From positions 2,368,001-2,432,000 of the forward strand of contig OZ243913.1 of the NCBI GenBank assembly GCA_965213705.1: 64,000 bases of DNA. The letters run 5' to 3'. The number at the start of each line of letters is the position of its first letter. Positions within the stretch are counted from its first letter, which is position 1. The notes under the pieces are model-generated. The model saw only the letters and a list, made by a program, of their open reading frames with translations, did not search any database and was not told the origin of the DNA. Both the position numbers and the translations under genes were made by a program. This stretch comes from Trueperaceae bacterium (GTDB taxonomy: Bacteria > Deinococcota > Deinococci > Deinococcales > Trueperaceae). This document shows positions 1 to 64,000 of this stretch, one piece after another.

Positions 1-1004
1 GCTTTTGCCGCCGGGACGCTGCCCGCCTCGACGAGCTTTTGCCACTGGATGACCTCGGCGCGGATAAAGCCGCGTTCGAAGTCGGTGTGAATTGCGCCGG
101 CGGCCTGCGGCGCACGGCTGCCGCGCGTCACCGTCCAGGCCCGCACCTCTTTTTCGCCCGCGGTCAAAAAGGTGAGGAGGCCTAAGGCGTCGTAGCCCTT
201 GTGGATGAGGCGGTTCAAACCGGGTTCACTCAAGCCCAAATCCTGCAAAAAAGCAGCCTGGTCCTCGCTGGACAGTTCGCCGAGTTCCTGCTCGATTTTA
301 GCCGAGATGACGACCGTCTCGGCACCCTCTTGAGCGGCCAGTTCGCGCACCTGTTCGACGTAGCGGTTGCCCGCCGTCACGTCGTCTTCGGCCACATTGC
401 ACACGTAAATCACGGGTTTGGCGGTGAGCAGGTTGAATTGGGGCAGCTCCACGTCCGTCAGCCTGGCAGGGGTGCCCTGGGAGAGGTGCTCGAGCAGCGC
501 GTCGGCCGCCGTGACTGTCGCCGCGTCCTCGGGGCTGGCCTTGGCGCTGCGGCGCAGTTTCTCCAAGCGCTTTTCCAAACTGCCGATGTCGGCCAGCGCC
601 AGTTCGGTGTTGATGGTCTCGATGTCGGCCAGCGGGTCGACCCGGTTGGCGACGTGGATAACGTTGTCGTCGTCGAAACAGCGCACCACGTGCGCCACGG
701 CCGAGACCTCGCGGATGTTCGCCAAAAACTGGTTGCCCAGACCCTCACCCTGGCTCGCCCCTTTGACCAACCCGGCGATGTCGACGAATTCGACGGTGGT
801 GGGCACTACGGGCGGCACACGCTCGCCCTTGGTGTAGAGTTTTTTGAGCGCGGCGAGCCGTTCGTCCGGCACCGGCACCACCCCGACGTTTTTGTCGATG
901 GTGGCGAACGGGTAGTTGGCCGCCTCGACCTGCGCCTTGGTAATCGCGTTGAAAAGCGTACTCTTGCCCACATTGGGCAGTCCGACGATGCCGATTCCCA
1001 GCAT
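1..1004 (-). CDS. ychF: Redox-regulated ATPase YchF (3' end outside the window)
   Basis: Manual translation from ATG at 1004 gives [22 protein letters not shown]...ANYPFATID...[22 protein letters not shown] and, near the window edge, [12 protein letters not shown]. Confidence 0.95.
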
Positions 1005-1226
1005 TAGACAACTCCTTCGGGGTGTCCGGCTTCAAACACCAAAGAAGCAGTATAGCAAGCCGTCGTGAGCTGTTTATTGAGGGCTCGAGACGAGAAAGCC
1101 CTAATTCCAACCTACATTTTTCCGACGCTGTAAAGTTCGCTTTCGAAGAGGCGGTTGACCGTGAGCGGCACCGCGCTCATGCTATTCTCGGCGCTATGAA
1201 AGTTAGACCATGAAGAAAGTCGAACC

Positions 1227-2222
1227 ATGAACATAGGTCTTTTGGGTGCGGGTACGGTCGGCATGGCCGTCGCCCAGCTTTTGGCAACCCGTGACGATGT
1301 GGACGCCTCGCTCGCCAAGGTGTTGGTGAAGGATTTGGACAAGGCTCGAGACCCCATCCCCAGTCACCTCCTCACCACCGACCCGGACGAGGTTTTGGAC
1401 GCTGCCGACGTGCTGGTCGAGGTGATGGGCGGCACCGGCTTGGCGGGCGACCTCACACTCGTCGCCCTGGAGCAAGGCAAACAGGTCGTCACCGCCAACA
1501 AAGCGGTCTTGGCCGAGCGTTGGGACGAACTAGTGCCCTTCATCGACGCGGGCCAGCTGTATTTCGAGGCGGCGGTGATGGCGGGTACGCCCGTCGTCGG
1601 GCCGCTGACCGGGGCGTTGCGGGGCTCACTGCCCGTCGAACTCCACGCGATTTTGAACGGAACGTGCAGCTATATTTTGGGCGAGCTTGAAAAAGGCGCC
1701 GACTTCGCAACGGCCCTCGCCGAAGCCCAACGCCTCGGCTACGCCGAGGCCGACCCCACGCTCGACATAGGCGGGTTCGACGCGGCGCACAAACTGAATG
1801 TGTTGGCGCGACTCGTGTTCGACCCCCAACTGAGTTGGGACACCGTCAAGGGTACGACCACCGGCATCGAACGGCTGACCCCGGAAACGATGCAAAAGGC
1901 GCTCGAACTCGGCGGCCGGGTGCGCTTGCTAGGCAGCGTCTATCCCGAGGACGGCGCGTGGCAAACAACCGTGCGGCCGGTGTTTCTGCCGAACGTTCAC
2001 CCCTTGGCGAGCGCCGCGAGCGGGCGCAACGCGCTGTACTTTCGCGGCGACGCGGTCGGCGAAGTGCTCATCACGGGCGCGGGCGCGGGCGGAATGCCGA
2101 CGGCGAGCGGGGTGGTGGCCGACCTACTCGCTGCGCTCGAGGGTCGGCCCGGCCCGAGCCCGTTAAAAAAAGCCGTACCCGTGCCTACTGAGCCCGTCGC
2201 CAAACTCGAGGAGCTGCGGTGA
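1227..2222 (+). CDS. hom: Homoserine dehydrogenase
   Basis: GLLGAGTVG Rossmann motif, VVTANKA, FEAAVMAGTP, ILNGT and GYAEADPTLDIGGFDAAHK; adjacent to threonine synthase. Confidence 0.92.
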   Translation: MNIGLLGAGTVGMAVAQLLATRDDVDASLAKVLVKDLDKARDPIPSHLLTTDPDEVLDAADVLVEVMGGTGLAGDLTLVALEQGKQVVTANKAVLAERWDELVPFIDAGQLYFEAAVMAGTPVVGPLTGALRGSLPVELHAILNGTCSYILGELEKGADFATALAEAQRLGYAEADPTLDIGGFDAAHKLNVLARLVFDPQLSWDTVKGTTTGIERLTPETMQKALELGGRVRLLGSVYPEDGAWQTTVRPVFLPNVHPLASAASGRNALYFRGDAVGEVLITGAGAGGMPTASGVVADLLAALEGRPGPSPLKKAVPVPTEPVAKLEELR

Positions 2223-2512
2223 CAAGGTCTGCGGTGACAAGCGTGCAGTGGGACTACCTCTCTATCAGGTTCACCTACAAGGGGCGCGGCATCACGAAGG
2301 AGTTCGCCCTGCTGGACGTCGACGGTGAGCGGGTGAGCAGTTACTCAAGCCAAGACGAGGAAGCCCCCGCGAGCCTGCCCGAACTTTTGGCGCTCGTCGG
2401 GGCGGACGGCTGGGAGTTGGCGACCCACGCGTTTTCCGAGACCAGCGGGATGCACCACATGCACTTCAAACGTCCCCGCGACGCTCGAGCCGAACCCCAG
2501 GCCACGCTGTGA
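2219..2512 (+). CDS. Small hypothetical protein, DUF4177-like
   Basis: GTGA overlaps with both neighbours; WDY...LVGADGWEL...FKRP pattern. Confidence 0.6.
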   Translation: MTRSAVTSVQWDYLSIRFTYKGRGITKEFALLDVDGERVSSYSSQDEEAPASLPELLALVGADGWELATHAFSETSGMHHMHFKRPRDARAEPQATL

Positions 2513-3795
2513 GCGCCTACTTCAGCACCCGCGACGAGGCCAAAACACTTCTCTCGTTCGAAGACGCCCTTCTCAAAGGCCTCGCCCCGGACGGCGGTTT
2601 GTTCGTTCCCGACTGCGTGCCGCGGCTCGAGCCCGCCACTTGGCGAGACGCCGATACCCTCGCCGAACTGGGTGTTAAAGTTTTGCCAGCCTGGCTCGAG
2701 GACGAAATCGTCCCTGACGTTTTGGAGCATATCGTCCGCGACGCGTTGGACTTTTCGGTGCCGCTGGTCGAGTTGGAAAAAGGTTTGTGGGTGCTCGAGC
2801 TGTTTCATGGCCCCACGCTGTCGTTCAAAGACGTCGGCGCGCGCACGATGGCGCGACTCATGCAGCACTTTTTGAACAGGCGCGGCGAGACGCGCACCAT
2901 CCTCGTCGCGACCTCGGGCGACACCGGCAGCGCCGTGGCGGACGGCTTCGCGGGCATGGACAACATCGAGGTCGTACTGCTCTACCCCGCGGGCAAGGTC
3001 AGCGAGGTGCAAGAGCGGCAACTCATCATGAAGCGCCCCGGCGTGCGGAGTTTCAAGGTCGAGGGCAGTTTCGACGACTGCCAGCGCCTGGTTAAAGAAG
3101 CCTTTGTTGATGAGGCCCTAGCCCACTTGCCCTTGTCCTCGGCCAATTCCATCAACATCGGGCGCTTGCTGCCGCAGTCGCTGTACTACCTGTGGGCCGC
3201 GAAAAAGACCGGGCTTGACGCCCCAAACTTCTGCGTGCCGAGCGGCAACTTGGGCAACCTCACCGGGGGCGTGTTCGCGGCGCTCATGGGGCAAAAGGTC
3301 CACCGTTTCGTCGCCGCGCATAACGCGAACCGCTACTTTCCGGATTTTTTGAGTTCTACCGCCGAGGCTTATAGCTTCCCCGCCACTTTAGCCACCGTGT
3401 CCAACGCAATGGACGTGGGCTCGCCGAGCAACTTCGAGCGCCTTTATCATCTGGTGCCCTCAGAGCGCCTGCGCAACTGGCTGTGGGGTACGAGCGTGAC
3501 CGACGAGGTTACCTTAGAGCGCATGAAAACGGTTTACGAAACTTACAATTACGTCGCTTGCCCGCACACGGCGGTGGGCTTAGAGGGCGTGGCCCGCTAC
3601 CGCGCCGCAACCGGCGACGCTACGCCGACGATTGTCCTCGCCACCGCCCATCCGGCCAAGTTTCCCGACGCGGTCCGGCAAGCCCTGAACGTCGAGCCGC
3701 CACGAGAGGAGGCGCTCGAGTCCCTCATCCACGGCGAGACGAGTGTGACGGCGCTCGAGCCCACTTTGGCTGCTCTGCGGCAAGCTCTACTCTAA
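2509..3795 (+). CDS. thrC: Threonine synthase
   Basis: GLAPDGGLFVP, LELFHGPTLSFKD (PLP lysine), ATSGDTG, SANSINIGR, VPSGNLGN and ATAHPAKF. Confidence 0.95.
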   Translation: MSAYFSTRDEAKTLLSFEDALLKGLAPDGGLFVPDCVPRLEPATWRDADTLAELGVKVLPAWLEDEIVPDVLEHIVRDALDFSVPLVELEKGLWVLELFHGPTLSFKDVGARTMARLMQHFLNRRGETRTILVATSGDTGSAVADGFAGMDNIEVVLLYPAGKVSEVQERQLIMKRPGVRSFKVEGSFDDCQRLVKEAFVDEALAHLPLSSANSINIGRLLPQSLYYLWAAKKTGLDAPNFCVPSGNLGNLTGGVFAALMGQKVHRFVAAHNANRYFPDFLSSTAEAYSFPATLATVSNAMDVGSPSNFERLYHLVPSERLRNWLWGTSVTDEVTLERMKTVYETYNYVACPHTAVGLEGVARYRAATGDATPTIVLATAHPAKFPDAVRQALNVEPPREEALESLIHGETSVTALEPTLAALRQALL

Positions 3796-3798
3796 GTT

Positions 3799-4419
3799 AT
3801 GAACGTTTACATCGTCCGGCACGGCGAAACGCAGAGCAACCTGGACAAACGCTTTCAGGGGAGTTTGCCCGTTCCCCTCACGCCTGCGGGCGAAGGGCAG
3901 GCAAAGCGTCTCGGCGCGTGGTTACGCCATGCCGAGGTAGACGACGTCCTCTCGAGCCCCGCCCTGCGCGCCGTACAAACGGCGGAGATTTTAGCCTGTT
4001 GCTCGGGTCAAGCCAACAGTATCGTTTTAGCGCCCGCCCTTGCTGAAATCGACTGCGGCGCGTGGCAGGGTAAGACGTTTGAAGAGGTTGAACTTGAAGA
4101 CCCTGAGACGTTCTCGGGTTGGCGAAGCGGCAGTGTCTCGTTTTGTTTTCCGCAGGGCGAAAACCTCATGGGGGTTCGCAAGCGAGTCGGCAGGTTCTTC
4201 GACAAAATCGTTGCAGAACGTGCGGGCGAAAACCTCGTTCTCGTCTCCCACGGCGCGGCCATCACCATGCTGCTTACGCACGTTTTGAAGTTGGACCCTG
4301 GCGAGGCGTGGCAAACGGGTCATCTCATCCACAAAAATACGGCTGTAACACGGCTCGAGCTGAATCCCCGAACACGTGAAGTTGTCGCTTCCGTCGTCGC
4401 TCAGACAGACCACTTGTGA
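3799..4419 (+). CDS. Histidine phosphatase family protein
   Basis: RHGET, SSPALRAVQTA and LVSHG motifs. Confidence 0.9.
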   Translation: MNVYIVRHGETQSNLDKRFQGSLPVPLTPAGEGQAKRLGAWLRHAEVDDVLSSPALRAVQTAEILACCSGQANSIVLAPALAEIDCGAWQGKTFEEVELEDPETFSGWRSGSVSFCFPQGENLMGVRKRVGRFFDKIVAERAGENLVLVSHGAAITMLLTHVLKLDPGEAWQTGHLIHKNTAVTRLELNPRTREVVASVVAQTDHL

Positions 4420-4619
4420 TGCCCATTTATAAATTTCGCACCTTCGAAGAAGCGCGAGAAGCCCTGTGGAGCGATGTGCTGGACGAGGCGTACCTGAAGC
4501 GCGTGGCCGACCTTTGGGAAAAGTCGGCAAAGCTGCATCCCAAGCGCTTTCGGCCGGGCGTCTACAAGTACCGGTCGATTGAAGAAATGAACCAGGCTCG
4601 AGACCACTTGCTCGACTGA
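4416..4619 (+). CDS. Small hypothetical protein with an internal repeat
   Basis: Coupled to the upstream stop; IYKFRTFEEA / VYKYRSIEEM repeat. Confidence 0.6.
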   Translation: MMPIYKFRTFEEAREALWSDVLDEAYLKRVADLWEKSAKLHPKRFRPGVYKYRSIEEMNQARDHLLD

Positions 4620-4628
4620 CACTCCAAC

Positions 4629-5477
4629 CTAACGCCGCACCGCGTACGGCCCCGTTTCGTCATTCCCCAAATGCAGCACCCGCATGTCCTCCATGAGTTT
4701 TTTTAAGAGCGCCAGCAAGCTGTACTCGGTGAACTTGGCAAGCTCCCCGCTCACGCCGGGATAGACTGCTTCGCGCAGTTCGGAGAGCGTGAGGGGACCG
4801 GATTGAAGCGCCGTGTAAACTTGCTCGAGCCGCTCCAAGCGGTGTTGCCGCACCTCGTTCAGTTTGGTGTAGGGGTCGTCAATCATCTCGCCGTGGCCCG
4901 GCCCGAGGGCGGTGAGCTTCAGGCCGCGCAAGGTGTCGATGGTAGCGAGATAGTCCGCCACGTCCCCCTCGGGCACGCCGACCCAGGTCGAGCCCTTGCC
5001 CGCCAACACGTCGCCGACGAGGGCGAGCTTGTCGGCCTCAAGGTAGTAACTCAGGTGGCCGGGGCTGTGGCCGGGGGTAAAAATCGTGCGGACGGTTTTG
5101 TTGCCGACGACGAGCGTTCGGTCGGGGTTGAGAGCCTGGAGGTTTTGGAGGTCGGGCGTCTCGAGCCTTGGCAGTTCGTTCGGGTGGACGTACACCGCAA
5201 CGCCGGGCCAGCGCTCCTGCACCAAGCCCAAACCCGCGACGTGGTCGCCGTGGCTGTGGGTGAGAAGGACGGCCTTGAGAAAGGTGACCCGTGCGGCTCC
5301 GAGTGCCGCGGCGACCTCTGCCAAACTCGCCGGTTCGTGAAAACCGGGGTCGACGAGCACGCCCACGCCGCCGTCCGCGACGAGGTAGCTGTTCGTCGTC
5401 GTAAAGGGCGGCAGGGTCTGGCTGGGCAGCTCGAGCCGCCACACGCCGGGGGCAACGTGTTCGTGGAGTGAAGTCAC
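4629..5477 (-). CDS. MBL-fold metallo-hydrolase with a C-terminal winged helix
   Basis: THSHGDH, TPGHSPGH, GD and PGHG motifs. Start placed at GTG 5477 because the longer ORF-track extension runs through a repeat. Confidence 0.85.
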   Translation of the reverse strand: MTSLHEHVAPGVWRLELPSQTLPPFTTTNSYLVADGGVGVLVDPGFHEPASLAEVAAALGAARVTFLKAVLLTHSHGDHVAGLGLVQERWPGVAVYVHPNELPRLETPDLQNLQALNPDRTLVVGNKTVRTIFTPGHSPGHLSYYLEADKLALVGDVLAGKGSTWVGVPEGDVADYLATIDTLRGLKLTALGPGHGEMIDDPYTKLNEVRQHRLERLEQVYTALQSGPLTLSELREAVYPGVSGELAKFTEYSLLALLKKLMEDMRVLHLGNDETGPYAVRR

Positions 5478-5566
5478 GTTAGGTAAAGACGAAAAAAGTA
5501 CCGAGTGAAAAGGGGCAAGCTTTTTCTCCTCTTCCACACAAAAAACGAGTGCTCAGACACGAGCAA

Positions 5567-6493
5567 CTATCTTCTCAGGTACTCAACGGCTGCGTCCAGC
5601 GCGTCCGCGCCCGGAGTTGCAACGTCCGGCACCACGCCGCGGCCTTCCCAGGTAGGGCCGCCGATGGGGGCCAGGACGCCTGCGGCAATCCAGGCTTGCG
5701 AACCGTCGCGGAGGCAAAAGGGCAGCACCGCCTCGACGTTGCCCGCGCTCGTTTCGCCGATGACGACCGCCCGGCCCCGGTCTTGCAAAGCGCCGGCCAG
5801 GCCCTCAGCCGCGCTGTTGACGTTGCCGTCGATAAGCACAACGAGCGGCAGTTCGGTCTCGACGGCGCCGATGGCGGGGTAGGGCAGCGGCAGCGCCCAG
5901 TTGGTCACGGTGCGCCACAAAAAGCCGTTTGTGAACACGCCTGCGGTTTGCATCATCTCGACCAAGCGGCCGCCCGGGTTCCCGCGCAGGTCGAGAACAA
6001 AGCCCTGCGCGCCCTGTTGCACCAGGTCTCTAACGGCTTGCCGCACGTTGCCAGCGACATTGTTAGAGGCCAAGTCGGGCAGCCGGATGTAGCCGACCGA
6101 ACCGTCCAACAAGTCGTATTCGACGTTGCCCAAACGCTCAGAGGTTCGGGTTTGCGCGAAAACGCCCAGGCAGGGCAAGTCGCCGTATTCTTCACGAATT
6201 CTCGCAACCTTTTGGGGCGGTACAAAAACCGAGTGGCTGTCGCCGATGCGCTCGTACATTCGCTCGAGCACCCCGTAAAACGCCGCGTCGTCCGCGGCGG
6301 CGAGGGCTTCGGGCTCGAACTCGGTGCGAACCTCGTCCCAGTCCAGACCCAAGTCGGCCAGGTCCCAGTACCTTTCCGCCACGAGCCGCCAAGCCGTGTC
6401 GAAGCGGTTTGAGTAGTCTTGGGCGTACGCCGAGCCGAGAACCGACAGGGCGGCGAGCACGGACAAAAAAACGAGCACTGGAAAACGCTTCAT
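5567..6493 (-). CDS. S41 family (C-terminal processing-type) peptidase, exported
   Basis: Signal peptide, GYIRL, LDLRGNPGG, SAAE and GETSAG. Confidence 0.9.
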   Translation of the reverse strand: MKRFPVLVFLSVLAALSVLGSAYAQDYSNRFDTAWRLVAERYWDLADLGLDWDEVRTEFEPEALAAADDAAFYGVLERMYERIGDSHSVFVPPQKVARIREEYGDLPCLGVFAQTRTSERLGNVEYDLLDGSVGYIRLPDLASNNVAGNVRQAVRDLVQQGAQGFVLDLRGNPGGRLVEMMQTAGVFTNGFLWRTVTNWALPLPYPAIGAVETELPLVVLIDGNVNSAAEGLAGALQDRGRAVVIGETSAGNVEAVLPFCLRDGSQAWIAAGVLAPIGGPTWEGRGVVPDVATPGADALDAAVEYLRR

Positions 6494-6590
6494 AGACTTT
6501 CAGTGTAGCCTGTGCGTTCCGGGCCGGGGGCGCGGGGCCTTACGCGGATGTTTATAGCCCTCATAAAAGCAGCCGTAACTACCAACTGTG

Positions 6591-7538
6591 CTAGGTCGTC
6601 TCGAGCGGTAACAGGTCGCGGGCGTAGCGCTCGAGCAGTTCCTCGCTGATGGGGGGGCCTTGCGCGCCGATTTCGGTGACGTTGAGCGCGCCCGCCACGT
6701 TGCCGAGCCGGGCGGCGTCGCGTAAGTCGTAGCCCTGCATGATGCCGTGAGCGAAAGCCGCGGTGTAGTAGTCGCCCGCGCCCGCCGAATTGACCACGTC
6801 GTCGACCTCCAAGCCCTCGACAAGCTCGGTCAGCTCGGGCGTGATGACGATGGAACCCCGTTCCCCCACCTTGACGATGACGCGTTCGATACCGTGCCCG
6901 GCAAGCCCGGCGACCGCGTTGGAGATGGAGCTTTCGCCGGTCAGGGTGAACAGCTCTTTTTGGTTCATGAGCAGGTAGTCCACACTTTGAACCAAGGTGA
7001 TGAGCCGGTCTTTGAGCGCGTGAACCGCCCCGCTGCCCATGTCGATAAAGGTGGTAAGTCCGGCCTGCTTGGCGATGTCGAGCGCCTTGACCGCGTACTC
7101 GCGCTGCAACCCGCCGATGAGGCTGTACGCGCTCATGATGAGGGCGTCGCACTCGGTAATGGCTTTGGGGTCGAGTTCGGCCGCGTCCAAGTTGCGGCTC
7201 GCGCCGGGTGAACTGATCATGGTCCGCTGCGCGTCCGGAGTGATAAAGATGATGACGCTGCCCGTCGGCAAAGACTTGTCGCGCTGCAAGGTGCTGGTGT
7301 CGACACCGGCCGCCTTAACGTTTTGCAGTGCCAGCTCGGAGAACGGCCCACCGCCGATGCAGGTGGCGATTTTGACCTCGTGGCCGAGCTGGGCCAAGAC
7401 CGTGGCGATGGTGCCCCCCGCCCCGCCGGGCTCGGTAACGGCGCGGGTTACGGTGACTTCGCCACCCGCTTCTGGCAACTCGGTCACAAAATACATCAGG
7501 TCGGCGGTCATGTCGCCGACAACAAAGAACTTAGACAT
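6591..7538 (-). CDS. PfkB/ribokinase family carbohydrate kinase
   Basis: PGGAG N-terminal signature, NQKE, and NSAGAGD C-terminal signature. Confidence 0.9.
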   Translation of the reverse strand: MSKFFVVGDMTADLMYFVTELPEAGGEVTVTRAVTEPGGAGGTIATVLAQLGHEVKIATCIGGGPFSELALQNVKAAGVDTSTLQRDKSLPTGSVIIFITPDAQRTMISSPGASRNLDAAELDPKAITECDALIMSAYSLIGGLQREYAVKALDIAKQAGLTTFIDMGSGAVHALKDRLITLVQSVDYLLMNQKELFTLTGESSISNAVAGLAGHGIERVIVKVGERGSIVITPELTELVEGLEVDDVVNSAGAGDYYTAAFAHGIMQGYDLRDAARLGNVAGALNVTEIGAQGPPISEELLERYARDLLPLETT

Positions 7539-7724
7539 CCGCCCCCTTTCAAACTGCTCCCGTGTGTTGTTTCAGGTTAACTTTACACTACCTTGGGTGA
7601 GTAAGTGTAGCGGTGTAGCCCTTTATGCTCGAGCTTGTTTGGTGAGCACAGTTTAGAAACGTCCACGAAGGAAGTCCAGGGACAAAAGACCTGGGAAACC
7701 TTCGCGCCCGCGCCGTGCGCGAAC

Positions 7725-8252
7725 TCAGTTGCCCGGCTCGATGAGGCCGTAGTCGCCGTCGTTGCGCAGGTAGATCACGCTCGTAAGGTTGGTCTCCAAG
7801 TTGTGAAACATAAAGAACGTGTGTCCCAGGGCCTCCATTTGTACGGCGGCGTCTTCGGGGGTCATGGGCCGCAAGACGTGCCGCTTGGTGCGTGCAAGGC
7901 GCGGTTCGGCGTCTTCTGCGGCGTCCTCGAGCGGCGGGGGAAGGTCGTTTGTGCGGCGAGCCAGCAGCTTGCCCTTGAAACGTTTGAGTTGCCGCTCCAA
8001 CTTGTCAACGACTTTGTCTACGGCGGCATAGGTGTCCTGACCGCTTTCTTCAGCCCGAACGATGCCGTGGGGCACGTTGAGTTGCACTTCGACCCGGGCC
8101 GGGTCGCTCGAGCCGCTGTCGTAAGACATCACCACTTTGGCGTCCACGATTTGGTCGGAGAACCGCTCCAACTTCTCGAGCTTGTCCTCGGCGTAGTTGC
8201 GCATGGCGTCGGTGACGTCTATGTTACGACCGGTAAGTTTATAAATGTTCAT
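7725..8252 (-). CDS. hpf: Ribosome hypernation-type factor: ribosome hibernation promoting factor (long HPF)
   Basis: GRNIDVTDAMRNYAEDKL, DTYAAVD, PMTPEDAAVQMEALGH and YLRNDGDYGLIE. Confidence 0.92.
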   Translation of the reverse strand: MNIYKLTGRNIDVTDAMRNYAEDKLEKLERFSDQIVDAKVVMSYDSGSSDPARVEVQLNVPHGIVRAEESGQDTYAAVDKVVDKLERQLKRFKGKLLARRTNDLPPPLEDAAEDAEPRLARTKRHVLRPMTPEDAAVQMEALGHTFFMFHNLETNLTSVIYLRNDGDYGLIEPGN

Positions 8253-8598
8253 CGTTTCCCCTTCGGTTGCTGAGTACAGACTTGCTTCGGGTGCAGCCAG
8301 TGTACCACCGCGCCGAGGTTAGGCAGAGCTGACGCAAAGTAGGTCAGGCAAAGAGCCGCGGAGGAGCCGGTAAAGAAGGTAACAGGAAACAAACTTCTCA
8401 ACCCCCTCGAGTCGGACCTCCGCAGTTGTTCCACCTTGTTCATGAAGGCTACCGACCCACAAACCAGCCGACGAACCTTGCAACCAGCCATCAACCGAGG
8501 CCAGACGGTTTACCTCATGAGGACGCTGGCCTGAGTACCGTGGGTTCACTATCGCCAAGCTCCGTGCTTGTTAACCGCGTCTGCTTTAGACTGCAAGT

Positions 8599-9372
8599 AT
8601 GACCAACCTTGCCGTCCTGAAACGTTTGGAGCAAAGCCTTCGCGACGTTGGCGCACAGTCACGCGAAATTGTCAAAACGGACGGCTTCATGGTGTTCCTC
8701 GACCTCGCCTCGAGCGCCTACCTACTCAGTTACGCCGTCCCCTCGGCAAGAGAACCCGCAGACTGGTCGCAAGCAATCGCCGCCATGCGTGAAGCGTTCG
8801 AGAGTAGAGGACGACGACCCCGCCTCGAGTATTTCCACGAACTGCATCCGGGGCTGGCCTGGGCGCTCGAGGAAGCGGGCTTCGCGCAGGACATGAGCGT
8901 TCCGGTGATGACCCTTGCGCCGGAAGATTTGGCAAAGCCGACCTCTGCCGAAGGAAGCTACGTTCGCTTGACGGCCGACGACGCGGACAGGCTCGAGCCC
9001 TTCTTGCGTGGTCAAAACCTCGCTTACGGCGGCGACGGTGGCGAGGACGCGCTTGTGTGGTTACCCAACCTGCTCGAGGGTTTGAAAGCGGGCCGGAGTT
9101 GGGTGGCGGGGCTCGAGCAAGCGGATGAGTTCGTCTCGGGGGCCATAATTCAAGGTGCTGAGGTCGGTGAACTGGCGGGCGTGTGGACGTTGCCGGACGA
9201 GCAAAAACAAGGTCTGGCGTTTCGCGTTTGCCAGCGTTTACTCTCTGACTATTTTGCGGAGGGCCACGAATGCTGGCTCTCGGCGGCGGAAGGGGCGCTC
9301 TCGCTGTACGAACATCTCGGCTTCGAGCGTGTGGGGACGCAGCTCAACTACGGGTGGCCCGAAGGTGTCTGA
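8599..9372 (+). CDS. GNAT family N-acetyltransferase
   Basis: VWTLPDEQKQGLA and LYEHLGF motifs; TAGACT 6 nt before the ATG. Confidence 0.8.
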   Translation: MTNLAVLKRLEQSLRDVGAQSREIVKTDGFMVFLDLASSAYLLSYAVPSAREPADWSQAIAAMREAFESRGRRPRLEYFHELHPGLAWALEEAGFAQDMSVPVMTLAPEDLAKPTSAEGSYVRLTADDADRLEPFLRGQNLAYGGDGGEDALVWLPNLLEGLKAGRSWVAGLEQADEFVSGAIIQGAEVGELAGVWTLPDEQKQGLAFRVCQRLLSDYFAEGHECWLSAAEGALSLYEHLGFERVGTQLNYGWPEGV

Positions 9373-9379
9373 CCGAGAG

Positions 9380-10603
9380 TTATGACCTGTCGACCTCGAG
9401 CACCCCCATCACCCACCGCTGTTTTGCCTCCGGCCAGGTCTCGAAAAGCTCGACGAACCTCTCTTTGTCAACTTTATAAAGCTCCACCACATCGCGCGGC
9501 TCGAGCCTCAACAGCAACTGCTGGACGACTTCGCGCTGGTGCCCGGCGACGGTTTCATGCGGGCGCAGCAGCAACTTTGTGAGGTCGGGGGAAAGTTGTT
9601 CGGGCCGTACCCGGTCGCCCCGCTCCAACTTGGTGACGAGGTATTCAAGCTCGAGCAGCGTCTCGGGCACTTCGGACTGCAGCTCGAGCAAGCGCCCCTT
9701 GCGCTGCGGCGGCGTGAGGGCGGCGAAGTCGGTGTCGGGGTCGTGCTCGAAAAACAGGTCGGCGAGCAAAAATTCGCGCTTTTGGCGCAGCGCGTCCGGG
9801 TGGGCGCGGTACCAGGCTAAGTCAATTTCGACGAGGTTTTCGGCCTGCAGGTGCTCGAGCAGTTCGGGGTCGCGCAAAAAAACGGCGTGCCGTTTGCTCG
9901 TCAAAGCCTCGAACTCGGCTTCGTTTTCCAAAACGAGGTAGGCGTTGCCGCCACGAGAACGCAGCACAAATACGCCTCCGAAAGCCGGGGTATAGAAGTT
10001 GGCCGTTTCTTCGAAAACAACGTCGGGGATGCCCAGACGCCGCGCGCGCAGGTCGCCGTGGGTGCGAGCGCTGTCCATAATTCGCTGCCGCAGCGCTGGG
10101 TCGAACCAGGCCAGCCGCTCGTCCCTGAACCGCTCCACGAGTTCGTTTTGCTCGGCAGCGACCGCGCCGAGCCCGCCCGCGTTGGAGCGCACCGTCACCG
10201 ACTCGACCCGGAGGAGGTTTTGCGGGTTGGCGTAGGTGCTGAACCCCTGGTCGAACTCCAATTGCAGCGCGGTCTCGCGGGTCAGGTCGGCGATTTCAGC
10301 CCCAAAGCGCGCGTAGTAGCTCGCCATAAGGGGGCGCTCGAACGACATGACCGGCGCGTACAAGGCGCTGCCACGTTGGTCGACGGTGAGGATGACGGCG
10401 AACGAGTTTGCCAGACCCTGCGTCAGGTAGTAACGTTTCCCCTTTTCCGCCGCGATTTCAGGACTCCAGCCTGAGCCGTCGATTTGAAAATTGGTGAGGG
10501 TCGTCGGCGCTAGCCCGAGTTCGGTCAGCGCGTCGTTGTAGCGCTTCACGAGCGCCGGACTGGTGATGCGGACGAGGTCGGGGTAGTGGGTTTCGGGCGT
10601 CAT
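9380..10603 (-). CDS. DUF6638-like protein of unknown function
   Basis: SPALVKRYNDAL...FQIDGSGWSPEI and NFYTPAFGGVFV resemble DUF6638 members as I recall them; GAGG precedes ATG 10603. Confidence 0.7.
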   Translation of the reverse strand: MTPETHYPDLVRITSPALVKRYNDALTELGLAPTTLTNFQIDGSGWSPEIAAEKGKRYYLTQGLANSFAVILTVDQRGSALYAPVMSFERPLMASYYARFGAEIADLTRETALQLEFDQGFSTYANPQNLLRVESVTVRSNAGGLGAVAAEQNELVERFRDERLAWFDPALRQRIMDSARTHGDLRARRLGIPDVVFEETANFYTPAFGGVFVLRSRGGNAYLVLENEAEFEALTSKRHAVFLRDPELLEHLQAENLVEIDLAWYRAHPDALRQKREFLLADLFFEHDPDTDFAALTPPQRKGRLLELQSEVPETLLELEYLVTKLERGDRVRPEQLSPDLTKLLLRPHETVAGHQREVVQQLLLRLEPRDVVELYKVDKERFVELFETWPEAKQRWVMGVLEVDRS

Positions 10604-10741
10604 CGGTGGCCTCGAGAGCAAAGGGGTAATGAGTGAAGAAAGTACCGAGTACCGAGTAAAAAGTAAAAAGTGAGGTCAAAAAGGAGCGTGGTAGCATCCG
10701 CCCAAGCTTTTACCTCCCCGCTCCTTTTCTCCTCAACCTGC

Positions 10742-12694
10742 TTACTTCTCATCTCTCGCCGCCACCCGCCGCGCTACCTCTTCGCGCAGCCGCACGTCCT
10801 TGACCATCTCGTCCAGGCGGCGTTCGCGCGTCACGTTCTGGATGCGGACCAAGTTGTCGAGGTACTGTACCGACTCTTGCAGCCGGATGTCCGCAAAGGA
10901 CAAGCCCTTCATGTTGGCGTGCATGAGTTCGATGAGCTTACCCTTTTTGGTTTCATAATCGGTCGCGAAAAAGAGGCTGTGGTCGTCGAACCACTCGTCG
11001 GGCAAGCCGAAATCCATCACGCGGTTGTTGACGGCTTGCTGGATGTTGCGCACGTCTCGAGAGGTGAAAAAGGGAAAAGCGGCTTGCGTTTGCCGGTAGA
11101 GTTCGGCAAAAAAGGCGTGCTGGCTGGGTTGGTAGTCACGGCGGACACGCTCGAGAACCTTACCAATTACGGCCTCTTCGGGCTCGGCGTCCCCGTCGTG
11201 CGCTTCGGACAGACTGCTCAGCCCGGCCTGGTCGGTGAGGTAGGTGTACTCCGGGTCTTGCATCTCGATGAACTTAGGGTCTATTTCCGCGTAGCGCCGC
11301 CACCACAAGTAATCCTGGTCCAAAAAGTCTTCCCGCGTTTCGGCCCCGTCCACCGGAAAGCGGGCGACGACGCGCGACAGGACGGCCTTGTCGAGCTGGT
11401 CGGGGAGGTTGGTAAAGATGTCGATGGCGGCGTTGCCGCGCTGCACCGCGTAAGCGCCCTCGGTGTAGCGCAAAAACACGCCGATGACCTCGCGCACGCC
11501 CGCCGAGACGCCCTGGCGCGTGCGGTCTTCAAGGTTGTTCTCCGCGTCGTCGATGGGCGCGTAGATGATTTTGCCGGGGTCTTGCAGGGGCCGCATCCAC
11601 GCCACCATCCGCTCGGCGCTGCCGCCCTGGAAGGTCGAGACGACCGTGTCCGGCAGCGGCCAGAACAAAAAGGGGATGCCCAACGCCTGGCAATGGTCGT
11701 GCAACATCGTCGCGGTGGCGGCGATTTGCAAACTCTTCCCGGTGCCCGGTTTGCCGTAGCCGAGGCGCAAACTCGGGAAACCGCCGAGGTCTAAAAACGG
11801 GTTGCGCTGCGCCGCTAGGTCGTAACACAGCAGCCGCTCGACCAGTCGCCGCGCCCCGTGCTTGGCCGCGCGGTTGCCGACAATTTGGTTCAGTTCGACC
11901 CGGTTGAACTCGACGCTCGAGGTCGGCCCGCCCAGGTCTATTTCAAAGCCTTGCAGGTGAAAGTCGCCGTGCTCGAGCTTGTACGCCCGCGTTGTGAACG
12001 GCTCCGCAAACGCGAACGACGCCTCGCGCAGCTTGACCTCGTCCAGCACCGCGCGGAAGTAGAGTTGCGTCATCTTGACAAAGTCCAGGTCGGTTTGGAC
12101 GGCGCTCGAGTCCAGGTACATCCCGTAGTAAAACAGGTTGCACTGCAAGGCGCGCACCGGGTTTTGCAGCGACAGCTCGGGCACGCCCTGAAAGTCGAAT
12201 TGAAGGTTGCCTAGTTCTTCCACTTTGTAATCAGCCAGCTCGAAAGAAACGTAGTAGGCGCACACGAACACCGTAATCGCCGAGGCCGTCACGTACTTGC
12301 CGCGAAACTTGGTCTTTTGGGCTTCGCTCAGGCCGCCGCGGGCGTTTTGTTCGGTGAGTTGCTCCAAACCCGAAGCTTCGGTATAAAGTTTCGAAACGTA
12401 CATCCCGAGCTTGAGGCCTTCGCGCACGACGTGGAGCGTGTGGTTCACGTCGTCGTCGAGCAGCGCCTCGTCGCGGCTCGTTTGCCGGGCGATTTTGAGG
12501 AGCGAAACGGTTTCGGTCTGCGTGGTTGCTAAAGAAGATTCACGGTAACCCGGTGTGGCGCTCGGCGCAGGACGCTCGTTCAGCACGCCCGCTTTGGGTT
12601 GCCACTCGACTCGAGCCAGAAACGCGTTAGCGCGGGCGGTGAACTCGTTGAGTTCGTCTTGCTTGATGGGTAACCAAGAAACGCTGCTATCCAT
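10742..12694 (-). CDS. AAA+ ATPase with a large unknown N-terminal domain
   Basis: Walker A GKPGTGKS, Walker B APIDDAE, and sensor-1/SRH-like FTNLPDQLDKAVLSR. Confidence 0.85.
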   Translation of the reverse strand: MDSSVSWLPIKQDELNEFTARANAFLARVEWQPKAGVLNERPAPSATPGYRESSLATTQTETVSLLKIARQTSRDEALLDDDVNHTLHVVREGLKLGMYVSKLYTEASGLEQLTEQNARGGLSEAQKTKFRGKYVTASAITVFVCAYYVSFELADYKVEELGNLQFDFQGVPELSLQNPVRALQCNLFYYGMYLDSSAVQTDLDFVKMTQLYFRAVLDEVKLREASFAFAEPFTTRAYKLEHGDFHLQGFEIDLGGPTSSVEFNRVELNQIVGNRAAKHGARRLVERLLCYDLAAQRNPFLDLGGFPSLRLGYGKPGTGKSLQIAATATMLHDHCQALGIPFLFWPLPDTVVSTFQGGSAERMVAWMRPLQDPGKIIYAPIDDAENNLEDRTRQGVSAGVREVIGVFLRYTEGAYAVQRGNAAIDIFTNLPDQLDKAVLSRVVARFPVDGAETREDFLDQDYLWWRRYAEIDPKFIEMQDPEYTYLTDQAGLSSLSEAHDGDAEPEEAVIGKVLERVRRDYQPSQHAFFAELYRQTQAAFPFFTSRDVRNIQQAVNNRVMDFGLPDEWFDDHSLFFATDYETKKGKLIELMHANMKGLSFADIRLQESVQYLDNLVRIQNVTRERRLDEMVKDVRLREEVARRVAARDEK

Positions 12695-13835
12695 GTACGT
12701 TTCCGTTCGCGTCGTAGCTCAGCACTCGAGCGCCTTCGAACTCCGGCACCCGCGCGGTCAACTCGTCCAAGTGCTGCGCCAGCGCGTGCGGCAGCAGCAC
12801 ACTCCTGTGAATCACCGAGGCGCGGCGCGCGTAGCTCTCGGGGTCGGACTCGGGGATGTGGAACAGCTCGCGCACCCGGCCGCCCGGCGCGAAGAGGCTG
12901 TTCGTCACGCTTTGGCGCCTCGAGAAGACAATCTCGTCGGTGATGAACAGGACTAAGTCGTCCTCGTCACCGTAAGCTTCCAGCAACTCCAAAATCGCCC
13001 CCTGGCTTTCATCCAACACCGCGCCCTCTTGTTCCAACAGCAGCGGCGTGTACAGCGGCCCGATGCCGATGCGTTTCAAGATTTTGGGGTGGATGGGCTC
13101 GAGGGCGTCGTCAATCGCCATCGCCAGGATGCCCACGTCGGGCACGCGGCCGCCCTCGGCCCGGATAACTTCCAACAGTTGCGCGTGGTTGACTTTGCGG
13201 TGCTCGAGCGGGTCGGCCTCGTTGTTCTGTTCAAACGTCATGACGTGGACGTAGGGCCGGTTCGTCTTGAAGTCGTAGCAGGCCCACGAAGCGAGGTAGG
13301 TACGCATGTCTTTCCGCGTCGGCTCCTGTTTGATGATGTTGTCGGGCTCGAGCATGAAGGGCATGAACAGCTTGCTTTCATCCAACATCTCGAGGTAGCC
13401 GCGCTCGGCGAGTTGCCACAAAAAGTCGACGGGTTCTTGTTGGTACTTGAACAGGTAGTCGAGCGTGAGGCTTTTAAGCATACTCTCGGCGGGCAGGTCG
13501 CGCAGGCGTTCCTCGCGGTGAAGCAGGTCGACGCCGAGTGCGCTGACTTCCTGCGCGTTCGGAAAGCCGGAGTCGGTCAGGTCGACCCATAACAGCCGCG
13601 CGTGCGCGGGGCTGTGGGTGTATTTCAGCCGCAGCGTTTCGACGGTGTAGAGCAGGCGGCCTAGCGACGCGCCGACCACCGCGGCCTCGTAACTGTTTTC
13701 GCTGTCGTCCACGCGGTAGCTCTGCGCCAGCAGGTCGAACACCCGCCGCAGCAACCAAAAGTAACGCGTGTAGTCGTCGCTTTGGAGCAGCGTGAAGTCC
13801 GGGTTGTCGTGGATGAGGGAGGGTTGGTCGGTCAT
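12687..13835 (-). CDS. Hypothetical protein (382 aa) coupled to the AAA ATPase
   Basis: Long ORF with typical codon usage; 8-nt overlap with the ATPase start. Confidence 0.8.
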   Translation of the reverse strand: MTDQPSLIHDNPDFTLLQSDDYTRYFWLLRRVFDLLAQSYRVDDSENSYEAAVVGASLGRLLYTVETLRLKYTHSPAHARLLWVDLTDSGFPNAQEVSALGVDLLHREERLRDLPAESMLKSLTLDYLFKYQQEPVDFLWQLAERGYLEMLDESKLFMPFMLEPDNIIKQEPTRKDMRTYLASWACYDFKTNRPYVHVMTFEQNNEADPLEHRKVNHAQLLEVIRAEGGRVPDVGILAMAIDDALEPIHPKILKRIGIGPLYTPLLLEQEGAVLDESQGAILELLEAYGDEDDLVLFITDEIVFSRRQSVTNSLFAPGGRVRELFHIPESDPESYARRASVIHRSVLLPHALAQHLDELTARVPEFEGARVLSYDANGNVHG

Positions 13836-13874
13836 GGTCTGTGGCGGTTCAAGGTGAGACCTCGCTATAAAACA

Positions 13875-14285
13875 TTATGGCGTAAACCGCAAACCTTTTT
13901 GAAGGTTTTTGACGCTCCTCTTCCACTGAGGAAATTGTTCTTCGTTTTCACTCCAAAGCTCAAACAATTCGGAATCCTCTTGCAAAACACGTTTTAGCCC
14001 CCTTTGTGCAAGCTTAACTAGGCTGCTGTCGGCACTGATTTGATTTGCCCGCAGCCAGCTTTCTGCTTTTTCGGGTAGTTGCACGTCAAAGTCAGGGTTC
14101 AAACTGGCGACGATTGCGGCAGCGGCCACTGCTTCTTGACCGAAATCAACCTCGAGATATTCCTCTTCGGTAAGGACAATCTCAAACGTGTTTCTCAAAG
14201 GCGTAGCGTCGCTGTACTCTTGCAAAGTTCCGAGATAGTCGAGGGCTCCGTCATTATCGAAGTAAGTCGCGTCCCAAGCTCCCAT
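13875..14285 (-). CDS. DUF4259-like protein
   Basis: MGAWDATYFDNDGALDYL N-terminus and SELFELWSE C-terminus; lower GC than neighbours; GGAG upstream of ATG 14285. Confidence 0.8.
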   Translation of the reverse strand: MGAWDATYFDNDGALDYLGTLQEYSDATPLRNTFEIVLTEEEYLEVDFGQEAVAAAAIVASLNPDFDVQLPEKAESWLRANQISADSSLVKLAQRGLKRVLQEDSELFELWSENEEQFPQWKRSVKNLQKGLRFTP

Positions 14286-14314
14286 ACTAAAGCTCCGATG
14301 CTCTACGCATAGAC

Positions 14315-15640
14315 TTAAAACGTCTCGCCCGCCTCCGCGCCTGCCTCGTCGCCGGGGTAGCTGAAAAACGAGCTTTTCGTCGGGTCGATGCCGTACTGGG
14401 ACTTGAACTGCTCGATGAGCTTGAGTTCGCGTTCGCGGATGCGGCTGATGGCCTCGGCCTGGGCGGCTCGAGCGTTGGCGATGTCGGCTATTCGCTGCGG
14501 GTGTTTTTCCATCCGGCGCATCCGGATTTCGTCCGAGACAGCTCCGGCCCGCGCCATGTACTCGACGTTGCGCTGGTCGGCCTCGGCCCCGAGGTCGTCG
14601 AGTTGCTTGGCGATGTCCTGGTCGGCCATCGCTTTCATCGCTTCGAGGCGTGAGCGAAAGGTCACCACCCGCTCTTCGGTGTCGCTGCGCAGCGCGGTAA
14701 TCCACATGCGCTGGTTGTCGCGCAGTTTCATCTGGGTGCGCTCGTGGACTTCGAGTTCCGAGGCGAACTTTTCCTTGCTCTGGAACAGCACGAAGGCGGT
14801 GTTGCGCCGCCCGCGCAACTCTTCGACCGCGGTGCGCAGTTGCGAGATTTTCTCGGTCTGTTGAGCGTGCTCGCTGGTGCCGTTGACGAGTGACTCGAGG
14901 GCGTCCTCCTCGGCGCGCAGTTTCGCCTCGGCGTCGTTGAGGCTCTGGTCGAGCTTTTCTAAGGCGCGGGCCGCTTCCTCTTTGACCTTGAACGCGGACG
15001 CTTTTTTAGCGCTGACGTTGCGGAGTTGCTTGTCGATTTCCTCTTTGCGGCGTTCCATAATCGCAATCGTCTTCTCGACGCGGAGCATAAACTCTTGCAG
15101 GGACGCTTCCATGTCGGCGCTCATGAGTCGCTGTCTGGCCTGGCGCTTCGTTTCGGACTTGGCCTCTTGCAGCCGCGCCTCGGCGGTTTGGAGGTCTTCT
15201 TCGGCGTCGGCAATGGCGCGCTCTTTGAAGAAGCGGCGTTTTTGCGCGGACTCCATCTTCTCTTGCGCCTCTTTGAGTTGGCTTTCAGCCTCGTCGAGGA
15301 TGGCCTGCTCCTCGCGCGAGGGCTGGTTTAAGTTGAGGTATTCCGAGCCCATGCTCTCGAGCACCGCGTTCAGCCCGAAGACCGCTTGGCCCAGGTCTTT
15401 TTCCTCCTGGGTCGCGTCCTTGCGGAGTTCTTCCAGGTCGGCGGTGAGGACTTTCATCCGCAAGTCGCGCTCGCGCGTGTCGCGCACCTTGGCGGCCTCG
15501 TCCATCTGCTGCTCCAGTTCGCTGAAGCGCGCCGAGAAGTCGGTCTGGTCGCGGTTGCGCGTTTCTAATTTGCTCACGGCGGTTTGCGTTTCGCCGGTGA
15601 GTTGGCTTAGAAGCTGGTCTGAACCTAGCGATTGCGTCAT
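14315..15640 (-). CDS. Long coiled-coil protein of unknown function
   Basis: E/Q/K/R/A/L-rich and helical throughout; AGGAGG precedes ATG 15640. Confidence 0.85.
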   Translation of the reverse strand: MTQSLGSDQLLSQLTGETQTAVSKLETRNRDQTDFSARFSELEQQMDEAAKVRDTRERDLRMKVLTADLEELRKDATQEEKDLGQAVFGLNAVLESMGSEYLNLNQPSREEQAILDEAESQLKEAQEKMESAQKRRFFKERAIADAEEDLQTAEARLQEAKSETKRQARQRLMSADMEASLQEFMLRVEKTIAIMERRKEEIDKQLRNVSAKKASAFKVKEEAARALEKLDQSLNDAEAKLRAEEDALESLVNGTSEHAQQTEKISQLRTAVEELRGRRNTAFVLFQSKEKFASELEVHERTQMKLRDNQRMWITALRSDTEERVVTFRSRLEAMKAMADQDIAKQLDDLGAEADQRNVEYMARAGAVSDEIRMRRMEKHPQRIADIANARAAQAEAISRIRERELKLIEQFKSQYGIDPTKSSFFSYPGDEAGAEAGETF

Positions 15641-15859
15641 ACAAAACCTCCTACGTTGCTGCACTCTGCTTCGTTCCACCTTGTATTGGCACATTCCTGG
15701 CTGTCACGTTGCCGTCACCTTTTACGCTGCCACAGTGTACGCCTTTGGGGGGGCGAACGCCTCAAACTTTAGCAGGAAGGCGAGAGCGTCAGACTAACCC
15801 CTTTGCACCCCGACCGCCCATTCCTGAAATTTCGATGAGAAATAGCCTACAATGCGGGT

Positions 15860-18250
15860 ATGCGTCTTGTAACTCTTGGGGGGTTACAGCTAGACGGGGT
15901 CTCTTTCAACCGGGTCAAACCACTTCTTCTTCTCACCTACCTCGCACTTGAAGGTCCGCAGGAACGGCGGTACTTGGCCGAACTGTTTTGGCCCTTGGCG
16001 AGCAACCCCCTGAACAGCTTGTCGGTCGCCCTGATGCGGCTCAGGAAAGTGCTGCCGGGCAGCTTGGAGGCCGACGATACTCGAGCCTGGACAGGTATTG
16101 CGACCGATGTGGGTGAGTTGAACGCCAAGTTGAACGAGGGCGATTTCGAGGCGACGCGCCGCCTTTACGGCGGGCCGTTTGTGCACGGTGTGACGAACGA
16201 CTGGGGCGTCGAACTTGAAGAGTGGGTTTACGCCAAGCGTGAAGACTGCGCCGCGCGGGTGCAGCGCGCACTTCTCAAACTTGCTGAAAGCGAAGCGGCC
16301 CAGGGCCGTTTCGAAGCGGCGGCGCAGCGGGCCGAGGCGGGCTTTACCCTCGACTTCGCCCCCGAGCCGGAACCTGAAGACTTAGGCCGCCTGTACACGC
16401 TGTTGCAAGCGGGCGAAAGTCCGCTGGCGAGCAGGGTCAAAGAAGAAGCTGAAAGTTTCGACATCGCGCTGGGGTTGAGCGCGGCGGAGGCCAGAGCCCG
16501 CTTGCAGCGCGCCCTGCTGGGCCGCACGGAAGAGCAAGAATTACTGCGCTCTTTGGCCCCCGGCGAGTGGGCCTGGGTGCAGGGCCGCGCCGGGATGGGC
16601 AAGACGACGCTGCTGAAAAGCTTAAGCCCCCAGTTTTTGCCGGGCCGGAGCGGTCTGCCCTTCGCCACCGTCGCGCCGCTCGTCGGGCGGGCGCTGCAAG
16701 AAGGTGAAGGTGGCGTCCTGTACAAGCTGCGTGAAATACAGGGCACCCTGGCGATAGACAACTGGGAACTTGTGGACGCCGAGAGCCGGCGCGTGTTGCA
16801 AAAACTTTATGAGGTGGGCAGCGCGGCGCGCGTCGTCGTTTCGTCGCGGCAGAATCCGCCTTTCAAGCTTGACACGCGCGTCGAACTCGGTCCCTTGAGC
16901 CGGGAAGACTTGAGCACCGTGCCGGGCGCTTGGGAAAAAACCCAGGGCCTGCCCGCCTTTGTCGACGCTTTTTTGCGCGAGGACTCGCTGTCGCTGGTGC
17001 TCGAGGACAAACTCGAAGCCCTGTCGCCGCTGGCTTGTCAAGTCTACTTCGCCCTCACCCTCCTCGACGTACCCGACCCGGCCGCGGTGCGGCGGGCACT
17101 CCGCTTAAGCGCTACCGAGGCGGCCGAGGCCCTGGAAGACCTGCTGCGGCGCGGCTTCATCGAGCCGTCGGGCCAGGTGCGCGTGCGGCAGGCGGCGCAG
17201 GAGTACCTGAGCACGCGCCCCACGCTGCACGGCCCGCTCGCCTTGCAACTCGCTCGCGTGCTCGAGCCCGAGCGCGCCTTTCCGCTCTATCAGGCCGCCC
17301 GTCACCTGTGGCGCGACGAGGACGAACCCAGAGCCGTTGAAGCCTACCTTGCCTGGGCCGGAGAACTGCTCGAGCGCGGTTTTCCGCAGCGCGCGGTCGA
17401 GGTGTTGGACGACGCGCCCGTCGAGCGCCCGGTTACCTTTTTGAAAAGCCGCGCTTTAGAGCGGGCCGGGCGCTATCAAGAAGCTTTCGCCGCCGCCGTC
17501 CCGCTTGCCGAAACGCCGGGTGTACTCGCGCTGCGGGCCACGCTCCACTGGCGGTTGGGTAGGCCGGAGGAAGCGAGAGTGGCCGCCGAAGCCGCCCTGA
17601 AAGGGGAGATGTTCCCAAGGGCCGAAGGCTTAAACGTTCTGGGCCATTTAGACCTGTCCGCCGGGAAGCCTGAGACTGCTATGCAATTTTTTCGACGGGC
17701 GTCGGCGCTGTGGCTCGCGCTTGGCGAGACGACCCGCTGGGCTGGGTCGCTCAACAATTTAGCGCTTGCGCGAGTAGAGGTTGGTGAGAACGTCGAGACA
17801 GCTTTTGAAGAAGCTTTGGCGGCGGCGAGCCGTAATCTAAGGACTCAAGCCCTCGTAAAAATCAATTTAGGGCGCGAGTATGGTCGCCAGCACAGTTGGG
17901 AAAAAGCCGGCAGCGTTTTTGAAGAAGCCATTGCCTTGGCAGAGGAAACAGGTGAAGTTCGCCTTGCTAGCAATGCTTGGAACAATTTAGGTGTTTGTCT
18001 CGAGCAACATCAGCCCGAACAGGCGCGGCAAGCCTACAGGAAAGCTTTAGATTTGGCGCAGCGAGCTGGTGACCAGTTTATGGTGGCTGGCTCGCTGTCC
18101 AACCTAGCCGAACTCGAGGGCGACGCCGAAGCCTGGGAGGAGGCCATGCGGCTGTTCGAGGCGACGGGCAACCACGCCATCGTCGAGCAAAAACGCGCCC
18201 GTATCCCGCTCGACCACCCGGTCAGGCGGCGGTCAGGGCAAACTCATTAG
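15860..18250 (+). CDS. SARP/BTAD-like regulator with P-loop NTPase and TPR domains
   Basis: N-terminal KPLLLLTYLALEG...LAELFWP, Walker A GRAGMGKT, and C-terminal TPRs (LNNLA, WNNLG, LSNLA). Confidence 0.8.
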   Translation: MRLVTLGGLQLDGVSFNRVKPLLLLTYLALEGPQERRYLAELFWPLASNPLNSLSVALMRLRKVLPGSLEADDTRAWTGIATDVGELNAKLNEGDFEATRRLYGGPFVHGVTNDWGVELEEWVYAKREDCAARVQRALLKLAESEAAQGRFEAAAQRAEAGFTLDFAPEPEPEDLGRLYTLLQAGESPLASRVKEEAESFDIALGLSAAEARARLQRALLGRTEEQELLRSLAPGEWAWVQGRAGMGKTTLLKSLSPQFLPGRSGLPFATVAPLVGRALQEGEGGVLYKLREIQGTLAIDNWELVDAESRRVLQKLYEVGSAARVVVSSRQNPPFKLDTRVELGPLSREDLSTVPGAWEKTQGLPAFVDAFLREDSLSLVLEDKLEALSPLACQVYFALTLLDVPDPAAVRRALRLSATEAAEALEDLLRRGFIEPSGQVRVRQAAQEYLSTRPTLHGPLALQLARVLEPERAFPLYQAARHLWRDEDEPRAVEAYLAWAGELLERGFPQRAVEVLDDAPVERPVTFLKSRALERAGRYQEAFAAAVPLAETPGVLALRATLHWRLGRPEEARVAAEAALKGEMFPRAEGLNVLGHLDLSAGKPETAMQFFRRASALWLALGETTRWAGSLNNLALARVEVGENVETAFEEALAAASRNLRTQALVKINLGREYGRQHSWEKAGSVFEEAIALAEETGEVRLASNAWNNLGVCLEQHQPEQARQAYRKALDLAQRAGDQFMVAGSLSNLAELEGDAEAWEEAMRLFEATGNHAIVEQKRARIPLDHPVRRRSGQTH

Positions 18251-18286
18251 CTTGGGGGCGAAACGTCGGTTTAACCGGAGGTGGGT

Positions 18287-19840
18287 ATGAAAACAGGCTT
18301 GTTGATTGGGGTCGTTCTAGTCTTGGTAGTCGGGTGTACGCCAAGGGCCGAAGTTCCTACAGAAGAGGTTACGTTTGCGGTCGAGGAGGCTGCGCAGGGA
18401 GAATACGTCGCGGCGCGCTTAGGCGGTTTCAGCCTCGAGCTTTCTGCCAAGGTGAGTGTTTCGGTCGGCGGCGTGCCCGCCAGGGTCGTGTCGTTCAACG
18501 AGCGCGTCGTTGTGTTCGAAGTGCCACTGAAAGCCCGTGAGACGGCTGAACTCGTCCCGGTCGTCGTGTCGGACGGCCGCGTCACGGCTGAGGGACGCTT
18601 AAAAATCCTCGGTGAGGTCGTTCCCGGAAGAGTTATTTTGCTCGTGTTGCCGGATGTCGATTTGACCGCTGGGCTAAGCCAAGCCTTGCAAAACTTTTTC
18701 GAGCGCGAAGACGGCCTGTTCCGTGGCCTGCAAACCGTGACGGGCGAACCTGTGGGGCCAGGGATTGAAGAACGGCGCACGCTCCTTAATCCGCTGAGTG
18801 ACACGGGTTTTGAGGGCAGTATCGAAGAAAATATGAGCTTGTTAAGGGAAACCGGCTCGCCTTGCTTGGGTGACTTGGTGATTTTAGACCTCAACGGTGT
18901 TCCCCTCGAGGAAATCCTGCAAGAACTTGCCGAAGTAAACTTACCCGGTGACGGTGATATGTACGGAGCTGGCGACCAGAGCGGAGAAGAAGCTCTAAAA
19001 ACCATCGGTATCGACCCCACCGCCCGGCTTTTTACAGGCTTGGGCGTTACCATCGCCGTTTTGGACTCGGGGCTAGACCGAGAACTGTTCGGCAGGCCCT
19101 GGCTCGAGACTTTGGCCTACAACTTCGTCAGCGACAGCAGAACGAACCTTGACGTCTACGCCCTGCACGGCACCGCCGCCGCCCTGGCCGCCGCCGGTGT
19201 CGGGGTCGGCGTGGCCCCGGCCGCCGACCTCCTCCCCCTGAAAGTTTGTGACGGCGACGACGTGCGCTGCCGGGCGGACCATGTGGCCCTGGGCATTTGC
19301 CACGCGCTTGTCCACGCGCCGCGCGGCCCCGAAAACCTTGTCATGAACCTCAGCTTCGGCAGCCCGCTCGACGTCACCGTGCATGAACTGCTCTTGGAGC
19401 ACGCCGTGACCAGGCTCGGCGTCGGCGTCGCGGCGTCGGCGGGCAACGAGGCTGGTTTGGGCTCGCCCCCACACTATCCGGCGGCTTACACATTTGTTAC
19501 CGAGACCCCCCGAGAAACAGGTGACGGCCTTATCGCGGTGGCGGCCCTGGACGCTAACTTGCAACCGTGGGCGGGCGGGACAAAGGGCGGCTACATCGAC
19601 GTGACCGCGCCCGGTGTCAACCTGCTCGACGGCGGCCTCGGGACTTCTTTTTCTGCGCCCTACGCGGCGGGCGCGGTGGCGCTGTTCAAAGAAGCCTCCG
19701 GCGGCCGACTGTCGCCCGGTGAGATTGAAGTGTGTCTCGAGCAGGGTGCCGACGCCAGCGCCGGGTTCGCCGCGGACGAGGTCGGCAGCGGCGTGTTGAA
19801 CGTGGCCGACGCTTTGAAAATCTGTGGGCTCGTCCCCTAG
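18287..19840 (+). CDS. S8 (subtilisin-like) serine protease lipoprotein with an IPT/TIG-like N-terminal domain
   Basis: Lipobox VVGC; catalytic VLDSG, HGT and GTSFSAP; oxyanion SAGN; GGAGG RBS. Confidence 0.85.
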   Translation: MKTGLLIGVVLVLVVGCTPRAEVPTEEVTFAVEEAAQGEYVAARLGGFSLELSAKVSVSVGGVPARVVSFNERVVVFEVPLKARETAELVPVVVSDGRVTAEGRLKILGEVVPGRVILLVLPDVDLTAGLSQALQNFFEREDGLFRGLQTVTGEPVGPGIEERRTLLNPLSDTGFEGSIEENMSLLRETGSPCLGDLVILDLNGVPLEEILQELAEVNLPGDGDMYGAGDQSGEEALKTIGIDPTARLFTGLGVTIAVLDSGLDRELFGRPWLETLAYNFVSDSRTNLDVYALHGTAAALAAAGVGVGVAPAADLLPLKVCDGDDVRCRADHVALGICHALVHAPRGPENLVMNLSFGSPLDVTVHELLLEHAVTRLGVGVAASAGNEAGLGSPPHYPAAYTFVTETPRETGDGLIAVAALDANLQPWAGGTKGGYIDVTAPGVNLLDGGLGTSFSAPYAAGAVALFKEASGGRLSPGEIEVCLEQGADASAGFAADEVGSGVLNVADALKICGLVP

Positions 19841-19856
19841 CATTGCGAAAAGTTTG

Positions 19857-19886
19857 AAGGGCCTCGAGTACCCTCGAGGCCCTTTT
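19857..19886. terminator. Intrinsic terminator between convergent genes
   Basis: AAGGGCCTCGAG-TACC-CTCGAGGCCCTT followed by TT. Confidence 0.7.
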
Positions 19887-19910
19887 GCCGTGGTCTCTTC
19901 GCCGCGCTTT

Positions 19911-20792
19911 CTACGGCTGCGCAATGGCCGCCGCGCCGATGACGCCTGCGTCGGTGCCGAGTTCGGCCGCGCGGATGTCGACCGGCGCGAAGCCCGCCGC
20001 GAACCGCTCGGCGGCAGCGCGAATTTTGTCGAGGTAAAACGCGCCCACCCCGCTCATGCCGCCGCCGAGGACGAAGCCGTCGGGGTCCAAAATCTTGAGG
20101 AGGTTGGCGACGCCGAGGCCGGTGAACGTCGCGGCCTGGTCGACGACGGCCAGGGCTTTGGGCTCGCCGGCCTGAGCCCGCTCGAACACCTCCTGGGTGC
20201 TCAAGCTTGCGCCGTAACTGAACGACGCGTCCCGCGCTATGGCCCGCCCCGACGCTAAAGCTTCCCAGCAGCCGTGGTGGCCGCAGCCGCACAGCGGGCC
20301 GCCCGGCAGCAGCGTCATGTGGCCGACCTCGCCCGCCGCCCCGGTCGCGCCGTGAATGACTGCGTCCCCGACGAACACGCCGCCGCCGATGCCGGTCGAC
20401 AAGGTGATGTAGACGCTGCTGGTCAAGTCTCGAGCCGCGCCGTAGCGGTGCTCGGCGTAACCCGCGGCGTTGGCGTCGTTCTCGAGGGTGATGTGCAAGC
20501 CCAACGCCTCTTGCAAAAGCGCCACGAGCGGGACGTTTCGGAAGCCCGGGATGTTCGGCGCGAACACGACGACGCCGTTTCTCAGGTCGAGCGGCCCCGG
20601 CGAACCGACGCCCACGCCGCGCACCTCCGGGTGTTCGGCGAGCAGCGTTTGTGCGGTCGTCGCCAGCGCCGTCACGACGGCCTCTAAGCCGGTCTGCGGC
20701 GTGGCGACGCGGCGCTGCGCCAAGATGACGCCGTCGTCGACCACCGCCGCTGCGATTTTGGTACCGCCTAAGTCCAGCCCGAGCGTTTTCAT
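19911..20792 (-). CDS. ROK family sugar kinase (glucokinase-like)
   Basis: GLDLGGTK, ENDANAA, STGIGGG, GEVGH and CGCGHHGCWE. Confidence 0.92.
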   Translation of the reverse strand: MKTLGLDLGGTKIAAAVVDDGVILAQRRVATPQTGLEAVVTALATTAQTLLAEHPEVRGVGVGSPGPLDLRNGVVVFAPNIPGFRNVPLVALLQEALGLHITLENDANAAGYAEHRYGAARDLTSSVYITLSTGIGGGVFVGDAVIHGATGAAGEVGHMTLLPGGPLCGCGHHGCWEALASGRAIARDASFSYGASLSTQEVFERAQAGEPKALAVVDQAATFTGLGVANLLKILDPDGFVLGGGMSGVGAFYLDKIRAAAERFAAGFAPVDIRAAELGTDAGVIGAAAIAQP

Positions 20793-20855
20793 GGTGAGAC
20801 ACGCTAACCCGCTTGCCGTAACGCCGTCAAACCGTGTAGCGTCGTCAAAACGGTT

Positions 20856-22337
20856 TCAATCGAGATAGGTCACTATCAACTGCGACTCGGTGTCGCTGTC
20901 TTCGAACGAGGTGGCGCGTCGCCGATTCGTGCCGTTCAGGGGGTCGCCTTCGATGACGAACACCAGGCCGTTGCTGCTCTGCTGCCAACCGGGCAAGTCG
21001 TTGACTTCCTGGACTATCTTTGCGAGGTTGGGGGTCAGGGCGGCCGGGTCGCGGCGGGTGCCTTCTTTGGACAGCCAAGGTGGGGGCTCCCACACGGCGA
21101 CCTCACTCGTCCGCGGCCGGCTCGAGATGTCGCCTACGCCCTGATGAACGAACGTCAAGGCCTGCGGGTTCGCTTGGCCGTAAACGTACAGCTTGACGTA
21201 GCCGCTCGTCTCGTGGTCGACGGTGAACTGGATGCGCGCGTCCAAAATCGTCGCCTTGGGCGGGATGCCTAAGTCGGTGAAGCGTAAACCGATGAGCTGG
21301 TCCGTGTCGACGAAGTCGGTGTTGTAGGTCAGGTCGATGTCGCCGCTTTTGATGTCGACGGCGTTGGCCGGAAAGTCCTCGTTGCGGTCCGGCCCCTTTT
21401 CCCGCGGCACGTTGTTCACCGCGCTCAGGTACTGTTCCGCGTCGTCCGAGGGTCTACGGACGGGCACCACGATTTTCTTTTCCGCGCCGCCGCCGCGGTT
21501 GAAAGTCGCTGTGACTTGCGCGTTGGAACTCAGCGTGACGGAGCAACTGCTCGCTGCCGGGGCGGGGCAGTTTTGCCAACCCGTAAAAACCGAGCCCGCG
21601 TTTTCACGCGCACTCAAGATGACGGTGGAACCTGCCAAAAAGTCGCTTTCGCAGTCGCTGCCGCACTCTATGCCGGTCGGGTTGCTGGTGACCGCGCCGC
21701 TGCCGCTGCCGGCTTTGAGAACCTCGAGCGTGTACAGGGACGGGTCGGGGCTTACGGTGTCGAACAGGGCCGTGACCGTCTTGGGCGCGTCCAGGGTGAG
21801 CTGGCAGGTGGTGCCCGAGCAGTCACCGGCCCAACCCGTAAAGACAGCACCGCTGTCCGGGCTGGCTTGCAGCGTGACGGCGCTGCCCGCTTTGAGCGCG
21901 ACCTCGCAAGCGTCGCGGCACAGGGCAACCTCCTCACCGGCCTCCAAAACCCGCACCGTTCCGCTGCCGCTGCCTGCCTGAGCAAGCGTCAGGACAAAGG
22001 TCTTTTCGGCAAAGGTGGCGCGCACGGCCTTGTCGGCGTTCATGACGACCTCGCAGCTGGGCGCGGCGGGGTCGCTACAGTCGCCGTCCCAGCCCTCGAA
22101 CACCGAGCCGTCGTCGGCGGCGGCGGTGAGCCGGACGGTTTCACCCGCGGCGAACGGTGCGGTCACGTCCTCCCGGTAGGCGGTGACGTCCGCCGCCTGC
22201 ACCTCGACCGTCCCGCTGCCCTCGCCCAAAAAATTTACCGTGAGGGCGGGGGAGACGTCGGAGCTGTTGTTGCAAGCGGCTAGGAGGGCGGTGGCGGTAA
22301 GCAAGACGGCGTAGCGCGAGAAAGCTCTTGGGTTCAT
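20856..22337 (-). CDS. Lipoprotein with three InlB B-repeat-like domains and a C-terminal beta-sandwich
   Basis: Lipobox LAAC; three GSGxV...LxA...FxGW..C...C..T..A.F repeats. Confidence 0.8.
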   Translation of the reverse strand: MNPRAFSRYAVLLTATALLAACNNSSDVSPALTVNFLGEGSGTVEVQAADVTAYREDVTAPFAAGETVRLTAAADDGSVFEGWDGDCSDPAAPSCEVVMNADKAVRATFAEKTFVLTLAQAGSGSGTVRVLEAGEEVALCRDACEVALKAGSAVTLQASPDSGAVFTGWAGDCSGTTCQLTLDAPKTVTALFDTVSPDPSLYTLEVLKAGSGSGAVTSNPTGIECGSDCESDFLAGSTVILSARENAGSVFTGWQNCPAPAASSCSVTLSSNAQVTATFNRGGGAEKKIVVPVRRPSDDAEQYLSAVNNVPREKGPDRNEDFPANAVDIKSGDIDLTYNTDFVDTDQLIGLRFTDLGIPPKATILDARIQFTVDHETSGYVKLYVYGQANPQALTFVHQGVGDISSRPRTSEVAVWEPPPWLSKEGTRRDPAALTPNLAKIVQEVNDLPGWQQSSNGLVFVIEGDPLNGTNRRRATSFEDSDTESQLIVTYLD

Positions 22338-22432
22338 GACGTTGCCTTTCGAGGTGAGGGCGTGCCCTCTTGAATTTACAGCTTTTGTCTTGGTGCGGTT
22401 TTTGGGCGGGGTCCTAATTCGGGCGCTTCAGG

Positions 22433-24390
<1,958 letters not shown>

Positions 24391-24406
24391 GCGCAGCAGG
24401 GTCCGA

Positions 24407-24706
24407 CTAGACGCCGAAATCTTGCGGCCTGCCTCGCTGAAAGGTGAGTTTGGGCGTGTAGCGCAGGTTCAAACTCGCGGCGACCTCGCGCTGCAGGTGA
24501 CCGCTGGCCCCGTTGAGCGCTTCCAAAAGGTCGTCGTAGGCGTCATCTTCTAGGGTGCTCACCGACACTTCGGCGCTGCGCCCGTCCCCGGTCACCTGAA
24601 CCTCTTCGACGGTAACCACCAGCGGCACACGCGGGTCGCGCAAGGTGGTGATGAGGTTGGAGAGTTCACGCTGCAGGGTCTGCTCTAACTTGGCGAATTT
24701 GCTCAT
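24407..24706 (-). CDS. rbfA: Ribosome-binding factor A
   Basis: LRDPRV, VTVEEVQVTGD and LNLRYTPKLTF. Confidence 0.9.
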   Translation of the reverse strand: MSKFAKLEQTLQRELSNLITTLRDPRVPLVVTVEEVQVTGDGRSAEVSVSTLEDDAYDDLLEALNGASGHLQREVAASLNLRYTPKLTFQRGRPQDFGV

Positions 24707-24835
24707 GCCCGCCAGGATAACAGAGGCGCGTCCTGCTTAGGGTTGTCGGCGCTCTCACCGTGACCCCGGCCAAAACAGACCTTGTAGACAGGCCTTGTAG
24801 TGGCCTGTCGTGGCAGTGGCCTATTATACTGGATC

Positions 24836-26014
24836 GTGACGGTCACCCTTCCCAAAGCCGCGGCGCGAAGGCTGCTCGCCCACCACCACTTTCGACAATG
24901 GGATGTAGAAACGGTGTTGGCGCGCCTCGGCAGCGTCCAGTTCGACCCGTTGAAACCCGTCGGGCGCAACCACGACCTCGTGTTGCAGGCTCGCGTTCCC
25001 GGTTACCGAGTAGACGACTGGGAACGCCTCGCTTACAAAGACCGCTTTCTCCTCGACGCCTGGGACAAACAAGCCTCGCTCGTGCTGACGAAAGACTGGC
25101 CCGTGCGCCGTGTCTACCACGCTTGGCACGAACCTCGTTGGCGCGAGCGCGTTTTGGACGCGCATCCGGAGGCTGTCGACACCGTGCTTGCCGAACTGCG
25201 TGAGCGCGGGCCGCTGACCTCGAGCGCGTTCAGGTTTCAAATTCACAAAGACGAGTGGCGGGGTTCCTGGTACGGCCCCAAACTCACCAAGCACGTGCTG
25301 CGCGCGCTGTGGCACACGGGCCGCGTGCTCACGCACGGCCGCAAAAACGGCCACCACGTTTACGATCTTGCCGAGCGCGTCGTGCCCGCTGAATACTTTC
25401 ACGCGGCCACGGTAAGCGAGCGCGAAAGCGTCGAGTGGCTCGTCAAGTTGCGGCACCGGGCCGTCGGCCTGCTCCGCCCCAACGCGAGTTGGGAGGTGTG
25501 GAGTTTCGGTCTAAAGGCGGCGGAGAAAAACCGGGTCATCGCCGACCTCGCACGGCGCGGCGAACTCGTCCCCGTCGAAGTCGAAGGGGTGCGCTTCCAC
25601 GCGTTGCCGGGTGTGCTCGAGACCCTGGACACCGCCCAACCCGTCAACCGCATGGTTTTCGTCGCCCCGCTCGACCAAATCGTCTGGGACAGAAAGGCCG
25701 TGGCGCACCTGTTCGGCTTCGACTACGTTTGGGAGGTCTACAAACCTGTTCAGGACCGCAAGTGGGGTTACTACGTGTTGCCGGTCTTCTACCGCGACCG
25801 CTTCGTGGCGCGCTTCGACTCGAGGCTTAAAAACGGCGTTTGGGAACTCTACGCCTGGTACTGGGAGCCGGGTGTGACGCCGGACGCCGACATGCTCTCA
25901 GCTTTGGAAAAAGCGGTGGCGCGCTTCAAAACGTATCTCGGCGCTGAAAAAGTGAAGCTGCCGCGGGGCCTGGACAAGGGCACGCGGGCCGCGTGGCAGG
26001 CGGGAGCGAAATAG
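24836..26014 (+). CDS. YcaQ/AlkZ-like crosslink-repair DNA glycosylase (winged helix)
   Basis: VQFDP (QxD motif), GRNHDLVL, APLDQIVWDR and FDYVWEVYKP..RKWGYYVLP; TATACT 5 nt before GTG 24836. Confidence 0.88.
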   Translation: MTVTLPKAAARRLLAHHHFRQWDVETVLARLGSVQFDPLKPVGRNHDLVLQARVPGYRVDDWERLAYKDRFLLDAWDKQASLVLTKDWPVRRVYHAWHEPRWRERVLDAHPEAVDTVLAELRERGPLTSSAFRFQIHKDEWRGSWYGPKLTKHVLRALWHTGRVLTHGRKNGHHVYDLAERVVPAEYFHAATVSERESVEWLVKLRHRAVGLLRPNASWEVWSFGLKAAEKNRVIADLARRGELVPVEVEGVRFHALPGVLETLDTAQPVNRMVFVAPLDQIVWDRKAVAHLFGFDYVWEVYKPVQDRKWGYYVLPVFYRDRFVARFDSRLKNGVWELYAWYWEPGVTPDADMLSALEKAVARFKTYLGAEKVKLPRGLDKGTRAAWQAGAK

Positions 26015-26458
26015 ATGGAGCTTCAAGTAGGCGAGTATACCGTCAGCACGGACAAAACTAAGCTTGAGCTGGACGTGATTCACGGCTTTCTCTTCACCTG
26101 CTACTGGTCTAAGGGCGTTCCGAGAGAGGTCGTGGCGCGGTCTCTCGAGCACTCGCTCTGCTTCGGTGTCTACAAGGGTCGGGAGCAGGTGGGGCTGGCC
26201 CGCGTCGTTACCGACTACGCGACGTTCGTGTATGTCGCCGACGTGTTTGTGCTCGAGGTCCACCGGGGGCGAGGTCTGAGTGTCGCCCTGATGGATGCGG
26301 TCGTAAACCATCCTGATTTGGCGGGCGTGCGAACTTGGCTGCTCTTGACCTCGGATGCCCACGGCCTCTACCGCAAGTTCGGTTTCGAGGTTTTTGAAAA
26401 CGAGCGTGTGATGCGGCGGAAGGTGCCGTATCCCTACAGGCTCGAGGAGCCTCTTTAA
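26015..26458 (+). CDS. GNAT family N-acetyltransferase
   Basis: QVGLARVVTDYATF, HRGRGL and DAHGLYRKFGF. Confidence 0.9.
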   Translation: MELQVGEYTVSTDKTKLELDVIHGFLFTCYWSKGVPREVVARSLEHSLCFGVYKGREQVGLARVVTDYATFVYVADVFVLEVHRGRGLSVALMDAVVNHPDLAGVRTWLLLTSDAHGLYRKFGFEVFENERVMRRKVPYPYRLEEPL

Positions 26459-26482
26459 CAAGCTTGTGCTAGCATATATGTC

Positions 26483-26773
26483 ATGAAGCGCACCACGGTT
26501 TATTTAGAAGAAGAAACCGACCTCGAGCTTAAGCGCTTGGCGAAACGAGAGGGATGTTCGAAAGCTGAACTCATCCGCGGGGTTCTGAGCGGACACGTTG
26601 AGGAGGCCAAAAAGAAACCTTTCCAGTTACCTGACTGGGTGGGAATGGGCCGGAGTGAGGTCTCTTACACGCCGGAAGAGGAAGAAGCGCTGCTGGGACG
26701 GCTTATCGAAAAAGACTACGCGCGCATCATGGCGGATTGGGAGGCGCACGAACGTAACGATGATTCTGGCTGA
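26483..26773 (+). CDS. CopG/RHH antitoxin (VapB-like)
   Basis: MKRTTVYLEE...SKAELIR ribbon-helix-helix; overlaps a PIN gene. Confidence 0.85.
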   Translation: MKRTTVYLEEETDLELKRLAKREGCSKAELIRGVLSGHVEEAKKKPFQLPDWVGMGRSEVSYTPEEEEALLGRLIEKDYARIMADWEAHERNDDSG

Positions 26774-27158
26774 TACGAGCGGTATCCTCGTGCTTTTGGA
26801 TCCACGTCACGAGCGTCATGAGGCGGCGAAGCGCTACCTGCCCGATTTGCTCATCCCTACTTCCATTCTCTGCGAGGTGGACTACCTGGCGAGCGAGCGC
26901 TTTGGTCCACTGGCCGCCCGCAGGTTCTTAGCGAGTCTTGCAGAGGCGAAGTTCCCGTTTCTCGACCTTGATTTGCTAGATATTCAGCTTACTTACGCGT
27001 TGATGGAGCAGTATGCCGACGCAAATATTGGTTTCGTAGACGCGAGCATCGTGGCGCTCGCTGAACGTCACAAAATAAATAGAATCCTGACTCTTGACCG
27101 AAAACACTTCAGCTTTGTAAAAGCTCCGACTCTGGGGATTTTGGCATCTTTGCCGTGA
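26760..27158 (+). CDS. PIN-domain toxin (VapC-like)
   Basis: ILADTS, LCEVDY, GFVDASIVALAE and LTLDRKHF. Confidence 0.9.
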   Translation: MILADTSGILVLLDPRHERHEAAKRYLPDLLIPTSILCEVDYLASERFGPLAARRFLASLAEAKFPFLDLDLLDIQLTYALMEQYADANIGFVDASIVALAERHKINRILTLDRKHFSFVKAPTLGILASLP

Positions 27159-27958
27159 TTGTCGTCAAAGTCGGCGGCTCTTTGGGCATCGACTACGACG
27201 CCCTCTGCGCCGACGTGGCCGAACTTTGGAAAGCGGGCCGGAAGCTCGTCCTCGTCCACGGTGGCAGCGCCGAGACGAACCGCGTCGCCGCAGCGCTCGG
27301 GCACCCGCCCAAGTTCGTTACCTCCCCGAGCGGCTACACCAGCCGCTTTACCGACCGTGAAACCCTGGAGATTTTCGAGATGGTCTACTGCGGCAAGGTG
27401 AACAAAGGAATCGTCGAGCGCTTGCAGAAGTCGGCGGTCAACGCGGTCGGACTTTCGGGACTTGACGGCCGCATCTTCGAGGGCAGACACAAAGACTCGG
27501 TGCGCAGCGTCGAAGACGGCAAAACGAAGATTTTGCGCGGCGACCACACGGGCACCGTCGAGCGGGTGAACGTGGGTCTGCTCGAGCTGCTTCTTTCGAA
27601 CAACTACCTGCCCGTCTTGACCCCCCCGGGTGCGAGCTTTGAAGGCGTCGCCGTGAACGTCGACGGCGACCGGGCGGCGGCGGCGGTGGCCGTGGCGCTG
27701 AAAGCCGAAACCCTCTTACTGCTTTCCAACGTGCCGGGTTTGCTGCGTGACTTTCCGGACGAGAGCACGCTTATAGAAAGTATTCCCGCTCGAGACGTCG
27801 AAAGTTTTATGGCGTTCGCCGAAGGCCGCATGAAAAAGAAAGTCCTGGGCGCGGCCGAGGCGGTCGCGGGCGGGGTGGGCAGGGTGGTTTTCGGGGACGC
27901 TCGAGTTCCATCTCCTATCCAACAGGCTCTTGCCGGACGCGGCACGGTCGTATTATAG
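27155..27958 (+). CDS. lysZ: [LysW]-aminoadipate kinase
   Basis: VVKVGGS, VHGGS, FVTSPSGYTSRFTD, NVDGDRAAA and GRMKKKV are typical of Deinococcus-Thermus LysZ. Confidence 0.85.
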   Translation: MIVVKVGGSLGIDYDALCADVAELWKAGRKLVLVHGGSAETNRVAAALGHPPKFVTSPSGYTSRFTDRETLEIFEMVYCGKVNKGIVERLQKSAVNAVGLSGLDGRIFEGRHKDSVRSVEDGKTKILRGDHTGTVERVNVGLLELLLSNNYLPVLTPPGASFEGVAVNVDGDRAAAAVAVALKAETLLLLSNVPGLLRDFPDESTLIESIPARDVESFMAFAEGRMKKKVLGAAEAVAGGVGRVVFGDARVPSPIQQALAGRGTVVL

Positions 27959-27968
27959 TCGCGCCATT

Positions 27969-28445
27969 ATGAACCCTTTGCGGCGCCGTTTCGCACTGTT
28001 CGGTTGTGCGCTTTTTCTGAGCGTTCCTTTGCTTACAGCTTGCCCCATCTATCCCGACCCCTCTTTTCCGCCGCCGCCCCCAAACTATGATTTCAAAGGA
28101 ACATGGTTAGGTACTTTGAGCGACAGCCAGGGTGGCGAGGGCTCGCTTGCCCTCACTTTCAACTACCAAAGTTATTTCTCTTTTGGCGGTGGCTGGCAGG
28201 CAAATTTTGGTTCCGGCGACTCGGAGGGTGTTTTCGACGGTCAGGAAGACCCCTACAGCGGCGGCGTTTCGGCGTTGCTGTACCTTGCCGAGTTTCCAAA
28301 CTGTGCGCTCGAGATTAGGGGCGCCAGAGATGAGGATACCGTGGCGGGAACCTACCGAGCGGCGAGCTTTCAGCCGGAAGGCTGCACGGCCGCCGCCTTC
28401 GGTCTGGGAACCTTTACCGTGACGAAGCAGGCCCTGGCAGACTAA
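27969..28445 (+). CDS. Hypothetical lipoprotein
   Basis: Basic N-terminus, hydrophobic stretch, LTAC lipobox, Pro-rich linker and a beta-rich domain. Confidence 0.65.
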   Translation: MNPLRRRFALFGCALFLSVPLLTACPIYPDPSFPPPPPNYDFKGTWLGTLSDSQGGEGSLALTFNYQSYFSFGGGWQANFGSGDSEGVFDGQEDPYSGGVSALLYLAEFPNCALEIRGARDEDTVAGTYRAASFQPEGCTAAAFGLGTFTVTKQALAD

Positions 28446-28631
28446 ACTCGGGCATGACCCAAGTCGCCAGCCACACCCACTGCTTGTTTGACTTGTGGCA
28501 CTAGCTATGTGGCACTGCCTATAAGGCGCTACCCGGGTCGTGCAGGCTTGACCGGCTTTGCCCCACCGTGATAGACTTTCTGGCGCTCGAGCTGCGGCCG
28601 GTTGATTCGGATTGTAGGTTCGCAAACGTTC

Positions 28632-28708
28632 GGGCGATTAGCTCAGTTGGTTAGAGCGCGTCGCTGATAACGACGAGGTCAGTGGTTCAAATCCACTATC
28701 GCCCACCA
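28632..28708 (+). tRNA. tRNA-Ile(GAT)
   Basis: Cloverleaf GGGCGAT...ATCGCCC-A-CCA; anticodon arm CGTCG-CTGATAA-CGACG; GGTTCAAATCC. Confidence 0.96.
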
Positions 28709-28716
28709 CAACAAGC

Positions 28717-28749
28717 ACAGGCGTCATCTTTAAATTAGATGACGCCTGT
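28717..28749. terminator. Hairpin downstream of tRNA-Ile (probable terminator)
   Basis: ACAGGCGTCATCT...AGATGACGCCTGT inverted repeat. Confidence 0.55.
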
Positions 28750-28848
28750 GCTGTTCGAGGCGTTCGGCTCGCCTCAAGAGGGTTCTTGGCAGTACAAACA
28801 AAGAGTTCAAGAGCTTTACTTTTACTCGATTCTAAAACTTCTCGAGCC

Positions 28849-30117
28849 CTATCGAAACACGTCCTGCTTGGCCCCCAGCACCAGCCGCAGTTTGAAGGTG
28901 GCGTCGCCCCGTTGCACGGTGACAACTACCGTTTGACCGACCTCTTTGCGAAACAGGACCTCGAACAGGTCGTTAACCGTACGCACGCGTTCGTCGTCGA
29001 CTTCTGTAATCACGTCTGCCCGCTCTATCTCGCGCCGGACCGGGTCGACTTCTAAGTCCTTAAAACCTGCTTTGGCGGCGGGTCCGCCCGGTTGCACGGT
29101 ACCTACGATAGCGCCCGCACGCGGGCCGAGGTTGGCCTGGGGAGAACGGCTGGGACTGTATTCGCCGGGTAGGGTCAGGCCGACGACGGGAATGTCGTGG
29201 CGTTCGCCGGCCATGAGCGCTGTTACCGCTTCGCTGCTTGCCAGCACAGGCACCGCGTAGGAAGCGAAACCGCGTTGCGGAACGATGATGGGGCGCAGGT
29301 ATTCAGGAATCGGGCTGTCGCTGGGCGAGCCCAAAGCGTTCGGCCGAAAGCTGATATAGCTCACTACCCCTATCGCCTCGCCCTGCGCGTTGATGATGGG
29401 GCCGCCCGAGTCGCCGGGAGACAACGCCGCGGTCAGCTCGATGGTGTCTTTCGCGAAGCGGGCCCGCGGGCTTGCCACCCCGAGCCGCGAGATGCGCCCG
29501 GCTCGGCCCTCTAAAAACGCCCCCCGACTGTTGCCGATGGCGATGATGTCGCTGCCGACCTTGGGTGTAGCGGTCGCCAAGGGCAAAAAGGCCACGCCGA
29601 CAGGTGTTTCCGCCTTGAGCAGGGCCAAGTCCAGGTAGGCGTCGAAGCCGACGGGCTCGAGCGGGTACTCACGCCCGTCGGGACTCACCCCGACGTAAGT
29701 GACGCCGGCCCGGACATCGCCGGAAATCTCACTTTTGTCGACGACGTGGTTGGCCGTCAGCACAAAACCGTCATCGCTGATAAAAAAGCCGGTGCCCACG
29801 CCGATAGGGCCGCCTAAGTACACCGGGCTGCGCGCCTCTATGCGCAGCGTAGCCGGACGGGCGGCGTTGAACACCTCGCTGAAAGCGCCCGAGGGCGGTA
29901 CCACCTCCGGCAGGTTTTGGCTGACGTGGTGGTAAGCGAGGCTCGGCTGCCGTTTGAAAGGGGTTACAAAAGACCAGGAGAACACGGTTACCAGCAGGGC
30001 GAGCAGCAACCAGGTCAGGCGGCGCAAACCTTTTCTGGGGGGCAGTTCGGTGAGTGGTACGAGGTCGGTCGCTGAAGCGTCGGCAGGTGGAGAAGGGTCG
30101 CTCTCGTGCATGTTCAT
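28849..30117 (-). CDS. HtrA/DegP-like S1C serine protease with a PDZ domain
   Basis: TM anchor, GTGFFIS, LTANHVV, DLALLK, PGDSGGP and a C-terminal PDZ. Confidence 0.92.
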   Translation of the reverse strand: MNMHESDPSPPADASATDLVPLTELPPRKGLRRLTWLLLALLVTVFSWSFVTPFKRQPSLAYHHVSQNLPEVVPPSGAFSEVFNAARPATLRIEARSPVYLGGPIGVGTGFFISDDGFVLTANHVVDKSEISGDVRAGVTYVGVSPDGREYPLEPVGFDAYLDLALLKAETPVGVAFLPLATATPKVGSDIIAIGNSRGAFLEGRAGRISRLGVASPRARFAKDTIELTAALSPGDSGGPIINAQGEAIGVVSYISFRPNALGSPSDSPIPEYLRPIIVPQRGFASYAVPVLASSEAVTALMAGERHDIPVVGLTLPGEYSPSRSPQANLGPRAGAIVGTVQPGGPAAKAGFKDLEVDPVRREIERADVITEVDDERVRTVNDLFEVLFRKEVGQTVVVTVQRGDATFKLRLVLGAKQDVFR

Positions 30118-30526
30118 ACACTATTATGTGGCAAACAAGCGGCTCGTGACTGCTAGATAAATGACAAACGGCCCGGCGCGACCGGGCCGTAACTTTTGCA
30201 CCGTGAGGTCGGCGTCGTCTGCTGATGAACGGCTCTAGCCGTCGGAACCGCGCAGAACCTGAGGGCTGACGTCCTGGTGGTTGACGTCGAAGCGCCGGAA
30301 ACAAAAAAACCCGATTGCGTGAAAAGTTTTCACGCAGACCCCTCTCGGGGGTTTGCACAGCGGTAGCAAAAAGTTTTGTAAGCACACGCTCGTTTTTGGG
30401 GTTGAACCGAGCGAACAAGTCGTACGTGCGGTCTGACGTATAATCGTGGGGAACGGTAACTGTGGGGGACGGTAGCCCGTCGCTGTGCGAACCGATAACC
30501 GAATTTACGCGAAACGGGTGTCAACG

Positions 30527-31543
30527 ATGTCTCTAGCTGCAACCATCAACAACAAGGGTGAACTCGACTACACGGCCAAGGTCGCCCTCATCGCCGAAAA
30601 GCTCCGCGCCTGGCAGGGTCCCGTCGTGCTCGTCAGCCACGTCGACCCGGACGGCGACGCGCTCGGCAGCACCTTGGCACTGAAGCGGGCCTTGGAAAGC
30701 CTTGGCAAAGAGACTATCTTACCCTTCGAAGCGCCGCGCTTTTTGGCGTTTTTGGCGCACGAGGGCGAACTCTCCGCACCGCTCGACAAGCTGCCTGAAA
30801 ACACGCTGCTGGCCGTGCTGGACGTGTCCGACGCGGCTCGAGCCGTCGGCGCACCGCTTACCGGCGCAGCGTTCACCGTCAACATCGACCATCACGGCAC
30901 CAACGACCGTTTCGGCGACTTGTCCTGCGTACAGCCCGCCAAGGCCGCCACCGCGCAAATTGTCAAGGACCTTGTCGACGCCATGAACGTCGCTTGGACC
31001 CCGGACATTGCAACACCTTGTCTCACCGGCATCATCACCGACACGGGGAACTTTCGCTACAGCAACACCAACCGCGGCGTCCTGAGCGACGCGGGCGAAC
31101 TGTTGGAAGTCGGCGTGAACTACGCCGACCTGACCGACCGCTTGCAGTGGCGCGACCCGAAATACTTTGAAATGCTCGGCAAGGTCATGGCGACGGTGAA
31201 GTTTCCCTTGAACGGGCTCGTCGCCACCGCCGTCATGACGCCCCAGATGGAAGCGGAGGTCGGCGAGAGCGACGACGACTCGAACGACTACGTCGGGCTG
31301 ATTCGCTACGCCGAAGGCACCAAGGCCGCCATCTTTTTCAAGGTGCGCGAAGACCACGTCAAGCTGTCGGTGCGGGCTCGAGACGGCGTCTCGGCTCAGG
31401 CGATTTGCTACGCCCTCGGCGGCGGCGGCCACGTCAGCGCGGCCGGCGCGAAGGTTGAAGGAACGTTCTCAGAAGTCGAACACAAAACGCTTCAAGCGAC
31501 CGCGGAAGAGTTGCAACGTAAGGGATTTCTGGGCGCAGACTAA
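30527..31543 (+). CDS. DHH/DHHA1 phosphoesterase (NrnA-like)
   Basis: HVDPDGDALGS, NIDHH, TDTGNF and GGGGHVSAAG. Confidence 0.92.
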   Translation: MSLAATINNKGELDYTAKVALIAEKLRAWQGPVVLVSHVDPDGDALGSTLALKRALESLGKETILPFEAPRFLAFLAHEGELSAPLDKLPENTLLAVLDVSDAARAVGAPLTGAAFTVNIDHHGTNDRFGDLSCVQPAKAATAQIVKDLVDAMNVAWTPDIATPCLTGIITDTGNFRYSNTNRGVLSDAGELLEVGVNYADLTDRLQWRDPKYFEMLGKVMATVKFPLNGLVATAVMTPQMEAEVGESDDDSNDYVGLIRYAEGTKAAIFFKVREDHVKLSVRARDGVSAQAICYALGGGGHVSAAGAKVEGTFSEVEHKTLQATAEELQRKGFLGAD

Positions 31544-31576
31544 AATCCTCAATATAAGTTAGGTACACTTATCCTC

Positions 31577-32065
31577 ATGAGCTATGACTATCCAAAGTTC
31601 ATTGCTGATACCACTGCTGATTTGCTAAAGGTCAAAGGGCAAGTCTTGAAACGGGTCTTGTTGAACATTGTCGGACACGAGTTCAACGTCTTGTATTTGC
31701 AATTCACATCAGGTTGGTTTAGGGCACTGGGTATAAACGGCTCAGAAACGTTGGGTTTTTATAAGTTTGAGGGGGAACCCGTCGAAGGACCTACCGATGA
31801 AACAGGTATAGGACAAATCTGTACCTTTCCTCCATTCGAGATTTTTACGGGGAAAGAGGTTGCTGAGGTTCGTCAAACCGGTGAAGCGTGGAACGGCCAC
31901 GGATTCGAGTTTATGTTTACCAACCTGTTTGATAAGACGCTCATAGTTCAGTCGATTTACACAGGTAACGAGCCTAAAGATTACGTTGACTGCATCAAGC
32001 TGGGCATTGGCACTTATTTTTACAACGGAACGGAGTTTGCTTTGGCGCGAGAGGTAGAGGTTTAA
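31577..32065 (+). CDS. Hypothetical protein, AT-rich
   Basis: 162-aa ORF filling the gap, with clearly lower GC than its flanks. Confidence 0.65.
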   Translation: MSYDYPKFIADTTADLLKVKGQVLKRVLLNIVGHEFNVLYLQFTSGWFRALGINGSETLGFYKFEGEPVEGPTDETGIGQICTFPPFEIFTGKEVAEVRQTGEAWNGHGFEFMFTNLFDKTLIVQSIYTGNEPKDYVDCIKLGIGTYFYNGTEFALAREVEV

Positions 32066-32901
32066 TGAAATCGCGCTGCTAACTCTGCCGCGTTCTGAGA
32101 CAGCGCGCGCACTGTCTCGCTCTCGACGAGGCGCGTGTCTGTTTTAGCCTCCAACCACGGCAGCACGAGTTCGGTCGGCAAGTTGCCGACGAGTTCGTCT
32201 CCGGCGAACGGGCAACCGCCCACGCCCGCCAGCGCGCCCTCGAACCAGCGCAGCCCGTGGTCCAGGGCGACCTCCAACTGAGTTTTCCAAGCGTCGGGGC
32301 GGGCGTGCAAGTGAAGCCCCAAAAGCTCCGGCGCGTCGGTCTCGTCTAAAACCTGCTCGAGCAGTTCAGCCGTCGCCGTGCCGACGGTATCGGCGAGAGC
32401 AATGTGGGAAACGCCTAAATCCCGAAGCTTCGCGACCGCCGCCGCGGTGTCTTGGGGCTCCCAAGGTTCGCCGTAAGGGTTGCCGAAACCCATCGACAGG
32501 TAAACGACCAGCTCGAGGTGTTCCGCCTCGGCCACCATCGCCTCGACCAGGGGCCAAGACGCCTCCAAACTCCGGTTCGTGTTGCGCTGCTGAAAAGTGT
32601 CGTTGACCGACAGGGGATAGCCGATGCTGGTTAAGTTGGGAGCGCTCAGGGCGCGCTCGAGCCCGCGTTCGTTGGCGACGATGGCAAGCAGGTCGGCGTC
32701 CACCGGCACGCTCAACCCTGCCAGCACCTGTTCCGTGTCGGCGAGTTGCGGCACCGCCTTGGGCGAGACGAACGAGCCCAGGTCGAGGTGGCGAAAACTG
32801 CCGTCGAGGAGAGTCTGGACATGGTGAATCTTTTGCTCGGTGGGGATAAGCAGACTCAGTCCCTGCCAGGAGTCACGCGGACATTCGACGTACTTGAGCA
32901 T
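32062..32901 (-). CDS. Hydroxymethylglutaryl-CoA lyase-like protein
   Basis: VECPRD, GSFVSPKAVPQLAD, LADTVG, GLHLH and GGCPFA...GNLPTE; TATACT 5 nt before ATG 32901. Confidence 0.9.
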   Translation of the reverse strand: MLKYVECPRDSWQGLSLLIPTEQKIHHVQTLLDGSFRHLDLGSFVSPKAVPQLADTEQVLAGLSVPVDADLLAIVANERGLERALSAPNLTSIGYPLSVNDTFQQRNTNRSLEASWPLVEAMVAEAEHLELVVYLSMGFGNPYGEPWEPQDTAAAVAKLRDLGVSHIALADTVGTATAELLEQVLDETDAPELLGLHLHARPDAWKTQLEVALDHGLRWFEGALAGVGGCPFAGDELVGNLPTELVLPWLEAKTDTRLVESETVRALSQNAAELAARFH

Positions 32902-33125
32902 GGGCGAGTATAGCGCCTCGGGCGGCGGCAGCCGTTGTGGCTCAGCCTCCTCAGCTTTTGAGGCGCTCGAGCTACCAAGGCGGTCGTTTACGGCAGGCGC
33001 GACGTCTCGCTGCTGCACACGGCTCTGCAGGCCCGGTCTCGGCGGCTGGGCGGCTCGAATTGTGTGTTTTCGCCAGGACGACAAGCTCGAGAAGCCCTAC
33101 TCTGAGAACAAATTAAAGGGGGAAC

Positions 33126-33701
33126 ATGAAAAAAGCAGCGGCACTTTTAGTAACTCTTTTGGCTCTGGGGACGTTTTGCGTCAGCCAAGCACAAGGTGAA
33201 CAGGCCACGGCGGAGCTGGTCGACGCCCAAGGCGACAGCGTCGGCACCGCAACGCTCACGCCGGTCGAAAACGGTGTTCGAATCCAAGTCGACATAAGCG
33301 GCTTTACGGCGGCGGCGGCGGGCGAGCACGGGTTTCACATCCACCAGACGGGCCAGTGTACGCCCGACTTTATGGCGGCGGGCGAGCACTTCAACCCGAC
33401 CGACGCTCAGCACGGCCTGCTGAATCCCGAGGGGCCGCACGCGGGCGACCTGCCGAACCTGCGCGTCGACGCCGACGGCAACGCGAGCTACGGCGTGACG
33501 ACCGACCTCGTGACCCTGGAGGAGGGCGAACGCTCGCTCTTCGACGCCGACGGCAGCGCGTTCATCCTGCACACCAACCCCGACGACTACGTGACCGACC
33601 CAGGCGGGACCAGCGGTGACCGCCTCGCCTGCGGCGTCATCGTGATGGGCCAAGGCGGTGCCAGCGGTGAAACTGGAGGAGCCGAGACGGGCGGGAACTG
33701 A
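33126..33701 (+). CDS. sodC: Exported Cu/Zn superoxide dismutase family protein
   Basis: Signal peptide, HGFHIH, AGEHFNP, HAGDLPN, ILH and RLACGVI. Confidence 0.88.
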   Translation: MKKAAALLVTLLALGTFCVSQAQGEQATAELVDAQGDSVGTATLTPVENGVRIQVDISGFTAAAAGEHGFHIHQTGQCTPDFMAAGEHFNPTDAQHGLLNPEGPHAGDLPNLRVDADGNASYGVTTDLVTLEEGERSLFDADGSAFILHTNPDDYVTDPGGTSGDRLACGVIVMGQGGASGETGGAETGGN

Positions 33702-33792
33702 CCCTTCTTCAGCTCGTTTCTTAAAGACTTGGCTCGAGAAAAACCAAGCGCGAATTTCGGCAAGGAACTGAAAAACCTCCAAACTTCCAGCT

Positions 33793-33821
33793 AAAGGGCG
33801 CGTCGACACGCGCCCTTTTTT
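33793..33821 (+). terminator. Intrinsic terminator after the SOD gene
   Basis: AAAGGGCGCGT-CGAC-ACGCGCCCTTT followed by a T run. Confidence 0.7.
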
Positions 33822-33939
33822 GCTTTGCGGCCGTGGACCGACATCGCCCGGCGGTGTGGCAGCGGCGCTGTTGCGTCGGACGCCCCGAGTGTTCTCCAAC
33901 CCTCGACCGCTTACCCGGCGCCCTTTTATACTGAACCGC

Positions 33940-35562
33940 GTGTTACAAGCTCTCGAGCTTACCAACTTCGCCATTGTGGACAGTTTGCGCATCGAGCTGT
34001 CGAACGGACTCAACGTGCTGACCGGCGAGACGGGCGCGGGCAAATCCATCCTTATCGACGCGTTGTCGCTGCTGATTGGCGGGCGCGGCGACAGTTCCTG
34101 GGTGCGGAGCGGGCACGACACCGCCCTCATCCAAGGCATCTTCGACCCGCACACGGGGCTGGAGTCGGCGGCGCGGCGGCTCTCGAGCGCGGGCCGCAGC
34201 ACGGCTCGGCTGGACGGCGAACTCGTCACGGTCGGCGAACTGTCCGAACGGCTGGGGCGGCTCGTGACCATCCACGGGCAACACGCCTCGCAGGTGCTGC
34301 TGAACGCGGCCGAGCAGCGGCGGCTCTTGGACCGGCTGTTGGACGACAAGGTGAAGCTGACGCTTGCCAGCTACCGCGAGCGTTACAAAGAGTGGCAGGG
34401 TGTCCAAAAAGACTTGGAGCGCCTGTGCGAAGCGACCCGCGAGCGGGCGCGGCGAATCGACATCTTGCAGTTTCAAATAGACGAAATCGACGCGGCACGC
34501 CTCAAGCCCGACGAGGTGCCGAGCTTGGAAGAAGAGGCCGAAAGCCTGCGCTTTGCCGAGCGCATCGTGTTGAGCGCGGGCGCTGCGCTGGCCGCCCTGA
34601 ACGAGGCCGAGCCGAGCGCGGTCGATTTGCTCGCGGGCGCGGTCAAGGACCTGGAGACCGCCGGACGCTATCACAAGACGCTCGCCTCACTCGCTTCGGA
34701 ACTCGCCGAAGCCTTGTCGAGCGTCGCGGCCATCGGCGACGAGGTGGGCAGCTTTTTGAGCGACTTCGAGGCCGAGCCGGGGCGCTTGGAGCAGGTCGAG
34801 GCGCGGCTCGCCTCGGTCGAAACCTTGCAGCGCAAGTACGGCGAGAGCGTCGCGGCGGTGTTGGAGTACCGCGCGCAGGCCGGAGCCGAATTGGACACCC
34901 TCGCGCACGCCGACGCGAACATCGCGGTGCTCGAGCAGCGCCAAGCCGACCTGCAAACCGACCTTGCCGGCCAGGCCGAAACCTTGAGCAAGGCGCGGCA
35001 AGCCACCGCCCAAAAACTCTCCAAAGCCGTCACCAAAGAAATTAAACCGCTCGGCATGACGAACGCAGTGTTCGAGGTCGAGGTGGCGCGCACGCCGATT
35101 CTCACCGCCTACGGGCAAGACGACGTCACGTTCTTGTTTACCGCGAACCTGGGCGAGCCGCCCGCGCCGCTCTCAGGCGTCGCCTCGGGCGGAGAACTCT
35201 CGCGGGTGATGCTCGGCCTGAACGTGGTGACGGGTTCGGACTTGCCGGTTTTGGCCTTCGACGAGGTCGATGCCGGAATAGGCGGCAAAACGGCTCGAGC
35301 GGTGGGCGCGCTGCTCAAGGAACTCGCCCAACATCACCAAATCCTCGTCGTGACGCACCTGCCGCAGGTCGCCGCCTTCGCCGACGCCCAGTTCTACGTT
35401 GAAAAACAAGAGGTCGGGGGCCGCACCGTCACGCGGGTGGCGCGTCTGGAGCCCCTGGAACGCGAACTGGAACTCGCCCGGATGCTCTCGGGCAGCACCA
35501 CCGACGCGGCTATCGCCAACGCGAGGGAGTTGCTGAGCGAGTCTCAGTCAGCCAGCCCGTAG
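33940..35562 (+). CDS. recN: DNA repair protein RecN
   Basis: LTGETGAGKS, IHGQH, coiled coil, ASGGELSR, FDEVDAGIGG and VTHLPQVAA; TATACT 7 nt before GTG 33940. Confidence 0.96.
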   Translation: MLQALELTNFAIVDSLRIELSNGLNVLTGETGAGKSILIDALSLLIGGRGDSSWVRSGHDTALIQGIFDPHTGLESAARRLSSAGRSTARLDGELVTVGELSERLGRLVTIHGQHASQVLLNAAEQRRLLDRLLDDKVKLTLASYRERYKEWQGVQKDLERLCEATRERARRIDILQFQIDEIDAARLKPDEVPSLEEEAESLRFAERIVLSAGAALAALNEAEPSAVDLLAGAVKDLETAGRYHKTLASLASELAEALSSVAAIGDEVGSFLSDFEAEPGRLEQVEARLASVETLQRKYGESVAAVLEYRAQAGAELDTLAHADANIAVLEQRQADLQTDLAGQAETLSKARQATAQKLSKAVTKEIKPLGMTNAVFEVEVARTPILTAYGQDDVTFLFTANLGEPPAPLSGVASGGELSRVMLGLNVVTGSDLPVLAFDEVDAGIGGKTARAVGALLKELAQHHQILVVTHLPQVAAFADAQFYVEKQEVGGRTVTRVARLEPLERELELARMLSGSTTDAAIANARELLSESQSASP

Positions 35563-35606
35563 CGAGCGGCTTGGTAGAGACCCAATTGCTGCGGGCTACA
35601 AACTTT

Positions 35607-36488
35607 TTACCGGCTTGCCTCCGCGCCGACCTCGCCGCAGGCGACGATAGTGTTCAGCGCTTCGGGCGAGAGGTGAATGTTGATGTAATGATTGCCCTCG
35701 ACGACAGCGTCGAACGAGGCGTCGCTGTAGGTAACGCTCGAGCCGTCGGCACCGGTTACGCTTTCGAGGGGAACCACAATCTCGCCGCCCCCGCCGCAGT
35801 TGCCGGCGTGGAAGTGGGCGGGGTGAACGCCGCTTGCGCGCGTGCCTTCTAAAGAAATTGTGTTACGCGTGCCGCCGCCCTCTTCCGCCGCGCGTTCGGT
35901 GACCTGCACCGTGCCGGTGACGCCGCTGCCGTTCACCGCGTAAATTTGGTAACTCCGCGTGCGGAGCGTGGCGAACTCTTCGGGCAACGTCTCGCTCTCG
36001 TCAACGCCCAAAACGATGCCGGGAAAAGGGGCCGGGTCCGACACGACCGCGTCGCCCGCCAGCGCCGTCGCTCCCGCACCGACCTCGCCGCTGGCGACAA
36101 TCGTAGCCAGGTCGTCCGGGGACGCGTGGAGGTTGATGTAATGGTCCTGTTCGACAATCGTGTCATAAGGCGTGTCGGTCACGGTGATGCTGAGCCCGTT
36201 CGCGCCGTCCACGCTCTCGAGCGGCACCACTACCGGGCCGCCGCTGCCCACGTCGCCCGCGTGAAAGTGCGCCGGATGCACACCGCCGGCTTGCGTGCCT
36301 TTGACCGAAATCACCACAACCGTCTCGCTGCCGTAGTCCAAAACGAGCACCGACCCGCTCACGCCGCTGTTCTCAACGGGCATGATTTCGTAGCGGACGC
36401 TCCTCTCGGCGCTGCTCTGGTACGTTTGCGCTGCAGCGAGCGAACCACAAAAGGTGATGAGCATCGTCAGATAAAAAAGTCGTTTCAT
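35607..36488 (-). CDS. Exported protein with two CHRD/SOD-like His-rich domains
   Basis: Signal peptide; two copies of NxSGVxG...HPAHFHAG...VVPLESV...HYINxHxSP...GEVG. Confidence 0.75.
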   Translation of the reverse strand: MKRLFYLTMLITFCGSLAAAQTYQSSAERSVRYEIMPVENSGVSGSVLVLDYGSETVVVISVKGTQAGGVHPAHFHAGDVGSGGPVVVPLESVDGANGLSITVTDTPYDTIVEQDHYINLHASPDDLATIVASGEVGAGATALAGDAVVSDPAPFPGIVLGVDESETLPEEFATLRTRSYQIYAVNGSGVTGTVQVTERAAEEGGGTRNTISLEGTRASGVHPAHFHAGNCGGGGEIVVPLESVTGADGSSVTYSDASFDAVVEGNHYINIHLSPEALNTIVACGEVGAEASR

Positions 36489-36539
36489 GTTTGCTCCTCT
36501 CGGGGTCGTCATGTTCGAGCTGCTCAGGGCCAGAACACG

Positions 36540-36764
36540 TCACCGAAGAATACCCGTATCGCCGGAGAAAAGAATGCAGTAATTCACAGCGAAAGAGGTC
36601 GCGCCCTCCTGCAGTCCCCGCCGTAACCTGAAGAGGCGGCTTGGAGGTGCAACCCCGGCAGCTATAAAGTTGCGGGCCTTATGAATCAGGCAGTATTCGC
36701 AAAGCTCTTTCGCTCGTTCACGAATGCGTTGAGGCAGGTCGGCAGAAACGTAGGCTCTACTCAT
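36540..36764 (-). pseudogene. Truncated HNH endonuclease
   Basis: MSRAYVSADL..RIRERAKELCEYCLIH is an HNH N-terminus, but no HNH core follows. Confidence 0.65.
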
Positions 36765-36992
36765 TCATTAGTCGACGTGCGTGCTTTGGCAACGCGCATC
36801 AGGTGTTCTAACTGCAAATAGTGCCCTAATTCTGAGCGTTCTTCTTTTGAGAGAGCCGAGGTTTGCTCGAGGTCTGTCAACTCGGCGACACGCGCCTTTG
36901 CCTTCGGAAGGGCGCAAGGCTGCGATGCTTTCAGGGTTCATACCCTCGGTGATGAAGTCGGTAATCTTTTGATAAGCGCGTGCGACAGCCAT
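36761..36992 (-). pseudogene. Frameshifted small partner (antitoxin-like) gene upstream of the HNH
   Basis: MAVARAYQKITDFITEGMNPESIAALRPSE continues in a shifted frame as AKARVAELTDLEQTSALSKEERSELGHYLQLEHLMRVAKARTSTNE*, whose TGA overlaps the HNH ATG. Confidence 0.65.
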
Positions 36993-37193
36993 GAGGTTAG
37001 TTTGCTACAGTAATGTAGCGGTGGCTTGCAACGGTTGTCATGTTTTAGGACACATGAGTTTTGATGGGCTCGAGCTTGGCGCAGTCCAGCAGTAAGTACG
37101 CCGAGACTGCCTTGCGAACGTGTTACAGTGAAACCTGGTTGTGGGCGTCCATAAGCGTAAGTCCTACTTTTTAAAGTCCGAACTGGTGAACAA

Positions 37194-37556
37194 ATGCAAC
37201 TGAACCTTTTCGAAGTAAATGGGCACAAAATTGTGGAAGTCGAATCTGAACGTGTGGTTATCAAGGACACGCGAGACGCCCTGGACCTGATGGCGGATGC
37301 ACAGTACAAGGATGCCACAAGCATTCTTCTGTACGAAAAAAATTTGAAGCCGGACTTTTTCGATTTGAAAACTGGAATGGCCGGAGAAATCTTGCAGAAG
37401 TATACAAACTATCGTATGAGGCTTGCTATCGTCGGAGAATTTGAGAAGTTCGAGAGTAGAAGTCTGCAGGCGTTTATCATTGAGAGCAACCGAGGGAAGA
37501 TGATTGCTTTTGTGCCTGATAGAGAAACGGCAATAGCCAAGCTAATAAACTGGTAA
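37194..37556 (+). CDS. DUF4180 family protein, AT-rich
   Basis: DALDLM, FFDLKTGMAGEILQKYTNY...AIVGEF and FIIESNRG. Confidence 0.85.
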   Translation: MQLNLFEVNGHKIVEVESERVVIKDTRDALDLMADAQYKDATSILLYEKNLKPDFFDLKTGMAGEILQKYTNYRMRLAIVGEFEKFESRSLQAFIIESNRGKMIAFVPDRETAIAKLINW

Positions 37557-37625
37557 AAACTGTATTCTAAAAGCTTTAGGACTTGACAGCTTCACCCCCA
37601 TTGGTTTTCACAGCAAAAGCTTCAC

Positions 37626-38708
37626 CTAGCTTGCCCCTACTGCGGTGGGTAATATTTGGATGACCGCCTCCGTAAACGCCGCCGTCCCCCTCGAGCCCCC
37701 CAAATCCTTCGTCGGGTCTTCAAACAGGGCCGCCTGCACCGCCGTTTCGATGGCGCTCGCCGCCTCGTTTTCCTGCAAACCGTAGCGCAGCATCAGCGCC
37801 GCCGAGAGCATCGTGCCGACCGGGTTGGCGATTCCTTTTCCGGCGATGTCCGGGGCCGAGCCGTGAACGGCCTCGAATAAGCCGACCGTGCCGCCCAAAC
37901 TTGCCGAAGGCAGCAAACCCAGCGAGCCGGGAATCACCGCGGCGAGGTCGCTCAGGATGTCGCCGAACAGGTTGCCCGTCACGACCGTGTCGAACTGTTT
38001 GGGGTCCCTTACGATTTGCATGGCGGCGTTGTCCACATAGAGATGGTCCAAGCTCACGTCTTTGAACTCGGATTCGTGAACGCCGACGACCACGTCGCGC
38101 CAGAACTGCGACACGTCGAGCACGTTGGCCTTGTCTACGTTCGTAACCTTGCCGCCGCGCTGTTTGGCTGTTTCGAAAGCGGTACGGGTGATGCGCTCAA
38201 CTTCAAAACGTTCGTAGACCATCGTGCTAAGGCCCTTGTCTTGTTCGACAAACGACGGCTTGCCGAAGTAGATGCCGCCGGTGAGTTCGCGGAGGATGAG
38301 GAGGTCGGTACCTTTGGCAACCTCGCTTTTGAGGGGGGAGAGGTGCTCGAGCCCGCCAAACACCTTCACCGGGCGCAGGTTCGCGTACAGCCCTAAGTGC
38401 TTGCGGATGCCCAAAATTCCCGACTCGACACGCTTTTCGCGCGGTACTTTATTCCAAGGGTGGTCGCCGACGGGTCCGCCCGCCGAGCCCATCAGGACGG
38501 CGTCGCTCCCCGCGCAGACCTCTTTCGTCTCCTCGGGTAACGGGTGGCCGTGGCTCTCGAGCGCGCCCCCGCCGAAGGGGAGACGGCGGTACTCGAGCTT
38601 GAACCCATAATTTTCCGCAACTACGTCCAAGACGTCTATGGACGCGTCGACAACCTCCGGCCCGATGAAGTCGCCGGGCAAAACGGCGATGTTGTAGGTT
38701 TTAGTCAT
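37626..38708 (-). CDS. leuB: 3-isopropylmalate dehydrogenase
   Basis: LPGDFIGPEV, ANLRP, RELTGGIYFG, VDKANVL, NLFGDILSD and EAVHGSAPDIAGKG. Confidence 0.96.
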   Translation of the reverse strand: MTKTYNIAVLPGDFIGPEVVDASIDVLDVVAENYGFKLEYRRLPFGGGALESHGHPLPEETKEVCAGSDAVLMGSAGGPVGDHPWNKVPREKRVESGILGIRKHLGLYANLRPVKVFGGLEHLSPLKSEVAKGTDLLILRELTGGIYFGKPSFVEQDKGLSTMVYERFEVERITRTAFETAKQRGGKVTNVDKANVLDVSQFWRDVVVGVHESEFKDVSLDHLYVDNAAMQIVRDPKQFDTVVTGNLFGDILSDLAAVIPGSLGLLPSASLGGTVGLFEAVHGSAPDIAGKGIANPVGTMLSAALMLRYGLQENEAASAIETAVQAALFEDPTKDLGGSRGTAAFTEAVIQILPTAVGAS

Positions 38709-39480
38709 GATTTTCTCCTTCCGGTTTGATAGCTAAGATAAGCGCCATCGGCATGTCGAACGTGACGGCCTCGCCTTGTTCGTAAACGATGTTAAAGGTG
38801 TCTCGAGCCGCGCCGCCGGCCTCACGGAACAGATTGCGAACTTCCTCGGCTTGCTCAGGACTTGGGTTCATGCGCGTTATCCAGCTTTCGACCTCGAGCG
38901 TGTAAACCGTCTCCGCATCGCCCACGATCCACTTCAAGCCTGCTTCTTTTATAAAAGCCCGCCACTCGCTTATGAAGTAAGCGCGTTCGTGGGTGGGGTC
39001 GCGGGTTGTCTCGAGCGCGTGATACCAGGCTTCGACCTCCGCGCTCGGCGTAATTTCGTCGACGATGACGAGCCGGCCGCCCCTTTTGAGAACGCGCTTC
39101 AACTCGGCCAGAGTATTCGGCATACTCGGATGGTGGTGGAGCGTGTGGCGGGCGGTGACGAGGTCGAAGGTGTCGTCGGGAAAGCCCGTCACTTCGCTGG
39201 TGCCGTGGACGAACTCGAGGTTCGCTAAGTCTCCGTAAGTGCCCTGCGCCGCCCGCCGCATTCCCTCGGCGGGGTCGAGGCCGTAGACTTTTTGAGCGTG
39301 ACGAGCGAGTTGTGCGGCGGTGTGGCCGGTTCCGGTGCCGACGTCCAAACAAACGTCGGTTTTGATAGGGCGGGCCAGCTCGAGCAGTTTCGGCAAGGAT
39401 GGGCCGAACTTGTGGGGCGCGCTCGCAGCGTAGTTCGCGCCGAGTTTCGACCAGGCGGCGGCGACCTGTTGAACGCTCAC
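38701..39480 (-). CDS. Class I SAM-dependent methyltransferase
   Basis: LDVGTGTG, FDLVTAR and RVLKRGG. Confidence 0.9.
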   Translation of the reverse strand: MSVQQVAAAWSKLGANYAASAPHKFGPSLPKLLELARPIKTDVCLDVGTGTGHTAAQLARHAQKVYGLDPAEGMRRAAQGTYGDLANLEFVHGTSEVTGFPDDTFDLVTARHTLHHHPSMPNTLAELKRVLKRGGRLVIVDEITPSAEVEAWYHALETTRDPTHERAYFISEWRAFIKEAGLKWIVGDAETVYTLEVESWITRMNPSPEQAEEVRNLFREAGGAARDTFNIVYEQGEAVTFDMPMALILAIKPEGENHD

Positions 39481-39501
39481 GCTCTTCTTTCCGGGATTGT
39501 T

Positions 39502-39714
39502 TTACAGAGAGTCATGGGGGTGGGCAAGCTCGAGAAAAGCCTCAGCGTCTTCACGCTTTACGGAGGGGAAGTTCTCTAAAAACACAGCCACGCTGTAGCC
39601 GTCGTTAAGATAGTCGAGCAGGGTTTGGGCGGGTACGCGCGTGCCGTGAAAAACGAGCGTGCCGCCCAGGACGTCCGGGTCGGAGTGAACGGGGCTGCGT
39701 TTCAAGGTAATCAT
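39502..39714 (-). CDS. DUF433 family (antitoxin-like) protein
   Basis: DPDVLGGTLVFHGTRVP...LLDYL..G.S...FLENFPSV. Confidence 0.85.
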   Translation of the reverse strand: MITLKRSPVHSDPDVLGGTLVFHGTRVPAQTLLDYLNDGYSVAVFLENFPSVKREDAEAFLELAHPHDSL

Positions 39715-39751
39715 AGTTGTCAGTCTAGCGCTTTCTCACGAAGAGCCTAAG

Positions 39752-40303
39752 CTAACGTTCCCGCTCGAGAATCTGCGTCGGCTTGCCGTCCAAGCTCGTT
39801 TGATTCTTCTCCTGCCAATAGTCCCGAATACCCGCCTCGCCCTTGCGCTCGGCCCAGTCGGGCATGTTCGGGCGCTCGCCCGCGTAGTCGAAGAACGGCA
39901 CCCCGAAGCCGCACGAGGTTTGCACCAGATTTATGTGGAGTTTGAAGAGTTGTCTCGAGCCCTTCAATGGCGGAAAAAGGCCGATGAACTCGTCCCAAGC
40001 CGCGTCCCTCGGATGATAAACTTCCGCTGTTCCGTAGAGACGCAGAATCATCGGGTTGCCCTCGAACGCGCAGAACATCAGCGTCATGCGGTTGTTCTCT
40101 AAAAGGTGCGCCGCCGTTTCGTTGCCGCTGCCCGTGCCGTTGAGCCAAATCACGGTGTTCTCGCCCAGCACGCGGAGCGAGTCCAGACCTTTGGGCGAGA
40201 CGTTCACTCGCCCGTCGCAGTCTGCGGTGGCGACGAAGAAAAGTTTCTGCGCCTCGATGAAGCTTTGCAAATGTGAACCCAGGGCGGCGTACTGTTTGCC
40301 CAT
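39752..40303 (-). CDS. Pyridoxamine 5'-phosphate oxidase-like FMN-binding protein
   Basis: FFVATA, NVSPKG, TGSGNET and QTSCGFGVP. Confidence 0.88.
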   Translation of the reverse strand: MGKQYAALGSHLQSFIEAQKLFFVATADCDGRVNVSPKGLDSLRVLGENTVIWLNGTGSGNETAAHLLENNRMTLMFCAFEGNPMILRLYGTAEVYHPRDAAWDEFIGLFPPLKGSRQLFKLHINLVQTSCGFGVPFFDYAGERPNMPDWAERKGEAGIRDYWQEKNQTSLDGKPTQILERER

Positions 40304-40306
40304 CGC

Positions 40307-40909
40307 CTAGCTCGCCAGGTACGGGAGGCGCTGGGCGGTTTCGGTGATGTTTCGGTCGGCCTCGAGCAACTCCGCAATCGGGTCCCACTGGCCCCTGACG
40401 AGGGCGTCTTTGGCAGTAGCGCGCACGGTGACTTCCAGCGTTTTATCGGCAAAGGTAATGCGTTCGTTTTCCAAGTCGATAACAATTTCGGTGTCGGGTT
40501 TTTGCTCCAGGGTGCCCGCGATGAGTTCGATTTGCTCGGGTGTCGCCTCGATGCAGGGCATCCCCAGCGTGGTGCTGTTGCCGAAGAAAATCTCGGCGAA
40601 ACTCTCGGCGATGACCGCCCGCACGCCGTAGCGGTAAATCGCCTGGGGCGCGTGTTCTCGAGACGAGCCGCAGCCGAAGTTGCTGTCGCTGACGATGATG
40701 GTCGCCTCGGTAAAACGCGGGTCGTTGAGCGGGTGCTGTTTTTCCGAGCCATCTTCAAAAAAACGCGCGTCGTGGAACAGGTACTCGCCGAGTCCGTCGA
40801 AGGTCACGCACTTCATAAAACGCGCGGGAATGATGCGGTCGGTGTCGATGTCGTCGCCGGGGATGTAGACGCCCCGGCCGCTGAGGTGGGTGATTTTGTT
40901 GAGGGCCAT
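40307..40909 (-). CDS. leuD: 3-isopropylmalate dehydratase small subunit
   Basis: DIDTDRIIPARF, NFGCGSSREHAP and SFAEIFFGN. Confidence 0.96.
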   Translation of the reverse strand: MALNKITHLSGRGVYIPGDDIDTDRIIPARFMKCVTFDGLGEYLFHDARFFEDGSEKQHPLNDPRFTEATIIVSDSNFGCGSSREHAPQAIYRYGVRAVIAESFAEIFFGNSTTLGMPCIEATPEQIELIAGTLEQKPDTEIVIDLENERITFADKTLEVTVRATAKDALVRGQWDPIAELLEADRNITETAQRLPYLAS

Positions 40910-40923
40910 GTGGACTCCTTAGA

Positions 40924-40972
40924 AGTACCGAGTACCTAGTAGAAAGTACCGAGTTTGAAGGACTTAGGGGTT
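40924..40972. repeat. 7-nt-periodic repeat array (downstream arm around the four-helix-bundle gene)
   Basis: AGTACCG AGTACCT AGTAGAA AGTACCG AGTTTGA AGGACTT AGGGGTT. Confidence 0.85.
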
Positions 40973-41341
40973 GTCGGATGGCTGGATGGAAGTTTTGAGG
41001 CCACCGAGAATTCGGGCGACTTCTTCGGTTTGATAGAAAGTGCTCTGGAAAGATGGTTTATCCAGGTAACCTATGTCGTGAGCGATGTACAGTTGAGAGC
41101 GAAGTTCGGCGCACGACGCCTTGGCAATGGTGACGAAGCGCTTGAACTCGGCTTGGCTGCCGCGCTCGAAGCCCTCGGCGATATTCGACATGATGGATAC
41201 GGCGGCGCGTTGCATCTGGTTTGTCAAACCAAAGTCCTTAGCGAACGCCTCCCGACGGGTAAGCGTATAGACAGTTCCAGCCAGCACCCTAGCCTTCTGC
41301 CATGCAATCAAATCTTCAAACCTCGTTATTTTCCTAGACAT
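40964..41341 (-). CDS. Four helix bundle protein (23S rRNA intervening-sequence protein family)
   Basis: FEDLIAWQKA, DFGLTNQMQRAAVSIMSNIAEGF and IAKASCAELRSQLYIA. Confidence 0.92.
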   Translation of the reverse strand: MSRKITRFEDLIAWQKARVLAGTVYTLTRREAFAKDFGLTNQMQRAAVSIMSNIAEGFERGSQAEFKRFVTIAKASCAELRSQLYIAHDIGYLDKPSFQSTFYQTEEVARILGGLKTSIQPSDNP

Positions 41342-41383
41342 TCCGCCTCAACACTTTCAACTCGGTACTAGGTACTCGGTACT
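41342..41383. repeat. 7-nt-periodic repeat array (upstream arm, inverted relative to 40924-40972)
   Basis: Minus strand reads AGTACCG AGTACCT AGTACCG AGTTGAA AGTGTTG AGGCGGA and then ATG. Confidence 0.85.
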
Positions 41384-42813
41384 TCCTCTACTCCCACTCC
41401 ATTCTCGACATTAAACACCTCCCGCGCGTCACTCACTTTCCCCGTCACCGCCGCCGCCATCACCATCACCGGGCTCATCAAGACGGTGCGCCCGGTCGGG
41501 CTGCCCTGGCGGCCTTTGAAGTTGCGGTTGGAGGACGAGGCGCAGAGCTGGTCGCCGACGAGTTTGTCCGGGTTCATGGCGAGACACATGCTGCAGCCCG
41601 CGTCGCGCCACTCGAAACCGGCGTCGCGGAAGATTTGGTCGATGCCCAGTTCTTCGCACTGGTACTTGACGATTTGCGAGCCCGGCACGGCGATGGCTTG
41701 GATGCCCTTGGCGACCTTGTGGCCTTTGAGGTATTTGGCCGCCTCGAGAAAGTCCGAAGTGCGGGCGTTCGTGCAACTGCCGAAGAAAGCCACGTCGATG
41801 GGCGTCCCTTTGATGGGTGCGCCGGGCTCGAGCTGCATGTGCTCCAGAGCCTCCGCGATGGCCGCCTTGTCTTTTTCGGCTGCGCCTTCGACCGTAGGCA
41901 CGTTTTCGTCGATGAAAATGGCCTGCCCCGGATTGATGCCCCAGGTCACCGTCGGCGCGATGTCGGCGGCGTCGATGTTCACCACGTCGTCGTAGTGACA
42001 GCCCTCGTCACTGGTGACCGCTTGCCAACGGGCCACCGCCTCGTCCCAGGTTGATGCGTCCGGCGCGTAAGGTCGACCTTTTAAGTATTCGAATGTCGCC
42101 TCGTCCGGATTCACGTAGCCGCAGCGCGCGCCGCCCTCGATGGACATGTTGCAGACCGTCATGCGCTCTTCCATGCTGAAGCGGTCGAACACCTCGCCGC
42201 CGTACTCATACGCGTAGCCAAGGCCGCCCTTGACGCCCAGAACGCGGATGATGTGCAGAATCACGTCCTTGGCGTAAACGCCGGGGCCGAGCCGACCGTT
42301 CACGTTGATGCGCCGCACCTTGGGCCGGCTCATGGCGATGGTTTGGGTCGCCAGCACGTCGCGCACTTGCGTGGTGCCTATTCCGAAGGCAATCGCGCCG
42401 AACGCGCCGTGGGTGGCGGTGTGCGAGTCGCCGCAGGCGATGGTGGTGCCGGGCTGGGTGATGCCCTGCTCGGGGCCGACCATGTGGACGATGCCCTGTT
42501 TGCCGCTGTCGATGTCGAACAAGGTGACGCCGTACTGCGCGCAGTTTTTGCGAAGTTCTTTAATCATGGCGTCGGCGAGTTCGTCCTCGAACGGCTCTTG
42601 GCGGGTGTCGGTCGGGACGATGTGGTCGACCGTGGCGAAGGTGCGCCCCGGCATCCTGACACTGAGACCCAAGTCCCGCAGCATCCCGAAGGCTTGCGGG
42701 CTCGTGACTTCGTGGATGAGGTGGGTGCCGATGAGGAGTTGGGTTTGCCCGTTGGCGAGCGTGCCGACGGTGTGCGCGTCCCAGACTTTGTCAAAGAGGT
42801 TTTGGGTTTTCAT
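41368..42813 (-). CDS. leuC: 3-isopropylmalate dehydratase large subunit
   Basis: [32 protein letters not shown] and [11 protein letters not shown]. Confidence 0.97.
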
Positions 42814-42830
42814 AAAGACCTTTCTGAAAC

Positions 42831-42858
42831 AAAAAAACCCCTCGAGGGCTCGAGGGGT
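42831..42858 (-). terminator. Attenuator terminator upstream of leuC
   Basis: ACCCCTCGAG..CTCGAGGGGT followed by a T run, about 20 nt before the leuC ATG. Confidence 0.8.
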
Positions 42859-42879
42859 CGAAGTAGACGATAAAAAACG

Positions 42880-42966
42880 CTACGCGACGACCCTTCCTTC
42901 TAGCAGGACGGTCTGAACGAGGTTGATGACGCGCAAGCGGCGGCGTAGGACTGTGGTTGACAGCAT
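42880..42966 (-). CDS. Putative leu operon leader peptide MLSTTVLRRRLRVINLVQTVLLEGRVVA
   Basis: 28-aa ORF with 6 Leu, 6 Val and 1 Ile, lying between a consensus promoter and the terminator. Confidence 0.7.
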   Translation of the reverse strand: MLSTTVLRRRLRVINLVQTVLLEGRVVA

Positions 42967-42973
42967 TGGCCTG

Positions 42974-43002
42974 AGTATAAGAGGGGAGAGGGGGGCTGTC
43001 AA
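42974..43002 (-). promoter_or_regulatory. Sigma70-type promoter of the leu leader
   Basis: TTGACA-17 nt-TATACT, with the ATG 7 nt downstream. Confidence 0.8.
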
Positions 43003-43232
43003 CAGTAAAGTACCGAGGACCGAGTGAAAAGGACCGAGTGAAAACCACTTTCAACTCTGGACCCAGTACTGTCTCAAACGCCCCCCAGGGGTCACGGTTC
43101 GGAGGCGGTGTCCGCACGAGTTTGAGGGCGACGGGCAGCTTGAGCGCGCCCTGTTTGCGTCCCGGCTTTGCTCGGTTGCCGCTACCGAACCGAGGTGACA
43201 CGCCTTTTCGACCGAGGTGTTATACTTTCCAA

Positions 43233-43336
43233 AGCCCCGTCGGCTCTGCGCGGTGGCGACCCTCGAATCAGGTCAGGTCGGAAGAAGCAGCCTTAAGGGG
43301 TGATCGTCAGGTGCCGCAGAATCCCGGCGGGGTTTT
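43233..43336 (+). ncRNA. ffs: Signal recognition particle (4.5S) RNA
   Basis: Long hairpin GCCCCGTCGG...CCGGCGGGGT enclosing the domain IV motif TCAGGTCGGAAGAAGCAGC; TATACT at 43221. Confidence 0.85.
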
Positions 43337-43957
43337 TCAGTCGGAAATTGCCGGGAGGGATTCGGACGCCCAAAGTTTGTAGGCGGCTCGAGCCTTTTTC
43401 TCATGACTACCTGCCCACCTCGGCGCGTCTTGGAGCGGCCAGTAGCGCAAGCTGAGGCCTTCGTGTGAGAGCGTCAGTTCGCCGCCGACTCTTTCGCAAA
43501 GATGAACGACGGCGACCGTTGCGTGAAGGCCGGCGAACTGCCCGGACGTGCGCGTAAACACGCCGACCAGACGCTGCACGCGCACGTCTAAACCCGTCTC
43601 TTCCTTGGCCTCGCGGACGGCGGCGTCCGCGGGCCGCTCGTTCGGCTCGACCCAGCCGCAAGGCAGACACCAGCCGCTGCCGTCACTACGCTCCATCAGC
43701 AACACGCGGCCCTGCGCGTCGAAAATAGCGGCGTCCGCACCTACCTTCGGCGTTATGTGCCCGAGTTCGGCGGAGAGCCTAGCCTTGACCTCGTCTGCGG
43801 GTAAGCTCAGCAGTTCGCTGTAATGACGGCTGGCGAGCTCGAGTAAATACTCGTACCGTTCCAGGTCATAAGGATTGTCGGCGTAGGCGAGACCGTTGTG
43901 GGCTACGGTTTGCACTTCGTCAAGTAAAGAAAGTATATCCACAATTCTGCACTCCAA
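43337..43957 (-). CDS. NUDIX hydrolase with an N-terminal helical domain
   Basis: GLAYADNPYDLERY, TPKVG and the Nudix box GWVEPNE...AVREAKEETG. Confidence 0.9.
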   Translation of the reverse strand: MECRIVDILSLLDEVQTVAHNGLAYADNPYDLERYEYLLELASRHYSELLSLPADEVKARLSAELGHITPKVGADAAIFDAQGRVLLMERSDGSGWCLPCGWVEPNERPADAAVREAKEETGLDVRVQRLVGVFTRTSGQFAGLHATVAVVHLCERVGGELTLSHEGLSLRYWPLQDAPRWAGSHEKKARAAYKLWASESLPAISD

Positions 43958-44029
43958 AATCTCAGAAACGAGCGTGCTACATTTTTTGCGTTTGTATTAC
44001 GTTATCATAAGCTTCAGGAGGAACAGGCA

Positions 44030-44257
44030 ATGGCGAGTATACGTTTAGACCCGGAACTCGAGGCGCAGTTACGACAAGTGGCTGCCAAAAAGGGCTTGAG
44101 TATGTCGGAAGTTCATCGGCAAGCGCTGAGAACTTACGTCGACAGTGAGGCCAAAAACAGCGGGCGTTACAGCGACATCATAGGTATAGCCGAGGGCGAA
44201 GCCGACCTTTCAAGCAGGGTCTCGGAGATGTTTGTAGAAATTCTGACACGTGACTGA
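44030..44257 (+). CDS. RHH antitoxin (VapB-like)
   Basis: SIRLDPEL...SMSEVHRQAL; overlaps a PIN gene. Confidence 0.82.
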   Translation: MASIRLDPELEAQLRQVAAKKGLSMSEVHRQALRTYVDSEAKNSGRYSDIIGIAEGEADLSSRVSEMFVEILTRD

Positions 44258-44669
44258 CGTTCTTATCGACGCAGGCCCGCTTATTGCTATCCTCAACCGT
44301 AACGACCAACACCACCGAGTATGCGTGGACATCATCCAAAGTCTCGATACGGCTTTTTATACGACGTTACCTGTGATAACAGAAGTGATGCACGTTGCCG
44401 GAGCGCGTTTGGGCTGGGCCGCGCAAGAGGCTTTGTGGAAACTTGTTCTAAGAGGCGACTTTATCCTCGAGTACCCCACCCTACAAGACCTCAGTCGGAT
44501 GCAGGCGCTTATGGCGCAGTACCGCGACCAGCCTATGGATTTTGCGGACGCCTCGCTCGTGGCGCTTGCCGAGAGACTATCCCTCATCAAAGTATTTACC
44601 GTAGACCGCAGAGATTTCTCCGTCTACCGTTTGGAAGGTAAAAAAGCTTTTACGGTTATTGGGCCGTGA
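44250..44669 (+). CDS. PIN-domain toxin (VapC-like)
   Basis: LIDAGPL, VITE, PMDFADASLVALAE and FTVDRRDF. Confidence 0.9.
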   Translation: MTDVLIDAGPLIAILNRNDQHHRVCVDIIQSLDTAFYTTLPVITEVMHVAGARLGWAAQEALWKLVLRGDFILEYPTLQDLSRMQALMAQYRDQPMDFADASLVALAERLSLIKVFTVDRRDFSVYRLEGKKAFTVIGP

Positions 44670-46184
44670 CTACTCTCCCTCGAGCTTTTCCGGTTTGGCC
44701 CGCCTCGTAAAGCGGTTGATGACCAGGGGCAGAAAAAAGCTAACAAGCGTCAACCCCCACAGTGTCAGGGTAATCGGCCCCGTGAAAAACGTCGTCCAGT
44801 CGCCGTTGCTGTAGTTGAGCGCGCGGCGCAGGTTGACTTCCATGAGTTCGCCCAGCACGAGGCCCAGAATGACCGGTGCTAAGGGGAAGCCCGTCCGGCG
44901 CATGACGAAGCCGAGGATGCCGAAACCCGTCATCAGCAAAATATCGAAGGGGCTGTTGTTGACCGAGTAAACTCCGACGAAACTCAGCGTCGCCACAATC
45001 GGCATGAGTACCCAGCGCGGCACGAGCAGAATGCGGGCGAACAGGCCGACCAGCGGCAGGTTGAGGATGATCAAGACGACGTTGCCGATGTACATGGACG
45101 CCGCCAGGCCCCAAAAGATTTCGGGGTTTTGTTGCATCAGCAGCGGCCCCGGCGTGATGCCGTAACTGAGAAGCGTCGCTAAAATCACTGCGGTCGTGCC
45201 GCTGCCCGGCACGCCGAGCGAGAGCATGGGAATGAACGCGCCCACCGCGGCCGAGTTGTTCGCCGCCTCCGGTGCGGCCACGCCGCGGATGTCGCCCTTG
45301 CCGAAGGTGTCGTCGCGGTCGACGATTTGTTTTTCGGTGCTGTAGGCGATAAAACTCGCAATCGTCGCGCCCGCGCCCGGCAACACGCCGATGAGAAAAC
45401 CCGACACGCTGCTGCGGAGCATCACGCCAAGCGACGAGGTGAACTCTTTCATCGTAATCATCACGCGGCCGCTCAACGCGCGTACTTCTTCGCCCACGAC
45501 CGTCTCGCTTAAAATCTGCAGCACTTCGCTTACCGCGAAAAAGCCGATAACGAGGACCACGAAGTCCAGCCCGTCGTAGAGTTTGAGCTGCCCGAAAGTA
45601 AAGCGCACGGTGGTCCCTTGCGGCTCGAGCCCCACGGTCGCCAAAACAAGGCCGAACAGCGCCGCGGCGAGCGCCTTGAGGGTGTTGCCCGCGGTCAGGC
45701 TAGACAGAGCCGTAAACGCAAAAATCATCAGCACGAAATACTCGGCCGGCCCGAAGCGAATCGCCCACTGCGACAGCAGCGGCGCGAAGAAAATCAAAAA
45801 AAAGATGGACAAGGTGCCGCCCACGAACGAGGCGACGGCCGACATCGCCAGGGCGGGCCCGGCGCGGCCTTGACGAGCCATCGGGTAGCCGTCGAAGGTC
45901 GTCACGACCGACGACGCGGTGCCGGGGACGTTTAAGAGGATGCTCGAGATGGAGTTCCCGTACTGCGAGCCGTAGTAAATTCCGGCGAACATGATGATGG
46001 CCGAACTTGCCGGCAGCGCCAGCGCAAACGTTATCGGAATCAAAATAGCGATGGCGTTAATGGGCCCGACGCCCGGCAACATGCCGATGACGGTGCCGAT
46101 GAGCGAGCCGACGAAGACCAGCAGCAGGTTCGTGGGTTGCAACGCGACCGCAAAGCCCTGGCCCAGGAGTTGAAAGACTTCCAC
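44670..46184 (-). CDS. tctA: Tripartite tricarboxylate transporter permease TctA
   Basis: IGMLPGVG, YGSQYG, DGYPMARQGRAG, APEAANN and LGVPGS. Confidence 0.93.
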   Translation of the reverse strand: MEVFQLLGQGFAVALQPTNLLLVFVGSLIGTVIGMLPGVGPINAIAILIPITFALALPASSAIIMFAGIYYGSQYGNSISSILLNVPGTASSVVTTFDGYPMARQGRAGPALAMSAVASFVGGTLSIFFLIFFAPLLSQWAIRFGPAEYFVLMIFAFTALSSLTAGNTLKALAAALFGLVLATVGLEPQGTTVRFTFGQLKLYDGLDFVVLVIGFFAVSEVLQILSETVVGEEVRALSGRVMITMKEFTSSLGVMLRSSVSGFLIGVLPGAGATIASFIAYSTEKQIVDRDDTFGKGDIRGVAAPEAANNSAAVGAFIPMLSLGVPGSGTTAVILATLLSYGITPGPLLMQQNPEIFWGLAASMYIGNVVLIILNLPLVGLFARILLVPRWVLMPIVATLSFVGVYSVNNSPFDILLMTGFGILGFVMRRTGFPLAPVILGLVLGELMEVNLRRALNYSNGDWTTFFTGPITLTLWGLTLVSFFLPLVINRFTRRAKPEKLEGE

Positions 46185-46628
46185 TTAAAAGTACGCCTTG
46201 AAAACGCGCCCCGTCGGCAGCGACACCCCGAGGACGTTTACGAACAGGACGTAAAGCGCCAAACTTACCCCGAGCCCCGTCGCCAGCGCTTGCCAGGGGC
46301 GTGCGCCGAAGCGCTGGCTGACCAGGCCGGTCTCGAGGGTCGTCGCCGCGATAAAACCGATGGGCACGATGAGGTAGGCGTAGGCCACAAAACTGACCAC
46401 CACGATGCCGAGGTCGAGCCAGGAGCGGCCCGCGGGCCAACTCACTTTGAACTTGGAACCTGTCAAAATAATGACAATGCCGACGAGCGCCAACAGACCC
46501 GCGAGCATGAGCGGGAAACTTTTGGCACTTATTGCGCCGCTACCGAAACCGGCTTTGAGGCGGGAGGCCTCAAAGCCGTACAGGGCTGCGAACAGCACGA
46601 TGACCACGCCTGCTAAGCGGTCACTCAT
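46185..46628 (-). CDS. tctB: Tripartite tricarboxylate transporter TctB
   Basis: Small 4-TM protein ending LGVSLPTG, located between tctC and tctA. Confidence 0.88.
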   Translation of the reverse strand: MSDRLAGVVIVLFAALYGFEASRLKAGFGSGAISAKSFPLMLAGLLALVGIVIILTGSKFKVSWPAGRSWLDLGIVVVSFVAYAYLIVPIGFIAATTLETGLVSQRFGARPWQALATGLGVSLALYVLFVNVLGVSLPTGRVFKAYF

Positions 46629-47596
46629 TGCATCAAACCAAGCTCCTCCGAAATGCCGCGAATCTCGGCGACCTGCTCACGCACGAATTGTTCGAACTCG
46701 TCGCCGAACAGGGCGAACTCGGCCAAACCGTTTTGGTCGCGCAGGGTCGCCCACTCGTCGGACGCCGCAACTTGCTGGACTGCGTCTACCCAGTAGTTGT
46801 AAGCCTCGTCCGAGATGCCGGGCGGTGCGTAAAACGCCCGCCAGTTCGCGCCGATGACGTCGTAACCGGCTTCTTGCGCGGTCGGCACGTCGGGCAGGAC
46901 GTCCAGGCGTTCGGGGGCCAGCACGCCCAACACCCGCACCTCACCCGCCTCGACTTGGCTCAGGACCTCGGACGCGTCCCCGGTAAACGCTGAGGCCCGC
47001 CCGCCCAAAACCTCTATCATCGCCGCGCCGCCGCCGTCAAAGGCGATGTAGCGGACGTTTTCCAAGTCGTCCATGCCCGCTTCGTCCACGAGCAATAAAA
47101 CTTTGAGGTGGTCCCAACCGCCTAAAGCGCTGCCGCCCACAAAGGTCGTGTCGCCGGAATTGGCGCGCACGTCTTCGACGAGTTCTTCCAGCGTTTGGTA
47201 CTCCGAGTCCGCCCCGACCGCAATCACGCCGTAGTCCGCGCCGACCGCGCCGAGCCAACGCACGTCGTCCGCGGTGAAGCCCGCATAGACGTTCTGGGCG
47301 AGCCGCGTCGCGGTGGCGATGCTCCCGGCGACGATAAGGTCCGCGTCGTCGGCGCGCTGCGTGACCACGTTGGCGAAGGCGACGCCGCCCCCACCGCCGG
47401 GCATGTTCGTCACACGCATGGCGCCGGGGAAGAGCGACAATTCACGCATCACTTGGGCCGCCGGCACGCGGCAGGTAAAGTCCCAACCGCCGCCGGGGTC
47501 GGCCGGGGCGATACATTCGGTGTTGCCGGGTTGAAACTGGGCATGGGCGAGGCTCGAGACGAGCACCGCCAAAACGAGGACGAATCGTCGCATCAA
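46625..47596 (-). CDS. tctC: Tripartite tricarboxylate transporter substrate-binding protein TctC
   Basis: Signal peptide, PADPGGGWD, NMPGGGG and DVPT..EAG..V...NWR. Confidence 0.92.
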   Translation of the reverse strand: MMRRFVLVLAVLVSSLAHAQFQPGNTECIAPADPGGGWDFTCRVPAAQVMRELSLFPGAMRVTNMPGGGGGVAFANVVTQRADDADLIVAGSIATATRLAQNVYAGFTADDVRWLGAVGADYGVIAVGADSEYQTLEELVEDVRANSGDTTFVGGSALGGWDHLKVLLLVDEAGMDDLENVRYIAFDGGGAAMIEVLGGRASAFTGDASEVLSQVEAGEVRVLGVLAPERLDVLPDVPTAQEAGYDVIGANWRAFYAPPGISDEAYNYWVDAVQQVAASDEWATLRDQNGLAEFALFGDEFEQFVREQVAEIRGISEELGLMQ

Positions 47597-47660
47597 AATT
47601 ACCTCCTGGTGAGTTGCGCTGCCCAGTGTATGTTTTTACAAGTGAGGTGTCAACAAAAGC

Positions 47661-47716
47661 GCCAGTGGCTCGTAGCTTGTGGTTTTCCTACAAGCCACTG
47701 GCTACTCGCTACCAGC
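47661..47716. repeat. Heptamer-periodic imperfect palindrome
   Basis: GCCAGTG GCTCGTA GCTTGTG ... TACAAGC CACTGGC TACTCGC TACCAGC. Confidence 0.7.
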
Positions 47717-47718
47717 TT

Positions 47719-48309
47719 TTACAGAGCGCGCCGGTGCGTGATGGCCCGGCCCAAGGTAACCTCGTCGGCGTATTCCAGGTCGCCGCCGACCGGCAAACCG
47801 TAAGCGATGCGCGAGGTTTTGACCGTCTCTTCGTCCAACACTTTGTTCAGGTACATCGCGGTCGCCTCGCCCTCGACGGTCGTGGCGGTTGCCAGGATGA
47901 TTTCTTCGACCCCGTCTAAGCGGCCGAGCAGCGCTTTGATGGTGAGCTGGTCCGGCCCGACGCCGTTCATCGGGCTGAGCGCGCCGTGCAGGACGTGGTA
48001 CAACCCGTCGTACTCGCCGCTGCGTTCAATCGCCAGCAGGTCGGCGGCTTCCTCGACCACGCAGACTATTCTGTGGTTGCGCGACGCGTCGCTGCACACC
48101 GAGCACACGTCCTGGTCGGTGATGTTGAAGCAGATGCGGCACTGTTTTAAGGACGTTTTGGCCTCGAGCAGCGCCTCGGCTAGGGACCGAATATCCTCTT
48201 CGGGTTGGTTGAACAGGTGAAACGCGAGCCGCTGCGCACTTTTCGGCCCGATGCCGGGCAGCCGCCCGAGTTCGCGAATCAGTTGGATGAGGGCTTGGGG
48301 GTATTTCAT
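47719..48309 (-). CDS. recR: Recombination mediator RecR
   Basis: LPGIGPKSAQRLAF, C4 zinc finger, Toprim CVVE and GLPVGGDLEYAD. Confidence 0.96.
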   Translation of the reverse strand: MKYPQALIQLIRELGRLPGIGPKSAQRLAFHLFNQPEEDIRSLAEALLEAKTSLKQCRICFNITDQDVCSVCSDASRNHRIVCVVEEAADLLAIERSGEYDGLYHVLHGALSPMNGVGPDQLTIKALLGRLDGVEEIILATATTVEGEATAMYLNKVLDEETVKTSRIAYGLPVGGDLEYADEVTLGRAITHRRAL

Positions 48310-48315
48310 AAGGAC

Positions 48316-48391
48316 AGTGGAAAGGACAAAGGAGAAAGGAAAAAGGGGGCTCGGCTTATCACTTTCTCCTTTTCACTTTTCCCTTTCTCCT
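48316..48391. repeat. Heptamer-periodic imperfect palindrome
   Basis: AGTGGAA AGGACAA AGGAGAA AGGAAAA AGGGGGC ... TATCACT TTCTCCT TTTCACT TTTCCCT TTCTCCT. Confidence 0.8.
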
Positions 48392-48710
48392 AAAAAAGCC
48401 CCCCCATGCCGCCCATGTCGCCTAGGCCGCCCATCGCCGAGCCGAGTTCGCTCTCTTGGAGTTCTTTGGCCTTGCGCTGCGCCTCGCCGACGGCGGCGGT
48501 GACAAGGTCTTCTAAGAGTTCCAAGTCGTCGGGGTCGACGGCGCTTTTGTCGATTTTCACGCCGGTGACGGTGCCGTCGCCGGTCGCGGTGACCGTGACA
48601 AGCCCGCCGCCCGCGCTGCCCTCGACGTTCAAAGCGGCCAGTTTTTCCTGCGCCTCAGCCATTTTGCGCTGCGCTTTTTGAGCTTCTTTCATCAGTTTTT
48701 GAATGTTCAT
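48390..48710 (-). CDS. ybaB: YbaB/EbfC nucleoid-associated protein
   Basis: GSAGGGLVTV and DLELLEDLVTAA; dnaX-ybaB-recR synteny. Confidence 0.93.
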   Translation of the reverse strand: MNIQKLMKEAQKAQRKMAEAQEKLAALNVEGSAGGGLVTVTATGDGTVTGVKIDKSAVDPDDLELLEDLVTAAVGEAQRKAKELQESELGSAMGGLGDMGGMGGLF

Positions 48711-48803
48711 GGGTCTCCTTTGACTCTTCTATCTTAGCCCGAATCGCCTCCTGAAAACGTCGGCCGCTTCGTGAGGTTCGGCGCCGCGGTTTGCGTGTGC
48801 AGC

Positions 48804-49361
48804 TCAGTCGAACAGGCTGTCCTGGACGACGTCCTCACCGGCTCCATCTTCGCCGGTCTCGCCGGTGAGCGTTTCGCCGTCCTGCGCCGCAAGCGGGTCA
48901 ACCCGGACCACGCGGCCGGGAAACAGTTGTTTGAGTTGGTCGAACAGCGGCCTTTCTTTGTCGACGCTGTTGTCGAGTGGCGGGGGGGGCGCCGGACGTG
49001 CGGGTCGCGACGGCGGTTCGTCGTGGGGCGTGGGTTCGTCCCAAAAGTCGGGCGGCAATTCTTCGCTCACAAAGTCGCTGGGAACCGGGCCGGCGAAGTC
49101 TTCGCTCGGCAAGTCGGGCGGTGCGACGCCGACTTCTCGAACGGGCGGGGGAGACTCGAGGACGATTTTGGCACCGGCTTCAAGCTCGAGGCCCTCTTCG
49201 CCTTCGGGGTCAACCTCGCGGACGACGTTGACGGACTTTGGCGCGGTCTCGAGAACCACCTGGACGGGCTCGGGCTCTGGGCCTGGCTCAGGCTGGGCTC
49301 GTGGCGCTGCTCGGGCGGGCGTGTCCAGCGGAGTGGGCGCGTCGCCCCACTCCGCTAAAAC
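48804..49361 (-). CDS. dnaX: C-terminal extension of DnaX in the -1 frame (185 aa)
   Basis: Open from the slippery site with no intervening stop; Pro/Glu-rich linker followed by PLFDQLKQLFPGRVVRV. Confidence 0.75.
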   Translation of the reverse strand, partial: VLAEWGDAPTPLDTPARAAPRAQPEPGPEPEPVQVVLETAPKSVNVVREVDPEGEEGLELEAGAKIVLESPPPVREVGVAPPDLPSEDFAGPVPSDFVSEELPPDFWDEPTPHDEPPSRPARPAPPPPLDNSVDKERPLFDQLKQLFPGRVVRVDPLAAQDGETLTGETGEDGAGEDVVQDSLFD

Positions 49362-49367
49362 TTTTTT
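49327..49367 (-). other. Programmed -1 ribosomal frameshift signal
   Basis: In-frame A_AAA_AAG at 49367-49361, then an 11-bp stem AGCGGAGTGGG/CCCACTCCGCT starting 4 nt downstream. Confidence 0.8.
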
Positions 49368-50899
49368 CTGGCGGTGTCCCCCGGACCTTCCAAAACGAGT
49401 TCGAAGCCGCCGCCGAACAAGCTGACGATGAGCTTGGCGAGTTCGTCCTGGCGTTTTTTGAGTTCAACGAAGTGAAACTTGTAGCGGTCCCCGAACCTCA
49501 AGGTGATGGTCGAGCCTTCGATAAAATCTTCTGCGGGGTTCAAAAACGCCTTGAGCTGCGCGCTCGCTTCGGTCTTGACCTTGTGCCAACTGATAGCGGG
49601 GCGGTTGGCTTCGGGCGTTGTCGCAGCCGCGGGGGGAGATTGTCCACCACTCGCCAGGACCGGCTTGGGTGCGTCGCTAGGTTTGGCTAAACTGCTCGGT
49701 TTAGCTGCGCCGTTCGGTTTGGAGGCGTGCGGGTCGAAGTCGGGGAGGACGTCTTTGGCTTGGACGGGCGCGCTTTGCGCCGGTGCTTGACGAGTTGCGG
49801 GGCTCGAGGCCGCCGTGACGCCTGCAACCGACAGTGCGACCGCCTCGCTCGGCACGTTGTGGCTGAGCGCGTTCAGGGTTTTGATGAGAGCGACTTCCAA
49901 CGCGAACAGGTCGTCGCGCCGCGCGAAGCGTTCCGCCTCGTCGTCGAGCGCGTGAATCATGCGCAGCAAGTCGTTTTGAGGCAAGGAAAGCTGGAACGCG
50001 CCCTTTTGACCCATCACCGCGGCGTAGAGCGCGTCGCGGAGCGTCGTCGTGAGGTGCGTCGCCAGGCTGCTCGGCGCGAAACCGTCCTGATAGAGCGCGT
50101 CGGCCAGGGCGAACACCTCGCTCAGCTCGCCCGCCGCGAGGGCGCTCGCCAGCGCTTCCATCCGGTCTTGGGGCGGCAGCCCGAGCGCGTCCTCGACGCC
50201 TTGCCGAGTGATGGCCTCGCCCGAGGTCAACAAGCGCTCCAACAGCGACTCCGCGTCGCGCATCGCGCCGTCGGCGGTGCGCGCGACGAGCGCCAGCGCG
50301 GCACTTTCGGCCTCGACCCCGCGCTCTCGGCACAACCGGGCCATTTTGCTCGCAATTTCGTCCTCGGACAAGCGGCGAAACCGGAAGTGCTGACAGCGCG
50401 ACAATACCGTGGGCGGCAGCTTTTCGGGCTCGGTCGTGGCGAGGATGAAAACGAGGTTCTCGGGTGGCTCCTCCAAAGTTTTCAGCAGGGCGTTCGACGC
50501 CGCGCGCGAAAGCATGTGCGCTTCGTCCAGCACCCACACCCGCTTGCCGCCGCGCATGGCGGCGAGCCGCACTTTTTCGCGCAAGTCGCGTACGTCCTCG
50601 ACCGAGTTGTTGCTCGCCGCGTCGAGTTCGATGACGTCCGGGTGGTGGTTGCGCCGGACCAGTTGGCAAGACTCGCAGACGCCGCAGGGCCGCAGCGCGG
50701 GGTCGGGCGCTTCACAGTTCACCGCCATCGCCAGCAGGCGCGCGGTCGTCGTCTTGCCGACCCCCCTCGGCCCCGAAAACAAGTAAGCGTGCCCGATGCG
50801 CTCCCGGCGCAGGGCGGCCGTCAACACGTCCTTGACGTGTCCTTGCCCCACGACCTGCTCGAACGTGAACGGTCGCGCTTGTTGGTAGATAGCTGCCAT
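49355..50899 (-). CDS. dnaX: DNA polymerase III subunit gamma/tau (zero-frame product, 514 aa)
   Basis: HAYLFSGPRGVGKTT, zinc Cys cluster, ELDAASNN, LDEAHML, LKTLEEPP and LSRC. Confidence 0.96.
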   Translation of the reverse strand: MAAIYQQARPFTFEQVVGQGHVKDVLTAALRRERIGHAYLFSGPRGVGKTTTARLLAMAVNCEAPDPALRPCGVCESCQLVRRNHHPDVIELDAASNNSVEDVRDLREKVRLAAMRGGKRVWVLDEAHMLSRAASNALLKTLEEPPENLVFILATTEPEKLPPTVLSRCQHFRFRRLSEDEIASKMARLCRERGVEAESAALALVARTADGAMRDAESLLERLLTSGEAITRQGVEDALGLPPQDRMEALASALAAGELSEVFALADALYQDGFAPSSLATHLTTTLRDALYAAVMGQKGAFQLSLPQNDLLRMIHALDDEAERFARRDDLFALEVALIKTLNALSHNVPSEAVALSVAGVTAASSPATRQAPAQSAPVQAKDVLPDFDPHASKPNGAAKPSSLAKPSDAPKPVLASGGQSPPAAATTPEANRPAISWHKVKTEASAQLKAFLNPAEDFIEGSTITLRFGDRYKFHFVELKKRQDELAKLIVSLFGGGFELVLEGPGDTARKKF

Positions 50900-51071
50900 C
50901 GCCCTTTATGGTAGCACCCCGGACGCGTGGTTTCGGCACGCGTGAGTCGAGCACCCCTCCTCGCGTTTTGCGAAACGAGCCGGGGAGGCTGTGACGTTTT
51001 CAGGTCTGGATTTCTCTGGTTGAGACTACCCAAACCCTTCTCGCATCTGCTAAACTGTTATCGGTTGGCGC

Positions 51072-51149
51072 GGTGGCTGTAGCTCAGTAGGTTAGAGCAT
51101 CTGATTGTGGTTCAGAGGGTCGTGGGTTCAAATCCCATCAGCCACCCCA
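51072..51149 (+). tRNA. tRNA-His(GTG)
   Basis: G-1, GTGGCTG...CAGCCAC-C-CCA; anticodon arm TCTGA-TTGTGGT-TCAGA. Confidence 0.96.
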
Positions 51150-51265
51150 ACTTTTTAGAACGGCATTTGCAAGATTCTTTAGAGGTCGCATCTGTAACTG
51201 GCAATTACTGATTTCAACGCTACGTAGATTTCAAAAGCTGAGTCAGAGATGATACCTCTAAGTTT

Positions 51266-51350
51266 GCGAGGGTGGCGGAATTGGTAGACGCGCTAGACTT
51301 AGGATCTAGTACCGCAAGGTGTGTGGGTTCAAGTCCCATCTCTCGCACCA
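51266..51350 (+). tRNA. tRNA-Leu(TAG)
   Basis: Long variable arm; anticodon arm CTAGA-CTTAGGA-TCTAG; ends ACCA. Confidence 0.96.
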
Positions 51351-51351
51351 G

Positions 51352-51400
51352 AACAGCACGAGGCCGGGTCGCTAGCGACCCGGCCTCGTGCTGTTTTTGT
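51352..51400. terminator. Long hairpin terminator between tRNA-Leu and gap
   Basis: Perfect palindrome AACAGCACGAGGCCGGGTCGCTAGCGACCCGGCCTCGTGCTGTT followed by Ts. Confidence 0.75.
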
Positions 51401-51444
51401 TAGAACAGCGGTTGTCTACGCGTTAGAACCGTTTTTGAAGTGCG

Positions 51445-52518
<1,074 letters not shown>

Positions 52519-52676
52519 TTACGTCCCGACAATCGCATCAACCGAGGGTGCGACGGGGCTCGAGCTTTCCGGTTTTGAAACGGTGCAGGCAGCTTCGGGC
52601 ACGATTGACACGGTTGCGTTTGTGAGTAAACTGACTCAGGGACTAAAGTTGAGAGCCCTTCCCGTGAGGAGCACCT

Positions 52677-53372
52677 ATGTTTAAGATGCTTGTTGTAGCA
52701 GGGTTGGCGCTTAGCGCGCTCGGCACGGCGCAAAGCGAAACGCGCACCCTCTCCGGTATACTTCAGAACTGGAACCTCGGTGCGGCGACGATTGAGACTG
52801 TTGCGGCTTACAACCTAACTGGCGATGCACCCTTTACCCTCGCCACGGGAGAGGTAGCCGAAGACGGCAGTTTCACGCTCGAGCTGCCCGCCGAAGTGCC
52901 TCAGGACTTTCTTTATGAGGGAAGTTTCGACTGTCCGTCAGGGGGCCTGACTGTCACCCCTGCAACCGTTCAGATGTTTAGTATCGACACCTTGAACCTT
53001 TTACAAAGCGGTGAGAAAGTCGGCACGGCCAGCCTCGCTTCGTCACAGTCTGTTGCGGACCTTTACACTTCGGAAAAGACCGGTTCCGAACCTACCGGCA
53101 GCGTTGCCGAGGGTGATTCCTTGCTTATCCCTTCCTACTTCTCTGCCGCTCTTTCCGCCCAGGGGAGTTGTCTTGATGAGTCTGCGACGCCTTCGAGAAC
53201 TGACACGGATATAGAGGCGCAGCCTGGTTGGACCTACGTGATTGCTACCGTCACCACCGTATCTCCCGAGGGCGTAGCCACGGGAGTCAAGCATAGGACG
53301 GTCGTTGAAGTGCCTGACAGTTTGAACTGGTACTTCGTGCGGGCTTCCGACGAGCCCGGAGGGTCGAACTAG
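52677..53372 (+). CDS. Hypothetical exported protein
   Basis: GAGGAG RBS, signal peptide, and a beta-rich body with DGSFTLELP. Confidence 0.7.
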   Translation: MFKMLVVAGLALSALGTAQSETRTLSGILQNWNLGAATIETVAAYNLTGDAPFTLATGEVAEDGSFTLELPAEVPQDFLYEGSFDCPSGGLTVTPATVQMFSIDTLNLLQSGEKVGTASLASSQSVADLYTSEKTGSEPTGSVAEGDSLLIPSYFSAALSAQGSCLDESATPSRTDTDIEAQPGWTYVIATVTTVSPEGVATGVKHRTVVEVPDSLNWYFVRASDEPGGSN

Positions 53373-53474
53373 CCTTTGCCGGTCTCGCCCAAAGCGTCGA
53401 AGGAGCTAAAGTTTATGACAGTGGGGGTTTCGCGCCGCGGCTGCACGTTTTGGCACTGTGTCGGCTCGAGCCCG

Positions 53475-54656
53475 TCACGTCTCCTCGTCCAGAAACAGCA
53501 CGCCCCGCACCAGGTCGCGGCTGTCCGCCCGGCCGCCGAGCGAGCCCGCCAGGGTGCCGAGCGCGGCCACGAACAAGCTCAGCTTGACGTGGTCGAGCGT
53601 GCGCACCGCCGGGTCCACGGTCGGCCAGGTTTCCATCAGTTTGCGCGGAAAAATCGTGACGATTCCCAGGTAGGCGAGCGCCACAAAGGCGCTGAACACG
53701 AACAGCATCGTCAAAAAAAGGCTGAGGAGCGTCGCGGCCCCCGTGACCACGCTCGACTCGGCCACGAGCCGGTCCCGGCGCAGCACCGCGCCGAGCGCAA
53801 AGGCGCGGTACAGGACGAACGTCGCCACGGCGACAGAGGCGAGCGAAAACAAGGCGAGTTGGTACAGCTCGACGGTGCTCGCCACGTCCCACATTTCCGG
53901 GCTGAAAAAGACCACGATGATGACCGACAGCGCGGCCGTGATAAGCGTCGGCAGGCGCGTCGCCAAACGCAGCGGGTTGGCCCTGAGCACGGCGCGGCCG
54001 ATGCTGCGCCAGTCCCTGAAAAGCATTTTTAGGGCGAAGCCCCAGCGGTTGCCCCGGCTGGTGCGCTCGTGCGCCTCACGCGGCAGGGCGCGGCGCATGT
54101 GCTCGTGTTGCGCGGGCGTCAGCGTCGCCATTGCGCCCAAGTCCTCGACGTTTTTAAAGGCGTACATCGTGTTGTCCGGGTCGTTCGAGTGCGGCAGGTT
54201 GAGCAGGTGGCCGAAGGTGTGCAGCATCAGGTGACTCAAGCGCCGCACGCTGAGCGTCTCGTCCGTTTCTTCGCCCCAAAAAGCGGCCTCGAGCCGCTTC
54301 GTCGACACCACGCCGATGTTGGTGAGTTGGCTCGGCAGGGCGAGGGTATAAGAAAGCGTGGTGGCGGCCAAGTCCACTTCGGTGACGATGAGGAGGAAGT
54401 CGACGTCGCGCTCCAACTTCTCGGTCATGCCGACGTGCAAAAAGTCGAGCGGCGCGTAAGCCCCGGCCGCCGGGACGAGGTGCGGCCCGTCAAACCTCAG
54501 CAAGTCCACGCGCAGACCCGTCTCGCTCGCCAGCGCCTCGTCGAAGGCCTGAACCGCCGCGTTCGCCTGGCGCTCGAACCGTTCGGAATGTTTGCCCTCG
54601 ACGTCCATCGTCATCACCCCGACGGTGTACTCGCGGCTCGAGCCGGGTTCAGACAC
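53475..54656 (-). CDS. Hypothetical protein: metzincin-like soluble domain fused to a multi-TM domain
   Basis: HTFGHLLNLPH...NTM motif followed by several hydrophobic helices. Confidence 0.7.
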   Translation of the reverse strand: MSEPGSSREYTVGVMTMDVEGKHSERFERQANAAVQAFDEALASETGLRVDLLRFDGPHLVPAAGAYAPLDFLHVGMTEKLERDVDFLLIVTEVDLAATTLSYTLALPSQLTNIGVVSTKRLEAAFWGEETDETLSVRRLSHLMLHTFGHLLNLPHSNDPDNTMYAFKNVEDLGAMATLTPAQHEHMRRALPREAHERTSRGNRWGFALKMLFRDWRSIGRAVLRANPLRLATRLPTLITAALSVIIVVFFSPEMWDVASTVELYQLALFSLASVAVATFVLYRAFALGAVLRRDRLVAESSVVTGAATLLSLFLTMLFVFSAFVALAYLGIVTIFPRKLMETWPTVDPAVRTLDHVKLSLFVAALGTLAGSLGGRADSRDLVRGVLFLDEET

Positions 54657-54668
54657 GGCGCTCCTCAG

Positions 54669-54732
54669 ACACGGCAGTTCTCAAACGCGGTAGCTCTCGA
54701 ACACGGTAGCTCTTGAACGCGGTAACTCTCAA
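54669..54732. repeat. Four tandem imperfect 16-bp direct repeats
   Basis: ACACGGCAGTTCTCAA ACGCGGTAGCTCTCGA ACACGGTAGCTCTTGA ACGCGGTAACTCTCAA. Confidence 0.85.
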
Positions 54733-54999
54733 AGTATGTTGGCTCACCGGCTCGAGTATACGCCGGTCGACGTGTCGGTGCCGGACAAAGCTCGACGCTC
54801 GAGGTCGCATCGCTATTGCTCGCAACGACAACTCGTAAAGACAAACCGTCATGCACAGCTCGATGACCTCAGTTTTGTGACGCGCAAAAGGTGGCCGGAA
54901 AGGGGAGACGCCGCCCGTTCGCCTCGCCTCAGTCAGGCAAAGAAATCGTAAGCCGCCGCGGCGCTACACGCTGGACGACCGACCCCGGTAGGATGGGGT

Positions 55000-57951
55000 A
55001 TGGCCGTGCGTCTTCACTTGTTCGGGCCGCCTCACGCCGACCTGGACGGGGTGCGGCTCGAGCTTAGCCCGCACAAGCCCGCTTACTTGTTGCTGCACCT
55101 GGCCTGTCGCCGCGAGTGGGTGGGGCGCGAGCAGTTGGCCGGGCTGTTCCGGCCCGAAGCCCCTGACGCGACCGCCCGCCACACGGTGCGCCTGCTGCTG
55201 TCCCGCGCCCGCAAGTTGCCGTGGGCGCAGGGGCTCGAGGCCGAAGCGCAGCGGCTGCGCTGGCGGGTCGACAGCGACCTGCACGATTTCCGCGCGGCGG
55301 TGGGCCGGGGCGACTGGGCGGCGGCGACTGCGGTTTACGCGGGGCCGCTGCTGAACGGCTTGCCGAGTTTGAACCTGCCGGCCTACGACGCGTGGCTGGA
55401 CGTGGAGCGCGAACACCTGCACACGGCCTGGCGTCACGCCGCGCTCCGGCACAGCGAGGTTTTGGCGGGTGAAAAAGCGTTTGCGGAGGCCGCCGCGCTG
55501 CTGCGCCGGCTGCTCCACGACGACCCGCTGGCTGAAGACGTGCTGCAGCGCTACCTGCGGGCCGCTTACTTAGCGGGTCAGCGCCGCGACGCGCTGGCCG
55601 CCTACCGCAGTTTTGCCGAGGCGCTCGAGCTTGAGTTGGGCCTCGCGCCCCTCGAAACGACCCGGCAGCTTGTCGACGCCGTCCGCGCGTCGGCCCCGCT
55701 CGCCCCGGTCGACGTGGCCCCGGCCAAGCCGAGCCTGCCCTTGAACGTCCAGCGTCCGCCCCGACTCGTCGGGCGCAGCGCCGAGCGGGCGGCCCTCGCG
55801 CGCAGCGCCGCAGCCGCCGTGCTGGTCGCGGGTGAACCCGGCGTCGGCAAGACGCGGCTTTTGAGCGAGCACCACCCGCAGGCGCTCCGGCTCGCCTGCC
55901 GCGAGGGGGTGCAGCACGTGCCCTACTTCCCCATCGTCCAAACCGTCCGCGAGCTGTGGCCCGACTTGCCCGACTTGGGCGCGTACCGCCGGGACCTGGC
56001 GCGGCTCCTCCCCGAACTCGGTGAGCCCGCGCCGCCCGGCGACCCGCAGACCGCCAGGGCGAGGCTGTTGGAAGCCCTCGCCGCGGCGCTCGAGGCTCCC
56101 CAAAAAGCCCTCCTGTTCGACGACCTGCAGTGGGCCGACGCGGGCACGCTCGACGTTTTCGCGCTGCTGGCGGCGCGGCGCAAGGTGCCTTTGACGGGGG
56201 CGTACCGCAGCGGCGAGGTGACGCCGCAGTTGGAGCGCACCGTGGCGGCCCTGCGCTCGAGCGGTTGGCTCGAGGTCGTCGATGTAAAGCCCCTGGCGCG
56301 CGCCGAGGTGCGGGCGCTGCTCGCCGACCTGACCGGTAGCGAGGCCGGCCCGCCGCAGTTCAGCGGTTGGCTTTTCGACCGCAGCGGCGGCAACCCCTTT
56401 TTCGCGCTGGAAACGCTTAAAGCGCTGTTCGAAGCGGGCCGCTTGCGCGCGGATGAGGCGGGCTGGCACAGCGACCTGGACGCGCTGACCGAGGCCTACG
56501 CCGAACTTACGGTGCCCCCGTTGGTTCTCGACGTGGTGCGCCGCCGGGTTCGGGGGCTCTCGGGCGGGGCGCGGCGCGTGCTCGAGGCCGCCAGCGTGCT
56601 GCGCAGCGACTTTACGCCGCAGCGCCTGGGTCCCCTGACCGGCCTGTCCGAGTGGGCTTTACTCGACGCGCTCGCCGAAGCGGAAGTGGGCGGGCTCGTG
56701 GCCGGCGCGACTTTCCAGCACGACCTGTTGCGCCAGGCGGTCTACAGCGGGTTGCCCGCGGTGCGTCGCCGCTTCTTGCACGGCAAGGTCGCCGCGCTGC
56801 TCGCCGCCGACGGGGCGGCCGAGCCGCTCGTGGTCGCCGAACACTGGGCGGAGGCCGGTGACTCGGCACGCGCCGCCGCCCTCTGGTTCGAAACCGCCAG
56901 CAACCGCTTCGACCGGCAGCCCGGCTTCGCCGGGGAAGCGCTTCTCCTGTACGAGCGCGTTGTCGCGCTCGGCACAAGCACGGTGTACCACGACCGGGCG
57001 CAGGCCTACCTGGCCGGGCAGTACCGCTCCGCGGACCGCGGCGACGAAGCGAGAACGCTGCTGCAAGAGGTGCTGCAACGCTCCCGCGACCCGCTGGCCC
57101 TGGCCTTCGCGCTCGTGCAGCAGGCCATGTTTTTGTACCTGGACGGCGACTTGACCCGAGCCGGCGAAGCTGCCGAGGCGGCCGCCGCGTACGCCGAGCA
57201 AACCGGCGAACGCTCGCTCGTGCGCGACGCGTTGCAGGCGCGGTCGTTTTTGGCGCACATGCGCGGCGAGTACCTCGTCTCCCTGGCGCTGGTCGAGCCG
57301 GTCGTCGCCGAGATGCGCCGCGCCCCGCCGACCTTCGGCTTTGCCAACTGGCTGAGCCGCTTGGCCGCCGACTACTGCGCCCTGGGGCGCTTCGAAGAGG
57401 CGCTGGCGTGCTACACCGAGCAGCTTGTGGTGGCGCGACGCTTGAAGCTGCCGTCGCAGCAGGTGATGGCGAGCAGCGACATCATCGCCACGCTTTACGA
57501 CCTGGGACGTGTCGAGGAGGGCGTCGCCTTAGCCGAAGAAGCGCTCACGCTGGGCCACTACGAGTCGACCTACCCGTTGTGCTACCACCTGGCGCTGGCC
57601 TACTTCGGGCAGGGCCGCCGCGAAGACGCGCTCGAGCAAGCGCACTTCGTCGCCCGCGAGGCGTCGTCGGTCAACCTGCGCGCCCACGCCTACGCGCTCC
57701 TCGCCGAACTGCACCACCCCACCGAGCTTGAACAAAGCCGCCGCGCCCTCGCCGACGGGCTCGCCCTGACCGCCGACAGCGACGTGTCGACCGCCCACGC
57801 AATCATCGTCGTCGCGGCGCTCAAGTTCGGCAGCGAGGCGCAGCTCGAGCTGGTCAAACCGCGCCTCGAGACCCTGTCGGCGGACGCGCTACCGGCCTAC
57901 CTGCAAGCCGACTTTCGCGCCGCCCTGGCCCTGGGCCGCCACCTGGACTGA
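55000..57951 (+). CDS. SARP/BTAD regulator with a STAND-like NTPase and TPR domains
   Basis: BTAD (DPLAED...ALAAY...LELELGLAP), Walker A GEPGVGKT, LLFDDLQWAD, SGGNPFF, FQHDLLR and TPRs. Confidence 0.88.
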   Translation: MAVRLHLFGPPHADLDGVRLELSPHKPAYLLLHLACRREWVGREQLAGLFRPEAPDATARHTVRLLLSRARKLPWAQGLEAEAQRLRWRVDSDLHDFRAAVGRGDWAAATAVYAGPLLNGLPSLNLPAYDAWLDVEREHLHTAWRHAALRHSEVLAGEKAFAEAAALLRRLLHDDPLAEDVLQRYLRAAYLAGQRRDALAAYRSFAEALELELGLAPLETTRQLVDAVRASAPLAPVDVAPAKPSLPLNVQRPPRLVGRSAERAALARSAAAAVLVAGEPGVGKTRLLSEHHPQALRLACREGVQHVPYFPIVQTVRELWPDLPDLGAYRRDLARLLPELGEPAPPGDPQTARARLLEALAAALEAPQKALLFDDLQWADAGTLDVFALLAARRKVPLTGAYRSGEVTPQLERTVAALRSSGWLEVVDVKPLARAEVRALLADLTGSEAGPPQFSGWLFDRSGGNPFFALETLKALFEAGRLRADEAGWHSDLDALTEAYAELTVPPLVLDVVRRRVRGLSGGARRVLEAASVLRSDFTPQRLGPLTGLSEWALLDALAEAEVGGLVAGATFQHDLLRQAVYSGLPAVRRRFLHGKVAALLAADGAAEPLVVAEHWAEAGDSARAAALWFETASNRFDRQPGFAGEALLLYERVVALGTSTVYHDRAQAYLAGQYRSADRGDEARTLLQEVLQRSRDPLALAFALVQQAMFLYLDGDLTRAGEAAEAAAAYAEQTGERSLVRDALQARSFLAHMRGEYLVSLALVEPVVAEMRRAPPTFGFANWLSRLAADYCALGRFEEALACYTEQLVVARRLKLPSQQVMASSDIIATLYDLGRVEEGVALAEEALTLGHYESTYPLCYHLALAYFGQGRREDALEQAHFVAREASSVNLRAHAYALLAELHHPTELEQSRRALADGLALTADSDVSTAHAIIVVAALKFGSEAQLELVKPRLETLSADALPAYLQADFRAALALGRHLD

Positions 57952-58166
57952 CACCTAACCCGGAACTGCTCTTGACCGTGCCCCTTTGTATGAGGGGCAG
58001 CCCCTCGGACCGGGGATGTTGAACAAAGACTCATCGAGAACATGTCAATGAGTTGCGAGACCTCTACAACCAGCCAAACCCTTTTCACTTCGTAACAACC
58101 GCCGTAAGCCGCGCCCGCACAACCTGCTGATACGCCGGTGATACGCCTCTTTGTCATGCTTGGCGA

Positions 58167-58343
58167 GTGAAGCGTTTCGTCAAGGCTGCTTTCGTGCTCA
58201 AGGTCGAACGGTGTGAGCCGCGCTACGAGCAAGCTTGGCACCTCGTCGTCCAGGACTTGAAAACGGGGCAGAAGCTCGAGTTCTCCTCCTGGGAGGGGCT
58301 CGAGCGCTTTGTCGAAACAACTTTAAAGGGAGGTCTGCGCTAG
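58167..58343 (+). CDS. Unannotated 58-aa protein
   Basis: MKRFVKAAFVLKVERCEPRYEQAWHLVVQDLKTGQKLEFSSWEGLERFVETTLKGGLR; its TAG overlaps the next GTG. Confidence 0.65.
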   Translation: MKRFVKAAFVLKVERCEPRYEQAWHLVVQDLKTGQKLEFSSWEGLERFVETTLKGGLR

Positions 58344-59926
58344 TGAAAAACAAGGGGAAACGAACAATTCACCTACGGTACGGCTGGGGTGTCGCCGCCT
58401 GCGCCCTCGTTCTGCTGGCGGGCTGCGGGGGCTCCACCGTCACCCCTCCGCCCGGCAACGGCGGTGACGCCCCAAGCGTCAGCGGCACCGTGACCGCGCC
58501 CCAGGGCGGCAGCGTGCAGGGCACCGTTGTAGAAGCGTGTTACGTCGTGAACGACCAGTGCGCCGAAGGTTCACCCAACACGGTGCGGCTGACCATCGCC
58601 CAAACGGGCGGCAGCGCTCCCTACCGTTTTTCGGGTTTGGCAGCGGGGCGGTACGCCGTCTTCGCCGGCAAAGACGTGGACGGCAACGGCAGCTTCGGTG
58701 ACGAAGGCGACTACGCAGGCTGCTACGGAGACGAGGGTGGGTGTTTGGCCGTGACCCCGCCGCAAACCGGGCTGAACGTGCAGCTCGAGGTCGTCGGCAA
58801 TGATGGTGGAGGCGGGGACACCGGGCGGTGCGCCGTCGAACTGAGCGGCGACCTGACCGTCTCGAGCCGCTTCGTCAACTCCCCGTCCGAGTGTGACTAT
58901 CTAGTAACGGGTTTCGTCTCCGTCGAAAACGGGCAATTCACTATCGAGCCGGGCACCGTCTTCAGGTTCGCGCAAGACGCCATTTTACGCGTCGGCGACA
59001 ACGCCGGCTTGGACGCGGTCGGCACCGCCGCCGCGCCGATTCGCTTTGAGGCGGCGGCTCCGGTCAAGGGCTACGGCAAAGGCCTCAACATCAGCCCGGA
59101 AAGCTTGGTGACGAGGCTCGAGCACGTCCAGTTTCTCAACCTCGGCAAAGACGACACCGGACCTTTCGGAGGGCTGCAAGACGGCGCGATTGACGGCCTC
59201 GGCGGCGGCGGCCTCGTCATGAAAAACGTGACCGTCAGCGGCAGCGTCTACGACGGCGCAACCTTGAGGAACCTGCCCCTGTTGGAGTTCGAGAACAACA
59301 CCTTCACCGACAACGCCCGCTATCCGGTGCTGGTGGTTGCCGACCAGGTGAAGCTGCTCGACGCGGGCAGCGATTACCTGGGCGTGGGTGCGCCCAACGG
59401 CAGGCCGTACGTCGATGTGGACGGGGTCGTGACCGACGGCGTGAGCGAGAGTGCTACCTGGCAGAAGCTCAACGCGCCCTACTACGTCGCCATCGCCCTC
59501 TACATCAACAACGGTACCTTAACGCTCGAGCCCGGCGTGGTGTTCGTTTTCGGGGACGACGCGGGCGTCCTTGTGGAGGATACAGGCGCGCTCAAAGCGG
59601 TCGGCACCCCTCAGGCCCCCATCCTTTTTACCGGCGAGCAAAACGCGCAGGGTTACTGGGAAGGCATCAGCTATTTTGAGAGCGGTTCACGCGACAACGT
59701 GCTCGAGTATGTGGAGGTGCGCGACGGCGGCTCGGGCAGCTACAAAGACGGCGCGGTAAGTCTTGTCAGCGCGTTCGAGCAGAGTTACGCTCGGGTCGGC
59801 AACAGCGTGATTACGGGCAGCGGCACCTGGGGCATCTGCGCGGACGACGGGTCGGCGCTCGACCTTGGTCCCGGCAACACCTTCCGCGACAACGCGTACG
59901 GCGACGTAAACGAGACCTGCGACTGA
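58343..59926 (+). CDS. Lipoprotein with an N-terminal beta-sandwich and a right-handed beta-helix
   Basis: GGAGG RBS, LAGC lipobox, and repeated T(I/L)EPG.VF.F / AVGT..API.F motifs. Confidence 0.8.
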   Translation: MKNKGKRTIHLRYGWGVAACALVLLAGCGGSTVTPPPGNGGDAPSVSGTVTAPQGGSVQGTVVEACYVVNDQCAEGSPNTVRLTIAQTGGSAPYRFSGLAAGRYAVFAGKDVDGNGSFGDEGDYAGCYGDEGGCLAVTPPQTGLNVQLEVVGNDGGGGDTGRCAVELSGDLTVSSRFVNSPSECDYLVTGFVSVENGQFTIEPGTVFRFAQDAILRVGDNAGLDAVGTAAAPIRFEAAAPVKGYGKGLNISPESLVTRLEHVQFLNLGKDDTGPFGGLQDGAIDGLGGGGLVMKNVTVSGSVYDGATLRNLPLLEFENNTFTDNARYPVLVVADQVKLLDAGSDYLGVGAPNGRPYVDVDGVVTDGVSESATWQKLNAPYYVAIALYINNGTLTLEPGVVFVFGDDAGVLVEDTGALKAVGTPQAPILFTGEQNAQGYWEGISYFESGSRDNVLEYVEVRDGGSGSYKDGAVSLVSAFEQSYARVGNSVITGSGTWGICADDGSALDLGPGNTFRDNAYGDVNETCD

Positions 59927-60093
59927 CGGACGCGGAACGCCGCTTTTGAGCTTGTACCTTGAAAGCACTTCTAAAATGGGTGTGAAAAATGCTACACTCG
60001 GGCAGCTACCGGAGCGGACGCAAACGAGAGGGTTGGGACGTCGTCCCGCTTCGGCGCAACTCGAGCAAAGTCCTTGACGGAAAGGAAGTTTTC

Positions 60094-62325
60094 ATGAAGC
60101 GTGTGGGTTCACGGCTGCTTGGTTTTGCCTGCATTCTTGCCCTGGCGGCGTGCGGCGGGGGGGGGACGGGGGGTGGTGGAGGTGACAGCATCTCAGGCAC
60201 CGTCACCGCGCCCGACGGTGTGACAATTACCGACACCGTCGTGTTTGCCTGTTATCAAGGAAGTTGTAACAACTTACAAAGTAAGCAGTTCACGATCAGC
60301 GCGAGCGGTCAAAGCGCCCCGTACGTGTTTAGCGGCCTTGAAGTCGGCCAAAGGTACGCGGTCGTCGCCATTAAAGACGCCAACAATAATGGTCAGATCG
60401 ACGGGAGCGACCACACTGGCGAAGCAGAAGCGCTCGTCGTCGTGCCGGCCAGGAACGTAAATGTAGTGTTGGAACAGGGTAGCAGCTCGATCTCGGGGGC
60501 GGTTGTTTACCCCGGCTCCGTCAGCCCCTTCGCGGTCGCCGGGCAGGGTTCGGGCTTGGAGCGTTTGCGCCTCCCCGAGAATCCGATAGTCAGGTTTCAG
60601 AAGCGTAACGACCTCAACGCTGACCGTCCGTTGGAGCTTGTTCCCGGCGAGGTGCTGGTCAAGTTTGAGGAGGGTATCAGCGTGCAGGGGCTCCGCAGCC
60701 TGCGCGTCGGCGGTACCGAACTCAGCGCGGTGCGCGCCCTCAAGCTCGGCCCCGCCGAGTTGCAGCTCTACCGCGCGAACGGCCTCGGCAAGGCCGCGAC
60801 CCTGGCCTTGGTCGACAGCCTGCGCGCGCGCCCCGACGTGGAGGCGGTCTCGCCCAACTGGGTTTTTCACGCCCTCAAAACACCTGACGACGCGCTTTAT
60901 CCCCTACAGTGGCACTACGAAGCGATGAACCTACCCGCGGCGTGGGACCTGGAGGACGGCGCGGGCTCGGGTGTCACCGTGGCGGTGGTCGACACAGGCG
61001 CGGTCGGTCACCCGGACCTGATTGACAACCTCGTTGGGGGCTACGATTTCATCAGTGATCCCGACAGCGCCGTTGATGGCGATGGCCGCGATCCCAACGC
61101 CTTTGATTCGGAGGGCGACAGCTACCACGGCTCGCACGTGGCGGGTACCATCGCCGCCCAGACGAACAACGGTAATGGCGTTGCGGGCGTTTCCTGGGGT
61201 GCCAAAATAGTGCCCATACGGGTGTTGGGCGTCGGCGGCGGCACCACCGTCGACATCCTCGAGGGGACGGCGTGGGCGGCCGGCCTGTCGGTCGAAGGGG
61301 TCCCGAACAACCGGAACCCGGCCAGAGTCATCAACTTGAGCTTGGGGGGCACCATCAGGGCGCCGTGTAACGCCAACCCGGACTTCGAGATTGCCAACGA
61401 CCTGTTCCAACTGCTCGCCGACAACGGTGTCATCGTGGTCGCGGCGGCAGGCAACGAGAACGAAGACGCGTCCCTAAAGTTCCCGGCGAGCTGTGACGGC
61501 GTCATCACGGTGGGCGCGACCGGGCCGCAGAACACCCGCGCGCCCTACTCGAACTACGGCAGCTTTATCGACGTGATGGCGGCGGGCGGCGACGTCAACC
61601 AGAGCTTCTCGGTGGGCGGCGAGGAGTTCCCGGCGGGCGTGCTGAGCACAATTGCCCAGCAAGACGGAGACGAGTTGGTAGCCGCCTACATCTTTTACCA
61701 AGGTACCTCAATGGCGAGCCCGCATATCGCCGGAATTGTGGCGCTCATGCTCGCTCAAAACCCCAACCTGGGCTTTAACGAGGTGCTGGCGCGCCTGCAG
61801 GGCGCGGCGACGCCCATAAGCTCGTGCAGCGAGGGCTGCGGCGCGGGCCTGGTGAACGCGGCCGCGGCGCTCGGCGGCGGGGGCGGCGGGCCGACCCCGA
61901 CCCCGCCAGCGCCCCCGCCGCCCCCGCCCACGGAGCAGCTCGTCACATACGTCGCGTCGTTCTACTGCAAACTGGGGTGTAACGACTTCGACCTCGAGCG
62001 CTCGCAACTGATCGAGGTGGAAATCACCTCCGACACGGTGCCTTTCACCATATCCGACCTCGAGCCCGGCACCTACCTCGCGGCGGCTTGGCAAGACCTC
62101 AACAGCAACAACCTCGTCGATGCGGGCGAGCCGTTCGGGGTTTACACCGGTGCCAATGGGAACTCGCAGCTGCTCGTGGCCGCCGGCGAATCCATCACCA
62201 ACGTAATCATCGTGATGCAACCCGCCACACCCACGAACCAAGCCGCATCCGCGTCGGGTTCGGCACCCGACCTTTCTGCCGCGCTCGCTAAACTGGCGGC
62301 GAAGCCAACACGGCTCACGCCCTGA
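60094..62325 (+). CDS. S8 (subtilisin-like) serine protease lipoprotein
   Basis: LAAC lipobox, VPGEVLVKF propeptide, VVDTG, HGSHVAG, AAGN and GTSMASPH. Confidence 0.92.
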   Translation: MKRVGSRLLGFACILALAACGGGGTGGGGGDSISGTVTAPDGVTITDTVVFACYQGSCNNLQSKQFTISASGQSAPYVFSGLEVGQRYAVVAIKDANNNGQIDGSDHTGEAEALVVVPARNVNVVLEQGSSSISGAVVYPGSVSPFAVAGQGSGLERLRLPENPIVRFQKRNDLNADRPLELVPGEVLVKFEEGISVQGLRSLRVGGTELSAVRALKLGPAELQLYRANGLGKAATLALVDSLRARPDVEAVSPNWVFHALKTPDDALYPLQWHYEAMNLPAAWDLEDGAGSGVTVAVVDTGAVGHPDLIDNLVGGYDFISDPDSAVDGDGRDPNAFDSEGDSYHGSHVAGTIAAQTNNGNGVAGVSWGAKIVPIRVLGVGGGTTVDILEGTAWAAGLSVEGVPNNRNPARVINLSLGGTIRAPCNANPDFEIANDLFQLLADNGVIVVAAAGNENEDASLKFPASCDGVITVGATGPQNTRAPYSNYGSFIDVMAAGGDVNQSFSVGGEEFPAGVLSTIAQQDGDELVAAYIFYQGTSMASPHIAGIVALMLAQNPNLGFNEVLARLQGAATPISSCSEGCGAGLVNAAAALGGGGGGPTPTPPAPPPPPPTEQLVTYVASFYCKLGCNDFDLERSQLIEVEITSDTVPFTISDLEPGTYLAAAWQDLNSNNLVDAGEPFGVYTGANGNSQLLVAAGESITNVIIVMQPATPTNQAASASGSAPDLSAALAKLAAKPTRLTP

Positions 62326-62339
62326 CGCCCTGATTCATC

Positions 62340-62381
62340 AAAAGAGTGCGGTCGGAACCTCGGCGGCACTCTTTTTGTTTT
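62340..62381 (+). terminator. Intrinsic terminator after the S8 gene
   Basis: AAAAGAGTGC...GCACTCTTTT followed by TGTTTT. Confidence 0.6.
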
Positions 62382-62889
62382 CTGACACCCTTGTTTACGC
62401 CTTTGTTGGCACGTCTGTTGAAGACGGCATCGCGCCCGAGTCCTCAACAGACGTCGTGGTTTTCAAGCGTCCGTCACTTCGTCCCCGAGAGGCTTCACGC
62501 CGAGAACGACGGGGTCTGCGCTCATCAGGATGAGGAGAATGTGTCTCTTTGCCTGCGCAGTTCGACCGTCTTGACACCCTTGAGCCAAGCCTTCGAGATG
62601 ACGCCGTCTTTGGTGACTTACCGCTGTTGTATTGCGCGTAAATGAACGTTCACAAAGCGAACCCGCTGTGCAACACCCTGCGTAACGGCTGAAAATACTA
62701 GGTCGAGTGGGCAGAACGTTCGTTTCTGGGTGGGACAGACCTGCTGAAGACTGTGGAAGTTTTGAGTTTATACCGCTTCCTAAGAAGTTACAGGGGAGAA
62801 CGAACACCAGAAAGTGAGGTGTGGTATTTTTTTGCGCTCCCCGGCAGAAACGTTTTGAAAACGGCTGGGGCGCTTTTGTTGGGTTGACC

Positions 62890-62919
62890 TTGACAGTCGT
62901 ACCGCCCGCCCGCTAAACT
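62890..62919 (+). promoter_or_regulatory. Promoter of tRNA-Gln
   Basis: TTGACA-18 nt-TAAACT, 12 nt before the tRNA. Confidence 0.65.
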
Positions 62920-62931
62920 CATGAACGGTGT

Positions 62932-63005
62932 TGGCCCATCGTCTAATGGCAGGACAACTGTTTTTGGCACAGTCGGTCGGGGTTCGAGTCCCTGTGGGCC
63001 AGCCA
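62932..63005 (+). tRNA. tRNA-Gln(TTG)
   Basis: TGGCCCA...TGGGCCA-G-CCA; anticodon arm ACTGT-TTTTGGC-ACAGT. Confidence 0.95.
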
Positions 63006-63036
63006 AGCTAAAAAGAGCGTGCCAAACGCTCGGACG

Positions 63037-63064
63037 AAGAGGCTCACGCTCGAGCCTCTTTTTT
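63037..63064 (+). terminator. Terminator after tRNA-Gln
   Basis: AAGAGGCTC-6 nt-GAGCCTCTT followed by TTTT. Confidence 0.7.
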
Positions 63065-63261
63065 CTGTGCCGTCCCGCCCCTTCCCCGTCAAGTTTGTAA
63101 ACCTACAGAGCAGCGTCTGCTGCTTGGTCTGCGACCTTTTAGGGTAGGCTCGCAAGGCTGAAAGCAGCCAGGTCGTGAATTCGAACCCCGGCGGTTCGCG
63201 AAGCCTAAAAATTTTACGCCGCTGCGTTTTCAGCGGTGCTAAGCTGAAGTAAGGAGTCGGC

Positions 63262-64000
63262 TTGAACCTCAACCAAACGCTTCAACAAGTCGTAAACAAG
63301 TTTGCCAGCTGGCTCGAGACCGCCATTTTGCTCTTGCCCAACTTGGTCGGGGCGTTCATCGTCTTGTTTGTCTTTTGGTGGCTCGCACGCCTGACGCGGG
63401 GTTTGGTGCGCAACCTCCTCAAGCGGGTCTCGGACAACCGGCAAATAGTCGGCCTGCTCGCCACGCTCTCCTACGTCGGCGTGATGGCGGTCGGCGCGTT
63501 TGTGGCGCTGGGTATCTTGAACCTGGACAAGACCGTGACGGCGCTGCTCGCGGGCGTCGGGGTTATCGGCTTGGCCCTGGGTTTCGCTTTTCAAGACTTG
63601 GCGGCCAACTTTATGTCGGGCGTGCTCATGGCGATTCGGCGACCCTTTGAAATAGACCACGTTATCGAGACCAACGGCTTTATGGGCATGGTCGAGGACA
63701 TCTCTTTGCGTTCGACGCTGCTCAGGACGTTTCAGGGTCAAATCGTCATGCTGCCCAACAAAGAGGTGTTCGGCAACCCCCTTATCAACTACAGCTTGCG
63801 GCGCAAGCGGCGCGTCGACCTGAGTTGCGGCGTCGCTTACGGGGACGACCTAGAAATGGTGCGCCGGGTCGCCCTGGCAGCCGTCAGCAGTCTCAAAATG
63901 CGCGACCCCAACCGTGAGGTAGAGCTTTTTTTCAACGAGTTCGGCGACAGCTCCATCAACTTCTCGGTGCGGTTCTGGATTGACTTTTTCAAACAGACGG
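63262..64000 (+). CDS. MscS family mechanosensitive channel (3' end outside the window)
   Basis: AAGGAG then TTG; translation gives LLPNLVGA...GLALGFAFQDLAANFMSG...RPF...VAYGDDL...FGDSSINF. Confidence 0.92.
   Translation, partial: MNLNQTLQQVVNKFASWLETAILLLPNLVGAFIVLFVFWWLARLTRGLVRNLLKRVSDNRQIVGLLATLSYVGVMAVGAFVALGILNLDKTVTALLAGVGVIGLALGFAFQDLAANFMSGVLMAIRRPFEIDHVIETNGFMGMVEDISLRSTLLRTFQGQIVMLPNKEVFGNPLINYSLRRKRRVDLSCGVAYGDDLEMVRRVALAAVSSLKMRDPNREVELFFNEFGDSSINFSVRFWIDFFKQT

Follow-up and report, generated by a model that had tools for sequence, protein, structure and literature searches.

Our study identified, in the genome of a Trueperaceae bacterium, a real and undescribed core of four genes that encodes a coiled-coil protein (CC), an orphan protein of 382 residues (U382), a AAA ATPase, and a DUF6638 protein. 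Judging from the covariation between its residues, CC would in all likelihood polymerize into an open filament or ring of staggered subunits, each step being about 31 residues, or about 46 Å. The best reading of the whole, drawn by analogy, is that of a module that would be ESCRT-III/Vps4-like by design and not a shown member of those systems. The window referred to below is the whole stretch of DNA analyzed, 64,000 nucleotides in length, and all the coordinates are positions in it.

Gene content of the locus

The five minus-strand open reading frames proposed in the initial annotation are all present. The CC gene (14315..15640, 441 aa) encodes an all-helical protein outside any Pfam family, for which two antiparallel hairpins and a role as the subunit of a staggered polymer are predicted; an upstream ATG at 15694 would extend it to 459 aa. 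It is followed on the same strand by a DUF4259 gene (13875..14285, 136 aa; Pfam, 1e-32), the U382 gene (12687..13835), whose product has neither a family nor a solved relative, the ATPase gene (10742..12694, 650 aa; PF00004, 6e-7), and the gene of the DUF6638 protein (9380..10603, 407 aa; Pfam, 1.9e-48), which is a core member. The U382 gene overlaps the ATPase start by 8 nt. The genes had been described as closely spaced, a term that fits the ATPase and DUF6638 genes only loosely, with 138 nt from stop to ATG. The AT-rich spacer at 10622-10741 carries a short CTCGGTACTCGGTACT repeat, a motif also present in the CC-U382 spacer of a locus from the same genus (L001), and it may be a small intergenic repeat that is mobile in this genus.

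The Pfam search returned nothing over the cut-off for CC or U382, and NCBIfam and PADLOC gave generic coiled-coil or weak matches only. None of the five proteins contains a 19-residue window with a mean hydropathy of at least 1.6 (the maximum was 1.55), that is, no membrane span was found in them, and a promoter and terminator scan of the locus gave results near chance. The host genome consists of one contig, is 98% complete, and holds a single copy of the ATPase; among its named relatives, the nearest is a genome of Trueperaceae with 95% identity. In a search of genome contigs, L001 was the sole match. Upstream of the cassette, a divergent NTPase-TPR protein of 796 aa, the N-terminus of which is regulator-like (15860-18250, plus strand), is followed by a subtilase (18281-19840, plus strand), and this pair is also found upstream in L001, not in the other carriers.

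The place of the DUF4259 gene in the module, as originally proposed, had to be abandoned. Its GC content is 0.48 and its GC3 is 0.50, against 0.61-0.63 and 0.80-0.85, respectively, in the other four genes; the family is present in one of the five carrier genomes and is missing from the four others, and in L001 this position is taken by about 200 nt of spacer unrelated to it. The module consists of four genes, and DUF4259 is a low-GC passenger outside it.

Conservation of the four-gene core

The co-occurrence and order of the genes, across loci and 364 Deinococcota genomes, bear out the earlier view of a conserved multi-gene machine. Our tally comprises 86 loci, namely the best 80 of at least 169 confirmed metagenome matches plus six others, and many of them are close kin. 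The order CC-U382-AAA-DUF6638 is kept in 55 of the 56 loci that have all four genes, and among the loci with sufficient flank, U382 is present in 61/66, CC in 48/51, and DUF6638 in 53/55. Within Deinococcota, it is the same five of 364 genomes that have U382, the ATPase (by a stricter search), and DUF6638 over its cut-off, the CC search in this phylum having covered the carrier genomes only. In one genome (G021), about 126 kb separate the DUF6638 gene from the rest of the module. The gap between the ATPase and DUF6638 genes exceeds 300 nt in 27 of 68 loci, and the cassette is often interrupted by passenger genes in the loci L036-L092 (a Nudix-like family in 25 loci, among others).

Of the 8000 candidates scored, 1799 were relatives of the ATPase, and their sources are named as Trueperaceae, Bdellovibrionota, Verrucomicrobiota, and Patescibacteria, among others; for CC we gathered 217 relatives, and its Atlas clusters are commonest in Bacteroidota. 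A short form of CC was found in rhizobia and Rhodobacterales, on megaplasmids of Vibrio, and in a single provirus record. A fixed neighborhood around the cassette recurs in many loci, and both rhizobial records have the cassette between tdk and fhs. In the Vibrio megaplasmids of about 0.9 Mb (L003 and L004), the four-gene cassette adjoins mfd, and DUF2333 is found elsewhere on the plasmid. The provirus record, of 359 kb (L093, from G061), has a short-form cassette at 4550-12034, immediately preceded by DUF2333 and with an SmpB gene in the vicinity, and it may be a megaplasmid-like record or a host fragment. Two other records filed as plasmids (CP090106.1 and NZ_CP069303.1) are chromosome-like, with sizes of 3.7 and 4.6 Mb. 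One full cassette was found among viral contigs, and annotated phages gave no match for the ATPase or the short CC.

A search of openly accessible full texts found no paper naming DUF6638 and, among the matches listed, none on the four-gene cassette. A comparison of 28 profile pairs gave no indication of paralogy among the module proteins (the best reached 7%), and the search for solved relatives of CC, U382, and DUF6638 returned coiled-coil noise or nothing. An Atlas lead for U382, with a best score of 0.80, was unusable and was discarded.

Fold, hairpin tip, and covariation of the coiled-coil protein

The AlphaFold2 model of the CC monomer (pLDDT 74.9, pTM 0.59) has helices at residues 109-134, 139-174, 178-248, and 256-359; its confidence drops to about 70 around residue 340 and to less than 50 over 353-397. 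The covariation analysis, which was computed before this model was available, yields the same two antiparallel hairpins, so that the hairpin fold of CC is predicted in both ways. In the first hairpin, the helices flanking the tip covary in an antiparallel manner. The second, between helices 178-248 and 256-359, is a common arrangement and is supported by 12 covarying pairs with position sums of 505-514, accompanied by satellites about 30 to either side, at 535-539 (three pairs) and 475-479 (two pairs).

The tip of the first hairpin (residues 135-142, RRFFKERA, with a family consensus of W-F-F-R/K; 15215..15238, minus strand) sits at the turn 135-138 in the AlphaFold2 model; all 112 sequences have F or W in the tip, the median net charge of which is +2, and it is likely membrane-inserting. 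The long and the short CC are homologous (99.9%); the long one adds about 45 residues around the hydrophobic tip, and the tip is kept in the short proteobacterial form. From this conserved aromatic-basic sequence, we consider it reasonably likely that CC binds membrane via the tip.

That the coiled coil would form polymers was already proposed in the initial annotation, and the proposal is now backed by covariation and the monomer model. Helix 256-359 (104 residues; 14564..14875, minus strand) bears i/i+31 couplings, which we read as subunit-to-subunit contacts: 16 of its 24 strong covariation pairs join residues 26-35 apart (for example, 266/297, 288/320, 299/330, and 324/355) against an expected share of 0.16, and in a separately built alignment (A1) the count was 18 of 29, although the significance of such counts is overstated because neither the coupled pairs nor the related genomes are independent. 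All 60 subsamples had their best offset at 29-33, the band persisted in four random halves, and a column shuffle brought it down to 2/23. None of the four pairs in helix 178-248 falls in the band, and the band stays at or near the expected share in the control families (U382, the ATPase, and DUF6638), the three counts being 2/46, 20/410, and 7/146. Two weaker signals agree with the stagger, namely the satellites of the second hairpin and a double-step band at 58-67 that is weak (9/48 over residues 258-410 and 2/24 inside the helix alone, which is not significant); the short-form alignment, with an effective 14 sequences, is uninformative for the band.

The coupled pairs are complementary (E-R/D-K/K-E, R-D, K-E) rather than identical residues, which argues against an internal repeat in CC. 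Given that 31 helix residues span about 46 Å, and that one straight helix cannot make contacts between residues 26-35 apart, CC is most likely an open staggered polymer; furthermore, since a parallel offset contact cannot close a two-fold dimer, an open filament or a large ring would be the simplest reading. A fold switch within the CC monomer may, alternatively, be the source of the band.

The AAA ATPase

The assignment of the 650-aa protein to the AAA+ ATPases was right, and we can now place it in the classic AAA clade as a single-module protein, nearest to Cdc48, Vps4, and TRIP13. Its nearest solved relatives are Cdc48 (7e-9), the proteasome ATPases, Vps4B (8e-7), and TRIP13 (1e-6); these matches cover about 130-155 residues of the ATPase core and start at residue 297 or later, and no solved match was found for the orphan N-domain of about 255 aa or for the roughly 75-aa insertion that precedes the lid. 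As claimed, the protein contains GKPGTGKS, IDDAE, and TNLPDQLDKAVLSR, with the Walker A GKPGTGKS at 11732..11755 and the Walker B D382-D383-A-E385 at 11540..11551, both on the minus strand. Among 99 aligned relatives, K320 of the Walker A, F/Y355 (pore loop 1), D382, D383, R391, N429 (sensor), R441, and R546 are invariant, with E385 present in 98; the classic AAA features, that is, the aromatic pore loop 1, sensor 1, and the SRH arginine (R441), are thus found in 99/99. In this respect the ATPase resembles Cdc48/p97, Vps4, and TRIP13/Pch2, from which it differs in having an Asp in place of the catalytic Glu: the hhhhDE Walker B of Vps4/CdvC is replaced by DD in 99/99 sequences. The MIT domain of Vps4/CdvC has no Pfam match in the protein.

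The DD Walker B presumably resembles that of NSF D2, and we think that the ATPase probably hydrolyzes ATP despite it. In the classic AAA clade, the threading of protein substrates by an aromatic pore loop is established; the presence of this loop therefore argues for the threading of a protein substrate by the ATPase. The chance that this substrate would be CC is, in our judgment, slightly better than even.

Membrane partner genes and the forms of the module

Two membrane genes follow the cassette in 40/47 and 35/42 loci, and the long form usually has both. In the short form, DUF2333 is present in all five records and adjoins the cassette in three; its protein is likely membrane-anchored. Among the five Trueperaceae carriers, the two-membrane-gene set and DUF2333 were each found in 0/5, in searches that do detect DUF2333 in the short-form records and with membrane-gene profiles that recover their genes in other loci and not in the host genome. 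Because neither set was found in the Trueperaceae form, the CC tip may be its only membrane anchor. The description of the machine as self-contained is consequently true of these Trueperaceae genomes only, whereas most relatives carry membrane genes.

In the ATPase tree, which took in 41 of 59 labelled rows and was built by quick runs, the Trueperaceae-type group forms one clade (support 100) within the long-CC type, and its nesting among the six-gene loci received 89 in one run and was without resolution in the second, so that the tree gives no clear sign that the membrane genes were lost. SMc02733 of S. meliloti, a ChvI-bound fragment in PMC3687685, was tentatively equated with the ATPase gene from its numbering; this identification was rejected, the sole 166-bp GATC fragment in L002 falling in DUF2333, perhaps by chance.

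Comparison with ESCRT-III, PspA, Vipp1, and Vps4

Vipp1 rungs are staggered hairpin polymers in which subunit j contacts j+1 and j+3 (PMC8281802), and the design of CC and its ATPase would resemble that of ESCRT-III with Vps4. Like ESCRT-III, PspA, and Vipp1, CC is a long helical hairpin that is predicted, from covariation only, to form a staggered polymer, and its aromatic/basic tip motif is a putative membrane-binding element. CC differs from PspA in being about twice as long, and from ESCRT-III and PspA in that its membrane element would be an internal hairpin tip and theirs is an N-terminal helix. The ATPase, for its part, shares with Vps4 the single-module classic AAA architecture, the aromatic pore loop, and a Vps4-like SRH spacing, but differs in its orphan N-domain, in the DD Walker B, and in being accompanied by two soluble proteins of unknown type.

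Homology of CC to PspA or ESCRT-III is not detectable. In profile comparisons with a set of 23 Deinococcota PspA sequences, hhalign gave 6-14% and 4 of 20 block shuffles scored higher, and there was no Pfam match to PspA_IM30 or Snf7, so that PspA homology was rejected. The superposition of CC on PspA 4whe (Z 10.8, rmsd 2.3, 121 aligned) is tied with those on unrelated hairpins, and the fold search of CC returned no match at E <= 0.001. The host genome has its own PspA, located elsewhere. In the passages compared, the PspA-with-AAA gene sets in PMC11237479 differ from the four-gene cassette, and the gene sets in PMC11188069 are other than it.

Proposed mechanism and alternative explanations

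Our best explanation of the whole, to which we give somewhat less than an even chance, is that CC subunits would stack into an open filament or ring, each shifted by about 31 residues along its neighbor, and that this polymer would grip the inner face of the membrane through its aromatic-basic hairpin tips. The AAA ATPase would then pull the polymer apart and recycle its subunits, with U382 and DUF6638 as probable adaptors, and the module might help to repair or reshape the membrane when the envelope is stressed. More tentatively, the module could be a bacterial equivalent of ESCRT-III/Vps4 that arose independently. Its filament, built of staggered hairpins at intervals of about 46 Å, would be a new one that shapes or cuts membranes and is taken apart by an ATPase dedicated to it, and the module would have been kept across a range running from Patescibacteria to Bacteroidota, the rhizobia, and Trueperaceae, with its membrane anchors swapped or dropped. 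If this is true, a widespread and undescribed polymer-plus-AAA module would represent a second solution, present also in the minimal genomes of Patescibacteria. The Trueperaceae form, without membrane genes, would be the smallest version for reconstitution, and the CC covariation supplies specific residue pairs for testing.

It is important to consider that the same proteins could work in other ways. CC might be a static scaffold filament, with the ATPase acting on another substrate (for example, in the extraction of a membrane partner) or as a slow, NSF-D2-like oligomerization ring. We regard this as unlikely, even though it would fit the DD Walker B in 99/99 sequences, the separation of the CC and U382 genes from the ATPase gene in three loci (L057, L060, and L077), and a further locus (L061) that retains CC, the ATPase, and both membrane genes without U382 and DUF6638 nearby; the invariant pore-loop aromatic and Arg finger speak against it, as does the retention of the ATPase alongside CC in the five Trueperaceae genomes, where no membrane genes were found. 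The initial annotation also suggested an anti-phage system. In such a system, the ATPase would trigger CC assembly on the membrane and so kill or stall the infected cell; the association with defense genes proved weak, and we consider this role improbable. With PADLOC 2.0, there was no match for U382, the ATPase, or DUF6638, and CC matched JetC (4e-6) and LmuB over the coiled coil only. Of 144 neighbor proteins (from 187 family representatives, 150 were randomly drawn and 6 cut at contig ends were dropped), 9 matched PADLOC at 1e-10, a raw count in which we read 6 as housekeeping look-alikes; in our reading, the defense-like matches are limited to the Cas6 and Cas8b of L001 and a single PDC-S02 match. 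The recurring fixed neighborhood, including the tdk/fhs site, and the strongly conserved ATPase core likewise weigh against defense, whereas the patchy distribution (5/364 in the phylum), the passenger genes often inside the cassette, its carriage by Vibrio megaplasmids and one provirus record, and the CRISPR-Cas genes about 1-2 kb from the cassette in L001 would favor it. These last are Type I-B genes downstream of the cassette (L001, 11425-17956) and are absent there in the window.

Finally, CC might be a distant TelA/KlaA or ClyA-type protein that would confer stress tolerance by forming a ring or pore. TelA/KlaA proteins (PF05816) are of similar length and all-helical, with a hydrophobic loop between helices as in CC; one Atlas cluster has 10% TelA members (score 0.85), Pfam HBL appears below the cut-off (E 0.0024), and the Foldseek results include weak ones for AhlC, MakA, and a viral tellurite-resistance protein (the latter with TM 0.30/0.34 and E 0.059). 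We nevertheless hold this origin to be very improbable, since no fold match reaches E <= 0.001 and the profile comparison of CC with 14 diverse TelA sequences gave 0.2-1.4%, a level that controls with reversed or shuffled sequences also reach, so that TelA homology was rejected; CC has no Pfam match to the family, no XpaC-like partner was seen in the cassette, and a 31-residue stagger would be ill-suited to side-by-side pore subunits. A solved TelA structure was not found. TelA itself was not found in the host genome or in any of the four carriers tested (G000, G001, G017, and G021), a point in favor of the TelA reading; these belong to a set of 61 relatives, one of them an unpublished genome on which nothing above depends, in which four carriers are too small a number to establish exclusion and TelA exceeds the cut-off in 18.
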